A stretch of 62,758 nucleotides of DNA, filler included, from Octopus bimaculoides (lineage: Eukaryota): the NCBI RefSeq assembly GCF_001194135.2. It is 7 parts of 5 records of this genome, joined end to end, with 100 filler letters (N's around TTAATTAATTAA, not from the genome) between each part and the next. Parts side by side here need not be neighbours in the genome. Positions count along the whole stretch, not along the records: positions 1 to 14,655 come from NC_068988.1; 6 more parts are not named here. One strand, given 5' to 3'. Numbering within the stretch: position 1 is the stretch's first letter; every line of letters begins with the position of its first letter. A program made the position numbers and the translations under genes. The notes below the pieces were generated by a model that had not been told where the DNA came from, did not search any database, and saw only the letters and a list, made by a program, of their open reading frames with translations. Positions 1 to 62,758 of the stretch are shown in pieces.

Positions 1-421
1 TATATATATATATATATATGAGTGTACAAACGATAGAAGGTGCCGCTCAATACATTTGGTAGGATTTACAAATATTTTTTATAACACTTTGACTAACTTT
101 CATATGGCTTAAAGTTTCATGGGTGTGTAGGACACGACCATCTTATCAGATATTATGGACTTCCTAATATGGATGTGTCCTACATGCTGATGTGAAGCTG
201 AGTCAAACTCTTATTAAATTTACATACATATACACACCACACACTCATGCATACACATATGTGTGTGTTTGTGTGTGCGTGTGTGTGTGTGAGTGTGTGT
301 GTGTGTGCGTTTGTGTGTGTGTGTGTGTGTGTACCTGCATGCGTGTGTGTTTCTGTATGAAGAGGATCTAAATTATGTTAGAGGAAACGTGTTCTGTAAG
401 GGATGAAAACCGAATACTTAC

Positions 422-539
422 AGGCAGCGTGATTCGCCATACTCGTTATCCCATCCGTAGGACGGGAAGTTTCGCGGTTTGCCCAGTTGGACCTCTCTGC
501 CTTCAAGAGCCACCAACGAGTTCGGACCAACAGGTTTGC
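422..539 (-). CDS. ovoA: OvoA exon (6th visible), start of the FGE-sulfatase-like domain: (G)KPVGPNSLVALEGREVQLGKPRNFPSYGWDNEYGESRC
   Basis: Flanked by tcatgtag| acceptor and |gtaagt donor. Phase 1 to 2, compatible with the preceding exon. LGKP..FPSYGWDNEYG is a characteristic OvoA motif (family knowledge). The gene continues left of the window. Confidence 0.93.
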
Positions 540-552
540 CTACATGAAACAT

Positions 553-601
<49 letters not shown>
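553..601. repeat. (CAT)n microsatellite in ovoA intron. Representative of dozens of SSRs: (AAT)n 1728-1773 and 40202-40264, (TAGA)n 11025-11082, (ATT)n 18577-18635, (CA)n 56387-56464, (TA)n 58797-58859
   Basis: Direct reading. Confidence 0.95.
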
Positions 602-602
<1 letters not shown>

Positions 603-1575
603 TTGCTACATTGTTTTGTTATATTGTAATGGTCTGTACGAAGGGGCTATACCCTAATCCTTCACTGGTCTTCCGGTGCTAGTTAAGTTCAATGCCATTA
701 ACGTTCCTCTTGAACTGTCGGAAATCAGTTACTACAGGAAACACTTGTGCGAACCTGGTATTCCAAAGAACTGACATTCTTCGAACACACGGCTGGGCAT
801 TGTGGTTAATTTGAGATGAAAGGGAAGAAGAGATAAGTGATTGGAAAAGTGCCTGAAGAGAAATGTCAGAAGACCAACCAGCTCCAAGAACCAGGGGCCA
901 CAGTAGTTGTGGTGAAATGTCACAGGAGAGGACAAAACATAACTGTGGAACAGTGTTTGGAGTATGCTAGTGAGTGAACGCATGCCAGTCAGTCAGTCAG
1001 TCAGTTACCTTCAGAATGTCAGTAACATTGTCCCAGATTTGGGAGTAGCATTCAATTGTAGGTTAGCCTCAATGTTGATAAATATGATATCTGCTTTTTT
1101 ACGAAACCTATGAAAGGCATTCGGAATATATCCTAGCGTCACACGATACATACTAACTGCTAAGCGGATTGTAACTCCACATGGTACCTGTTTACAGCTA
1201 GGTGGGCTGTGTCATCATATGCCACTTATTTGACTTATTTTGGATGTTGCAAGCATTGGAGCCTCTTCTCCGATTTGAAGATACCTTCCTCTTCCCCTGT
1301 TTCTAGCCTCGGGGACCCAGCCCTGTAATGGGTCAGTGGGCACAGCTATTCCCATTGACTAATAGATAAGAAAGAGGTGGACTGTCCGTCATCACGGTAT
1401 CTCTTTACAGCTAAATGTTGTGTTCTTTACATACATTTTGCTACTGGATAAAATCTACGTGCTAATGATATATATTTACACTAAAGTGATACAGTCATCA
1501 ACTCGGTCAAACGTGTTTCACGTAAAACAAATTTAAAAGTTTGAAATCTGAAATAGCAAAGTTCTAAAATTTTAC

Positions 1576-1702
1576 CGGTTTTCATTTCAGCATATACCCA
1601 TGTTGGAGGCTTCGTCACTACGTTGACTGGGAGTTGACGAATAAGGACAGAAGATGTTTCTAGATGAATACGTTCGTGCGCCATGCCCATCAGAAGGGCC
1701 CA
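1576..1702 (-). CDS. ovoA: OvoA exon (5th visible) with the iron-binding HX3HXE motif: WALLMGMAHERIHLETSSVLIRQLPVNVVTKPPTWVYAEMKT
   Basis: ttttctatacag| acceptor and |gtaaaa donor, 127 nt, phase 0 to 1. HERIHLETSSVLIRQLP is the OvoA signature. Confidence 0.96.
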
Positions 1703-1726
1703 CTGTATAGAAAAGTAGATATCATC

Positions 1727-1773
<47 letters not shown>

Positions 1774-1985
1774 CCTTTCTACTAAAGGTACAAGGCCTGA
1801 AATTTGGGCGGGGAGAACTAGTCGATTACATCGACCCCAGTGTATCACTGGTACTTTATTCATCGACCCCGAAAGGATGAAAGGCAAAGTCAACCTCAGC
1901 AGAATTTGAACTCAGAACGTAGAGACAGACGAAATACTGCTAAGCATTTGGCCCGGCGTGCTAACGATTCAGCCAGCTCACTACC

Positions 1986-1988
<3 letters not shown>
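1774..1988 (-). mobile_element. tRNA-derived SINE, family A (AAGGYGGYGAGCTGGCAG...GAGTTCAAATTC...CGACCCC)
   Basis: Reverse complement carries A/B-box-like head. More than 10 related copies in the window. Confidence 0.85.
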
Positions 1989-2033
<45 letters not shown>

Positions 2034-2437
2034 GTGATGATGATGATGATGATGATGATAAGGAAGGGGAAGATAGTCGTAGGGTTGGTATTGGTAGTTG
2101 TGGTGATAATTGTGGCAGAAGTAATTGTAATTATGGTGGTGCCGATGATGAGTGAGGTAGAATTAGTTTAGGTGGTTGTGATGTTGGTGTTGGTAGGAGC
2201 GGTGTCGGTATTGGTGGTGATGGTGAGAGAAGAAGCGACGGTGGTAGTGGTGGAAGTCATGATGGCGGTGGAAGTCATGATAATGGTGATGATGATGATG
2301 ATGATGATGATGATCGTGGTGTATTCAGTAATGGTGGTTGTGGTGATGATGATTGCGATGATGATTGTGATGATGGAGGGTGCTGGTGATGGTGGGGAGG
2401 AATGTGATGACTATGGTGATGGTATTATTACTCTTAC

Positions 2438-2581
2438 CCATTTGCTCTCCATGGTGATGGGAAGTTCAAGCGGTGTATCATTGATCATTTGCAGTATGGC
2501 GTTTTTCACCTGCCGTCTGTAGGCTGTCACGTCAACCACTTCCGGCCACACGATGGGTTTACCATCAATCCGCTGGTTAAC
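2438..2581 (-). CDS. ovoA: OvoA exon (4th visible): VNQRIDGKPIVWPEVVDVTAYRRQVKNAILQMINDTPLELPITMESKW
   Basis: actaacag| acceptor and |gtaaga donor, 144 nt, phase 0 to 0. WP...V..YR..V and LPIT....WW match the OvoA DinB-like domain. Confidence 0.93.
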
Positions 2582-2671
2582 CTGTTAGTCGAGAAAAGTA
2601 TTGAAAAATGAGTGACTGACTAGGCATAAATTAAAGAATAAAGCCGATTGTGACTTAACCGCAACAGTATT

Positions 2672-2876
2672 CTTTTCTTCTCTAGGCACAAAGCCTGAAA
2701 TTTTTTGGGAAGGGGCCCAGTCGATTAGATCGACCCCAGCACGCAACTGGTGCTTATTTTATCGACCCCGAAGGGATGAAAAGCACAGTCGACCTCAGCG
2801 GAATTTGAACTCAGAACATAAAGACAGACGAAATAACACTAAGCATTGCGCCCGGCGTGCTAACGTTTCCGCCAGT
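2672..2876 (-). mobile_element. SINE family A copy
   Basis: Strong similarity to 1774-1988. Confidence 0.85.
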
Positions 2877-4078
2877 ATTAAACCACAAAAACATTATGAA
2901 TTTCTAATATCGGCACTAATACATTTTAAACCATTAATTTTGGAGGAGTTAGGCCAGTCATGAGCAAATTGTGGCCCGCGGGATTGTGTGGATAAAAAAA
3001 ATTATATTAATCTTTTTTAGTNNNNNNNNNNNNNNNNNNNNNNNNNNNNNNNNNNNNNNNNNNNNNNNNNNNNNNNNNNNNNNNNNNNNNNNNNNNNNNN
3101 NNNNNNNNNNNNNNNNNNNNNNNNNNNNNNNNNNNNNNNNNNNNNNNNNNNNNNNNNNNNNNNNNNNNNNNNNNNNNNNNNNNNNNNNNNNNNNNNNNNN
3201 NNNNNNNNNNNNNNNNNNNNNNNNNNNNNNNNNNNNNNNNNNNNNNNNNNNNNNNNNNNNNNNNNNNNNNNNNNNNNNNNNNNNNNNNNNNNNNNNNNNN
3301 NNNNNNNNNNNNNNNNNNNNNNNNNNNNNNNNNNNNNNNNNNNNNNNNNNNNNNNNNNNNNNNNNNNNNNNNNNNNNNNNNNNNNNNNNNNNNNNNNNNN
3401 NNNNNNNNNNNNNNNNNNNNNNNNNNNNNNNNNNNNNNNNNNNNNNNNNNNNNNNNNNNNNNNNNNNNNNNNNNNNNNNNNNNNNNNNNNNNNNNNNNNN
3501 NNNNNNNNNNNNNNNNNNNNNNNNNNNNNNNNNNNNNNNNNNNNNNNNNNNNNNNNNNNNNNNNNNNNNNNNNNNNNNNNNNNNNNNNNNNNNNNNNNNN
3601 NNNNNNNNNNNNNNNNNNNNNNNNNNNNNNNNNNNNNNNNNNNNNNNNNNNNNNNNNNNNNNNNNNNNNNNNNNNNNNNNNNNNNNNNNNNNNNNNNNNN
3701 NNNNNNNNNNNNNNNNNNNNNNNNNNNNNNNNNNNNNNNNNNNNNNNNNNNNNNNNNNNNNNNNNNNNNNNNNNNNNNNNNNNNNNNNNNNNNNNNNNNN
3801 NNNNNNNNNNNNNNNNNNNNNNNNNNNNNNNNNNNNNNNNNNNNNNNNNNNNNNNNNNNNNNNNNNNNNNNNNNNNNNNNNNNNNNNNNNNNNNNNNNNN
3901 NNNNNNNNNNNNNNNNNNNNNNNNNNNNNNNNNNNNNNNNNNNNNNNNNNNNNNNNNNNNNNNNNNNNNNNNNNNNNNNNNNNNNNNNNNNNNNNNNNNN
4001 NNNNNNNNNNNNNNNNNNGTGCGTGCGTGTATGTGTGTGTATCAAAGAGAGAGAGAGAGAATGTGTGTGAGTGAATGT

Positions 4079-4131
<53 letters not shown>

Positions 4132-4397
4132 GGTATGTGTGTCTGTGACTTTGTAGGTATGCATGCTTGCGCATGTGTATGTGTGCGCGCGCATACGTGC
4201 GTATGTGTGTGTGTGTGCGTGTGTGTATATCAATATGTGTATGAATATGTATCCGTTTGAGTTATTTGTGCACGAGGTGTTTGTGTGTGCGTAAGTGTGT
4301 ACGTGTGTATGTGTGTATGTGTGTATGCGTGCGTGCGTGCGCATAATTTAGTGAGTATGTATTTGCACGCTTGTGAGAGGATGTTAGAGACACTTAC

Positions 4398-4466
4398 CGT
4401 ATCGTCCCAGAACATTTCGTCTACACCAGTCTCAAAGATGGTCTCGAACTCGGCATTTATCCGTTT
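4398..4466 (-). CDS. ovoA: OvoA exon (3rd visible): KRINAEFETIFETGVDEMFWDDT
   Basis: tcttgtttccgcacag| acceptor and |gtaagt donor, 69 nt, phase 0 to 0. Contains the GVDEMxWDD motif. Confidence 0.95.
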
Positions 4467-4637
4467 CTGTGCGGAAACAAGAGCATTAATGGTGTTGTTG
4501 TTGTTGTTGTTGATGATGATGATGATGATAATGATGATGGTGGTGGTGGTGAGGGTGAGGGTGGCAGTGGTGTTAGTGACATGGGTGATGTTGGTAATGA
4601 TAGATGCTCTCTGTTTTTCCTTCTTGTGCAAACATAC

Positions 4638-4675
<38 letters not shown>

Positions 4676-4714
4676 AAGAATTTCGTTGAAGAGATTTTCC
4701 TTACTTGCTGAGTT

Positions 4715-5100
4715 GTGGTGAAAAAATATATAACAAAAGAAGGAAAATGCACACAATTTAGATATTTTTAATATTTTATAAACTTGAATATTATGATAGT
4801 CTACGGGTTTCATATTTTGCTACTCATGACTAGGAAATTGGTTGAAATATTGCAATTTCGAGTATCTTAAGGAATTTTTTGTCCATGTTGTTTGTATGAG
4901 AGTTTGTTTGTACAATACAAACAACATGAACTAAAAACTTCTTAAGTTACAACAAAATTGCAATATTTTCATCAATTTCCCAATCTTGATTAGCAAAACG
5001 TGAGACTGGTAGGCTATCATAATATTCTATCTTACAAAATACATTAAAAATATCTAAATTGTGTGCATTTTCCTTCTTTTGTTATGTATTTTTTCACTAT
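4715..5100. mobile_element. Foldback / MITE-like long imperfect palindrome
   Basis: About 4715-4897 is the reverse complement of about 4914-5100, e.g. gtggtgaaaaaatatataacaaaagaaggaaaatgcacac versus gtgtgcattttccttcttttgttatgtattttttcactat. Confidence 0.75.
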
Positions 5101-5108
5101 CTACCTAC

Positions 5109-5152
<44 letters not shown>

Positions 5153-5429
5153 ATAATCATTATTATTACTATTATTTCGCTTAGGCATTGAGATACTAAT
5201 ATTAATACCCTGGTGTTAAAATTGTGTACATATTCTGCACAACAATGCGTCAGTCGAGAGCAGAGCAGTAATATGAAAATGAAAATGAAAATGATAAGGG
5301 AATAAGAAATTGTGCCAGGAACTTCATTAGCTTACAGATGATGTTCCTGCTATAAGATGCAATGCACTCATAGTTGAGTGCTTGTGTGTCACTCTAGAGC
5401 TTCACCGCCACGTCAAAAAGATTTGAAGT

Positions 5430-6160
5430 GTTGTGAATAAAGTGAGAGTGACCGGAGAATATTACACCAGACCTAGAAAAATATGGCAATCGGAACACTT
5501 GTCTTGCAGCAAGTCAATATCTCAGGATGCATTTGCAGTACCAATACTGATACCAACATTTGGGGTACTTGACTGGTCCACAGAGGAAATCCACTCATAG
5601 TCATTAAATCTCGCAAGATCCTCACAGCAACAGGAAACTTCCACAAAAGCAGTAATATCGACAGGCTCTAAGAATTGATGAAGGCGGCTGAGATTTGGGA
5701 TTAGTGCAGTCAGCCTTTTAATGTCGTATAGTTTCTGTCAGACAGATCCTGTTAAACAACAGCAGCATAAATAAATACATCAACCTAGCGCTGATAAACG
5801 AAGACAACTTCCTACGTGTCGATCTTCCTGACACCTGCCATGCAACCCCAAAACAGCTGGACTAACATGCCTCAAAGAAGACCTGGATGTGAAACGCTCA
5901 GCATTCCAAAAGAAGACGAAGCAGTGGTACGTTTTCTGAAGACTTGAAGATGACAGCATCGGCATAATGTGAAATAGAGGAGCCCTTGAAGCCCCAAGAT
6001 GCAATCGAAGATGTTGATTATATTACATTTTAATAGAAGACATCACACATGTAATCAGCAGCTGCTCCAAAATGTCGTCAAGGTACTACCTCCCAATGCG
6101 ACATAACGTTACCGCTAAAACATTATACAATACAATCCGAAAAACGATTGTCCCGGGATG
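5430..6160 (+). mobile_element. R4/Dong-like (REL-endonuclease) LINE remnant
   Basis: Translates to EYYTRPRKIWQSE...AFAVPILIPTFGVLDW...ILTATGNFHK and EDITHVISSCSKMSSRYYLPMRH, with frameshifts. Confidence 0.7.
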
Positions 6161-7249
6161 AATATAGAAAACCCTCTGTTATTGAATATGTACATAAATG
6201 TCAATAGAAGGAACACTAGTGGAATATTCCCATCAAAACTTCTACCAAATGCAAACACAACAGGCTGCATATCGTTGTTTGGGACAGAGAAAAACAAGTA
6301 TGTATGTTATAGAGGTCAGCTGATGTTAATATCTTTCCCCAAATCAAAGAGAAAGCAGACAACTACAGACAACTACTTCGAAACTTCAGCTCCTGCATCC
6401 AGATTATAAATTCACATTTATACCAATAATAATTGGTGCATTTCATTTTGTGGAGCGACAATTTGGAAAAGTTAGAGTTTTCAGAAAAAGATCTCAGCCA
6501 GATAATACTCACTTTACGCATACAATCTGTAAGCGAAGAGTAAAAATATGTAAGAGTATACTGAAGATCAAAACGGGAATTTTCTTTTGTTATCTACATT
6601 CCAAAGATGGAGCTTTGTATCTTTGTCAGAAACCAGGACCTTTCTTACAGGAAAATTTTAAATAATTAAGAGTAGAAAATAACATGCATACATGCACACA
6701 CACACACACACACAGACACACACACAGACACACACATACACACACACACACATACACACACACACGCACGCACGTACACATGCACACAAGAACGCACGCA
6801 CGCAGATACATACATACATACATACATACATACATGCATGCATGCATACATACATACATACATACATACATACATACATACATAGTGGTCTAAATTTAAA
6901 TGTATACACAACATTGTTTCTATATTTTTGACCGGCTCTTTCTCTTTCGGTGAGGAATTTGAAAAATATTAGCAGAATCTAGTGACAGCTACAAGCATAC
7001 ATACATACATACATACATATCAATTAAGTATATCAATTAAGTATATCATTCGTCATTTAAGTATATATGAGCCTGTCTAGATATGCAAATATATGCATGA
7101 AAATACATACATAAGATAAAACATATGAATCTGCACGTATACATACATATATACATACATACATACATACACACATACATACACACACACATACATACAT
7201 ACATACATATATACATGCATACATGCGTACATACAAAAATACCATGTTG

Positions 7250-7536
7250 ATGTTAAAATTCCAATGAAGGAGCCTTGGATCTAGGTTAGAAACTTTATTG
7301 GCAAGAAATCTTGAAATAAAACTCAGAGCACTCAGAGAGCGCAAACCTCCACCAAGGCAGAATCCTTGTCCGGTACCGGATCGATCCCAAAATCTAATCA
7401 GTTTGTGACAGTCACGAGACCAAACATCCCTCAAAGTTTCATCCAGCAGTTCTTGAGATATTTTGTCTACAGACAAACAAACAAACAAACACGACTGAAA
7501 ACAATACCTCCGCCTTCGCTAAGGTGGGGGTAATAA

Positions 7537-7540
<4 letters not shown>
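7250..7540. repeat. Interspersed non-autonomous repeat with CCTCC(A/G)CC subterminal motifs
   Basis: aaactcagagcactcagagagcgcaaacctccaccaaggc ... acctccgccttcgctaaggtgggggtaat. Family not assigned. Confidence 0.4.
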
Positions 7541-7584
<44 letters not shown>

Positions 7585-7882
7585 TTGTGTGTGTGTGTGT
7601 GTGTACCATTTTAATATAAATCTTTCTGTTGTTAGTCAAATTCCAGTGAATTCTGCTTTGCTAGAGACCAATTTTTTTTATAAGAATTAAAATATTGTTA
7701 AAAGATAAACTACATACATCCATCCATACATACATACATACACATGCATACATAAATACATACTGACAGACAGACAGACAGAGGTAGATACGTAAATAAT
7801 TGCACAAATATACGCATTCATACATATATACCTACATGAATGCACACAGATCTGAAACGTTTGAACCAAAATTAGAACCTAC

Positions 7883-7995
7883 TGTTAGTAGATCAGCCAA
7901 CATAAGCTTATTGACGTAGACTGCCGAAGTGTGTCCGTAGTAGAAGATTAGTGGCAGTCTTAATCTGTCTGGATAAAGATATAGAGCCGAGTCAT
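7883..7995 (-). CDS. ovoA: OvoA exon (2nd visible): (D)DSALYLYPDRLRLPLIFYYGHTSAVYVNKLMLADLLT
   Basis: ttcttaattccag| acceptor and |gtaggt donor, 113 nt, phase 1 to 0. LRxPLIFYYGHT..xNKL motif, whose His is an iron ligand in characterised OvoA. Confidence 0.96.
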
Positions 7996-8094
7996 CTGGA
8001 ATTAAGAACAGATAAACTGACATATACATGTGTATGTGTGTGAACATATATTCGCATAATTTTGTGTATGTATATGTATGTTTGTCCATGTATA

Positions 8095-9400
8095 TATCAA
8101 GTCATTAAAAATGAAACCGAAAGTTTATTTTACTTTATCTCAACAAAAAGCAATGCAGTTAATCAAAGTATGCACCTAAATTATCAACACAATTTTGCCA
8201 TTTTATCGGTAGCATATTTATGCCGGCAGCGAAGAATTCTGGAGAGTGAGAGGCGATGAAATCACGAAAGGCTGTTTTTGTATCGTCTTCAGATTTAAAG
8301 TTTTTTCTTGCGAAAAGTTGTCTAATGCCTGGAAAACGTGATAGTCACTTGGTGCAAGGTCTGGTGAATATGGTGGATGACAGAGTACTTCCAAGATCAG
8401 TTCCTGTAACCTGAGTAGCGTTCATTGTGCAGCATGTGGTCGAGCATTGTCTTGCAAGAGAATTGGCCTGTCTCTATTGACCAATCTCGGTTGTTTAATT
8501 GCAAGTTCACTCATCATTTCATCCCATTAGTTGATGTATACATCCGCTGTAATTGACTTACCAGGTCTCATGAAGCTGTAGTGGACGACACCAGCGCTGG
8601 ATCACCATACAGACAGCATTAGCATTTTTCGATGAATATTCTTTTTTGGATTATGTTTTGACACTTCGTCTCTATTCAACCACAATGCAGAACACTTGCC
8701 ATTGTTGAAAAGAATCCATTTTACATTACATGTAACAATATGATGCAAAAATATTCGCTTTTATGCTGTGACAGAAAAGAACAGCAAGTTTCAAGACGAC
8801 GTGGCATTTGATGCTCGTTCAGTTCGTGTGGTACCCACTTGTCCAGCTTCTTTACCATGCCGATTTGTTTCAGATGATCCAAAACAGTTGGAATTGAAAC
8901 ATCAAACCTTGCTGCTAACTCACGCATAGTTCGAGATGGGTCCGCTTCCACTACAGTTTCCAACTTATCCCTATCTACCTTGCTCTCGGGTCTTCCACGG
9001 GGCTGATTTTCAAGAGTAAAGTCACCAGATCGGAACTTCTCAAACCATCGATGTACAGTGCGCTCATTCGCCACATCTTTACCAATCAGCTCATTGATAT
9101 TTCGAGCTGTCTGGGTTGCATTGGTTCCACGACGGAACTCATATTTATAAACAACACAAGCGGAAACCAGAGGAACATAATTAATAACCACGCTCAAAAA
9201 CAAATATATACATATATTCTTCTACATTTATAGAAATTCCAAATATATAAATATAAAAATACCTATAAATAGATAAATATCGATGTGATACATAAAACAC
9301 AGTGAATTTTAGATTTAAAAGTTATAATACATTGGTGTAATAAAAATTTCAGATGATAAAACATTAAAAGGACGTACTAAAATACCATGAAAATACTACA
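8095..9400 (-). mobile_element. Decayed mariner (DD34D) transposon
   Basis: YEFRRG..HTH, WVPHEL (ORF 8721-9203), and downstream frameshifted DNARPH and HPPYSPDLAPSDY motifs. Ends approximate. Confidence 0.92.
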
Positions 9401-9689
9401 AAAATTTTAAAATTCTATCTACGGGCCGGTTCAGAGGCGTGCCAAGTAATATGATATATTTCATATTTTTAAAACTGACACTCTCCTCATCAGGATGTTT
9501 TCACACAATACAGAAAAAAAACAACAAAAAAACAAAACAAAAAAACAAAAAACAAAACAAAAACAAATGCAGAAATACAATTATACAATTACATACCAGC
9601 CTGAAATAAATCTTTCAAAAAAGATGATGGTGCGTATTTTACTTTTGAGATGACTGTGTTTATATGTATGTTAACTGATATCTAACTGT

Positions 9690-10642
9690 TCAAAGAAGAC
9701 TTCGTAGCGGCTACTCGTGAAAATGGACAAAGTTTGGCATCGTAGTGTTATCAAGTACCTGTTGGAAAATAGTTTAGCCCTTCCGCCTCCAAGTACATTT
9801 ATGCTGATATGGTTGCTACATTAGGGGATGACACTCCAGATTTACCAATAGTACAAAAGTGGGTGACTGAATATTGGGGTGGGGGAGAGTTTCTGCTCGG
9901 TGGATGCCACGTCTTCTGACACTTGATCCCAAGCGCACCAGGCTGATTCACATCACAGGAAAATCTGACACTGCTTGAAGCAGATCCAGCTGATTTCCTT
10001 GAATGTTTCCTAAGCCAGAATGAGTGCCACGTTCATCGCTTTTAGAAACAAAGAGACAATCCATGCAGTGGAAACAATCATTCTTCACCTGTTCCAAAGA
10101 AAGCCAAGGTCGTTTCATCTGCATGGAAGGTGACTACCTCATTTTGGGGACATGCAAAGGGCATTGTGCTTATTAACTATCTTCAAAAGGGCCACACCAT
10201 TAATGGAGAGTACTATACCAACTTGCTGAGGCAGTTATGAAAGGCTATCAAGACCATCAAGAAAACTAACGAAAGGGGTCTTGTTTCGAGAGGCCAATGC
10301 TCCAGCACACAGGTTCATGGTTTCAATATCTGGTGTGCGTGACTGTGGCCTTGAATTGACTGATCATCCTCCTTATTCTCCTAATTTGGCTCTGTCTGAC
10401 TCATCTGAAAAAACACTTGGCTGAGAACTAGTATTGCAGTGATGATAGCATCATATCTTCTGTTGATTACTTTTTTGACTAACAGGGTGAAAGCATTTTC
10501 ACCAACGGGATACATGATCTGGAACACCGATGGAAGAAGTGTGTGTACTGCAAGAGGGACTACGTTGGAAGATAAACTTTGTTTGGTCACATTCCATGAG
10601 AGTATCTTGGTCATCCTATGAGCTTTTCAGCCGACCTTCGTA
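9690..10642 (+). mobile_element. Decayed mariner of a second lineage with its right TIR
   Basis: ADMVATLGDD..., PKKAKVVSS, HPPYSPNLALSD. 3' TIR ...cctatgagcttttcagccgaccttcgTA ends at 10642. Confidence 0.88.
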
Positions 10643-11023
10643 TGTGTGTGTGTATACATATATACATACATATATATATGTATATATATATACATANNNN
10701 NNNNNNTTTGGTCACATTCCATGAGAGTATCTTGGTCATCCTATGAGCTTTTCAGCCGACCTTCGTATGTGTGTGTGTATACATATATACATACATATAT
10801 AACGTGAGAGAGTTAGGGGTTGGGGGTTCAACCCACTAAGGGATAGTATCTATCCAGTATACTGCTGGGAGGGTACCCAATTATTGCTACACTAGTGCTA
10901 TACTAGGTGCAATCAATGGGAGCGGGTAAAAGTGGAGGTTTTACCCAAAATTTGTGTAACAATTAGAAAATGGAGGATAATATATAGAAAGAGAGAGAGA
11001 CAGAGACAAACAGACAGACAGAC

Positions 11024-11083
<60 letters not shown>

Positions 11084-14000
11084 TTAGTGTCTGTATGCAC
11101 ACACATATATATAAACATCAGGTCATTAAGAACGAAATGTCCGATTTTCTTTTGCATCAAGTTTGGCAGTTTTTAACTTTAGCGTGTTATCCTGACAATT
11201 ATTTGCTTTACAATATTGAAGAATGACATCATTACTTTTCGAAATGTAAATCATGGTGTCTGATTATATTGTGAGTTTTCTCTTGTAAATCAATTTTTGT
11301 GATTATTAAGCGGAATATAGCTCACTGCAACTCCAGTCTGTTAACACTAACAATCTCAAAATAGAGCAGTGTATTTTATATTTCACGCACACACACACAC
11401 ACNNNNNNNNNNNNNNNNNNNNNNNNNNNNNNNNNNNNNNNNNNNNNNNNNNNNNNNNNNNNNNNNNNNNNNNNNNNNNNNNNNNNNNNNNNNNNNNNNN
11501 NNNNNNNNNNNNNNNNNNNNNNNNNNNNNNNNNNNNNNNNNNNNNNNNNNNNNNNNNNNNNNNNNNNNNNNNNNNNNNNNNNNNNNNNNNNNNNNNNNNN
11601 NNNNNNNNNNNNNNNNNNNNNNNNNNNNNNNNNNNNNNNNNNNNNNNNNNNNNNNNNNNNNNNNNNNNNNNNNNNNNNNNNNNNNNNNNNNNNNNNNNNN
11701 NNNNNNNNNNNNNNNNNNNNNNNNNNNNNNNNNNNNNNNNNNNNNNNNNNNNNNNNNNNNNNNNNNNNNNNNNNNNNNNNNNNNNNNNNNNNNNNNNNNN
11801 NNNNNNNNNNNNNNNNNNNNNNNNNNNNNNNNNNNNNNNNNNNNNNNNNNNNNNNNNNNNNNNNNNNNNNNNNNNNNNNNNNNNNNNNNNNNNNNNNNNN
11901 NNNNNNNNNNNNNNNNNNNNNNNNNNNNNNNNNNNNNNNNNNNNNNNNNNNNNNNNNNNNNNNNNNNNNNNNNNNNNNNNNNNNNNNNNNNNNNNNNNNN
12001 NNNNNNNNNNNNNNNNNNNNNNNNNNNNNNNNNNNNNNNNNNNNNNNNNNNNNNNNNNNNNNNNNNNNNNNNNNNNNNNNNNNNNNNNNNNNNNNNNNNN
12101 NNNNNNNNNNNNNNNNNNNNNNNNNNNNNNNNNNNNNNNNNNNNNNNNNNNNNNNNNNNNNNNNNNNNNNNNNNNNNATATATGTATGTATGTATGTATG
12201 TATGTATATATATATATATATGTATGTATGTATGTATGTATATATATATATATATACAAAGCTTGAAGCACGTGTATCGCGATATCCTTTGTGTTCTGTT
12301 TTCAATTTATGTTTGATATATATATATATATGCGCTAAGCCTGTTCCTGTTACTCGTTGTTTGAAATAAAATCTCAATGTTACAGCCCAAATCGACCTAC
12401 ATTATTTTCAGATATGACTAACTAATAAGACTTTGAACACTCAACTTATGAACTTCTTAAATATTCTTAACTAAGTCAGAGAATGAGAATGCTGCATCGG
12501 ATTGTTTTTGGAAGGTTGTGTATGCCAGTTCTGAGTCAGTTTGTGGAGGATAAGATGATACACAAAACTAAAGATTAGCTATCGAATCTAGGTCAGAAGT
12601 TCAGCATAATGTACGAATTAGATAAGCCTGATAAAATTGTTTTCAACCGATTGTGGACGGTATTGTAACTTATTTAAAACTGCCAGTTACTGACTTATCT
12701 TTTCATGTGTGAGCGTGCGCGTGCGTGGGTGTTTCTGAGTGTGTGTGTGTGTTTGCGTGCGTGCGAGCGTGTGAGCGTGCGTGCGTGTGTATGTGTAGGT
12801 ATGTATGCATAATGATTAACTGAACATTTCAGCTACACCTTTGCAATGCATTTGTCACAGGACAAGATAGCATATCATGGGTTACAGTATTTCTTCCTTT
12901 TTATAGACAATAGAATGTGCGATGACGCAATTCATAGCCCAGTATGCCATGTTTTTATAAATTTTGTCTTTAAAGAAAATTGTGTTTTTTTTTTTCTGAG
13001 AAGTTACTGCAGCGAATGTCTTTTTTACGTTTTAATGTACTCAAATATTTAAATGTAGCTGCACGCAGCTTTAGCTTAATTGCCATTGCTAAATTTGTCG
13101 TTAACTAATTAATTTCAGCTTGACAAAGCTTTGGACATGCCAGCAAATTTATTATTTGCTGTTTACATATAAGAAAGGCAAATCTAATTGGTCTATGAAC
13201 GATGTATTTGGTATCTGTAGCTGATGAAGAGTAACAACGCAGAAATACGTGTCCTGTAGTCTCACAACGTTATTCTAGCCCAGCGCGTTGTGTTTTCACA
13301 CACATTGTTGATAACGAGAACTTCATTTCTGTGACAGCTGCTGTAGCGAAGGTATTTGTACGTTTAATTCTACATGAATGTGTTAAATATAAAAGTACAC
13401 ATCTTTATTATACCGTAAGATAAAAGACAAAACTGAACAATATTATAAATATCACATACATATATAATTTTATTGCGACAAACTAGGCGTCATGTACTAT
13501 CAAGATTAATCTTCACATATGACCGGTTGGTTGGCTAGATGACTAAATAGCGTTGAAAAATGCACTGAAATAAATATCCACCAGGAGATTTGTCCAGTTG
13601 AATAATGTAACTTTTGTTGTTTAACCCAAGTCAGCCCAGACTGAATAGACCTATTGATCAGTGGATTTTTATAAACTACCATGAACATCCCATCCTTCAA
13701 TCAATCATTTCATATCTAGGCCGTCATAATCCAGTGCGTCTCTCTCTTTNNNNNNNNNNATGTACTATCAAGATTAATCTTCACATATGACCGGTTGGTT
13801 GGCTAGATGACTAAATAGCGTTGAAAAATGCACTGAAATAAATATCCACCAGGAGATTTGTCCAGTTGAATAATGTAACTTTTGTTGTTTAACCCAAGTC
13901 AGCCCAGACTGAATAGACCTATTGATCAGTGGATTTTTATAAACTACCATGAACATCCCATCCTTCAATCAATCATTTCATATCTAGGCCGTCATAATCC

Positions 14001-14232
14001 AGTGCGTCTCTCTCTTTTTTTTTGAGAGAGAGAGAGTGTAGAGTTTAATTTGAAAGAAATTTGCTTGCATTTCTAGCAGATATTGTGGCCCTGTAAAGGC
14101 TCCTACGGTTTGATCGGTGAAGTATTTGCAATGAAGGTTAGCAGGCAGAGAGTGGGAAAACGGGCAGTGAGAGGGTAGAGTAAAGTAAATAATGATAAAA
14201 TCCTGTTAGTAAATATTGTGCGGATTACTCAC

Positions 14233-14297
14233 CGGCTATGGAGGTAAATAGACTTTCGTAGAGATTGTAGCTGTTCAGAAAGTATTCTTGAATATCT
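14233..14297 (-). CDS. ovoA: OvoA exon (1st visible): DIQEYFLNSYNLYESLFTSIA
   Basis: gatttgttccag| acceptor and |gtgagt donor, phase 2 to 1, joining the 7995 exon in frame. I..YF..(S/T)Y.LYESLF is the OvoA N-terminal helix. An in-frame ATG at 14311 is an alternative start. Confidence 0.88.
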
Positions 14298-14655
14298 CTG
14301 GAACAAATCATGGAAGGGATACTATACTTCAGTAAATGTACATACACACACGCACACACGCACACACGCACACACGCGCACACACACACACACACACACA
14401 CGCACATACAAACACACACACGATTGCTTGTTGTGGCCGGTCAGAGAGTGAGCATTGGTTTTGCACCAAAAAAATGTGCTAAGCTGTAAAGGCGATTCGT
14501 CAGACTCAGACTCAAATGACCAGAGGTACATAACCTTTGTGTGTGTGTGTGTGTGTGTGTGTGACTGAGTGTATGTGTGTGTGTGTGTGTGAGTGTGTTT
14601 ATGCACAATTATATACATATAATAAAAAATACATACATATGCACACACACACAAA

Positions 14656-14755
14656 NNNNNNNNNNNNNNNNNNNNNNNNNNNNNNNNNNNNNNNNNNNNT
14701 TAATTAATTAANNNNNNNNNNNNNNNNNNNNNNNNNNNNNNNNNNNNNNNNNNNN
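14656..14755. other. Artificial 100-bp scaffold-join linker (44 N + TTAATTAATTAA + 44 N); also at 29633, 37540, 42938, 55356 and 60373
   Basis: Six identical copies with identical N counts. Confidence 0.95.
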
Positions 14756-14929
14756 GTTTGTGATTGCTGGATGCGCTGTGTTTTTATAGCACCGGCGGTG
14801 TTAGTACAGGGAAGCAACCCTAAATTTAGGTGAAAAGGGGGCTAACTTTTGTCTTATTCATATCTACTTAGAAGTAAAGCTATTTTATACATATTTAGTT
14901 TTGCTTAGGAAGTGTAATGTATTATACAT

Positions 14930-15466
14930 TTAATTATACTTAGAGAATGAGTATTTAGTAGCGTGAAGACAGATTAGACTAGATTCATATCTCCTGTTTA
15001 ATAATTCGTTCTTAGATGTTAGGATTTCGAGGCATTCTGTTACACAGAGATTGCACCGTCTGTTAGTTGGGTTATAGGAATTAGCTACTTTTAGTATGTG
15101 CCACTTTAGTTTATATTCTATCTTATTGTCGTTTAGTTCCCAGATATACCTACTAAGCCCTGTAGAATTTGCCTTATTTCTGTTTTTAAAACTAGCTAGG
15201 TGCTCATTATATCTTAAACGTATTTGGTAACTCGTTCCCCCAATATAAGATTTAGTGTGGCTATTTGTTTGTATATCACATTGGTAAACTATATTATCTG
15301 TCTTACACCTATTGGAGAAATTGCATTTGTTCCTATCTCTACAGCCACATATGTTATGAGGGGTGTCTATGTATGTGTGTTGTTGTGTGGCGCTATTGTT
15401 TTTTCGGTGTGCATCCCTCCGTTTGTTTATGTAGTCGGCACTTAATGTATATCGGCTGAATGGACG
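14930..15466 (-). mobile_element. Penelope-like element 3' end: stop-free 178-codon GIY-YIG endonuclease frame with no ATG
   Basis: CGCRDRNKCNFSNRC..NIVYQC...SYIGGTSYQIRLRYNEH..SF...GLSRYIW...KW.I....Y.....RCNLC..E. Read manually with no in-frame stop until TAA at 14930-14932. Confidence 0.9.
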
Positions 15467-15477
15467 TCAGTGATTGG
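15463..15477. promoter_or_regulatory. Adjacent CRE-like (GACGTCA) and CCAAT motifs
   Basis: ggacgtcagtgattgg. Motif match only, no functional evidence. Confidence 0.25.
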
Positions 15478-16390
15478 TTGAAATTACAGAAATACGACAA
15501 CTTTAACATGGAATAACTTAGGGATTTCTTTTTTTTTAAAGAAGACTAAGAGAAAAAGATGTTTTATATGACACATTCTACCAGTGTTCCAAGTTTCAAA
15601 GTGTTTCGTTAATGAAAAATGTGGCCCCCGTTTTAAAAAAGATCCGATTTTTGTGTATATATATATATATATGTGTATTTTTATTTTTATTGTTATTATT
15701 ATNNNNNNNNNNNNNNNNNNNNNNNNNNNNNNNNNNNNNNNNNNNNNNNNNNNNNNNNNNNNNNNNNNNNNNNNNNNNNNNNNNNNNNNNNNNNNNNNNN
15801 NNNNNNNNNNNNNNNNNNNNNNNNNNNNNNNNNNNNNNNNNNNNNNNNNNNNNNNNNNNNNNNNNNNNNNNNNNNNNNNNNNNNNNNNNNNNNNNNNNNN
15901 NNNNNNNNNNNNNNNNNNNNNNNNNNNNNNNNNNNNNNNNNNNNNNNNNNNNNNNNNNNNNNNNNNNNNNNNNNNNNNNNNNNNNNNNNNNNNNNNNNNN
16001 NNNNNNNNNNNNNNNNNNNNNNNNNNNNNNNNNNNNNNNNNNNNNNNNNNNNNNNNNNNNNNNNNNNNNNNNNNNNNNNNNNNNNNNNNNNNNNNNNNNN
16101 NNNNNNNNNNNNNNNNNNNNNNNNNNNNNNNNNNNNNNNNNNNNNNNNNNNNNNNNNNNNNNNNNNNNNNNNNNNNNNNNNNNNNNNNNNNNNNNNNNNN
16201 NNNNNNNNNNNNNNNNNNNNNNNNNNNNNNNNNNNNNNNNNNNNNNNNNNNNNNNNNNNNNNNNNNNNNNNNNNNNNNNNNNNNNNNNNNNNNNNNNNNN
16301 NNNNNNNNNNNNNNNNNNNNNNNNNNNNNNNNNNNNNNNNNNNNNNNNNNTATATATGTATATGTGTGTGTGTGTGTGTGTATATGTGTA

Positions 16391-16430
<40 letters not shown>

Positions 16431-17212
16431 GGTGTGGTTGAGCGTTTATGTATGCATGTATGTATATGTATGTGCTTATGTATATGTATGTATGTGCGTA
16501 TATATGTGTATGTATGCATATATATGTGTGTATGTGTGTATATGTACATATGTATATAGATATGCATATATATGTATTTATTGGAGCATATGTGGGTTTG
16601 TTTGTGTATATATATGCACATACACATAAGTATAAATGATTATATACATTCATCTCAATGTTTTCATAGAAACACAAGATTAACTCCATTTATAATGCCT
16701 TTTTATTACATAACATTCCTCTCCAAAATTTCTTTATTGGATTTATATCATCATATCTACTCCCAACTCTACACTCAGAATTTTCCTTCTCTTTTTCTTT
16801 TTTCCTTTTCTTCTTTTTTTTTTTCTTCTTCCTTTCTTGTCCAACGTACTATCTGGTAGCGTCCTAATCTCCAACGGTTTCTTCAAATGAATTACGTTAT
16901 AACCTTATCCAACTATAATTCTCATACTCGGTTATAATGTCTTAAGTTCAAGCTGGTTCCCATACATTTCCCTGAGGAGAAGTTTACATTTTTAACATCG
17001 CAGATTCCTATGGATCGCATAAATTGTAATTCTTCGAAACATATGTCAGAATAAAAGTATGCAGTTATAACATGCGTTTACTCCATTCTTTAAATTCATA
17101 TATACTCAAATACCCAAAATATCAAGGAGTTTCTGCCTCACAAACAGGAGTTACACCACAGTTATTTTGTGACCTTTGCTACCCTGGTATCTATTNNNNN
17201 NNNNNNNNNNNN

Positions 17213-17255
<43 letters not shown>

Positions 17256-17559
17256 CATAAAAGTATGAAAATGCACGTCCATGCACTTTCACTTGATATC
17301 ACCATCATCATCATCATCATCTTTTAATATCTGTTTTTCTGTTGTCATGAATTGGATGGTTTGACAAGATCTGATTAATCGAAGGACTGTGCTGAGTATC
17401 TATGTTTGCTTCGGCACTACTTGTACTGCTGGATGTCCTTCTTAGTTGCACTTAGCTTAGCCTGTGCTCTTTTCCCATGGCTCCAGCACTCCGTAGGCAT
17501 AACACAAACACGAACTTCTAACTTGTTGTCTCTTGTGGTCTCTGGGTGAGACTTGGAGC

Positions 17560-17770
17560 CAACTTGTACAAATACAAAGCAAAAGTCAAACAAATTGTTG
17601 TGACCCAACAAATAATAATAATAATAACAAAGAGGAATATAAAGGAAATTGGAAAAGAGTGCCCAGTAGAACTATTACAAAAGGTTTACCTCCTTGACAC
17701 AACCAGAATAATCAGGAAAGTATTAGATAAATGAAAAGAACAGATAGCATGGTACTGTAGGCTGTAGGCA
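17560..17770 (+). mobile_element. R4/Dong-like LINE 3' terminus
   Basis: ECPVELLQKVYLLDTTRIIRKVLDK* matches the LQK..LLGTARI.RKVL terminal motif. Confidence 0.7.
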
Positions 17771-17845
17771 GTAAGCCCGCTATGTATGCAAGATTCCAAG
17801 AGTTCCAACAAAACCTGTGATAAAAAGAAATAATATTAATAACAG

Positions 17846-18067
17846 TTTCAAATTTTGCCACAAGGGCAGCAATTTTGGGGGAAGGGATAAATCGATTACA
17901 TTGACCCCAGTGTTCAACTGGGGCTTATTTTATCGATCCTGAAAAGATGAAAGACAAAGTCAACCTTGGCAGAATTTGAACTCAGAACGTAAAGACAGAC
18001 GAAATGCCACTAATTGTAAGCAAAGTATGCCCACCTTGGATAACGATTCTGTCAGTTTGCTGCCTTA
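17846..18067 (-). mobile_element. SINE family A copy
   Basis: Similarity to 1774-1988. Confidence 0.8.
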
Positions 18068-18199
18068 ATAATAATGATGATGATGGTGATCGTGATGATG
18101 ATGATGATGATAGTATTTTATAGAGAAGGAAAAGAACTTATTTCAACATTTAAATGAGACATTTAAGCCATTGTTTTGGTTTGGCTCAAGTTTAGTCTT

Positions 18200-18530
18200 A
18201 TTCCTGGTAGGATTTATGGTGGTAACAGATTACTACCAAAAACCTTAAGTTTTCAGCGGTCTTTCAAGTGCTTAGAACCCTCCTGATAATCCTTGCTGTC
18301 CCTAAGAGACAAACTTTCTGTAGGTGCTCTACCGGCCATTCTATTCCAATCTCCTTCAGCCATTTGTCTAGATCTTAGCTTACTGTTCCCAACGCATCAA
18401 TTATTATAGGCACAATCTTTACTGTTTGCAGGCTCCAAATTCTTCCTATTTCAAATTTTAAAGGAATCTACTTTTTTCCTTCCTTTTTCTTTATGATCCT
18501 GGAGTCAAATGGGCATGATGAGCCAATAAG
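18200..18530 (-). mobile_element. R4/Dong-like LINE 3' fragment
   Basis: EIGRIWSLQTVKIVPIIIDALGTV...VEHLQKVCLLGTARIIRRVL*. Confidence 0.8.
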
Positions 18531-18574
18531 TAGCTTCGCTTTTCCTTATCCATAATCATTATCATTATTACTAC

Positions 18575-18622
<48 letters not shown>

Positions 18623-18734
18623 CATTATTATTATTATGGTGATTTCTTTTATAATGAAAATAATAATGATTTCTTTTAAATAGTAATTAATAAAAATAGT
18701 AATGATAGTAAAATTAATTTCTTCCTACTTTCAG

Positions 18735-18905
18735 GCTTTCAAGAAGGATAGAGAGAACGACACATTTGATGAAAGTTACCTGTTAGTTAGTATTCTGAGA
18801 GGCAACGATGGTTATCCTACTATCATAAACACACCTTCTGAGGTAAACATCACTGAAGTTTTGCCTATAAACTCTCCTGTGGTGCTTGTGCAGTCCCACG
18901 ACGAT
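18735..18905 (+). CDS. Cadherin-repeat protein exon: AFKKDRENDTFDESYLLVSILRGNDGYPTIINTPSEVNITEVLPINSPVVLVQSHDD
   Basis: ctactttcag| acceptor and |gtaagt donor, 171 nt, phase 0 to 0. Degenerate DxNDNxP linker (RGNDGYP), E in 'ITE', DxD at the 3' end. Confidence 0.85.
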
Positions 18906-19429
18906 GTAAGTTTTGTCTGATTTTTTACTTAGATTTTCATTGGTTCTTAATCTTCTCGAATTTCTTTCTTCAGTTCTGTGTCTAGTTGCAATTGTTGTTG
19001 TTTAGGCCTCAGGACAGACCTGGTTGAACAAGCAACTTATGATCAAATGCATTTCAGTCATGACCATCTTACATTTTTTTTTTTCATTGAGGACTACATT
19101 TTTTTCAATGTGTGCTTTCAGTTTTTGAAGGATGCGACTTGAGGTAGATGTGGCTTCTGTTTCTAGTAGGCTGGTAAATTTGCAATGGCTTCTTTATTGT
19201 TTTTTTCAGCCTTCAGTTAAATTTGGGGGAGAATTTCTCTCTTGGGTTGCCCTGTGCATCACTTTAATTGGGGGTCACTTTTAGTGGTCACTTGGGGTTG
19301 ATCTAGAGATCACTTTCATTAGAGGCTGCTCAGGGTGACTCCTGAATCAGTTTTGCTGGAGATGACTCAGGACAGTCCATGGATTGTTTTTGTTTTTTGT
19401 ATGATTAATATGGGACAGACTGTTTGAGT

Positions 19430-19830
19430 TTTGTCATTATTGCTGTTGCCTCACAGAGGCAATGACAAGTGACTGAGACCTTTGGCGATACTCCATGCCT
19501 GAGAAGACCCATCAAGCCAAGTGAAATTGTGGCCGATGCACAACCGGCACTCATGCCAGTAGCATGTAAAATGCACCCTTCAAATGTTGGGCAATATGCC
19601 ATGCTTGAGAAGACCCGTCAAGCCAAGTCAAATTGTAGTCATGGCTATTGCCAGTGTCATGCTGGTGGCACATAAAAAAGCATTTACTACACTCCTGGAG
19701 TGGTTGGTGTTAGAAAGGGCATCCAGCCATAGAAATCAAATTGGAATCTGGTGCAGCTCCCCGGCTTACTAGTTTTCAGTCAAACCATCCAACCCATGCC
19801 AGCATGGGAAACAGACGTTAATTGATAATT
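19430..19830 (-). mobile_element. Interspersed repeat family (catgctggcatgggttggatgg...tttctacagctggatgccct) with an internal duplicated unit
   Basis: Related copies at about 17310-17430, 26240-26540, 35420-35590 and 48655-48950. Two of these abut RTE 3' ends. Confidence 0.65.
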
Positions 19831-20474
19831 GTTGATTTGTTGCGGTTGTTGTTGTACTTACAAGTTATGTGGATCAGGTCAGCAAAAGTTATTTTTTATA
19901 TTTTCTTGACAATATACACAGATTCTTTGACTGAGTGAATAATCTTTTGGCACCAAAAATCGACTGTAGACATTGTATTTAAATTAATTCAGTACAACAC
20001 ACATTCTGTATTGCCTTTGTTCCCCACATTACCAGAAAGATTTCTGTTTTTTTCAATGGTTTAGTCAAAAGGAAGAAGGGCAGCACCCTTAATCGATTTT
20101 CAATGCCTCCAACATAGGGACAGTGGGAAGAAGGTCTCCTCTAATCAAAGACCTGAACTGAATGCTTCTAACAGAATAAATGTAAAATAAATGGTTTCCT
20201 TGTCAGTTTGAACAATGAGTATTCCAGTTGTTCAACCTGCTGAATTAACATAAAAGTGGTTGAGTGTTCCAGGGACACTTGTTACCATTAACATAATTCT
20301 CAGACAGAATCAACATGACATAGTATGTGTCAAAACTGGCCCTTTGAATTAAAATTACTGTAATTGAAAACTCAATAAAGTCAATCAAATGTGACACATT
20401 TATTTACTATCTTTTACATTATTTCTTCAATATTTAATATCCACATCTCTCTCTCTCTCCCTCTCTCTTTCTAG

Positions 20475-20597
20475 GATGAATTAACATACCATTTCGATGG
20501 AAAGTATCCAATATTTCAAATTCACAAAGATTCAGGTCTAGTAACTCTGAGTCAACCTATTCAGCAGCATCTTGCAAGCTTCCCTCTGACTCTCAAG
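20475..20597 (+). CDS. Cadherin-repeat exon: DELTYHFDGKYPIFQIHKDSGLVTLSQPIQQHLASFPLTLK
   Basis: (ct)n ttctag| acceptor and |gtaaat donor, 123 nt, phase 0 to 0. LTY...F.I..DSG.V cadherin pattern. Not in the ORF track. Confidence 0.88.
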
Positions 20598-20635
20598 GTA
20601 AATATTCACCAAACTACAATTTTTCATTTTTTTTA

Positions 20636-21464
20636 ATTAGAGCTCTTTCTTTCCTTCCTTTTTTTTTTTTTGCTTAATAATTATTTCTAGGACCTCAATG
20701 TAGGTAGCAGAGTTAACTCTAAGACCTTGTGGAAAGAAGTAAGGAGGCATCACATGTCTTTCATTGCTGGCAACCCCTAAAACCATGACAGTTGCAGGAA
20801 ATTTTGTATACATAAATAACACTTGGAACTTCAGAAGGGTCTGCACATAACCATCTGTCATTTCTTCTGTTAACTTTTTGATCTTGGTCAAAGTTTTTCT
20901 CGTTTGAGAAAAATCAAATCAAATCTTCTTCTACTGAATTTTTCAGTTTTTATAAGAGCCTTTTAGATTTGATGTAGTCAATTTTGTTTTTGCTTTTTCT
21001 GACAAATTGACCTTTTCTCATCATACAAGACTTATATCTGATGTCTTCGAGGACAACATTTCTGACTGTTCTTTCTGACACATCGAGATCTTTTGCAATT
21101 GACCTCATGGACTTTCTGGGATTGTAATCAATGGTCTACTGAACTTGTTGGATAAATTCAGGTCTTCTGATGATTTCAGGGCATTTAGAATGCTTTTTAT
21201 ACTTTGATACTGGTGATACGTTTCCATCTTCAGTCTCTAGCTCCTTACAAACTTTGTAGACGAAAGATCTGGCAACTTTTAAAAATTGAAATATTTCTAA
21301 ATCGCTATGCTCAGCCTTTATAAACACAATAACAGCATGCCTCTTCATTTCTTGAGTAAGCTGAGGGTCTGCCATTGTTATTTTCTGAAATAAAGATTTT
21401 ACAGAGTTAGCGAAAAGTGCAGCAATGACACAAAAAAGGTATGTCCTCAAATGCTATACATACC

Positions 21465-21470
<6 letters not shown>
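20636..21470 (-). mobile_element. Tc1/mariner-superfamily (maT/DD37D-like) remnant in cadherin intron
   Basis: EMKRHAVIVFIKA..DLEI..FLKVARSFVYKV and TKFPATVMVLGVASNE.HVMPP.FFPQGLRVN..YIEVL. Terminus tacagggtatg flanked by (TA)n. Confidence 0.8.
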
Positions 21471-21511
<41 letters not shown>

Positions 21512-21639
21512 CACACACCTATATCTATCAATCTAGCTATCTATCTATATTTAACTAGTTTCAGCTCAAGAGCTTTGGTCATGCTGGGGCACCACTGTTA
21601 GCCTTACTACACTTACACTAAACCTCCGATATATAGCAT

Positions 21640-21960
21640 ATGGTGATTGAGTGGGGTTTGATGCTGTTGTCCTCATCTGCATTTCTTGATGCAAGGTTGG
21701 TTTATCCAGAACTCTTCACAGGAGATCCAGTTTTGTGTTGACAACACCTACATTCACCCCTTGTAGGTCTCTCAGGCTTTTTGGGGAGGATATTGAAGAG
21801 CTGTGGGCCCTTGAAATGCAAACTGTTGCAGTATCTGATTCTGTGTCCTGGTGACAATGTTGGGATTTTTGGTACTATGCAGTGGTACTCCATTCTGCTG
21901 TTTGTGTAATTTACAATGCCAAAGTCCAACTTCTCTGCATTAAGATCTGAAATGTAAGAT
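21640..21960 (-). mobile_element. CR1/L2-like LINE 3' fragment
   Basis: NSRMEYHCIVPKIP...RYCNSLHFKGPQLFNILPK. Confidence 0.7.
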
Positions 21961-22029
21961 CTTCTCTACTCTGATGAAGGAGGCTCGTCTCATCCTATGT
22001 TAAGTGCTGTTCTATGTTAAGTGATATGT

Positions 22030-22900
22030 CTCATCCCATATTAAGTGGTATAACCGCATTTGTGATGGACTACATCTACCAACATCATTATTAATCGCTG
22101 AGTCCACAGTGAATTAGCCTTCCTTGCAGCCAGGATGATACTGATGTCTGATTGGGAGATTGGAGCATATTTTCGAGCGAAGATTAAGGCTTTGTTTAAG
22201 AGAATTGGTGATATTGATGAATAATAATTTAAGATGTCATACTGAAGGAAATTGGTGTGTTGTTTATCATGAAGAGAGTGAAACCAAGTGATGACGTCTC
22301 CTGTGCAATTCCAGAGTGGAAACGTAATGTTAGGTCTAACAAGGGGTAGAATACAGTCAATAATGCATTTACTAAGCCGGATTTATTGTTGCAGATGGGT
22401 CTCATGGAAAGCTTAGAGTAGAAGTTGGGTTTGTGGTCCTTCAAAGTGAAGTGGGGGAGGGTTTAGGTGTAATGTGGTTGAATTCTCTTTAGTAAATTTA
22501 GATCAGTGATGAGCTTACATCTCTATATGCATGTTTATAATTTGTGTTTAGTTTCTTTGAATTGGGATTAGTATATATTTTCAAGGAAAGGGAGTAAAGA
22601 TTGCCAGTTTTGTCTGAAGAGACGTGCAGGTGTGGTGAAATCCTTATTTTAGATGTAATTTTGGATAGTTCTTTCTGGAAAGCGTAAGTATAATTAGAGA
22701 ATTTAATGTTTTTTAACATATGTAGTAGATCTTTCTCAAAATTAGCCAATACAGAGTTTGGAGGTGGGTTTTTGTGGGACTTTAGGTTGTGTCTTTTTCA
22801 TTAGAATGTTTGGGGTGATTAGATCTGAGGTCATAGTATTTAGCTCTCTTCTCTCTGCCTTCACTATTTCAACCTTTAACTCTATAGCCTTCATATAAAC
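22030..22900 (-). mobile_element. Penelope-like element, N-terminal and RT fragment
   Basis: FEKDLLHMLKNIKF...SDKTGNLY, KDHKPNF..R.I, VITWF...FLQYDILNYYSSIS..LLNKALIFA. Confidence 0.85.
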
Positions 22901-23492
22901 TAACACAAAGGTCATCATTCACATACTACCTAAACCATCCCTTCCCTTCCTCCCACCTTCACTGGCTTTATTATTAACCCTAACCCTGAATTCTATTTTC
23001 TCCTCCCACTACTCTCTATCTAACCTCCCCCAACTCCTCTTTCTAATACACTTAGTTCTCCATGAAATCATTCCATCTTTAAACTCCATTTTGTCAACAC
23101 CTCAAATGTAAAATTTTTTCATGAAGACGGCGAGTCTGATGATGGAAATCAAAATTACATTCATTATTTTGGACCACCAAACCCCCAGAAACTTCTGTTG
23201 CACTTGTAAAACTGTTATTATTCAACCCTTTTAATTCTTGATATCATTTATATTCTGTGTAAGTCAGACTTTTTTTTATATGTATACATATGTACAGTTA
23301 TTGTATTAAATGTATTTAATATGTTTTGTATATATTGATTTGCCCATCTTGCTTGTCCTTACATTTACTCCTCCACCCATGCAAGTTCAAATCTCTTGAG
23401 TACTACAAAGTGTATTCTATACAGAGAATACCTTTAATCTCTAATTTTCTTTTGTGTCTTTTCTCTTTTCAATGTCAATGTTATGGTTAAAG

Positions 23493-23654
23493 GTTTATGC
23501 AAAGGAAAACAACACAAATGAGGGACATAAAAGTCAAACACATAATATAGTTGTGAAAGTTGTTGATGAAAATACACACAATCCAGTCTTTGCAAACACA
23601 TCATATGTATACAATATTCCTTTGACAACCAAGGCTGGACAGATCTTTGCTACA
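23493..23654 (+). CDS. Cadherin-repeat exon: VYAKENNTNEGHKSQTHNIVVKVVDENTHNPVFANTSYVYNIPLTTKAGQIFAT
   Basis: ttaaag| acceptor after a pyrimidine tract and |gtgagt donor, 162 nt, phase 0 to 0. V.V.DEN...PVF linker motif. Confidence 0.87.
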
Positions 23655-23973
23655 GTGAGTATGATTCATTAATTTTTCTCCACTGTTTCCTCTCTTTGTT
23701 TTATTCTTCTCTTATTGTAATATAAATTACCTTTTGGATAATAAATTAATCCTTTTGTCATTATTATCACCATTATTATTTGTATTATGTGGGAGGTAGA
23801 TTGGTGATATCATTAGAGCTTCAAAAAATGTGCCCTATAGTATTTATTGTGGCTCTTTATGTTCTGTGTTCAAGTCCTGTCAAAGTCAACTTTGCCTTCC
23901 ACATTTCTGGGGTTGATAAAATAAAGTATCAGTCAAGTTTATTTTGCCTTTAGCAGAAAAGATTATTATTATT

Positions 23974-24173
23974 AAGGTGGTGAGCTGGCAGGATTGTGAG
24001 TGTGCTGGGTGAAATGCATTGCAGGATTTTGTCCCTCTCTACAGTTCTGAGTTCAACTTTGCCTTTCATCCTTTCAGAGTCAATAAAATAGGCACCAGTT
24101 GAGTACTGGTATTGGTTCTAATCGACTTACTCCCTCCCCCGAAGTTGCTGGCCTTGTGCCAAAATTTGAAATC
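23974..24173 (+). mobile_element. SINE family A copy (an older copy lies at about 23790-23960)
   Basis: aaggtggtgagctggcagg...ttctgagttcaac...gccttgtgcc. Confidence 0.8.
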
Positions 24174-24329
24174 ATTATAATCATTATTATAAGTAGTAGT
24201 AGTAGTAGTAGTCGACATTTGCTAGTTTCTGGCAGATTTCTACTGCATCACCTGCAGCGCCTGTGTTGCTGAGTTGTGTGCAGCATTGTGTGTTGCTCTG
24301 TTGTGCATCTCACCTGTAGTGCACATATT

Positions 24330-25060
24330 GTTGGGGTGGTTTATTTTAATAGATATTTACTACACAGAGTGTGTTTTGTGTTTGTGGATTGTTTTATTTG
24401 GGCTGTACTAATGAATTGATAGTGTCTTGCATAGGATGTGGGTTGTTCCCAGCAGGGCTGGGTATAGCTTCTATGGTTTTTTATTTATCATACCCAATGC
24501 TCTGATTATTACTGGTATTGTTTTCACCTTCATGCTCCACATCTTGAAGATTTCAATTTCAAGATCTTTGTACTTCAACAGTTATTTCATTTCTTTTGGT
24601 CAGAAGAGGCTGCAATGTCTATCAGTAAGCAGGTATTTTTTTTTTTTTTCCCAGTCTTTGATTATTATGTCTGGATGATTAGCTTTGATTTCTTTGTCAG
24701 TTTGAACAGGCATGTCCCAGATGATTGTGCCCTGGTCATTGTCATGTACCTTGTTTGCTACATGTTTATATCATTCCTTGTTTGTTTTTATGTTGTAGTG
24801 TTGGCATATTCTCCAGTGGATAAAACTACTTACTCAGTCATGACTGAATATATATATTCAGATTTGGTTATTACTGGACAACCATAGATAAAGTGGTCAA
24901 CTATCTCATGCTGGTTGCACATTCTGCAATTGGTGTTAGACCTTGTTTCCCTTATTTCACTTTTATAGGTGTCTGTGGTCAGGCGTTGATCTTGTGCAGC
25001 AAGTATCAATCCTTCCATTTCTGCTTTGACCTTCATTGCCAGGGGCTGGTAAAATAAACT
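24330..25060 (-). mobile_element. R4/Dong-like LINE, CCHC plus REL endonuclease region
   Basis: EGLILAAQDQ...CRMC...VDH...GCP, IIWDMPVQTDKEIKANHPDIII, KYKDLEIEI.KMW...TIPVII.ALG. Confidence 0.88.
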
Positions 25061-25190
25061 ATCACTTTATGTACTGAGGTTGACAGAATTGCTTATACTC
25101 CAATACAAAGTCTGTGTCCTTATGGCTTTCTGAGAAAATATTATCATCATCTTATTTCACCTCCTCTGATCTCTTTTCTATTGCAAACAG

Positions 25191-25366
25191 ATAACAGCCA
25201 CAGATGAGGACAAAAGTATAAATGGCAAAGTAACTTATGAGATAATTACTAAGAATGTCCCCTTTGAAATTGATTCAAAGTCTGGCAATCTTTCTGTCTC
25301 TGGCCCCTTGCCAACAGACAGTTACAACTTTAATGTCATTGGCCATGATGGAGCAACTTTTCCAAG
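25191..25366 (+). CDS. Cadherin-repeat exon: ITATDEDKSINGKVTYEIITKNVPFEIDSKSGNLSVSGPLPTDSYNFNVIGHDGATFP(R)
   Basis: cttttctattgcaaacag| acceptor and |gtattt donor, 176 nt, phase 0 to 2. Canonical ATDxD..NG.VTY and F.ID..SG motifs. Confidence 0.92.
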
Positions 25367-25956
25367 GTATTTTTTATTCTTCATGTTTACTTTTTGCTTC
25401 ATTTCATTATCTTAATTTTTAAAGAGGTTTTTTTTTATGTGTAATCCTTTTTATGGAAACACATTGACTTCGTTTCAATTTATTTTGAAAATAATGAAGT
25501 ATTTAGTAAAATAACTTTCACATTATTAAGGAGCTGGTTGTTAGTAAGACTAACAAAATGTTAATTTTTTATGTAAAAAAAGAAAGCAAAGTTTGAAGGA
25601 AATATTAGTCATTTTTCATACTTTCTAGGGGTAAGCAAATAGGAAATAATAGTTGCTACCCAAGGACAAAAATCATGTTCCACAGTGTAATTTAACATAT
25701 TTTGATGGATACTTTTTATTTAGGTTTCTTTAAAACAGGAAGTTTGTATCAAAGGACCAAGGACAGCCTTGGGTGGTTTTGCTATTTATTGCAAGTTGCT
25801 CAAGCTGCTATGAATATAACAATACCGAGGTTCCTTCATTAGCCTGTCTGTTTGTCATTGTTGCTATTGCTGTTATTGTAATAAACAAATTTATGGAATA
25901 TTTATATCCACATGTGTGTATATGTATATATGCCCATAACAACAAGCACATGGTAA

Positions 25957-25987
<31 letters not shown>

Positions 25988-26544
25988 TGGGTAAGTAAAT
26001 AGATCTTTATCAGTTTTGACAACGGAACTGATAAAACTGTTCAGTCAACTGAACTGAATACAGTATAAACGGTTGAGTATTCCAAAGACACAAGTACACA
26101 TACACCTTCATTGGTAAGTTCACACATACACTTATACAGATATACACAAACCTACATGCATACATACACATAAAGATATATTGACACACATACATAGATA
26201 CACAATGATCCACAAATGCTCACACTCATACATCATCATCACCGTCATCATCATCATCCGTTGTCCATGCTGGCATGGGTTGGATGGTTTGACAAGAGCT
26301 GGAAAGCTGTGGAGCTGCACCAGATTCCAGTCTAATTTAGCATGGTTTCTACAGCTGGATGCCCTTCCTAATGCCAATCACTTACAGAGTGTGCTTTTAT
26401 GAGGCACCACATGGGCACTTTTATGTGGCACAGTTTAGGCGCTTTTACATGGCCCCTGCATGGGCACTTTTATGTGGCACTGCATGGGCACTTTTATATG
26501 GTACCATCATGAGTGCTTTACACCACCAGAAGAAGGACCAGTCT

Positions 26545-27860
26545 TAACACTTCTGCTGCAGAGTGCAGATCTCCTTGAGTACAGCAAAGTGCCAGGCATC
26601 TCGGTCCTTTGTCACTTGGAAAATTTAGTGTCCTGAAGTCGTTCTTCAGTACTTCATCCCAGGTTTTCCTGGGTCTCCCACCTGTACATGTTCCATCTAC
26701 TTTGAGAGATCAGCGCTTTTTTATGAAGCTGTCGGCATCCATTCACTTCACATGACCAAACCAGTGCAGTCTTCTCTCTTGCACACAACAACCCATTCCT
26801 CTTATGCCTAACTTCTCTCTCAGAAAACTGGCACTCTGTCAAACATGTACACTTACATTACACATCTAGTGGAGCATTCTACCCTCATTCCTTTCTAACC
26901 ATCACATGTCCTTTGCATTCAGGGTCCACATCTCACTACCATGTAGAATCTCTGTCTGTGTAATGCATCATACAATCTTCCCTTCACTTACAGAGAGAAA
27001 CCTTTCATGGCCAACAGAATTTCCTCCATCCTCTTCTTATTCTAGCTTTCACACTCTCTGTGTATCCTCCCCCACTACAAATTTGGTTGCCTGGGTGGCA
27101 GAAATTATCAACTCCCTGTAATGAGCCACCAGAACATTTGAAAGAATTAATTTCCCAAGTCTCTATAGTTCTTATGGATCCTGTGCATCTTCCACACACA
27201 AACATTATCTTCTCTGATAACCTTCCTCTTATTCCACTGCAGCTCTTGTGTGTCCATAGCTTATATTGGGCACACTGTATGGAATTCCTGTCTACATTTT
27301 CTTAGAAATAATCAAACAGAGCCCCACTTACCTGATGGAGATAGGGTCCCATCAGTTTTGCTGCTTACTAGAATGTTAGTCTTTGCTATGTTAACCTTAA
27401 GGCCCTCAGATTCCGGGTTTTGCTTTCACACATAGAATTTCTCATCTAACTCTGATATGGAATCTGCTATGAGGGAAAAATCATCAGCATATAGTAGTTC
27501 TGAAGGGTTGCTGGTCTTGAATTCCTGTTATGGCCTGAAAAACAATGATAAAAAGGAGTGGACTAAGGACTGATCCTTGATGAAGCTCTACTTGTGGTTG
27601 ACTCTCACCTTACTGAAGCATCTTTATCTGTGGCCTGTACAACTTTCACCAACCACTCGTCTTTCCTTTACCTTCTCAGAGCCCACCATATCACACAGTG
27701 GGGTATGCTATCAAAGCTACTTCTAGATCAAGAATGTCAAGTGTAATAGTTTATTCTTAGCTAAGTATTTCTCTTGCACTTGCCTGAAAATAGCGTCAGT
27801 TGTGTTTCTTCTTTGGATGAATCTGAACTGCATTCCTTGTAACCTAATTCTGCTAATTTG
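26545..27860 (-). mobile_element. RTE-clade LINE remnant (RT to 3' end)
   Basis: TTDAIF..QEKYLAK, HQGSVLSPLLFII, ELLYADD, GRPRKTWDEVLKND. Confidence 0.88.
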
Positions 27861-28129
27861 CACATACATATATACTGGCATGTATATGCATGCAGACTCA
27901 CACACACACACACACACATATATCATTAAAAGTATGAAATTGTATCTTTGGAATGATAATTTGAAAAGGAGGAGCAGCATCCATATCTTTTGTGTGAATT
28001 TTCTGTTTGTTTCTTATATAAGTTGAGCACACACATACATGTATTACCAGAAGTAATGCAAAAATGGGGCATGGCCCTTTATTAATCGACACAGGTCATT
28101 CAAATTGCTAATGTTGTTAGAGTAATTCT

Positions 28130-28620
28130 TTCTCCATACAAATAGTCTCCAACACAAGCCATACATTGATGCCATTGTTAAACACAACTCTCAAACCCTC
28201 TTTGTAAAATATTCAGGTGTGCACTCTTGTATCCACTTCTTCATAGCCACTTTCATCTCTTCAGTTTCATCAAATCATCATCCATGAAGGCTTTCCTTCA
28301 TTGGATTGAACAAGTAGAAGTCAGAGGATGCCACACCCAAGTTGTACTGTGGATGGGGGAACCGCTGACCAGCTCAACTTGGGAGTTTCCTGATTTGTCA
28401 CCAAAGACATGAGCGGTCATGAAGTGTTATGATGAGTGTAAACTGTTTCAGATTGCTGTTCGGTCTCTTCCTTCTAATGACTTCTCGAAGCTTCTTGACT
28501 TTCTCAGTGTCCCACTTGCTGTTCACAAGTGCAGCCTTTTTCCAGAAAATTAAGAGAATCATGCCCTTGCTATCCTCAAAAAACAATCACCACGATTTTC
28601 TGTGCTGATTTCACTCTCTC
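28130..28620 (-). mobile_element. Mariner catalytic-domain fragment
   Basis: VIVF..DSKGMIL, LREVIRRKRP, degenerate HDN and YSPDL regions. Confidence 0.7.
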
Positions 28621-29134
28621 TCCCTCCCTAACTCCCTCCATCCCCCCTTTCTTATTCAATCTGTGGAATACTCACCCACTTAGACCATTCTTTTATGAGT
28701 AAGGATTCAGTTTATTGGACAATTGTATGCTTATCATTGAAATCCTCCACATTTTACAAATAAAAGAACTAGGCCATCTCTATGGTAACAGACCTAATGC
28801 AGCAGTACCTCTTTTCACTTAAATGGTTTGATCTATTTCTGCAACTTGCTTGACAAATGACAACCCTGTATCAATGCAGTTCCTATATTCAGTTGAGTGG
28901 ACTGATCCATAAATGAACAGGTTCATTTATGTAACCTTGCTTTCAATTTAGTGAACTGAGCCATTTCAGTGATCTGCAAGACACGCTTAGTTCAGTGATG
29001 ACAGTAACAATTTATGGGACATCTCACTGCTTAAATGGGGATCTGGTGTGAGTTACTCTGACACCCTAACCATAACTCATCCACTCTATTTTATTTTCCT
29101 CCTTGTTTTTATGCCTTCAATTTATTTCTAACAG

Positions 29135-29264
29135 ATCCACTGTTGCTATGGTTACAGTGAGTGTAACATCAGTCAATCGGAAGCCAACATTTTCCAAACT
29201 CACCCCCAAAAGTCTTGAAATACTTGAGACAACTGCACCTGAAACTATATTAACAACAATATTG
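29135..29264 (+). CDS. Cadherin-repeat exon: (R)STVAMVTVSVTSVNRKPTFSKLTPKSLEILETTAPETILTTIL
   Basis: tttatttctaacag| acceptor and |gtaagt donor, 130 nt, phase 2 to 0, completing the AG|A Arg codon. V.V.V..VN..P.F pattern. Confidence 0.87.
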
Positions 29265-29480
29265 GTAAGTGTAATGCTTTAATTTCATCTTACTATCTAC
29301 CACCTACAAAGCTGAGGAGAAACCCACAGTGAAGTAAAGCCCCCCCCCCCCACATCTGGGACAGTGCAGCTGTTATACAGAGATCAAATCGAAGGAAAGG
29401 CGACTCGTTTGATTACAGACATGCTCTATTTTCTGACTTTGAAACATGCATTTCCTTCTCTCTGCCTGTTCTGCTGTCGT

Positions 29481-29632
29481 ACCTATGACCTCTGCTCTTC
29501 AGAATTCAATCACAATTTACCTATGACCTCTGCTCTTCAGAATTCAATCACAATTTACCTATGACCTCTGCTCTTCAGAATTCAATCACAATTTACCTAT
29601 GACCTCTGCTCTTCAGAATTCAATCACAATTT
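29481..29632 (+). repeat. 38-bp minisatellite, 4 identical copies running into a gap
   Basis: Unit acctatgacctctgctcttcagaattcaatcacaattt. Confidence 0.95.
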
Positions 29633-30309
29633 NNNNNNNNNNNNNNNNNNNNNNNNNNNNNNNNNNNNNNNNNNNNTTAATTAATTAANNNNNNNNNNNN
29701 NNNNNNNNNNNNNNNNNNNNNNNNNNNNNNNNAATAAATTTTTATCCACACACACATCCGCATATATATATATATGTGTGCTTGAGAAAGGGAGAGAGAG
29801 TGTTTGAGTGTGTGCGTGTGTGCTTGTACACACACACGCACACATATATTTCTAAGTGCATATATTCATATACTATTTTGTGCATACTATAATATTCACA
29901 TAAACACAGTAGATACAGGGTACAAGGTAAAATTGTTTGGTTTGGAAGCCAAGCTACTTAGCCTATGTGATTTGTCAAGAGGTATGAACTCAGTGACACC
30001 TGGTGGCACACCAAAACATTAAGTGGAATTAATAAAAGCTAAGTTCTCCTCCTTGATTCTACTATTTGACAAGCAAACCACTGTAAATTAATTAATAGCC
30101 TGTCTTTCAGGCTGCGGAAAACTTGGCACTTCTTCCAGTTGACTGTTTTGACTTTATTTCTACATTGTCTCATGCTTTCTTCTGATTAATTTTTTCTTTC
30201 TTTTTGGTACAAATATCTTTGCATCCGTCAATCTGTCTAACCATATGTATCTGTGTATGTATGTGTGTCTACATCCATCTATTTAGCTATATATATATAT
30301 GTATATATC

Positions 30310-30341
<32 letters not shown>

Positions 30342-31269
30342 GATAGATAGATAGATAGATAGATATACATACATACATACATATATATATATTTATATAT
30401 ATATATATTTATATATATANNNNNNNNNNNNNNNNNNNNNNNNNNNNNNNNNNNNNNNNNNNNNNNNNNNNNNNNNNNNNNNNNNNNNNNNNNNNNNNNN
30501 NNNNNNNNNNNNNNNNNNNNNNNNNNNNNNNNNNNNNNNNNNNNNNNNNNNNNNNNNNNNNNNNNNNNNNNNNNNNNNNNNNNNNNNNNNNNNNNNNNNN
30601 NNNNNNNNNNNNNNNNNNNNNNNNNNNNNNNNNNNNNNNNNNNNNNNNNNNNNNNNNNNNNNNNNNNNNNNNNNNNNNNNNNNNNNNNNNNNNNNNNNNN
30701 NNNNNNNNNNNNNNNNNATATATATATATATATATATATATACTTATATATATATATGGGGAGAGGGCAGTAATATACATATATAGAAGTGAAAGAGATA
30801 GAGAGAGAGGAGAGGGAGAGAGATGAACACATACATTTTTATTTTATTATTATCTCTTCCTTCTCTCAATGTTCTCTCCTAGTTTGTTTTTAAACAACTT
30901 TTTCTGTTTTCATTCTTTTCCTTTCATGCCTATTTATTCTCTTCTATCTCCTTATTCTTCTAGTTCTTGATTCCATACTTAAATTCTTATCATTTTATCT
31001 ATTGTTCCTTGTTTCCTTTAATTACTTTATTCCACTTTTCTTTCTCTCCCAACTCACCATTTCTTTTATTGTTGTACCATTCAATCTCTTTATACAAATT
31101 TTTGCACTTTCCCATCTTCTAATATTTTGTTTTTGCACTTCTGATATATCCATTTTCTTCACCTTTCCTTTATTTACATTTGCTCACCATACAATAAAAA
31201 TAATTTATGTTTTACCTTTCCATTTTAGACAGTGGTCATGCTGGAGCACCACACTTATTTCAAGGACTT

Positions 31270-32070
31270 TTGTAGATTATTCAGTTCCTTGTATTTATAT
31301 ATCAAATCCTATTTATTTCATCTATTAGTCTTGTACTAAATTTTTGGAAAGGATTGATTAATGAAGAAAGACTGAAAATCACATGGAACAATGACAAGAT
31401 GTTATTGGATTTGGAATTTACTAATAGTAATGTGTGGATAGGAAAAGATATAGAAAGTTTGCTTACATGTACAATCTCTATAAAAACGTCAGTGAACAAA
31501 GTCAGCCAGCACTTCAATACAAGTAAAAACGATGTAAAGCTGTGAATGTCCTATACTAAGTTTCTACAGAGATCACACTATTGGCTGAAGACTTAAAAAA
31601 TGATCCTTGCTTCACCTATTTGGTCATTACAATATGTGAAGATAGAAGTAGTGGCAACAGAGGTCAACACTGGAATTAGAAAAGCTGTGACAGAATTTGG
31701 TAGACTTGCCAACATTGTGAAACTAAAGAAAAAAAAAATGAAAGGAAAATCAATAAAACTAAAATTACTGTCTTCAGTTCAATATGCCTGTCCATTCTGT
31801 TTTTGGTGGTAAAATATGGCAACTATTAGAAAATGACTGAAGGCATTCCATCAAATGTCTGTGCAGTAACCTGCATTTAATATGTAGGAATTGAATCATC
31901 TTTGTTGAAATATGCAGAACAACAGATCAGAGGAAACTTATCATATTGCTGAGAACAGGAAGATTAAAAAGGCATCTAAATGCTCAAGTCTTATATTAAA
32001 CAGATGGCAGTACAGAAAAGCAGACAAGGTTGACATGAATAAACTCCTGAGTGTCATAAACATGAGACAG
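31270..32070 (+). mobile_element. Old RTE-like LINE RT remnant
   Basis: ITWNNDKMLLDLEF, EVNTGIRKA..EFGRLANI, IKLKLL. Confidence 0.6.
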
Positions 32071-32249
32071 ATCTAGATCAGATCTAAGGTAAGGTCACTT
32101 ATCAAATGGCTAAGACCAACTTTAGTGCAACAAGGCAAAATTGAATATGGTACTTTTGTTTAATGCATTTATTTACACTGCTATTCAAGAATACATAACC
32201 ATACACACACATATACACATGTATATTATAGATATATAATCAGCACAAG

Positions 32250-32398
32250 TAGAGCTGTGTGGTTAGATGTTTTGCTTCCTGTGGGCTTAGTTCTGGGTTC
32301 AGTCCCACTGTGTGTTACCTTGGGCAAATGTCTTCTATAACTCTGGGCCAACTAAAGCCTTGTGAGTGGATTTGGTAGATGGAAACTGAAAGAAGCCA

Positions 32399-32400
<2 letters not shown>
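32250..32400 (+). mobile_element. SINE family B (GGCTGTGTGGTAAG...CCTTGGGCAAGTGTCTTCT...GGAAACTGAAAGAAGCC)
   Basis: Related copies at 43537, 44850, 45828, 54563, 59280 and 62575. Confidence 0.8.
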
Positions 32401-32457
<57 letters not shown>

Positions 32458-32514
32458 TTACCAATCTATCCACCTCCCTCTTTCTCTCTCTCTCTCTCAC
32501 TACATATATATAGA

Positions 32515-32780
32515 TGTGTGGCCTAGTGATTAGGCTATTGCACTCACAAATACTAAATCATGGTTTCAATTCCTTGATTGGGCAGCACGTTGTGCACTTG
32601 AGCAAAACACTTTATTTTGCATTGCTCCAATACTCCTTCGATCAGGGGGAAATGTTGGCCTGCTCACCTAGCCAGCGGGGAGGTATCATTTGAAGGCTAA
32701 AACAATGCAAAAGCGCACTGTGATCAGCAATGTGTAACAAAATCTGATAGCTTGGTCAGACACAAGATCATGTAATAGTA
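32515..32780 (+). mobile_element. tRNA-headed SINE with a CORE-like segment (family C)
   Basis: gtgtggcctagtgattagg...ggtttcaattcc...gttgtgcacttgagcaaaacacttt. Related to 39245-39510 and 42590-42697. Confidence 0.65.
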
Positions 32781-32939
32781 ATAACAATGTTAATAACACA
32801 GACGTATCTACCTCCACCTCTAACCTCTCCTTAGACAGTATGACCTCCTTCATTCCTGAGAATAATTCCCACAATGCACTACCATGTAACTGCCGCCCTG
32901 GGACCATCTTCCCTCTACAAACCCATTGCAGAAGGTCTA

Positions 32940-33310
32940 ATGTAATTTATAAATGCACCATCCTAAACAGGCTGCACAATTCTACAACCATATATATATA
33001 TGGTCAACTATTAATTTTAAACAGCGATACCTTGTGCATCTCAATTCTTTTAGGTATGAGAAACACAGTAAATCCACAACAATTGCCAGTCACATACTTC
33101 ATCTCAAAAATAGAAATATTCCGTACATCCTGTCATGGTCCATAATAGATTCAGGGCTTCCATACCAGGGTCAACGCTCAGCCTGTAAGCTATGCTTGAA
33201 AAAGACATTCCACATATTAAAATACAACTCTTCAATAGTACTAAATAAATATAATGAGGCCCTGGCCCTCGGCACATGCAACCACTGCTTTTTTCATACC
33301 TTCTAATTTT
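32940..33310 (+). mobile_element. Penelope-like element 3' end (GIY-YIG C-terminal part)
   Basis: LSWSIIDSGLPYQGQRSACKLCLKKTFHIL....LNKYNE...TCNH. Confidence 0.8.
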
Positions 33311-34378
33311 ACCATAGATCTAAATTCAACCTAAATAACCACACAGTACATATCCTGAAAACCTCTTAGGTAATCTCCAACAACCCTATTTGACTTTCCT
33401 TTGTCTCCATTCTTAATTTTTAAACTTTTCAATTTTATTTTTTAATTAATTAATAATACATATATAAATATGTATGCATGTATATATGCATATGTATGTA
33501 TATAGATAAACCCACCAACAACAAACTAGGTATCGAACACCTCAGTGGCACTACACTATACGAAGAGGTTCACAACATCATACCTCAACTGTTGGAATCC
33601 ACCATCAACATCAGCTCGACCAAAATTTGTTACCAAAGGGAACTCTCTAAGAAGACTAGACTGAACTATACATCTAGAACACCACTATTTCACCTTTCTA
33701 TCATTTAATACAAACCCACAAACCCAGACCTAACCTTAAAATCAGACCCATAGTATTGGGAATTAACGGTCCTTTCTAAAATATTTCTTGGCTTCTCTCT
33801 AAAGTCCTCAATCTCTTACTACACACCACACATTCCCCGACATGTCAGCAGCTCCTGCAAAATCTTCACAAGACTCAAAGATATCAATCCCTCCATATTT
33901 AAAACTAACAAATACCCTTTTACTTTATAGTGTAATTTCCCTCTACTCCTCTGCACCCACTCTCAGCGGCCGAAGGGGGTCTCAGAATATATATATAAAA
34001 AATATATATTATATATAATGTAATATATATAAGCACTGTGAAGTGCAAAATATAAAGGAAGTTCAGAACAATTAGTACATCCCACACTTTTCACTTATAC
34101 CAAATGCAGTACAATATGTGACATCAAATCATAGGATAGCATAGTGTGCAGAATATGTAGTATAAAAATATAGTAAAACCTATTTGTCTTTTTTTTAAGC
34201 ATAAATGCATTTTCAGAACCACTGACAAGGTGTTAAATGAGTTAACATAATTTTTCAGAGAGAGAGTATGTAATATTGGTTGTTAATTTGCTGAAACATG
34301 TGTATGCTTTCAAACCATGAAGTACCATATAAGTTTAATATACTATTAATGCTATACACACATATGCAAACGCGCACG

Positions 34379-34420
<42 letters not shown>

Positions 34421-36340
34421 CATATTTGTATGTATATGCATTTGTAAATATATCCTGATACTCAAATGAACACACAGGCACACATACACACATATATCCT
34501 TCATAAAAAAATTTCTGTGTCCATTGTTGCTTTAGATTATCATTAATTTATAATTGCTTCTCATTTATTTGATGTAAATTATACAGGAAAGCTGATGCTT
34601 TCTCTTTAATATTAAATTATCATGACAGTAGATTTGTGTGCTGTTGTAATACACAAAATAATTTGTTTTTGGAAGTGTTGCATTATTTGGAAGCAATTGG
34701 AAATGATTCATTGGTTTCACTTTATATAAATAGAACTTCTTTTGCAAGACTAATGGAGGCAAATTTTCGACCAACTCCAAAACATTATTAATGTGTGTAA
34801 CATGTCAATTTTTCTACTGCAAACATCGTACTAAGCTTCTAAAATAAATTTATAATGTAATGTGATTGACTCAATATGTAAATATCATTTTTAACAGACT
34901 CATAAGTCATCAGACAGTAGATTTTTTGATTCATAGTTTCCCAACAAAAAGCCATTCAATCTCCACACTTCAAACATTTTTAACAAGACTTTCTAGTAAT
35001 CATATAATCATTGAAAAGCTTATTACTTAAACATGAATTTTGCTGGTGGACTTGTAAGCAGATTTGTTGCATATGTTAGCTTTAATCAAATTTAACACCC
35101 CATCCCAGCCACACTGGTGGAAATTTGAGCAATGAGATTAAGTTGATCCATTTTTCTTGAAATTCAAATTATATAGCTATTTCAAAAATCTTTGTATAAA
35201 ATGATGTACCTCTTTTCTTTTAATGGTTTCAGTTTTTGAACTGTGGTCATGCTGTAGCACAAAATACAAGAGGTTGTAGTCAATGATATAGACCCCAAGA
35301 AAAGGAATATGTGCAGTATTGTGAAAGAGATCAATTAAACAACGATCAGCAGTGTGCCTCATCATCTTCTGCATTGTCATCATCATTATTGTCTTCATCA
35401 TCATCATCGTCATCTGATGGCATATAAAAGCACCCACTACACTCTTGGAGTGGTTGGCATTAGGAAGGGCATCTAACTGTAGAAGCTCTGCCAGATCAGA
35501 TTGGATCCTGGTGCAGCCATCTGGCATACCAGTCCCCAGTCAAACAGTCCAACTCATGCCAGCATGGCAAGCTGACGTTAAACGATGTTAATGATGATAT
35601 ATGTACATACTTACATATATATGTATATACATATGCATATGTGGGTACAGAACCTCACAGAACATAAACAACATGAAATACAAAATACAAATATATGGAA
35701 TATGAACTTTTTTTGTGAACAATGAAAGAAACAAATGGAACGAGCCTTCATCAGTTGTTGGCTGTTTTTCTAATCCCTATTTCAAGCAATTCTCGACAAG
35801 ATACACCTTTGATCAGTTGCTCCCGCAAAGCAAATTAAATAAAATTTTGGATTTTACGGAGGGTCAAAATTGGTAACAAAAACAAGACAGTGAAAATAAA
35901 CAGGAAGGGCTGCTAAGCCTAAACGATGTGAGGTGGTGAATGTGGAGGAACAAGCTTGGACAGGAGACAGACAAGAATGTGTCTGATTTCTGCAGCTGAA
36001 TCAGAAGGTAAGAAAGAAACTAAAGTTAGGAAAAGAAAGATGGCCGATGGTAACGTGGGAGCAACGAGAGAGCAAAGGAGGAAGAGTGGAGGAGATAGTG
36101 ACAGACAGAGAACAGCGAAAGGAAGAAGAAAACAATTAGAGAAAGGATGAGAGAGAAAAAGAAATGAAAGGGGGAGAAGGGAAGATAAAAAGAATTAGAG
36201 AAAGGACGACAGAAGAAATGAAAGACTAATAGAACAGAATAGAAGTGTCGCATTGAAATTGTTAAAATAAAACTTACTATTACATGATTGAATGCCATGT
36301 ATCCATTTCCAAGTAAGTTTTATCTTTTTTACAGACGATA

Positions 36341-37539
36341 TATCAGGTCATCCCATAAGTTCTGTCCCAATTTTGAATAAAGAAAACAAGTGATCAAATG
36401 TTATATTTAATTGAAATTTAATCATCAATGTACTTTCCCTGATTATCTATGACTTTCTTCCATCTATTTACAAGCTTTTTAATCCCATCAATGTAAAACT
36501 CTTTTGGTTTCAAAGCAAAGAACTCTGAAATGTCAGTTTCAATCTCCTCCTGGCTTGTGAAAGTTATGTCCCTCAAATGATTCTAGTCTGAAGGAGCAAG
36601 GTTGGGAGAATAAGGTGGATGAGGAATTTTTTTCCCAATCAAGCTCTTCTATCTTCTGTAATGTGATCTTTGCAGTATGGGGTCATGCATTATCCTGATG
36701 AAACATCACACATTTTCGATTCACTAAAGTGGGTCTTTTTTCTTCAAAGCTTGGTTCAAATGCTCTAATTGCTGACAGTAGACATGAGCATTGATTGTTG
36801 CATTAGGTGGTAACAATTCAAAGTGGATTACTCCTTTGCCATCCCGCCAGATAAAGAGAAGAAACTTTTTCCCATGAAGTTCTTGGTTGTAGTTGAGCTT
36901 TTTCCTTTTTACCAAGCCACTGTTTATGACGTTTAGCATTTCGATAGAAGATCCATTTTTCGTCACTAGTCACAAGTCTATCCAAAAAAGGTGAAATGAG
37001 TTTGTGAGAATGGAGAGAAGAGCAGATGTCAACTTGGGATTAGCAGTTGCTTTCGGACAATTCATGAGTCACCTATTTTCCAAGTTTAGGAACCTTTCCA
37101 AGTTATTGAAGATGACGATGAACAGTTGTATGGTTTTAACTAAGCTTTATTACTAACTGTTCTTCTGATAATGTAGGATTTTCATCAAGTAATGCCTCAA
37201 GGAGCTTATCATCAAACTCAACTGTACGTTCAATCTTCATCTTCAAAGCTGAAATATCCACTTCTGAATTTTGCAAACCATCTTCTGCAAGTTCTTTCAT
37301 TCAAGCATTCTTTCCCATAAACTGAGTCTATGTTTCAAGTCGCTTCGGCAGCAGAGTTTCCTTTTTTGTACTCATAGAGCATTATGTGCCTCAAATGCTC
37401 TTTGGATACTACCATGTTAGAAAGGGTTTTCTGTAAAATAATATTTAATTAGTTTAAATGTACACAAATGCATAAAAATAATTTTTAGTTCCATTAGACA
37501 TTCTAAAATACTATTAAATTTCATTCAATTTTAGAAAAG
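36341..37539 (-). mobile_element. Decayed mariner with one TIR; other end cut by a scaffold join
   Basis: TA-tatcaggtcatcccataagttc terminus. ATG at 37415 (MVVSKEHLRHIMLYEYKKG), VTSDEKWIFY, PPYSPNLAPSD. Confidence 0.9.
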
Positions 37540-38239
37540 NNNNNNNNNNNNNNNNNNNNNNNNNNNNNNNNNNNNNNNNNNNNTTAATTAATTAANNNNN
37601 NNNNNNNNNNNNNNNNNNNNNNNNNNNNNNNNNNNNNNNACGACATAAATTTTGCTAACAATCGCTCGACAGGACTCGTTAACCCTCACCAAAGCGAATA
37701 TTTAATGTTATCAGCGCTTATCTTTATAGATAACGTAATGAAAATTACTATTAAACCCTGGGAGAGGCATTATGCCGGTAATAAACACACGCACTGGTTC
37801 GGTCCTTTATTTATTTATAAACAGTATTTAGTTTCTTTTTCTTTTTTTTTTTTTGTTAAATCATTTCATTGCACTCTTGCAATCTTTTCAGTAACCCGTC
37901 TCTCCATTTCCATTTATTTTGAATGTATGATTCAGTGTTGTTTTGAAATTGTCCGGTATGAGCATGTCAGTGTGTGCGCGCTCGTAATGAAAATTGAGTT
38001 TCATTTACTCCTTTGGTTAAAACTGGAAAAACACCAACTGTGTAATCTCTTGATTGAAATCAATATCTATCAAATAAAATTGCTGTTTCATTTAGTTTGG
38101 GATTGGAGATAAAACCATCTTTTAAACGATGCATTCCATTTCGTTAGAACTTCCAAAAATATTATTTATATGCTAGAAACCCTTTATTTTTTTTATAGCA
38201 ATAGTATTCGAAGGGGGAAAAAGGTTTTCTAATGTTTCT

Positions 38240-39110
38240 TTTGATGTGAGTCAGAAAGCATGGGTCTCAGCCAGATGAGTTAAGCAACACATTAGGACTA
38301 CATATCATAAACCACTGACACACTAAGTTTCCCTATATTATCAGAGGTTTTTATGGAGATGACGGTTTGTTGCTACTCAGAAACTACTATTAAAATTCTG
38401 AAAGGTTCTGGAATGAACTCTAACGTTTTTCAAGGAATTTAATTTGACGGCAATAATTGAAAATAACTTTAATGAAGTCAATTTTTATCTTGATGATAAT
38501 GCTCACTCTAAAAACAGTAATGACCTGATGAGTCACTGTATAACATCAATATACAATCGAACAGCGTTTCAATTAACAAAATTAACTACATCAAAAGAGA
38601 CAGCCTACTACCTTATACAACCTGAAATAAAATTAAAAGTTAGTATGATCGTCTTGTTAATCCCCCACGTAATATTACTACAAATGAAATTAGAAGAAAG
38701 ATTATAAATTAGTGTAATTCTCATTTTAGTCAAGAATTCTTGACTCCCTGTAGCAAAAAAAATTCTTAAATTGTTGCTAAACACTTCCCAACCGTATGTT
38801 TTATAAGAATTTCGATAAAAGCTGTGAAATTCTCATATTCAAACTACGCTTCATTTTGGACAAGCATTATCGCATGCGAACAGATGCAAACATTCGTTTC
38901 TATCACAAAGCCAACAATCAACATCTTGTAATTACATACATACGAATGGATGTCCACTAAAGAGTCGATGCACTACTGAAAGTCTTATTCACTGTGCAAC
39001 CGTTGAAGCAAATAATGTTTTGAAATCATATAATGGACTGATAATGAATTCCTTCAAAATTCGCTTCTATCAGCATTTCCAGTCATTCGGGAACCAACAA
39101 AGAAACAATG
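38240..39110 (+). mobile_element. Penelope-like element RT to GIY-YIG remnant
   Basis: FYGDDGL at 38352, FKEFNLTAIIENNFNEVNF, YNGL...FKIRFYQH..SF. Confidence 0.8.
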
Positions 39111-39244
39111 ATGCAAGTTTGTGCAATTTCATATCATCATCGTCGTTACCGTTGTCATCGTCGTATCCGTTGTCATCGTCGTCATCTTCATCCTCATAAT
39201 CATCATCAACAACAAAAACAACAATGGTAACAACAACTGCTGGA

Positions 39245-39510
39245 CATTACTATCTCGTGTCCTAGGACGAATAGAATCGGCTACCTGCTTTCCATGGTGT
39301 GCAAGAGATCAATATCACAACACACTCCTTGACTCCCTTGATCGGGACGCCAGTCCGTCGCAAGGTTACACATTTTACAACAGAGTAGACCGGAGCAACG
39401 TGAAATTAAACGATTTGTTCAAGAAGAACACAAAGCATCTTCCGGTCCGGGAACCGAAACCACGATCTTCCGAGCTTGAATGCATCATCCTAACCACAAG
39501 GCCACGTACC
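39245..39510 (-). mobile_element. SINE family C copy
   Basis: Reverse complement cgtggccttgtggttagg...ggtttcggttccc...ttgtgttctt...gttgctcc. Confidence 0.7.
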
Positions 39511-40200
39511 TTTCACCAATTTTTTTTTTCTGCGGCATCAAAAATAACAATAAAATCATCAAAGTCAATTGGAAATAGTTTTGGTCGCCGGACCAAATCG
39601 AATAAACATTCTGAACAAGCCTTGCTATGTTTTGCACATCAAAATCCTGTGAAATATTTTTTAAAGTTCCTCCTCGTAATAAATATCCTGTTAATAAATA
39701 TCCTTAACAAATATCTTTTTGAAGTCGCTCGTAGAAAACATTCCAAACACTATTTTTTTTTCAACCCCTTCGTTAGCTAACAATCTGTAGAAGGACTCAT
39801 GCGACCTCCCTTTCCAAACGAATTTCGATATCATTATAGAATGTCTGACGTTTTTTATGCATTGTTTTTTTGTCTTGAGTTTGCATTCCTAATAATTATT
39901 GTAATAACAAATTTGGGAAGAAAAGAATTATAATATTTAATGAGGAGGAAAAGTAATTATAATATTTAATGAGATCGATTTCTGTTTGTAAACAATGAAT
40001 TTTTCTACAGACAGACAGACAGACAGACAGAGACGCTGTAACACGTTCAGATATAACTAATATGCTGCGCTGTTCAAAATTTTAAGAAGTTCTGTTGGCT
40101 TCAATTATCTCTTTGTTTTGTACAAAAAAATTTTCAGAGACATTAATCTTTCTATACCCTTTGTGATACAACAACAACAACAACAACAACGATGATGATG

Positions 40201-40266
<66 letters not shown>

Positions 40267-41188
40267 CGGACACTAGTTTATGAGAATAATCCCGTCTAAT
40301 TAAATGAAGACTATAACTATTCCATCACACGTTCCTGGTTATATTTTCACTTGTTTTGTTTTTCGTTTGTTCTGGTTTCGTTTGTTTTTTTGGGTTTTTT
40401 TGCTTGTTTTTTGGTGGGGTTGCAAAACCATTTGCGAATACGTTAGAATAGTTTCTTTCAATAGGATGGATTTATATTCCTTCTACAGATCCGAGAAAGC
40501 TTAAGTAAATATATTCAAAGAGTCAAAGAGCTTAAGCAAATATAGTCACTTTGAATAGATTCACACTCCAAAACTATTATAAATATGCGATAGAATATAT
40601 TTAATTTGCAAAAGGTTCGTGTTTCTTCTTTTGCTTCTAATTATTCTACCATTTTGCGTCTGCAGTTATATAATTTCATTTTTTAATAGTTTTTATATGC
40701 TCTTTACTTCACAATTCACTATCCCAAACATATATGTATGTATGTGTGTATGTATATATATATAATAAGGATCCCTGGGAGAGTCGGGTACTTGAATGAT
40801 ATGCACCAGGTAGGGTTGAGTTAATATGTGATCACCACCTTTGGTCGAATAAATATCTTGTAAATATTCAAGTTGTAAACACAGAGAAAAACCACCCCTA
40901 CGAGTATTTAGCACCTCAGGGCTGGTCCAAAGCACACGTTTTGTTGATCAAACGTTGTTTGGTATACTCTAGAATGTCCGACGTGTTGTGAATCCCTTTG
41001 GTAGATTATAAGTAAATGAATAAAAGCAGACGATGGATGAGTGTGTGCGTGTGTCAGAGTATGTGAGAGTGTGTGAATACATGTATATGTGTGTGTCAAT
41101 GTGTGTTGCAGAGAGAGTGAGTGTATGTATGTCTGCGTGTGTGTGTGTGCGTGTCTGTGTGTATGCATGTGTGTGTGTGTACGTTTGA

Positions 41189-41237
<49 letters not shown>

Positions 41238-41437
41238 TGTGTATGTGTTGGAGTGTTTGTGTGAGTATGTCTGCGTGTGTGTGTGTGAGTGTTTGTGTGT
41301 GACAGTGGATAAACGTGTGCATTCACCAATTGTCGACCATTCAATTGGAAATCTCATCGTTAATCTCGCTCTACAGAGCGACCTGGTAGCGGTGGGTATA
41401 AAGCTTTTGTTACAAGTTAATTAATACTAACGCAGAA

Positions 41438-41520
<83 letters not shown>

Positions 41521-41862
41521 ACTTTGCTCTCCTACTTATCAACCTACCTATATATTTACGTAGAGAGGGAAAATGAAGAGAGACAGACAGACAGATGGAC
41601 ATACAGAGAAACAAAACAAATAGGACAAAGTCAGACATATATTATACATACATACAGTATATANNNNNNNNNNNNNNNNNNNNNNNNNNNNNNNNNNNNN
41701 NNNNNNNNNNNNNNNNNNNNNNNNNNNNNNNNNNNNNNNNNNNNNNNNNNNNNNNNNNNNNNNNNNNNNNNNNNNNNNNNNNNNNNNNNNNNNNNNNNNN
41801 NNNNNNNNNNNNNNNNNNNNNNNNAGATAGAAAAATAGATAGAAAGATAGGGAGAGAGAAAG

Positions 41863-41927
<65 letters not shown>

Positions 41928-41934
41928 CAGAGAC

Positions 41935-42015
<81 letters not shown>

Positions 42016-42110
42016 TGCAGAGAGAGGCACAGAAAGACAGAAGGGCAGATAGATAGATTGATATATATGTATACATACACAGAAAGAGAAACAGACAGAC
42101 CGACAGACAG

Positions 42111-42141
<31 letters not shown>

Positions 42142-42589
42142 GACGGACGGACGAACAGACAGACACGACAGATAGACAGACAATTAGACAAATAGATATA
42201 TAGACAGTATTCAAACCCACACACACAACAAAGTCAGAGAAATAGGAAGAAAGAGGAGGAAATAGGAAAACAGTGATAGTTTTTTTTTCCCAAGGGTCTG
42301 TCTTGGCCATCCCCGTCAGACCAAACTGAACAAACCACCAAAATACCGTCTATCCAGTTCCATACCCGGCTTCTTTCCCCTATATATTGCTACATAATAC
42401 ATACATACATACATATATACATTTTATATATTTTGTTGTTCGAATAAAGATCGTTTTCTATGTTTTCGTTTCTCATTGTGTTTAACGTTTTTCTGTGATG
42501 TCCTGTACCCATATATGCATGCATGTATACATATAGATGTAGGTATGTACATATATGTATGGATATATGCATATATTAATATTAAGACA

Positions 42590-42697
42590 CTTGAAATAAA
42601 GTGTCTTACTCAAGGACACAACGCGTCGCCGGGAATTGAACTCACGACTTTATGATCATGAGCCGAATGCCCTAACCACTAAGCCACGCGCCTTCTC
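42590..42697 (-). mobile_element. SINE family C head (tRNA-like plus CORE-like), followed at 42705-42937 by a repeat body also seen at about 20200-20370 and 56830-56990
   Basis: Reverse complement aaggcgcgtggcttagtggttaggg...gtgagttcaattccc...gttgtgtccttgagtaagacac. Confidence 0.75.
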
Positions 42698-43084
42698 GTA
42701 TGTACGTCGTGGCACTCCGTCGGTTACAACGACAAGGGTTCCAGTTGATCCGATCAACGGAACAACTTGCTAGTGAAATTATCGTGCCAGTGGCTGAGCA
42801 CTCCACAGACACGTGTACTCTTAGCGTATTCCGCGGGGAAATTCAGCGTGACACAGAGTGCGACGAGGCTGGCACTTTGAAATACAAGTACAACAGAAAC
42901 AGGAAGAAAGAATGAGAGAAAGTTGTGGTGAAACAGTNNNNNNNNNNNNNNNNNNNNNNNNNNNNNNNNNNNNNNNNNNNNTTAATTAATTAANNNNNNN
43001 NNNNNNNNNNNNNNNNNNNNNNNNNNNNNNNNNNNNNTTCAGCTCTGGTGTTGGGTGCATATATTTCTAAATATTCATTCCTTT

Positions 43085-43270
43085 GCAGTCAATTGAGTGT
43101 GGCCATGCTGGTCATCACCTTAAGGGGTTTTAGCTGAAGAAATTGACCCCAGTGCTTATTCTTTGTAAGCGTAGTACTTATTCTATTGGTCACTTTTGCC
43201 AAACCGCTAAGTTACGGGGACATAAACACATCAGCATCGGTTGTCAAGTAATGGTTGGGGGAGGGGGAAC
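43085..43270 (-). mobile_element. SINE family B 3' part
   Basis: Matches 43760-43895 and 44600-44790. Confidence 0.7.
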
Positions 43271-43536
43271 ACAAATATATACATACATACATATATAGAT
43301 CAATCTTCGCAGGTACCATCTAATAAGTTAGTATTTAAGTATATATGTATAAATATTAAACTATTTCTATGTAATTTCTTTTCCTTTCTCTATTGTGGTA
43401 AAATTTGGGATATACTTAAAAGTATTTAAAAAGATTTTATCCAATAATCTTCCGAATAACTCTAAATTTTAACTTTATACAATATGGCAATATTGTTTAA
43501 AATATTTAACTATAGTTAAATATTTAACTGTAAGTT

Positions 43537-43895
43537 CAGGAGTGGCTGTGTGGTAAGTAGCTTGCTTACCAACCACATTGTTCCGGGTTCGGTTCTTCTG
43601 CGTGGCACCTTGGGCAAGTGTCTTGTACTATAGCCTCAGGCCGACCAAAGCCTTTGGTAGACGGAAACTAAAAGAAGCCCGTCGTATATATGTATATGTA
43701 TATATATGTGTGTGTGTTTGTGTGTCTGTGTTTGTTCCCCCCCCCCCAACGTCGCTTGACAACCCGTAACGTAGCGGTTCGGCAAAATAGACTGATAGAA
43801 TAAGTACTAGGCTTACAAAGAATAAGTCCTTAGGTCGATTTGCTCAACTAAAGGCGGTGCACCACCATGGCCGCAGTCAAATGGCAGAAACAAGT
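43537..43895 (+). mobile_element. SINE family B, near full length
   Basis: caggagtggctgtgtggtaag...gggttc...gacggaaactaaaagaagcc...(TA/TG)n...gaatagactagg...ccgcagtcaaatg. Confidence 0.85.
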
Positions 43896-44599
43896 AAAAG
43901 AGTAATAGTATCCTATGATAAAATTACCCTTGTATCATTATCAATGGTCTACTAGAGTCTTGCCTCTTTAATTGTCAGCTAACATCTTGATTTAAGATTT
44001 CCTTTACCAAATCTCATTATATCACTTCAAATTAATCTTGATAGTTTTATGACTATACCCACTATGATTTCTGTCGACTCCCTCAGCCCCTTTCCTAACA
44101 GACACTGCTCCTGGTTCTTTGGCCTTAGATTTTGATATACAAAGATTTTATAAACAAAACTATAAATTAAAACTGACCCCAAAAAACAGTGACAAGCTAG
44201 ATCTCTAACACGTCTTTCTTCCTGATACCTTAGTAACTTCTAAGCTGAAGTGAAGAAAGCATGTTCTTTGTCAATCTTCTTACCTTCTTGGAGGTTTTAG
44301 GTAAAATTATACTAATGTGTCCATCTGTTTTGATTTAATTTAATTCTATGTATTTATGCAGCTGAGGATTGCTCTGCATTTAAATTAATGTAATGATTGC
44401 ATTGTTCAATTAAATGGAGTTGCTTGAAACGATTGTACTGCATTACCTCTGGATATCCTTGTTGCTTATTTTGATTTTAATCACCTTATTTCGAAATTGT
44501 ATGGATAATACTATACTAAATTCTGGTGCCTCAACTTAAGTACCTAATTCATCTGAATCTAAATTTTTGCATATATATATATATATATATATATATTCT

Positions 44600-45015
44600 T
44601 TCACTTATTTCAGTCATTTGACAGCAGCCAAGCTGGAGCACCACCTTTAGTTGAATAAATTGATCCCAGGACTTATTCTTTGTAAGCCTAGTACTTATTC
44701 TATTGGTCTTTTTTGCCGAACCGCTAATTGACGAGGACATAAACACATCACTATCAGTTGTCAAGCAATGGTGGGCGAACAAACACAGACATATATATAT
44801 ATATATATAAATATGTATTCATATATACATATAAATATGTATATATATATACAATGGGCTTCTTTCAGTTTCCGCCTACCAAATCCACTCAGAAAGCTTT
44901 GGTCGGCCTGAGGCTGTAGTAGATGACACTTGCCCAAGGTGCTACGCAGTGTGACTGAACCCAGAACCTTGTGGTTGGTAAGCAAGTTACTTACCACACA
45001 GCCACTCCTGTGCCT
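44600..45015 (-). mobile_element. SINE family B, near full length
   Basis: Reverse-complement match to 43537-43895. Confidence 0.85.
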
Positions 45016-45779
45016 AGTACTTATATATATAATATAATAAATGCGAAAACTAATTTCTGTGTGTCAGCGTGTCACACTTTGATCCCCTCTCTCACAATTC
45101 AATGACACTTCCTCGTGCTGGGGTGAGAGTAATAGTAGGCATAGAGACAGTGAGGGCAAAGACAGAGAGGGAGAAAGAAAGAAAAAGAGAGGGAACGAAA
45201 AAGAGAAAAAGAAATTTAGGGAGAGTTGATGATGTTTTATTAAAAGTAGTGTTGATGGTGATAATGGTAGTAATAATAAGAGAGAGAGAGAGAAAGAGAG
45301 AAAGTAGGTATGTGAGAGAAAGAGGGAGATGATGTACAGAAATTCCTGTGGCCAGCATACTGAACACTATCATACACACACACACACACACACACATAAA
45401 ATACACTTTAATTCAAATACAGTTTCCCCAAAATTAAACATATCTAATATGATAAATGTGAATGTCAGTGTGTCACACTTTTTCAACTTTACTCCTAGAG
45501 GCCGTAGCCCAATATATCATATCACTTTGGAATCAGGCTGATTTACTCCAGGAGTCAATTAAAAACATTCTGGGGCAAATCCGGACCTGCAATCCTGAAA
45601 TTTTGGATTCCTATGTTTTCATAACTGCGATTGCTTGCGGCGATTTCTTTTACATGATTTTTAGCAACGAATATTGGGATATGACTCTGGAGGAAGCAAC
45701 TGCAACAAATTCTCCATAACAAGTCAGAGACCTGTCTGCAGATCTTCCCATTCGCCCCAATAGGGCAGCTTTTAAGTTA

Positions 45780-45827
<48 letters not shown>

Positions 45828-45828
<1 letters not shown>

Positions 45829-45992
45829 ATGGGCTTCTTTCAGTTTCCATCAACCAAATTCACTCACAAGGCTTTGGTCAACCTGAGGCTATAGTAGAAG
45901 ACACTCACCCAAGGTGCCATGCAGTAGGACTGAACCTAGAACCATGTGGTTGGGAAGCCAGTTTCTTACCACACAGCTATGCTTGTGCCTAT
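45828..45992 (-). mobile_element. SINE family B 5' part
   Basis: Reverse-complement match. Confidence 0.8.
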
Positions 45993-46080
45993 ATATATGT
46001 CTGGATTGTCAGTAGATCATATATCTGAGAGAGAAGTACACTCTAAATGTTAGAACAGTAATGTATTTACAGGAAGTTAA

Positions 46081-46280
46081 TTATATGGTCAGTCATAGAG
46101 TGACCAATGGTTTTGCATCCATGCAGTGCTTAGCCTTATAGACTCTAATGGCATGAGCATATAACCTCTTTTCAAATTGTAGACAGAAAAAGCCTACAGT
46201 CTGTTAATTTTATAAACAAAAATAAATATTTTTGCTTTATGGATGTGAAACCATTGGTCACTCTACGATTGGCCATATAA
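46081..46280. mobile_element. MITE-like element of about 200 bp with about 40-bp terminal inverted repeats
   Basis: ttatatggtcagtcatagagtgaccaatggttttgcatccat ... atggatgtgaaaccattggtcactctacgattggccatataa. Confidence 0.7.
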
Positions 46281-46287
46281 TTAGCTA

Positions 46288-46340
<53 letters not shown>

Positions 46341-46676
46341 ATGTGCGTGTGTGTGCGTGCGTGTGTGCAAGCATATTAAAATGATCTTAACTGAACTCAC
46401 AGTCCCATGGAAAGTGTGCCAAATATGAGAGCCTTCTGCATGATTGAGGGAGGAGGGATGGAAGGCTTTTCCCATTCAAGGTTGGCTTACAGCCATTCCA
46501 TTGGAGTGAAAAGAAAGGAGTGAAGGGATAAACATTGGATACGATCTAATGACATCAGTTCCTTTTAGCCAAAGTTCCATTCACTTTGGTGAATGGAGAA
46601 ACCACCTCCTTATAAGTGTTATTGCACACACACACACACACACACACAATGCAGGTCACTAACAACTGTTACTTAC

Positions 46677-46842
46677 TATACATGCAGCTACCATTTCTTT
46701 GGAGGGTTGAAAAATTAATGAAATGGCTGTTAACCACAACATTGCATCGGTCTCTCCTATCTGTTGACTGGAGATCATCTGGACGATAAATTTTACTGAT
46801 TCCAGTGTCTGCACCATTGGAATAGCATCAAGAAAATACTGC
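46677..46842 (-). CDS. Large lipid transfer protein (apolipophorin/vitellogenin-like) exon: (R)QYFLDAIPMVQTLESVKFIVQMISSQQIGETDAMLWLTAISLIFQPSKEMVAACI
   Basis: tttacttttcag| acceptor and |gtaagt donor, 166 nt, phase 2 to 0. The FLDA(I/L)PMV...W...L.....PS..M pattern fits the alpha-helical region of the Vitellogenin_N/LLT domain. Joins the 54132 exon in frame. Confidence 0.85.
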
Positions 46843-47836
46843 CTGAAAAGTAAACATTCATTGATTTAATTTGCTTGGGGTTAAGGAACTATTTAGGCTA
46901 TCATTTACCATTTCTCATAATATAACAGTAATTAGCTACTCAATAAAATCCTGGCAAAGAACATGCCAGCTAATAAGAAAGATGCTGCAAAGTGGTACTG
47001 AAAAGCTCCTGGCTTTGGGTAAGAGAAAAAGTTAATTATAATTCTATTCAACATATTCCCCTTTCGGACTCACACACTTATTGCAGTGGTCCTTCAGTTT
47101 TTCTAATCCCTGTAAAAGAATTCGAAAGGTTTGGCCTCCAACCAGGCCTTTTACAATATCCTTAAAGCCAGAAACTTTTCAGCACCCCCTTGTATTTAGT
47201 AATTTAAAATGGCTCAATGCAGTAAATCAGTTTGATCCTCAATCCCTTTTGTTTTATAAGGAGCTGCAATGACCTAGTCATTGAAGCTTCTTCAATGTAG
47301 ATGACCAATTTTTCCACCAAGAATCTCTTTACTGTATAAGTGACCAGTTGGTGTCCCAACAAATTGCTTACTGTTTTATTTGAGATTCCATTACTTAACG
47401 AGGCATCTACACTGCAGTCACTTGATCTTTGCTCAATGCAACAAACCAATTTGATCTCAGTGAAGTCCCTTTAGTTCTACAAGGCAACACATTTGCCATT
47501 CAGGTTTCATCAGTGTAGTCATTTAACCTGCTTCAATGTAGTAAACCAATTTTACTTTCGAGAAACTGTATACTTTATTAACAGCCATTTGGTCTTGCAA
47601 CAAAAACTCTAGTTTTTTGGGGGGTCACATTATTATAATGAGAGAACCCTGATGTGGTTACTCAAAGTGGCAAATCAATTTCGCCTTCAACAAGCTCCCT
47701 AGTATATTTAGGGTGTTACATGAGATAATTAAAGGATTCCATTGCTATCACTTCACTATTTAACCCAATCGAATGAAGTAGGCAGGGATATAGAAATGTT
47801 AATAGGATTGCTGTGAGTGGAATGTTTATGAGTTTA

Positions 47837-48139
47837 CAGAATGTCAGTGTAGTCACTGACCTTACCCAATACAACAAAGTAACTGGCCTTCAACAAACTA
47901 ATTTCCCCTAAGAAAAAAAACCCAACTTTCTTCTATTTAATTAAAGTTCAAATGGCCCCTAATGTAACAGTTAGGGTTTATTGAAGGATCCAATTTGTTT
48001 GCTACATTAAGGAAAGTCAAAGGACTACACTCAAGTCACCTCACTGTATCCTGTTACATTTAATAAGGTAGTAAGTGGTTTGTTGAAGGCCAGTTACTTT
48101 GTTGTATTGGGTAAGGTCAGAGACTACACTGAAATTATG
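47837..48139. repeat. 62-bp inverted repeat with a 179-bp spacer
   Basis: 47837-47898 (…ctgaccttacccaatacaacaaagtaactggccttcaacaaac) is almost perfectly reverse-complementary to 48078-48139. Confidence 0.9.
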
Positions 48140-48206
48140 TGGCAGTCCCAGGAAAGAAGAGAATGCTAAATAGCAGTAGCATTCTTCCCTTTCCTGGGAC
48201 TGCTAC
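48139..48206. other. 68-nt hairpin (30-bp stem, 8-nt loop), pre-miRNA-sized
   Basis: 28 of 30 stem positions pair on either strand when G-U is allowed. No expression evidence. Confidence 0.5.
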
Positions 48207-48557
48207 ATTATGTTAGCAACAAAGCATCACTTTAAAATCACCTTAAATTTAACTAATTTTGGATTGCCTTGAAAATGTGTTAACATGTATTTTTGGAAAA
48301 AAATATTTCAATAATACTTTCTACATCTAAGTATGTTGATATAACAAAAACAATTATCCTCTATATAATGTGATTTTCTCTCTATATATTTTTGTTGTTT
48401 AATACTCTGAATTTTTTTCAAATTCTTTGTGTATTCTACTTTCATTTCTTGGTGTCTGATTGTTGGATGTAATTAACCAAATTCATTCAAAACTGAGTGC
48501 TTTATTGATAACTGCCTGGATTTTTTAATCCCTTTTTTCTTATACATACATACATAC

Positions 48558-48623
<66 letters not shown>

Positions 48624-48949
48624 ATATGTACATATATATATATATATATCATCATCATTATCATTTAATATCCTTTGTCCATGCTGGCATGGGTTGGACA
48701 GTTTGGGCAAAGCTGGCAAGTTGGGGAGCTGTACCAGTCTCTAGTCTGATTTGGCATGGTTTCTATGGCTGGATGCCCTTCCTAATGCCAACCACCTTAC
48801 AGAGTGTGCTGGGTGCTTTTACATGGCACTGCATGGGCACTTTTATGTGGCACTGCATGGGGGTTTTTATATTGCACTGCACAAATGCTTTTTACATGGC
48901 ACTGGCACAGGACTCTTGCAGGTCAATCCTCACCACCAAGGGGACCAGT

Positions 48950-49170
48950 CTTAACACTTCTGCCACAGAGTATGAGTCTTCTTGAGTACAGCAAAGTATC
49001 CGGCATCTCAGTCCTTTGTCATCTCATCTGAAAGGTTCAGTGTGCTGAGGTTGTTCTTCAGTATTTCATCCCATGTCTTCTAGGGTCTCCCACTTCTATG
49101 TGTCCCATCAACTTTGAGACATTTACACTTCTTTATGGAAGCACTGATCTCTCCAAATAGATGGAACATG
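48950..49170 (-). mobile_element. RTE LINE 3' fragment
   Basis: KCKCLKVDGTHRSGRP.KTWDEIL. Parallels 26545-26720. Confidence 0.75.
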
Positions 49171-49222
49171 TGGCAATATATGTATGTATATATATGTGTG
49201 TGTGTGTGTGTGTATGTGTGTG

Positions 49223-51790
49223 TGTTGCGGAAGGATCCTGACCACCGCCACGACTGAAAGTGGACTAACATATTCCAATAAAATAAAGAACTGTGTGAAG
49301 TGTTGGTAGTTGATAAAGCAGTTGACAATATTGATTGTTCATATTGGTTACTGTGTTAGTTTAATATCCTAACTACGTTTGGAGTGCGTAGAGAGTGCAT
49401 TCTGTGTGAGCATATTAATTCTGTAAAAAGTTATTCCAGATAACCATATCCAAATATCTATTTGGATAACACTATTCTTACATAAGATGTATACAACTCT
49501 TTGCCATAACAACTTTTGTTGACAAGATATTTGAACCCATGCTGGACAGATTATTGTTTCAACATGGAAGATTTACTAGCTCTGGTAATTGAATTACAAA
49601 AACAGTTGGAATTGCAACAACAACTGCTACTCAAGAAAACAGAAAATACATCAAGTTCGGTCACCCCTGATATGGTCACAAACTCCATTGGCGAGTTTAC
49701 ATATAACTCAGATGAGGGTACATATGCAATTAGTGTGACTGAAAATAAGTAATGAAAAACAGAAAATTAACCCATGTTTTGGATGTGGAGATTACAGACT
49801 CAGCTGTTTTGGATGTGGACATTACAGATTCAACTGTTTTGGATGTGGACATTACAGACTCAGCTGTTTTGGATGTGGAGATTACAGACTCAGCTGTTTT
49901 GGATGTGGAGATTACAGATTCAACTGTTTTGGATGTGGACATTACAGACTCAGCTGTTTTGGATGTGGAGATTACAGATTCAACTGTTTTGGATGTGGAC
50001 ATTACAGACTCAGCTGTTTTGGATGTGGACATTACAGACTCAGCTGTTTTGGATGTGGANNNNNNNNNNNNNNNNNNNNNNNNNNNNNNNNNNNNNNNNN
50101 NNNNNNNNNNNNNNNNNNNNNNNNNNNNNNNNNNNNNNNNNNNNNNNNNNNNNNNNNNNNNNNNNNNNNNNNNNNNNNNNNNNNNNNNNNNNNNNNNNNN
50201 NNNNNNNNNNNNNNNNNNNNNNNNNNNNNNNNNNNNNNNNNNNNNNNNNNNNNNNNNNNNNNNNNNNNNNNNNNNNNNNNNNNNNNNNNNNNNNNNNNNN
50301 NNNNNNNNNNNNNNNNNNNNNNNNNNNNNNNNNNNNNNNNNNNNNNNNNNNNNNNNNNNNNNNNNNNNNNNNNNNNNNNNNNNNNNNNNNNNNNNNNNNN
50401 NNNNNNNNNNNNNNNNNNNNNNNNNNNNNNNNNNNNNNNNNNNNNNNNNNNNNNNNNNNNNNNNNNNNNNNNNNNNNNNNNNNNNNNNNNNNNNNNNNNN
50501 NNNNNNNNNNNNTTTTGGATGTGGACATTACAGACTCAGCTGTTTTGGATGTGGACATTACAGACTCAGCTGTTTTGGATGTGGACATTACAGACTCAGC
50601 TGTTTTGGATGTGGACATTACAGACTCAGCTGTTTTGGATGTGGACATTACAGACTCAGCTGTCCTTATAAAAAAAAATCAGAGATGCTTCAAGTGCGGT
50701 AAGATAGGTCATCAAAAATCACACTGTAAAACAAAACCTAGGAAATGGTTCAACAGAAAAAAATTGGGTAAACAATTTATCAGTGACCAGAAATACAGAC
50801 GAGACTCAAAAGAAATTTGTGTATGTAAAAATGTTAGATATAGGTAAGTGACATTACTTTAATTAATGAAAACACATGGAAAAATTTGGGAAACCTACAC
50901 TACAGAAAATATTGAATATTGTACGTGGAGTTTCGGGAACAAAATTAATTTTAAAAGGCGAAATTATTTGTAATGTTATATTTCACAATATAAAAGCGAA
51001 AGCTTATGTATTAGAAAATACAAGCAATCTTTTTGGAACTGACTGGATGGAACTGTTCAACTTATGGGATTTACCCATATTAATTTTTGTAAAAATGTAA
51101 TGGGGTCATGCACCAGTTCAAATATAGAGTCAGAAAATTTTAAAAAGTAGTGAAAAGGTTGTTCCCAGATGTTTTTTTACAGAGGAGATGGGTCAGTGCA
51201 ATAAATTTAAAGCCAAATTTCAGGAAAAAGAACATTCATTATCAGTTTTCAAACCCAAATATAATGTACCATTTGCAGCACTGGAACAAGTGAATAAGGA
51301 ATTAGACAGACTAGAAAAAATGGGAGTGGTTGTATGTTAAAAAGAAGAATAATAGCATTTGTGTATGTGCAGATTTCTCGATGGGACTAAATAAATGTTT
51401 AAGACAGTATAACTACCCATTATCTAGTTCAGAGGAGACCTTCTTGAAGTAAATGGTGGTAGATTGTTCTTGAAATGAGATCTTTCTGATGCTTACTTAT
51501 AAATACAAGTAGAAGACGAATGTACAAAACTTCTAACAATTAATACCCACAAAGGTCTGTACAAATTTAACAGGCTTCCATTTGGCATAAAAGTTGCTCT
51601 GGCTTATATTCCAACAAGTGATGGATACAATGCTTACAGAGTGTGACTTCATGATGGCCTACCTGGATGATATAGTAATTAAAAGTGAATCCTATGATCA
51701 GCATATCGAGCATGTAAAATATTTTTGGAAAAATAAGAGATTATGGATTCACACTCAGTGAGGAGAAATGTGAATTTTTCTTAGCTAGGC
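49223..51790 (+). mobile_element. Decayed Ty3/Gypsy LTR retrotransposon: probable 5' LTR, deleted gag, protease remnant, RT
   Basis: TGTTG start. MEDLL..QKQLELQQQ...NSIGEF.Y gag start at 49564. CCHC CFKCGKIGHQKSHC at 50686-50727. SDITLINENTWKKFGKP, VPFAALEQVNKELDRLE, VCADFS, DLSDAY, THKGLYKFNRLPFG, YLDD at 51660-51671. LTR boundaries uncertain. Confidence 0.92.
49775..50660 (+). repeat. 30-bp tandem array inside Gypsy gag; unit tgttttggatgtggacattacagactcagc = CFGCGHYRLS
   Basis: 9.5 units before and about 5 after a 453-N gap. Unit variants are GAT/CAT and CTCAGC/TTCAAC. Confidence 0.95.
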
Positions 51791-52162
51791 GACAGGTTTA
51801 TTTAGTCAGAGGGGAAGCAGATTAGAAAAAACTTGCTAATGTTCTGCATCGTAAGGAGCAAAGACTTGAAGCATTTTGTGTTGCAAGACAGTGTGTGAGA
51901 GAGAATCGTGATGTCGTAGGAGAGAAATGTGTTCGCATGGATGATGGTTCACTTGCACTAAACGAGGATGCAAAGAAAGAGGTTTGGAAACGCCACTACG
52001 AAAGATTGCTCAATAAAGAGAATGAATGGGAGAAAGAGAGTCTGCCGAATGTCGACCCAACTGAGGGACCAGCTATCCGAGTTGACAGTACCATGGTAGA
52101 TAAAGCAATTAAGAGTATGAAGACAGGGAAAGCCCCTGGCCCATTAGAAATCACTGCAGAGA
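51790..52162 (+). mobile_element. RTE-clade LINE fragment (endonuclease-RT linker) abutting the Gypsy RT
   Basis: RDVVGEKCVR.DDG.LAL.EDAKKEVWKRHYERLLN.EN.W...KAIKSMKTGKAPGP. Confidence 0.88.
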
Positions 52163-52821
52163 NNNNNNNNNNNNNNNNNNNNNNNNNNNNNNNNNNNNNN
52201 NNNNNNNNNNNNNNNNNNNNNNNNNNNNNNNNNNNNNNNNNNNNNNNNNNNNNNNNNNNNNNNNNNNNNNNNNNNNNNNNNNNNNNNNNNNNNNNNNNNN
52301 NNNNNNNNNNNNNNNNNNNNNNNNNNNNNNNNNNNNNNNNNNNNNNNNNNNNNNNNNNNNNNNNNNNNNNNNNNNNNNNNNNNNNNNNNNNNNNNNNNNN
52401 NNNNNNNNNNNNNNNNNNNNNNNNNNNNNNNNNNNNNNNNNNNNNNNNNNNNNNNNNNNNNNNNNNNNNNNNNNNNNNNNNNNNNNNNNNNNNNNNNNNN
52501 NNNNNNNNNNNNNNNNNNNNNNNNNNNNNNNNNNNNNNNNNNNNNNNNNNNNNNNNNNNNNNNNNNNNNNNNNNNNNNNNNNNNNNNNNNNNNNNNNNNN
52601 NNNNNNNNNNNNNNNNNNNNNNACTTACCACACAGCCACTCCTGCGCCTATGCATATTTGGTATATGAATTGTGCATATTTGGTATATAGATTTGATAAT
52701 AGTTTGCAAGTCCCAAAAAAGCCTGTTTTTTTTTTGTCTAATAGCTCTGTCAACCACATTGTTTCACCACCACGTTACTTTGGGTCGAGAGGGGACTTTG
52801 CTACACATTAGTCTTTATAAA

Positions 52822-53530
52822 ATATTATTATTATTATCACTATTGTTGAGAGAGCGAGCTGGTAGGATCATTATTACACCAGACGAAGGTGGAGAGCTGG
52901 CAGAATCATTAGCACACTTGACGAAATGATCAGCAGCATTTCATCCGTCCTTATATTCTGAGTTCAAATTCTGTTGAAGTCGACTTTGTGTTTCATCTTT
53001 CAGGGTCAATAAATTAAGTACCAATGAAATACTGGTGTTGATGTAATTAATTAGCCCCCTTCCCGCAAATTTCAGGCTTTGTGCCTATATTATTATTGTT
53101 ATTATTATTATTATCACTATTGTTGAGACAGCAAGCTGGTAGGATCATTATTACATCAGACGAAGGTGATGAGCTGGCAGAATGGTTAGCATGCCGGACA
53201 AAATGCTTAGTGATATTTTGCCAGTTGTTACGTTCTGTGTTCAAATTCCACTGAGATTAACTTTGCTTTTCATCCTTTTGCAGTCGGTAAATTAAGTACC
53301 ATTGAAACACTGGGGTCAATGTAATTGACTGGTCTCCTCCCACAAAATTTCAGGCCATGTAGAAAGGATTATTACACCTGACAAAATGCTTCAAGGCATT
53401 TCCTCTGTCTTTACATTGAGTTCAAATTCTGTCAGGGTCGACTTTGCCTTTGGATCATTGAAGTTGAGAAATGGGGTCAATGTAATCAACTGTCACCTTC
53501 CTACAAAATTTTAAGCCTTGCACCTATAGT
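52822..53530 (+). mobile_element. Tandem cluster of SINE family A copies (two share a 5' flank, third partial)
   Basis: Unit tcactattgttgag..agctggtaggatcattattac..cagacgaaggtg..gagctggcagaat occurs twice. Confidence 0.8.
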
Positions 53531-53551
53531 AGAAATGATTATTATTATTAT

Positions 53552-53638
<87 letters not shown>

Positions 53639-54131
53639 TATTATCATCATCATTATTATTATTATTACTAGGTTGTTACCTGTTACTATATTGCTAGTAA
53701 AAAATATTTGTTAATCTTGCATGTACCTTCATAAATTGTTTAAAGTGAAAGTCTTTTTTTAAAGTCTGTATTACATTGTCTATAAGTTGAAATACATAAA
53801 CACACATGCACACACTCATACAGATACACACAAACAATAAAGAAAAATAACTATGTATATTGTATATATACATATAGTCTTTTTTTAAGTAGGTTGTGTT
53901 GTGTTGACAGACTTGCATTTAACATTTCTGTATTTTTGATCAAAGCTTGTTAGTTACTAAAGTGACAACACTACCTATTTATCTATCTTTCATGCACTCT
54001 CTGTCTCATTGTATTTCTCTCTAAACAACTTTTTCTCCAACCCTTCTCTTTCTCTACACAGATGTTGTTATGAACAGACAGACAGATGGCGATCAGCCGG
54101 TCTTTTATAATATAACATTATTGTTACATAC

Positions 54132-54390
54132 CTAACATGGTTTGTCTTCTCTGCACAGAATTTCTGACTGCTAATTATTTCATGAATCTTCATCAGTCCT
54201 GAGACATCTACTTGACGCATTGCAGACACCAGTCCCTCAAGAATTTCAGGAAATTCTGGACGGACATCTTCACTGTATTTCAAACACAGTATCTGCAATG
54301 TGCCAAGGATGTTTCTTATGTCTTTGTTATCAATGTTCGGATGTCCAGTGTGATACTGGAAGAGAAGCTTTGTCACTCTGGTACTTCTAT
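54132..54390 (-). CDS. Large lipid transfer protein exon: RSTRVTKLLFQYHTGHPNIDNKDIRNILGTLQILCLKYSEDVRPEFPEILEGLVSAMRQVDVSGLMKIHEIISSQKFCAEKTNHV(R)
   Basis: tttattttcgtcatttag| acceptor and |gtatgt donor, 259 nt, phase 1 to 2. LLF...IL.TL..LC....VRPE.P.....LV..MR resembles apolipophorin/apoB at the beta-to-alpha transition. Confidence 0.83.
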
Positions 54391-54562
54391 CTAAATGACG
54401 AAAATAAAAAGAAAAAACAAAACAATAAAAACAAACAATAACGATAAAGAAAACAAATAAAAATATAAGGGAAAACATAAACAACTCTTGTCATCACTGA
54501 TCATGAGTCAATAAGGGAAGGGAACTTCTATATAGTCATACAATTTGCAAGAAATAGCCAAA

Positions 54563-54925
54563 TGTGGCTGTGTGGTAAGAAGTTTGCTTCCCATCCACAT
54601 GGTTCTGGGTTCAGTCCCACTGCATGGCACCTGGGGCAAGTGTCTTCTACTATAGCCTTGGGCAGACCAAACCCTTGTGAGTGGATTTGGAGATGGAAAC
54701 TGAAAGAAGCCAATTGTATATATGTGTGTGTGTCTGTCCCCCAATAACACTTGACAACTGGTGTTGGCTTATGTCCCCTGTAACTTAGCAGTTTGGCAAA
54801 AAGTAACCAACAGAATAAGTACCAAGCTTAAAAAATACTGGGGTTCATTTATTTGACTAAAAGTTCTTCAGTCATTAGTCTATGGCCATGCTGGCCATAG
54901 ACTAATGACTGAAACAGATAAAAGA
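54563..54925 (+). mobile_element. SINE family B copy
   Basis: tggctgtgtggtaagaagtttgcttcc...ggaaactgaaagaagcc...gactgaaac. Confidence 0.85.
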
Positions 54926-56205
54926 AAGGTAAAATAGGACTATACTGATATCTATTAAAGGTAGGATGTGTGTGTGTACGTACATGAATGTAATATATGC
55001 ATGTCCACAAATTAGCACACATGTTGTTCCAATTTTAGGAGGACATTGGTCACGACCATGGCTGTGTTTTTGTTAACTTATTTTTCTTGAAGTACCCATG
55101 AATAGCAGTAAAAATCGATTTTCAACCATAACTTTTACCAATTTCTACGTCGGTGAAATCCTTAAGTTTGCTAACATGAGTTAAGTCCCCTGTCTAGCAA
55201 TGGCGGAAAAGAAAAACAAAGAGGAAATTTTTAGATTAACACCTGCACAATTTTCACTAAGAAAAACAAAAAAACTTGAATTTTTTGCATGGAATCCAGT
55301 ACCCTGACTTCCTAATATGCTGCAAATCCCTTATTTTGGTAGAGAAAAAGGTGGGNNNNNNNNNNNNNNNNNNNNNNNNNNNNNNNNNNNNNNNNNNNNT
55401 TAATTAATTAANNNNNNNNNNNNNNNNNNNNNNNNNNNNNNNNNNNNNNNNNNNNCAGGGAGTAGAAACATATATATATACACACACTCACGCAGACACA
55501 CTCACACAGACACACACAAGCTCGCGCGCGCGCGTTTAAATTGTAGAATTATTGTTATGTTTGTGCGTCTTTCGATGGTTTTAGCGTCTGAAAATAGTTG
55601 TTAGAAGAGCAGAATGATGAGGACATTGCTCAGCGAGATTTGATATTGGTGAATAGGTGCAAGCACTTGTATAATTTTGCCTGCGTATGATGTTGTGTGC
55701 ACGCGTGGGTGTGATGCATGTATGTATGTGTGTATGTATGTATGATCATGTGCATATCATTACAAGCAACAATATGTGTGCATGGGTGTATATATGTATA
55801 TATATGTATATGTATATATGTGTGTATATATGAATATATATATATACATATGTGTATGTGTGTGCGTGTTTTTGTGTATGTATATGTATTTACATGCGCA
55901 CACACTTAAATGGTTCTGCATGCCTTGATGAAGTTATATTAAGGGAATTAATTGGATATATTTTAATTATAAATATTGGTAGGTGGGCTATTTCCATTTA
56001 GCTCAATAAAGGTATGAAACGGCGATGTTACATGTACCCAAATATAATCAACAAGTTCTTGAGATAATAAATATGTCCCTTGGGAGATATAAAAGAAAAG
56101 GTGAAACTTAAGATGGCAGATTAATACAAGACCTTTGAATAAAAGGGGAAACACAGGACAGTGTTATACATAAGTAGTTATTCGTCAATCCATTTAGTCA
56201 AGTTA

Positions 56206-56241
<36 letters not shown>

Positions 56242-56384
56242 AAGTTTGGAGGTGATGTACAGGAATTATATATTAGAAAAAATAAGGTACTCAGATATCT
56301 GATGGTTGTGCATTTACAGATTTTTATTAATGTCACATGTTTTATAAATATTAGCGCTTGCACCTATTCTTGTAGGTTCTTCAA

Positions 56385-56466
<82 letters not shown>

Positions 56467-57274
56467 TGTTTCATTTCTGTTAGGTCTTCATCTTTCGGGG
56501 TTATTTTATTTTGTGTCAAATCTAACACCATTCTGTACTGTTTTCGTTGTATGGCCAGGTATAATTTGACTACGAAATAAAAAAAAAATGTATAAAGGAT
56601 TCTCTCCAAAGCTTTAGAACTGAACTGAGCACATTCTGTCTTACAAACCAAGGTACATTTAGTTCTTTAGTTTGTTGTAGCCATCACAGTTATGGCCATG
56701 ATGAAGCACGGCCTTCAGAGGAATCTATTTTTATGCAATTTTTGTGTTGATAAAATTGTTTGAGATTAAAACACACATTGACGAGATTTTCGTTAGGTAT
56801 TTCATACCTTGTTTTATACTTGTTTTCTCAGTTAGCTATAAATGGATCTCCATCAACTTCGAACTCCCTTCTCATTGAATTAGCATACAAGTGGCTGAAT
56901 ATTCCACAGGCATGTGCGCTCTTAACGTATTTCTCAAACGGAATCAGCCTGGCACAGGGAAGAAGCTGTACTTTGGAATTTAAAAGTCAATCTTATAAGA
57001 TGGATTTCCGTACAGTTTCCTTCTACACAGTTTCCGTCTTACAAAGCTTAAGCTGATTGAGGAAACGGTAAAAGACATTTGCCAAAGACGCTTCACAATG
57101 AAATCGAACTCCAGACCTCATGATTTCGAAGCGAACGTTTTGGCCTTGTTGCGTCCATCGTTTTCTTTTTATGAGCTTAGGACTCAAGAGGCCACCTAGC
57201 GGGTTTCCATGGCATTTAAATGACCGAAATCTTAATATTCTCGATGAACGGAACGCCGGTACATTACAGGGTTC

Positions 57275-57474
57275 AAAGCCAGAAATGTTGAGGGTAGGGG
57301 ACAAGCCTATTTCATCCACCCCAGTATATGACTGGTATTATATTTTATCGACCCTAAAGAGATGAAAGGCAAAGTTGACCTCAGCGAGATTTGAACTGAG
57401 GACGTAAAGAGCCGAAAGAAATGCCGATAAGCATTTTGTCCGATGTGATAACGATTCTGCCAGTACCCTGCCTT
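57275..57474 (-). mobile_element. SINE family A copy
   Basis: Similarity to 1774-1988. Confidence 0.8.
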
Positions 57475-57987
57475 AGCTCTTTATGCCTTATAAACATTCT
57501 GTTACTAACAAAGTGTCTTATTATCTTCATAAACTATAACCAAAGTTAATGATTCTTTACATAAAAAAAAAAACGATATAATGTAATTCGTTTGGTAAAT
57601 GTAAGTAAACAAAACTTTGTCTCGCTGCGAAAAATGTTTTTGGCTTAAACCCCATGTTAATGAGAACACGTTATCAGAAACAAATATATTGCGGTGTAAT
57701 TTCGATTCTATTTAGAATCTCTTCTTGTCAAGCAGATTACAGCTAAGTTAACGAACTTCCTAGCAAAACTAATTATATCTACACGCAAACAAAATGGCGC
57801 TGGGAATTTTTTCTAAGAAAGAGACTGTGTTGTATTTACATTCTTCAATCTGTAATAAAACCGTAGCCATCTTCTCTTTGATTCTGGTGGATTAGATTTA
57901 GGTCTACTTAATCCAATGCATTTATCTATTTATAAAACTGTAAGGTGACATTTAGAAAAAGAGCTGGCTGTTAATTTTAAAAGTTTG

Positions 57988-58205
57988 AAAGGGGGGGAGC
58001 TGACAGAATCGGTAGCGAGTCAGGCAAAATATTTCGTTGCAGTTCTTTCGGTTCTTTACTTTCTGAGTTCGAATTCCGCCAAGGTCGAGTTTTGCCTATT
58101 ACCCTTTCGGAGTTGGTGAAATCAATCTCATTTGAACTATGGCGTCGAAGTAATCGACTTTCTTCCTTTCTTAAAATTGCTGGCCTTGTGACGAAATTTG
58201 AAAAA
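57988..58205 (+). mobile_element. SINE family A copy
   Basis: gagctgacagaatcggtagc...gagttcgaattccgcc. Confidence 0.8.
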
Positions 58206-58784
58206 TGTTAAATTTAGGTTAAACTGATTTACTAAAGTGATTTATCCATGTATAAAGCTGTAAGGTAACATTTGAAGGAGACTTGACTGAAACGGATAAG
58301 ATTTAGAGAAAATACATTGTTTGGAAAGTGTGTAAAGAAAGTCATAAAGCAGGAGTTAAGTACATCAACGTTTAGAAGTTGCAAATAAACAATGAGTGAG
58401 GCAGGAGTTTTAGAAAAACAAATATCAAACACGTGAAAAATATCCTCCATTTTACAGAAGGTCGGGTTGTGTAACAACATATAGCAACTTAGACTTCTTT
58501 GAATTATTTGTTGTTGTGTGCATACATACATACATACATACATACATACATACATANNNNNNNNNNNNNNNNNNNNNNNNNNNNNNNNNNNNNNNNNNNN
58601 NNNNNNNNNNNNNNNNNNNNNNNNNNNNNNNNNNATGTGTGTATGTATGTATGTAGGTATGTATGCATGTATGTGTGTGTGTATGTATATGCATATGTAT
58701 ATGTATATATATATATATATCTATGTATGTATAAATGTATGTATATGAGTGCGTATGTTTGCATATATACGTGTATGTATATGC

Positions 58785-58871
<87 letters not shown>

Positions 58872-59279
58872 TGATATATATTTTTGCTTAAAATGTCATC
58901 AACTTACACTTTTATTCCATATGTCTAGTTCATTCGAACCATATTGAATTCTTATGTATGTATGTATGTATGTATGTATGCATGCATATGTATGTATGTA
59001 TGTATGTGTGTATGTGGGGATTGTGTTTGTGTGTGTATTTTGCGTGTGTGCGCGCGTGCATCATTTTCATAAACCAGGAGACAATGATTAAATTGAGACA
59101 GTGATAAAATACATATAGATACATAAATATTAAAAGTATATAACATACTAATAAAGTAAGATTAAAGAAATGATTGTACGTGCGTTTATGCATGTGTACG
59201 TGCATGCATATATGTATGTATGTGTGTATATATGTATATACGTATCAGTATATACAAAAGACATGCGCACGCACATATA

Positions 59280-59420
59280 CGATAGGCTTCCACGCAATTT
59301 CCCTCAACGAAATTCATTCACAAGGCATTGGTTGGCCTGTGGTATTAGTAGAAGACACTTTCCTAAGGTGGCACACAGTGGGACTGAACACAAAACCACG
59401 CGGCCATGGTTATACCTCTG
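59280..59420 (-). mobile_element. SINE family B fragment
   Basis: Reverse-complement match. Confidence 0.7.
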
Positions 59421-60483
59421 CATCTTTTCGTTCTTCTTTAATACATTGAATTCTTTCTCGAAAGAAGGTATTGGCTTCTAAGAGGAAAACAAAGAATCGA
59501 AGTTGGAACTCTGATAACAATAATGGAAAATATGCTGAATTTTGAAAAGTCTTCCATATTTTCAATATTTCTCACAAGGATATTGATTTTGTAGAATGTG
59601 TTTTTGCTGGCGGCTTTCTTTGAAAGAAAAGCTTTTGAAATTATTAATAATTTTCCTTGAAATTTAATTAAGTTCTACTTTGCTGAAGCGGCAGCATCAT
59701 TTTGTTTAAGTGAAGTTATTTTGTTTAAGTGAAGACAGTTGGTAAAATATTTGTGAATCTGTGTGTGAGCCCTTGTTCCGTTTTGGAGGCCTACATGCGC
59801 TGTCAGTTAACAATATTTACTGATTTCTGATGAAGAAAACAAGGCTTCGTGTCAACTCTGACTTACCTTTCTTAGTATCTACTGCTGAAGAGAGGTAAAG
59901 TGCTCGAAATGCATCCAGAAGTCCAAAGAGAGTGCTTTCAGCTAGCTATGCCGTTGTAACACTTTTTTGTGTATAGTGGGAATTTTAATTTTTCTCCACG
60001 GCAAAAATGTGAGGAAAAGCCACTCTAGGTCCAAATATATCGCGAATATATTCGAGCTAACTTAAATTTTCTTATATACTTACATATATGCCTACACGCA
60101 CGCACGCACTGATGTATGTAATATATTCATACATGCACGAATGTTTGTAGGTATGTCTATTACATTCAAATATATATTTATACGCATGCGCACACCCTCT
60201 CTACTCCCGTATATCCACATCTAAATCGAAACATCGGATTGTTCGCCACAATTTTTAAACACAAATATCAAACGATACTGGCGTACACAGTTACACTCAC
60301 AACATGCACATACACACACATAAATACATTGACACACATACGTATCTATATATAAGCATATATATATATATANNNNNNNNNNNNNNNNNNNNNNNNNNNN
60401 NNNNNNNNNNNNNNNNTTAATTAATTAANNNNNNNNNNNNNNNNNNNNNNNNNNNNNNNNNNNNNNNNNNNNTATATATATAT

Positions 60484-60790
60484 ACCTGCAGGAAAATGGT
60501 TTAACTTCCAAGAACATTCATGCTGACATGGTTGCAACATTAAGCAATGACGTTCCAGCTTTTATCAAAAGAGCAAAAGTGGGCAGGAGAATTTAGAAAG
60601 GGAAGAGAAGGTCTTGAAAATGACCCAAAGTTTGGGTGTCCTGCAACTGCCACCACATTGATCGTGTTCACCACAGGGTAATAGATAACACATGATTGAC
60701 TATAAATCAAATACCCAATGCTATCAGCATATCCTGCGAGAGAGTTGAAAATATTCTGTAAATGTAACTCATATCCATATAGAAGTAAGA
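60484..60790 (+). mobile_element. Mariner N-terminal fragment, same lineage as 9690-10642
   Basis: GLTSKNIHADMVATL.ND, KWAGEFRKGRE.LENDP. Confidence 0.8.
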
Positions 60791-61310
60791 AGCGATTAAG
60801 TCGTGAAAGTAAAGGGGTATGTCTACTTAGGGCACACAGTGAATAAGTACCGAGACATGGATGCTGAAATCTCAAAGAAAATAAGGGGAAGGTGTTTACT
60901 TCAAGAGAGGATGTACTCAAAACAAAGCTGGACAAGTCCATACGTGCCAGATACTTCAAGAGCATCGTCCTACCTGCGCTCTTATACACAAGTCAAACAT
61001 GGGCAACTACGAATAGGAAAGAACAGCGATTGGCTACAATGCAAAAGCCCATGGGACAGATCCATGCTAGGAATATTATTACTATAGCACATTGGAAATT
61101 AGATCATTCGAGAACGGAATGGAATGAACAATGTGAATACAAAGTACCGACACAAGCACGAGGTAGGATCATGCAATTTCAGAATGGTGTCTAAGAGATG
61201 GGAAATGGCCATTCGGGAAGACGATCTAATTAATCGATTTGAGAGGAGATGGAAAAGAATGGCGCAATCAAGAAAAAACTGAAAGCGCATTGTGACCAGC
61301 GATATATAGC
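60790..61310 (+). mobile_element. RTE-like LINE 3' fragment
   Basis: YVYLGH...DAEISKKIR, FKSIVLPALLY.SQTW. Confidence 0.75.
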
Positions 61311-62339
61311 AACATCTAATGGCCAGATCGATACAATGATAATTATTAACATATTAGAAAAGTTAAAATATATTTTACCTTAAAGCACAGAGTAAAAAGA
61401 ATTTTTTTAACGACAGGCTCGTCAAGAGAATGTAGCTTCTCAATGACTCGTTAATGAGCGAATTATCAAATAAAAGAACAAGAGATGCACTTAATATCGT
61501 CACAAGAAGCTGGATTCTACAGTTTTTCTTCAGTACATCATCTTGGGTTGCATCTGGACACATCATCAATGATATTTCTTGGGGTCATTGGGTAATTCAA
61601 TTTTTTTCAACATCAGATGCCCTTACCTTTGTGACCCAGAAACGTTTGATCAAACCGAAGCTTGTATTCAATTACCTCAAGTAATATTAATCTAACTCAA
61701 ACTTCCGTCCCCACGGCCAACCTGATACCTTTCTCTCTATAGGCCCTCGGATGTCAACCATACTGTAAACTCTTGCAACTTTTCACTCATTTACAGAAGT
61801 TGTCTCCTATATTTGCAGATATGAATTAGTCTTAGCTATTCGCTTCAATTTCCTTTTTAATTTTTACTCTTTGCCTAAATAGATTTTAACTTTAAAGCCA
61901 TAACGATGTCTCCACGTCATAACTTTATCGGACAACGTCTGTTAAGGGAGATAACTTTTGTAAGCAACAAGTCTAAGTGGAGATAATTCATACTTTAACC
62001 GCGCTTGTTTCTATTTCTTGATGAAGTTTGCCTAACACTTCAGACGACACTAGAAAATTGAAAAAATTACGTTAAGCAATCCAAAGCTTAATATATATAA
62101 ATACATTACGTAAACCTGATGAACCTGAGATGAGGCAGCAGTCACTTTGATAGTACTGTAGATTGATAATTTTAACACATTCCTGTTTTTGCGTTTTTTT
62201 TTTGATATTTTCAACGACGGCTTCGTTATATCACGTCTCAATCTACAAAACATGCATAAACTTTCTTTCAAAAAATGTTAAGGCTCATTTTCGTTTTCAT
62301 GATAAACCAAAGTGTTTTATTGATTAGTATTTTAAATCT

Positions 62340-62525
62340 GATGGCAAACTAGCAGAATCGTTAGCACACCGGGCAAAATTATTCTGACTTCAAATTCTAC
62401 GGAGGTCGACTCTGCCTTTCATCCTTTCAGGCTCGATAAAATAAGTACCAGTTACACATTGGGTCAGTGTACATAACTTACTCCCTCTCCTGAAATTGCT
62501 GGCCTTGTGGGCTAAAATTTAACAC
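62340..62525 (+). mobile_element. SINE family A copy
   Basis: ctagcagaatcgttagcacaccgggc...tttcatcctttcag. Confidence 0.8.
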
Positions 62526-62574
62526 CATTATTCTTAATCTTGAGATGTTATAGTCTTATGAGACGAAATCGTCG

Positions 62575-62735
62575 CAGGAGTGGCTGTGTGGTAAGCAGCT
62601 TGCTTACCAACCATATGTTTCCGGATTCAATTCCACAGCGTGGCACCTTGGGCAAGTTTCTTCTACTATAGCCTCGGGTCGACCAAAGCTTTGTGAGTGG
62701 ATTTGGTAGATGGAAACTGGAAGAAGCCCGCCAAA
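62575..62735 (+). mobile_element. SINE family B copy
   Basis: gcaggagtggctgtgtggtaagcagcttgcttacc...ggaaactggaagaagccc. Confidence 0.88.
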
Positions 62736-62758
62736 CTATACATATATATATATATATA

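What the first reader, a model, noticed from the sequence alone, without database searches (positions are those of the whole stretch)
422..14297. Cryptic six-exon ovothiol synthase (OvoA) gene hidden among repeats
Seen: six GT-AG exons of 65-144 nt on the minus strand join in phase (2/1, 1/0, 0/0, 0/0, 0/1, 1/2). They give an uninterrupted peptide of about 210 aa containing LRLPLIFYYGHT, GVDEMFWDD, HERIHLETSS and FPSYGWDNEYG. Established: these are OvoA motifs (non-haem iron 5-histidylcysteine sulfoxide synthase with DinB-like, FGE-like and methyltransferase domains). Ovothiol occurs in cephalopod eggs, and the octopus branchial-heart iron pigment adenochrome contains 5-thiolhistidine. Inference: this locus could supply 5-thiohistidine for both pathways. 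The gene family is known; its role in octopus pigment or iron chemistry is the open question.
Basis: partly seen in the sequence, partly recalled or inferred. Interest (0 to 1): 0.75.

Follow-up and report, generated by a model that had tools for sequence, protein, structure and literature searches.

The report
Octopus ovothiol synthase gene, exons 2–7
The window holds six real, correctly spliced exons (coding exons 2–7 of about 20) of an octopus's ovothiol synthase (OvoA) gene, which is already annotated in sister octopus species and already discussed in the literature, so the find is correct but ordinary.

Summary
Six minus-strand exons (14233-14297, 7883-7995, 4398-4466, 2438-2581, 1576-1702, 422-539; 65/113/69/144/127/118 nt) have AG/GT borders.

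- **Family:** the peptide matches the OvoA N-terminal model TIGR04344 (E 3.8e-83) far better than EgtB (7e-8).
- **Active site:** it carries the three iron-ligand histidines.
- **Nearest relatives:** it is 98% identical, without gaps, to residues 26-237 of an annotated Octopus vulgaris protein. It is 87% identical to the Argonauta orthologue.
- **Orthologous locus:** the O. sinensis locus (LOC115215235) is syntenic. It has the same exon lengths and splice sites, 97.5% exon identity against 79-93% in introns, and pN/pS of about 0.2.
- **Gene structure:** Aplysia and Elysia share every intron position, and Aplysia every phase.
- **Assembly gaps:** all four lie in introns and hide no exon.

The gene is neither "cryptic" nor six-exon. 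The orthologue has about 20 coding exons over 64 kb. Exon 1 lies about 7 kb upstream of the piece and the catalytic Tyr and methyltransferase exons lie downstream of it. Castellano et al. 2016 already list an Octopus bimaculoides OvoA and mention adenochrome. The window adds nothing on pigment chemistry. Verdict: already known, low interest.

The parts
14233..14297 (-). E1, which is coding exon 2 of OvoA (65 nt, phase 2/1). It encodes (Q)DIQEYFLNSYNLYESLFTSIA(D).
   Evidence: Acceptor TTGTTCCAG, donor GTGAGT. 65/65 nt identical to O. sinensis L003 12218-12282 with the same splice sites. The Aplysia exon is also 65 nt with the same phases.
7883..7995 (-). E2, which is coding exon 3 (113 nt, phase 1/0). 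It encodes DDSALYLYPDRLRLPLIFYYGHTSAVYVNKLMLADLLT and holds the first iron-ligand His (codon 7931-7933; His68 in octopus numbering, His74 in P. lividus OvoA).
   Evidence: 108/113 nt identical to O. sinensis. His is invariant in alignments A1 and A2. The Aplysia exon is 113 nt with the same phases.
4398..4466 (-). E3, which is coding exon 4 (69 nt, phase 0/0). It encodes KRINAEFETIFETGVDEMFWDDT and includes the conserved Met (Met108 of P. lividus OvoA).
   Evidence: (68/69 nt identical). The Aplysia exon is 69 nt.
2438..2581 (-). E4, which is coding exon 5 (144 nt, phase 0/0). It encodes VNQRIDGKPIVWPEVVDVTAYRRQVKNAILQMINDTPLELPITMESKW.
   Evidence: Acceptor CTAACAG at 2582-2583. The in-frame alternative acceptor, which would start the exon at 2572 (135 nt), is rejected. 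The octopus proteins read WDDT-VNQRIDG, O. sinensis uses the same acceptor, and the Aplysia exon (141 nt) starts right after WDDT.
1576..1702 (-). E5, which is coding exon 6 (127 nt, phase 0/1). It encodes WALLMGMAHERIHLETSSVLIRQLPVNVVTKPPTWVYAEMKT(G) and holds the second and third iron-ligand His (codons 1676-1678 and 1664-1666; His164 and His168 in octopus numbering).
   Evidence: (126/127 nt identical). The Aplysia exon is 127 nt with the same phases.
422..539 (-). E6, which is coding exon 7 (118 nt, phase 1/2). It encodes (G)KPVGPNSLVALEGREVQLGKPRNFPSYGWDNEYGESRCL, the linker and the start of the FGE-sulfatase-like domain.
   Evidence: 115/118 nt identical. Aplysia has 121 nt with the same phases. 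The next exon is 2.4 kb further on in O. sinensis, so it lies outside this piece.
7996..14232 (-). Intron between E1 and E2 (6237 nt as assembled). It holds three assembly gaps, two of them flanked by duplicated contig ends, a degenerate mariner copy, and a block inverted relative to O. sinensis.
2582..4397 (-). Intron between E3 and E4 (1816 nt as assembled). It holds the 997-N gap, which corresponds to about 2.65 kb of exon-free intron in O. sinensis (L003 23618-26272).

Best explanation
The window is part of the OvoA orthologue of an Octopus species. The species is close to O. vulgaris and O. sinensis but is neither of them; O. bimaculoides is plausible but is only an inference.

The window carries coding exons 2-7 of a gene of about 20 coding exons, transcribed from the minus strand. 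These exons encode the DinB-like four-helix-bundle domain with the three histidines that bind the catalytic non-haem Fe(II), plus the first 40 or so residues of the FGE-sulfatase-like domain.

By orthology with characterised OvoA enzymes, the full protein uses O2 to couple L-cysteine to C5 of the L-histidine imidazole, giving 5-histidylcysteine sulfoxide. A separate PLP-dependent beta-lyase then releases 5-thiohistidine. The C-terminal methyltransferase-like domain of OvoA may N-methylate that product to ovothiol A.

Shown here: exon structure, family assignment, iron ligands, orthology and purifying selection. Inferred: enzyme activity, the product in octopus, and any role in eggs or in adenochrome.
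For: - **Exons and frame:**
- **Family:** TIGR04344 ovoA_Nterm E 3.8e-83, profile positions 16-219, against EgtB 7e-8. The solved OvoA 8KHQ matches at E 4e-55.
- **Nearest proteins:** 207/212 identical to O. vulgaris CAI9726561.1 residues 26-237. The same 90% cluster holds O. sinensis XP_029640331.1. Argonauta is 87% identical.
- **Synteny with O. sinensis CM016866.1:** intron identity 79-93%. Exon lengths and splice sites are identical, 620/636 exon nt are identical, and there are 9 synonymous against 6 non-synonymous codon differences, giving pN/pS of about 0.2.
- **Intron positions:** conserved in Aplysia, together with phases, and in Elysia.
- **Active-site residues in the window peptide:** His74, His169, His173 and Met108 (P. 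lividus numbering from PMC4768315) are invariant.
- **Active-site residues outside the window:** Tyr442, Phe445, His480 and Phe481 are conserved in the octopod orthologues.
- **Full-length orthologue:** O. sinensis scores 590 bits against the 400-bit OvoA cut-off, and only 139 against 360 for EgtB.
Against: - Only about 28% of the coding sequence (212 of about 742 aa) is in the piece. The start codon, the catalytic Tyr and the methyltransferase-like domain cannot be checked for this genome.
- No transcript data could be consulted.
- The N-terminal half alone is almost as similar to the solved EgtB-IV enzymes (8VIH, E 1e-52) as to the solved OvoA. Regiochemistry therefore rests on orthology and on the full-length relatives.
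- The fragment's 279.8 bits are below the 400-bit cut-off, which is set for the whole 444-position domain.
- The source species was not identified directly.
Confidence: 0.93

Rival explanations
1. The gene is an ergothioneine-type sulfoxide synthase (EgtB or Egt1-like, "hercynine oxygenase"), as the RefSeq name of the O. sinensis orthologue ("ergothioneine biosynthesis protein 1-like") suggests. It would then make a 2-thiohistidine derivative rather than 5-thiohistidine.
For: The RefSeq and other automatic names say so. The window peptide matches the solved EgtB-IV (8VIH) at E 1e-52, nearly as well as the solved OvoA at 4e-55.
Against: - NCBIfam gives the window peptide 279.8 bits for OvoA against 32 for EgtB.
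- It gives the full O. sinensis protein 590 bits (cut-off 400) for OvoA against 139 (cut-off 360) for EgtB.
- The octopod proteins are about 740 aa with a C-terminal methyltransferase-like domain, as in OvoA. The EgtB-IV chains are 463-468 aa.
- The octopod proteins align end to end with P. lividus OvoA and keep its named active-site residues.
- The thiohistidine reported from O. vulgaris eggs is 5-thiolhistidine (Rossi et al. 1985, as cited in PMC4768315).
Confidence: 0.03
2. In the source genome this copy is a decaying or non-functional gene. The six exons happen to be intact, but there is damage outside the piece.
For: Only 6 of about 20 coding exons are visible. The assembly around them is poor, with four gaps, duplicated contig ends and a block inverted relative to O. 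sinensis.
Against: - All six exons are open and all ten splice sites are canonical and identical to those in O. sinensis.
- Exons are 97.5% identical against 79-93% for introns.
- pN/pS is about 0.2.
- All conserved catalytic residues in range are kept.
Confidence: 0.04

Closest known systems
Octopus sinensis LOC115215235 (XP_029640331.1) and Octopus vulgaris CAI9726561.1 / CAI9726560.1
   Same: These are orthologues. The window peptide is 207/212 identical to the O. vulgaris protein. The O. sinensis locus is syntenic, with identical exon lengths and splice sites for exons 2-7.
   Different: The source is a different species: 16 nt differences in 636 nt of exon and 7-21% divergence in introns. 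The window lacks exon 1 and exons 8 to about 20. A 1.7-kb intronic block is inverted relative to O. sinensis.
Sea-urchin OvoA (Paracentrotus lividus and S. purpuratus; Castellano et al. 2016, PMC4768315)
   Same: Same three-domain enzyme and multi-exon gene (19 exons in S. purpuratus). The window peptide is 57% identical over this region. The iron ligands His74, His169, His173 and Met108 are conserved.
   Different: The methyltransferase motif I is VGCGCGR in urchins but LGSSSGR in octopods. That region is outside the window.
Gastropod OvoA genes (Aplysia californica LOC101855341, Elysia chlorotica EGW08_016848)
   Same: 58-61% protein identity. In Aplysia every intron position and phase in this region is identical, with exons of 65/113/69/141/127/121 nt. 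Elysia breaks its exons at the same residues; its exact lengths and phases were not computed.
   Different: Exon 5 is 3 nt shorter and exon 7 is 3 nt longer in Aplysia. Introns are shorter.
Bacterial OvoA with a solved structure (PDB 8KHQ)
   Same: The DinB-like plus FGE-like sulfoxide synthase fold family. E 4e-55 over residues 31-231, including HERIH-ETSSVLIRQ and YGWDNEYG.
   Different: A prokaryotic single-ORF gene. It has a 5-residue deletion relative to the metazoan VNQRIDGKP loop.
EgtB-IV sulfoxide synthases (PDB 8VIH, 8VIG)
   Same: Nearly equal similarity in the N-terminal half (E 1e-52).
   Different: The chains are 463-468 aa, so there is no room for the C-terminal methyltransferase-like domain. 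The depositors name them EgtB (ergothioneine pathway). The octopod orthologues have the OvoA architecture and pass the OvoA cut-off, not the EgtB one.

Membership tests
OvoA (5-histidylcysteine sulfoxide synthase, NCBIfam TIGR04344 + TIGR04345) | Sequence match to the OvoA N-terminal equivalog domain, and a better match than to EgtB or SenA | tested here: met
   The window peptide scores 279.8 bits (E 3.8e-83) over profile positions 16-219 of 444, against 32 bits for EgtB. The 400-bit cut-off cannot be reached by half a domain. The full O. sinensis orthologue scores 590 bits.
OvoA (5-histidylcysteine sulfoxide synthase, NCBIfam TIGR04344 + TIGR04345) | Three-histidine iron site in the DinB-like domain (His74, His169, His173 of P. 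lividus OvoA; the HxxxH motif) | tested here: met
   His43, His139 and His143 of the spliced peptide (codons 7931-7933, 1676-1678, 1664-1666) align with them and are invariant. The residue list comes from PMC4768315.
OvoA (5-histidylcysteine sulfoxide synthase, NCBIfam TIGR04344 + TIGR04345) | FGE-sulfatase-like domain with the active-site Tyr (Tyr442 of P. lividus OvoA) and its neighbours Phe445, His480, Phe481 | tested here: inconclusive
   The window ends about 40 residues into this domain, so it cannot be tested for this genome. In the O. sinensis, O. vulgaris and Argonauta orthologues Tyr438, Phe441, His476 and Phe477 are present.
OvoA (5-histidylcysteine sulfoxide synthase, NCBIfam TIGR04344 + TIGR04345) | C-terminal SAM-dependent methyltransferase domain | tested here: inconclusive
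   This domain is outside the window. The O. sinensis orthologue has a C-terminal domain that matches TIGR04345 weakly: 58.6 bits against a cut-off of 170. Sea-urchin OvoA scores only 65.6. Motif I is atypical (LGSSSGR).
OvoA (5-histidylcysteine sulfoxide synthase, NCBIfam TIGR04344 + TIGR04345) | Metazoan OvoA gene structure (shared intron positions and phases) | tested here: met
   All five internal junctions and both outer borders coincide in position with Aplysia, Elysia and O. sinensis. Phases were computed for Aplysia and are identical; exon lengths and splice sites are identical in O. sinensis.
OvoA (5-histidylcysteine sulfoxide synthase, NCBIfam TIGR04344 + TIGR04345) | Catalysis: O2- and Fe(II)-dependent C5-S bond formation between His and Cys | not testable with these tools
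   This needs a recombinant enzyme assay.
EgtB (ergothioneine sulfoxide synthase, TIGR03440) | Sequence match at or above the curated cut-off | tested here: not met
   32 bits for the window peptide and 139 bits for the full O. sinensis orthologue, against a cut-off of 360.

The most novel reading that the evidence does not exclude
This reading concerns sequence outside the window, seen only in the orthologues.

The methyltransferase-like domain of octopod OvoA may be catalytically dead. Its SAM-binding motif I reads LGSSSGR where sea urchins have VGCGCGR. If so, octopus OvoA would stop at unmethylated 5-thiohistidine. That would explain why O. vulgaris eggs and adenochrome are reported to contain 5-thiolhistidine rather than ovothiol A, and one gene would feed both the egg thiol pool and the branchial-heart iron pigment.

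The evidence is weak. The middle glycine of the motif is also replaced in Capitella, Brachionus, Lineus and gastropods, including Conus conA. The octopus domain scores about as well as the sea-urchin one on TIGR04345.
Probability: 0.12. Interest if true: 0.45.

Novelty: already known. Interest (0 to 1): 0.1.

Why it matters
It matters little beyond annotation. The result shows that the first-stage reader can recover a correct multi-exon model from raw sequence. It gives exact coordinates for OvoA exons 2-7 on this gapped scaffold, where an automatic model may be partial.

It also shows that the RefSeq label "ergothioneine biosynthesis protein 1-like" for the octopus orthologue points to the wrong pathway. 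By NCBIfam's own cut-offs the protein is an OvoA.

It was posed in 2016, and this window provides no new handle on it.

Tried and rejected
1. **Alternative exon borders.** An exon 4 of 135 nt starting at 2572 and an exon 5 of 105 nt ending at 1598 were tried. The short exon 5 breaks the frame into exon 6. The short exon 4 deletes VNQ, which every octopod protein has.
2. **First coding exon inside the piece.** The minus-strand peptide NAHSLTGH (about 14443-14466) resembles the true N-terminus MAHLLTGH, but it has no DNA similarity to the real exon 1 of O. sinensis. That exon lies 7.1 kb upstream of exon 2. The resemblance is chance.
3. **Alternative start.** The in-frame ATG just upstream of E1 (MICSR-DIQEYF) is CAC AAT in O. 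sinensis, so it is not conserved.
4. **No cephalopod hits in the first protein search.** I first read this as "not annotated". It was a retrieval artefact, because only proteins of 369 aa or fewer were listed. A search with the C-terminal part of the Solemya protein found the O. vulgaris, O. sinensis and Argonauta proteins at once.
5. **Species identification through the mariner ORF.** This gave only 63-71% hits to O. sinensis SETMAR-like proteins among many arthropod hits. It is suggestive, not decisive.
6. **Degenerate methyltransferase motif as an explanation for unmethylated 5-thiolhistidine.** The comparison with 34 metazoan OvoAs shows the motif is variable in many phyla.
7. **RNA genes.** Rfam and tRNA scans of both strands found nothing.
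8. **Next exon downstream of E6.** None is in 1-421. It is 2.4 kb away in O. sinensis.
Full report
**What is in the sequence.** Reading the minus strand around them gives six open segments bounded by canonical acceptors (polypyrimidine tract plus AG) and GT donors:

| Exon | Window coordinates | Length (nt) |
|---|---|---|
| E1 | 14233-14297 | 65 |
| E2 | 7883-7995 | 113 |
| E3 | 4398-4466 | 69 |
| E4 | 2438-2581 | 144 |
| E5 | 1576-1702 | 127 |
| E6 | 422-539 | 118 |

Joined, they give 636 nt. My own first borders for E4 (135 nt) and E5 (105 nt) were wrong. The short E5 breaks the frame.

**The assembly gaps.** All four N runs are intronic. Run 3022-4018 is in the E3-E4 intron. Runs 10697-10706, 11403-12177 and 13750-13759 are in the E1-E2 intron. 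No exon is cut by a gap, so frame continuity across the Ns does not matter for the coding sequence. The remaining risk was an exon hidden in a gap.

That risk is excluded. The peptide aligns without a missing block across both gapped introns to mollusc, amphioxus and bacterial homologues, and without a single gap to the O. vulgaris protein. In the O. sinensis, Aplysia and Elysia genes the exons on either side are consecutive exons.

The two 10-N gaps are flanked by exact duplicates: 13492-13749 equals 13760-14017, and 10582-10676 equals 10707-10801. These are unmerged contig ends, a scaffolding artefact. The 997-N gap stands for about 2.65 kb in O. sinensis, so its stated length is probably too short.

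**What the exons encode.**
- NCBIfam places the peptide in TIGR04344, the N-terminal domain of 5-histidylcysteine sulfoxide synthase. The score is 279.8 bits (E 3.8e-83), contiguous over profile positions 16-219 of 444. EgtB reaches only 32 bits.
- Among solved structures the best match is the OvoA 8KHQ (E 4e-55). The EgtB-IV enzymes 8VIH and 8VIG follow closely at 1e-52 and 1e-43.
- A full scan of 1.84 billion representative proteins finds 1290 relatives. The best is a 764-aa protein of the bivalve Solemya velum (60% identity) that itself passes the OvoA cut-off with 633 bits.
- The three iron-binding histidines and the conserved Met named for P. lividus OvoA (His74, His169, His173, Met108; PMC4768315) are all present in the window peptide and invariant in the alignment.

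**Whose gene it is.** The first word-indexed protein search returned only short proteins (369 aa or fewer) and no cephalopod. That proved to be a retrieval artefact. Searching with the C-terminal part of the Solemya protein brought up three octopod proteins:
- Octopus vulgaris CAI9726561.1.
- Its cluster mate, Octopus sinensis XP_029640331.1, named "ergothioneine biosynthesis protein 1-like", LOC115215235.
- Argonauta hians GAB1600403.1.

The window peptide is 207/212 identical with no gap to O. vulgaris residues 26-237, and 87% identical to Argonauta.

The O. sinensis locus (CM016866.1, fetched as L003) is collinear with the window at 79-93% identity through the introns. Its exons 2-7 have the same lengths and the same splice-site sequences. 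620 of 636 exon bases are identical. Nine codon differences are synonymous and six are not, which gives pN/pS of about 0.2.

The window is therefore the orthologous locus of a congeneric octopus that is neither O. sinensis nor O. vulgaris. O. bimaculoides is a reasonable guess but I could not test it.

**Independent support for the splice model.** No RNA-seq could be consulted, but the gene structure is conserved far beyond cephalopods. In Aplysia californica the corresponding exons are 65, 113, 69, 141, 127 and 121 nt with identical phases. Elysia chlorotica breaks at the same residues. This also settles the border of E1: the intron before DIQEYF is ancient.

**What is not in the window.** In O. 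sinensis the gene spans 64 kb with about 20 coding exons. Exon 1 (MAHLLTGHLTFTSLKQLDTSQCTKQ) lies 7.1 kb upstream of exon 2. The piece extends only 358 bp beyond E1. The next exon after E6 lies 2.4 kb downstream, and the piece extends only 421 bp. Two look-alikes inside the piece are chance: the peptide NAHSLTGH near 14450, and an ATG just before E1.

The catalytic Tyr and the methyltransferase-like domain are therefore out of reach for this genome. In the octopod orthologues Tyr438, Phe441, His476 and Phe477 are conserved. A C-terminal domain is present that matches TIGR04345 weakly: 58.6 bits, compared with 65.6 for sea-urchin OvoA.

**How it most likely works.** This is inferred by orthology with characterised OvoA enzymes; only the sequence features are shown here.
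1. The DinB-like domain encoded by these exons holds Fe(II) through three histidines.
2. Together with the FGE-like domain, it activates O2 and couples cysteine sulfur to C5 of histidine, giving 5-histidylcysteine sulfoxide.
3. A separate beta-lyase then yields 5-thiohistidine.
4. The C-terminal domain may methylate that product to ovothiol A.

I put 0.93 on "functional OvoA orthologue, exons 2-7", 0.03 on an ergothioneine-type enzyme and 0.04 on a copy damaged outside the piece.

**Comparison with what is known.** Castellano et al. 2016 (PMC4768315) already list an OvoA for O. bimaculoides (KOF75235). They note OvoA in cephalopods, cite 5-thiolhistidine from O. vulgaris eggs, and state that ovothiol is a component of adenochrome. 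Later reviews repeat the chemistry but report no genetic test.

"Cryptic" holds only in the sense that the exons make up 5% of a piece in which 16% is tandem repeat, with microsatellites 14-120 nt from every exon.

**A side lead.** Motif I of the methyltransferase-like domain reads LGSSSGR in octopods, against VGCGCGR in sea urchins. A dead methyltransferase would fit the unmethylated 5-thiolhistidine reported from octopus. However, the same position varies in Capitella, Brachionus, Lineus and gastropods, so the evidence is weak. I give it 0.12.

**Verdict.** The feature is a known gene in a known family at its expected orthologous locus. Interest is low.

Noticed in passing
window 13492-13749 and 13760-14017; 10582-10676 and 10707-10801: Both 10-N gaps are flanked by exact duplicates (258 bp and 95 bp). 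These are unmerged overlapping contig ends, an assembly artefact inside the E1-E2 intron.
   Followed up: yes
window 9603-11302: This block aligns in reverse orientation to O. sinensis L003 15574-16882, while its neighbours are collinear. One end abuts the 775-N gap and the other (9157-9603) does not. It is either a real intronic inversion or a mis-oriented contig.
   Followed up: partly
window 3022-4018: The 997-N gap corresponds to about 2655 bp of O. sinensis intron (L003 23618-26272). Either the gap length is underestimated by about 1.6 kb or O. sinensis has an insertion.
   Followed up: partly
window 8218-9203 (-), and 10281-10424 (+): A degenerate mariner / Mos1-type (SETMAR-like) transposase broken into several frames: an HTH_48 part at 8721-9203 and a ...PPYSPDLAPSDYH... 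part at 8218-8394. The best named hits include O. sinensis SETMAR-like proteins at 63-71%. The copy is present at the orthologous site in O. sinensis, so the insertion is old. A second small fragment (PPYSPNLALSD) lies at 10281-10424.
   Followed up: partly
window 2719-2875 and 1820-1996: An interspersed repeat of about 160 bp, SINE-like in size, occurs twice in the window's introns. It has more than ten copies on both strands of the 74-kb O. sinensis locus at 73-89% identity. It was not classified.
   Followed up: no
window 553-602, 1727-1773, 14340-14421: Perfect trinucleotide arrays sit next to splice acceptors: (ATC)x16.7 lies 14 nt upstream of the E6 acceptor and (ATA)x15.7 lies 25 nt upstream of the E5 acceptor. 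A (CA/CACG)n array lies 43 nt upstream of E1. Their length variation might affect splicing. This was not examined.
   Followed up: no
window about 14443-14466 (-): The peptide NAHSLTGH resembles the true N-terminus MAHLLTGH of octopus OvoA. It has no DNA similarity to the real exon 1, and it is conserved as plain intron in O. sinensis. It is a chance match that could mislead an exon hunt.
   Followed up: yes
L003 (O. sinensis CM016866.1), gene LOC115215235: RefSeq names the product "ergothioneine biosynthesis protein 1-like". By NCBIfam cut-offs it is an OvoA (590 bits against 400) and not an EgtB (139 against 360). Isoforms X2-X4 start after the first iron-ligand His and would lack a complete iron site.
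   Followed up: partly
L003-encoded protein P0474, residues about 575-585 (outside the window): The SAM-binding motif I of the C-terminal domain is LGSSSGR in Octopus and Argonauta, against VGCGCGR in sea urchins. The middle glycine is also replaced in several other phyla.
   Followed up: partly
tool behaviour: The word-indexed protein search with a 212-aa query listed only targets of 369 aa or fewer. It missed a 98%-identical 832-aa protein that is in the database. Absence of a hit in that tool should not be read as absence of annotation.
   Followed up: yes
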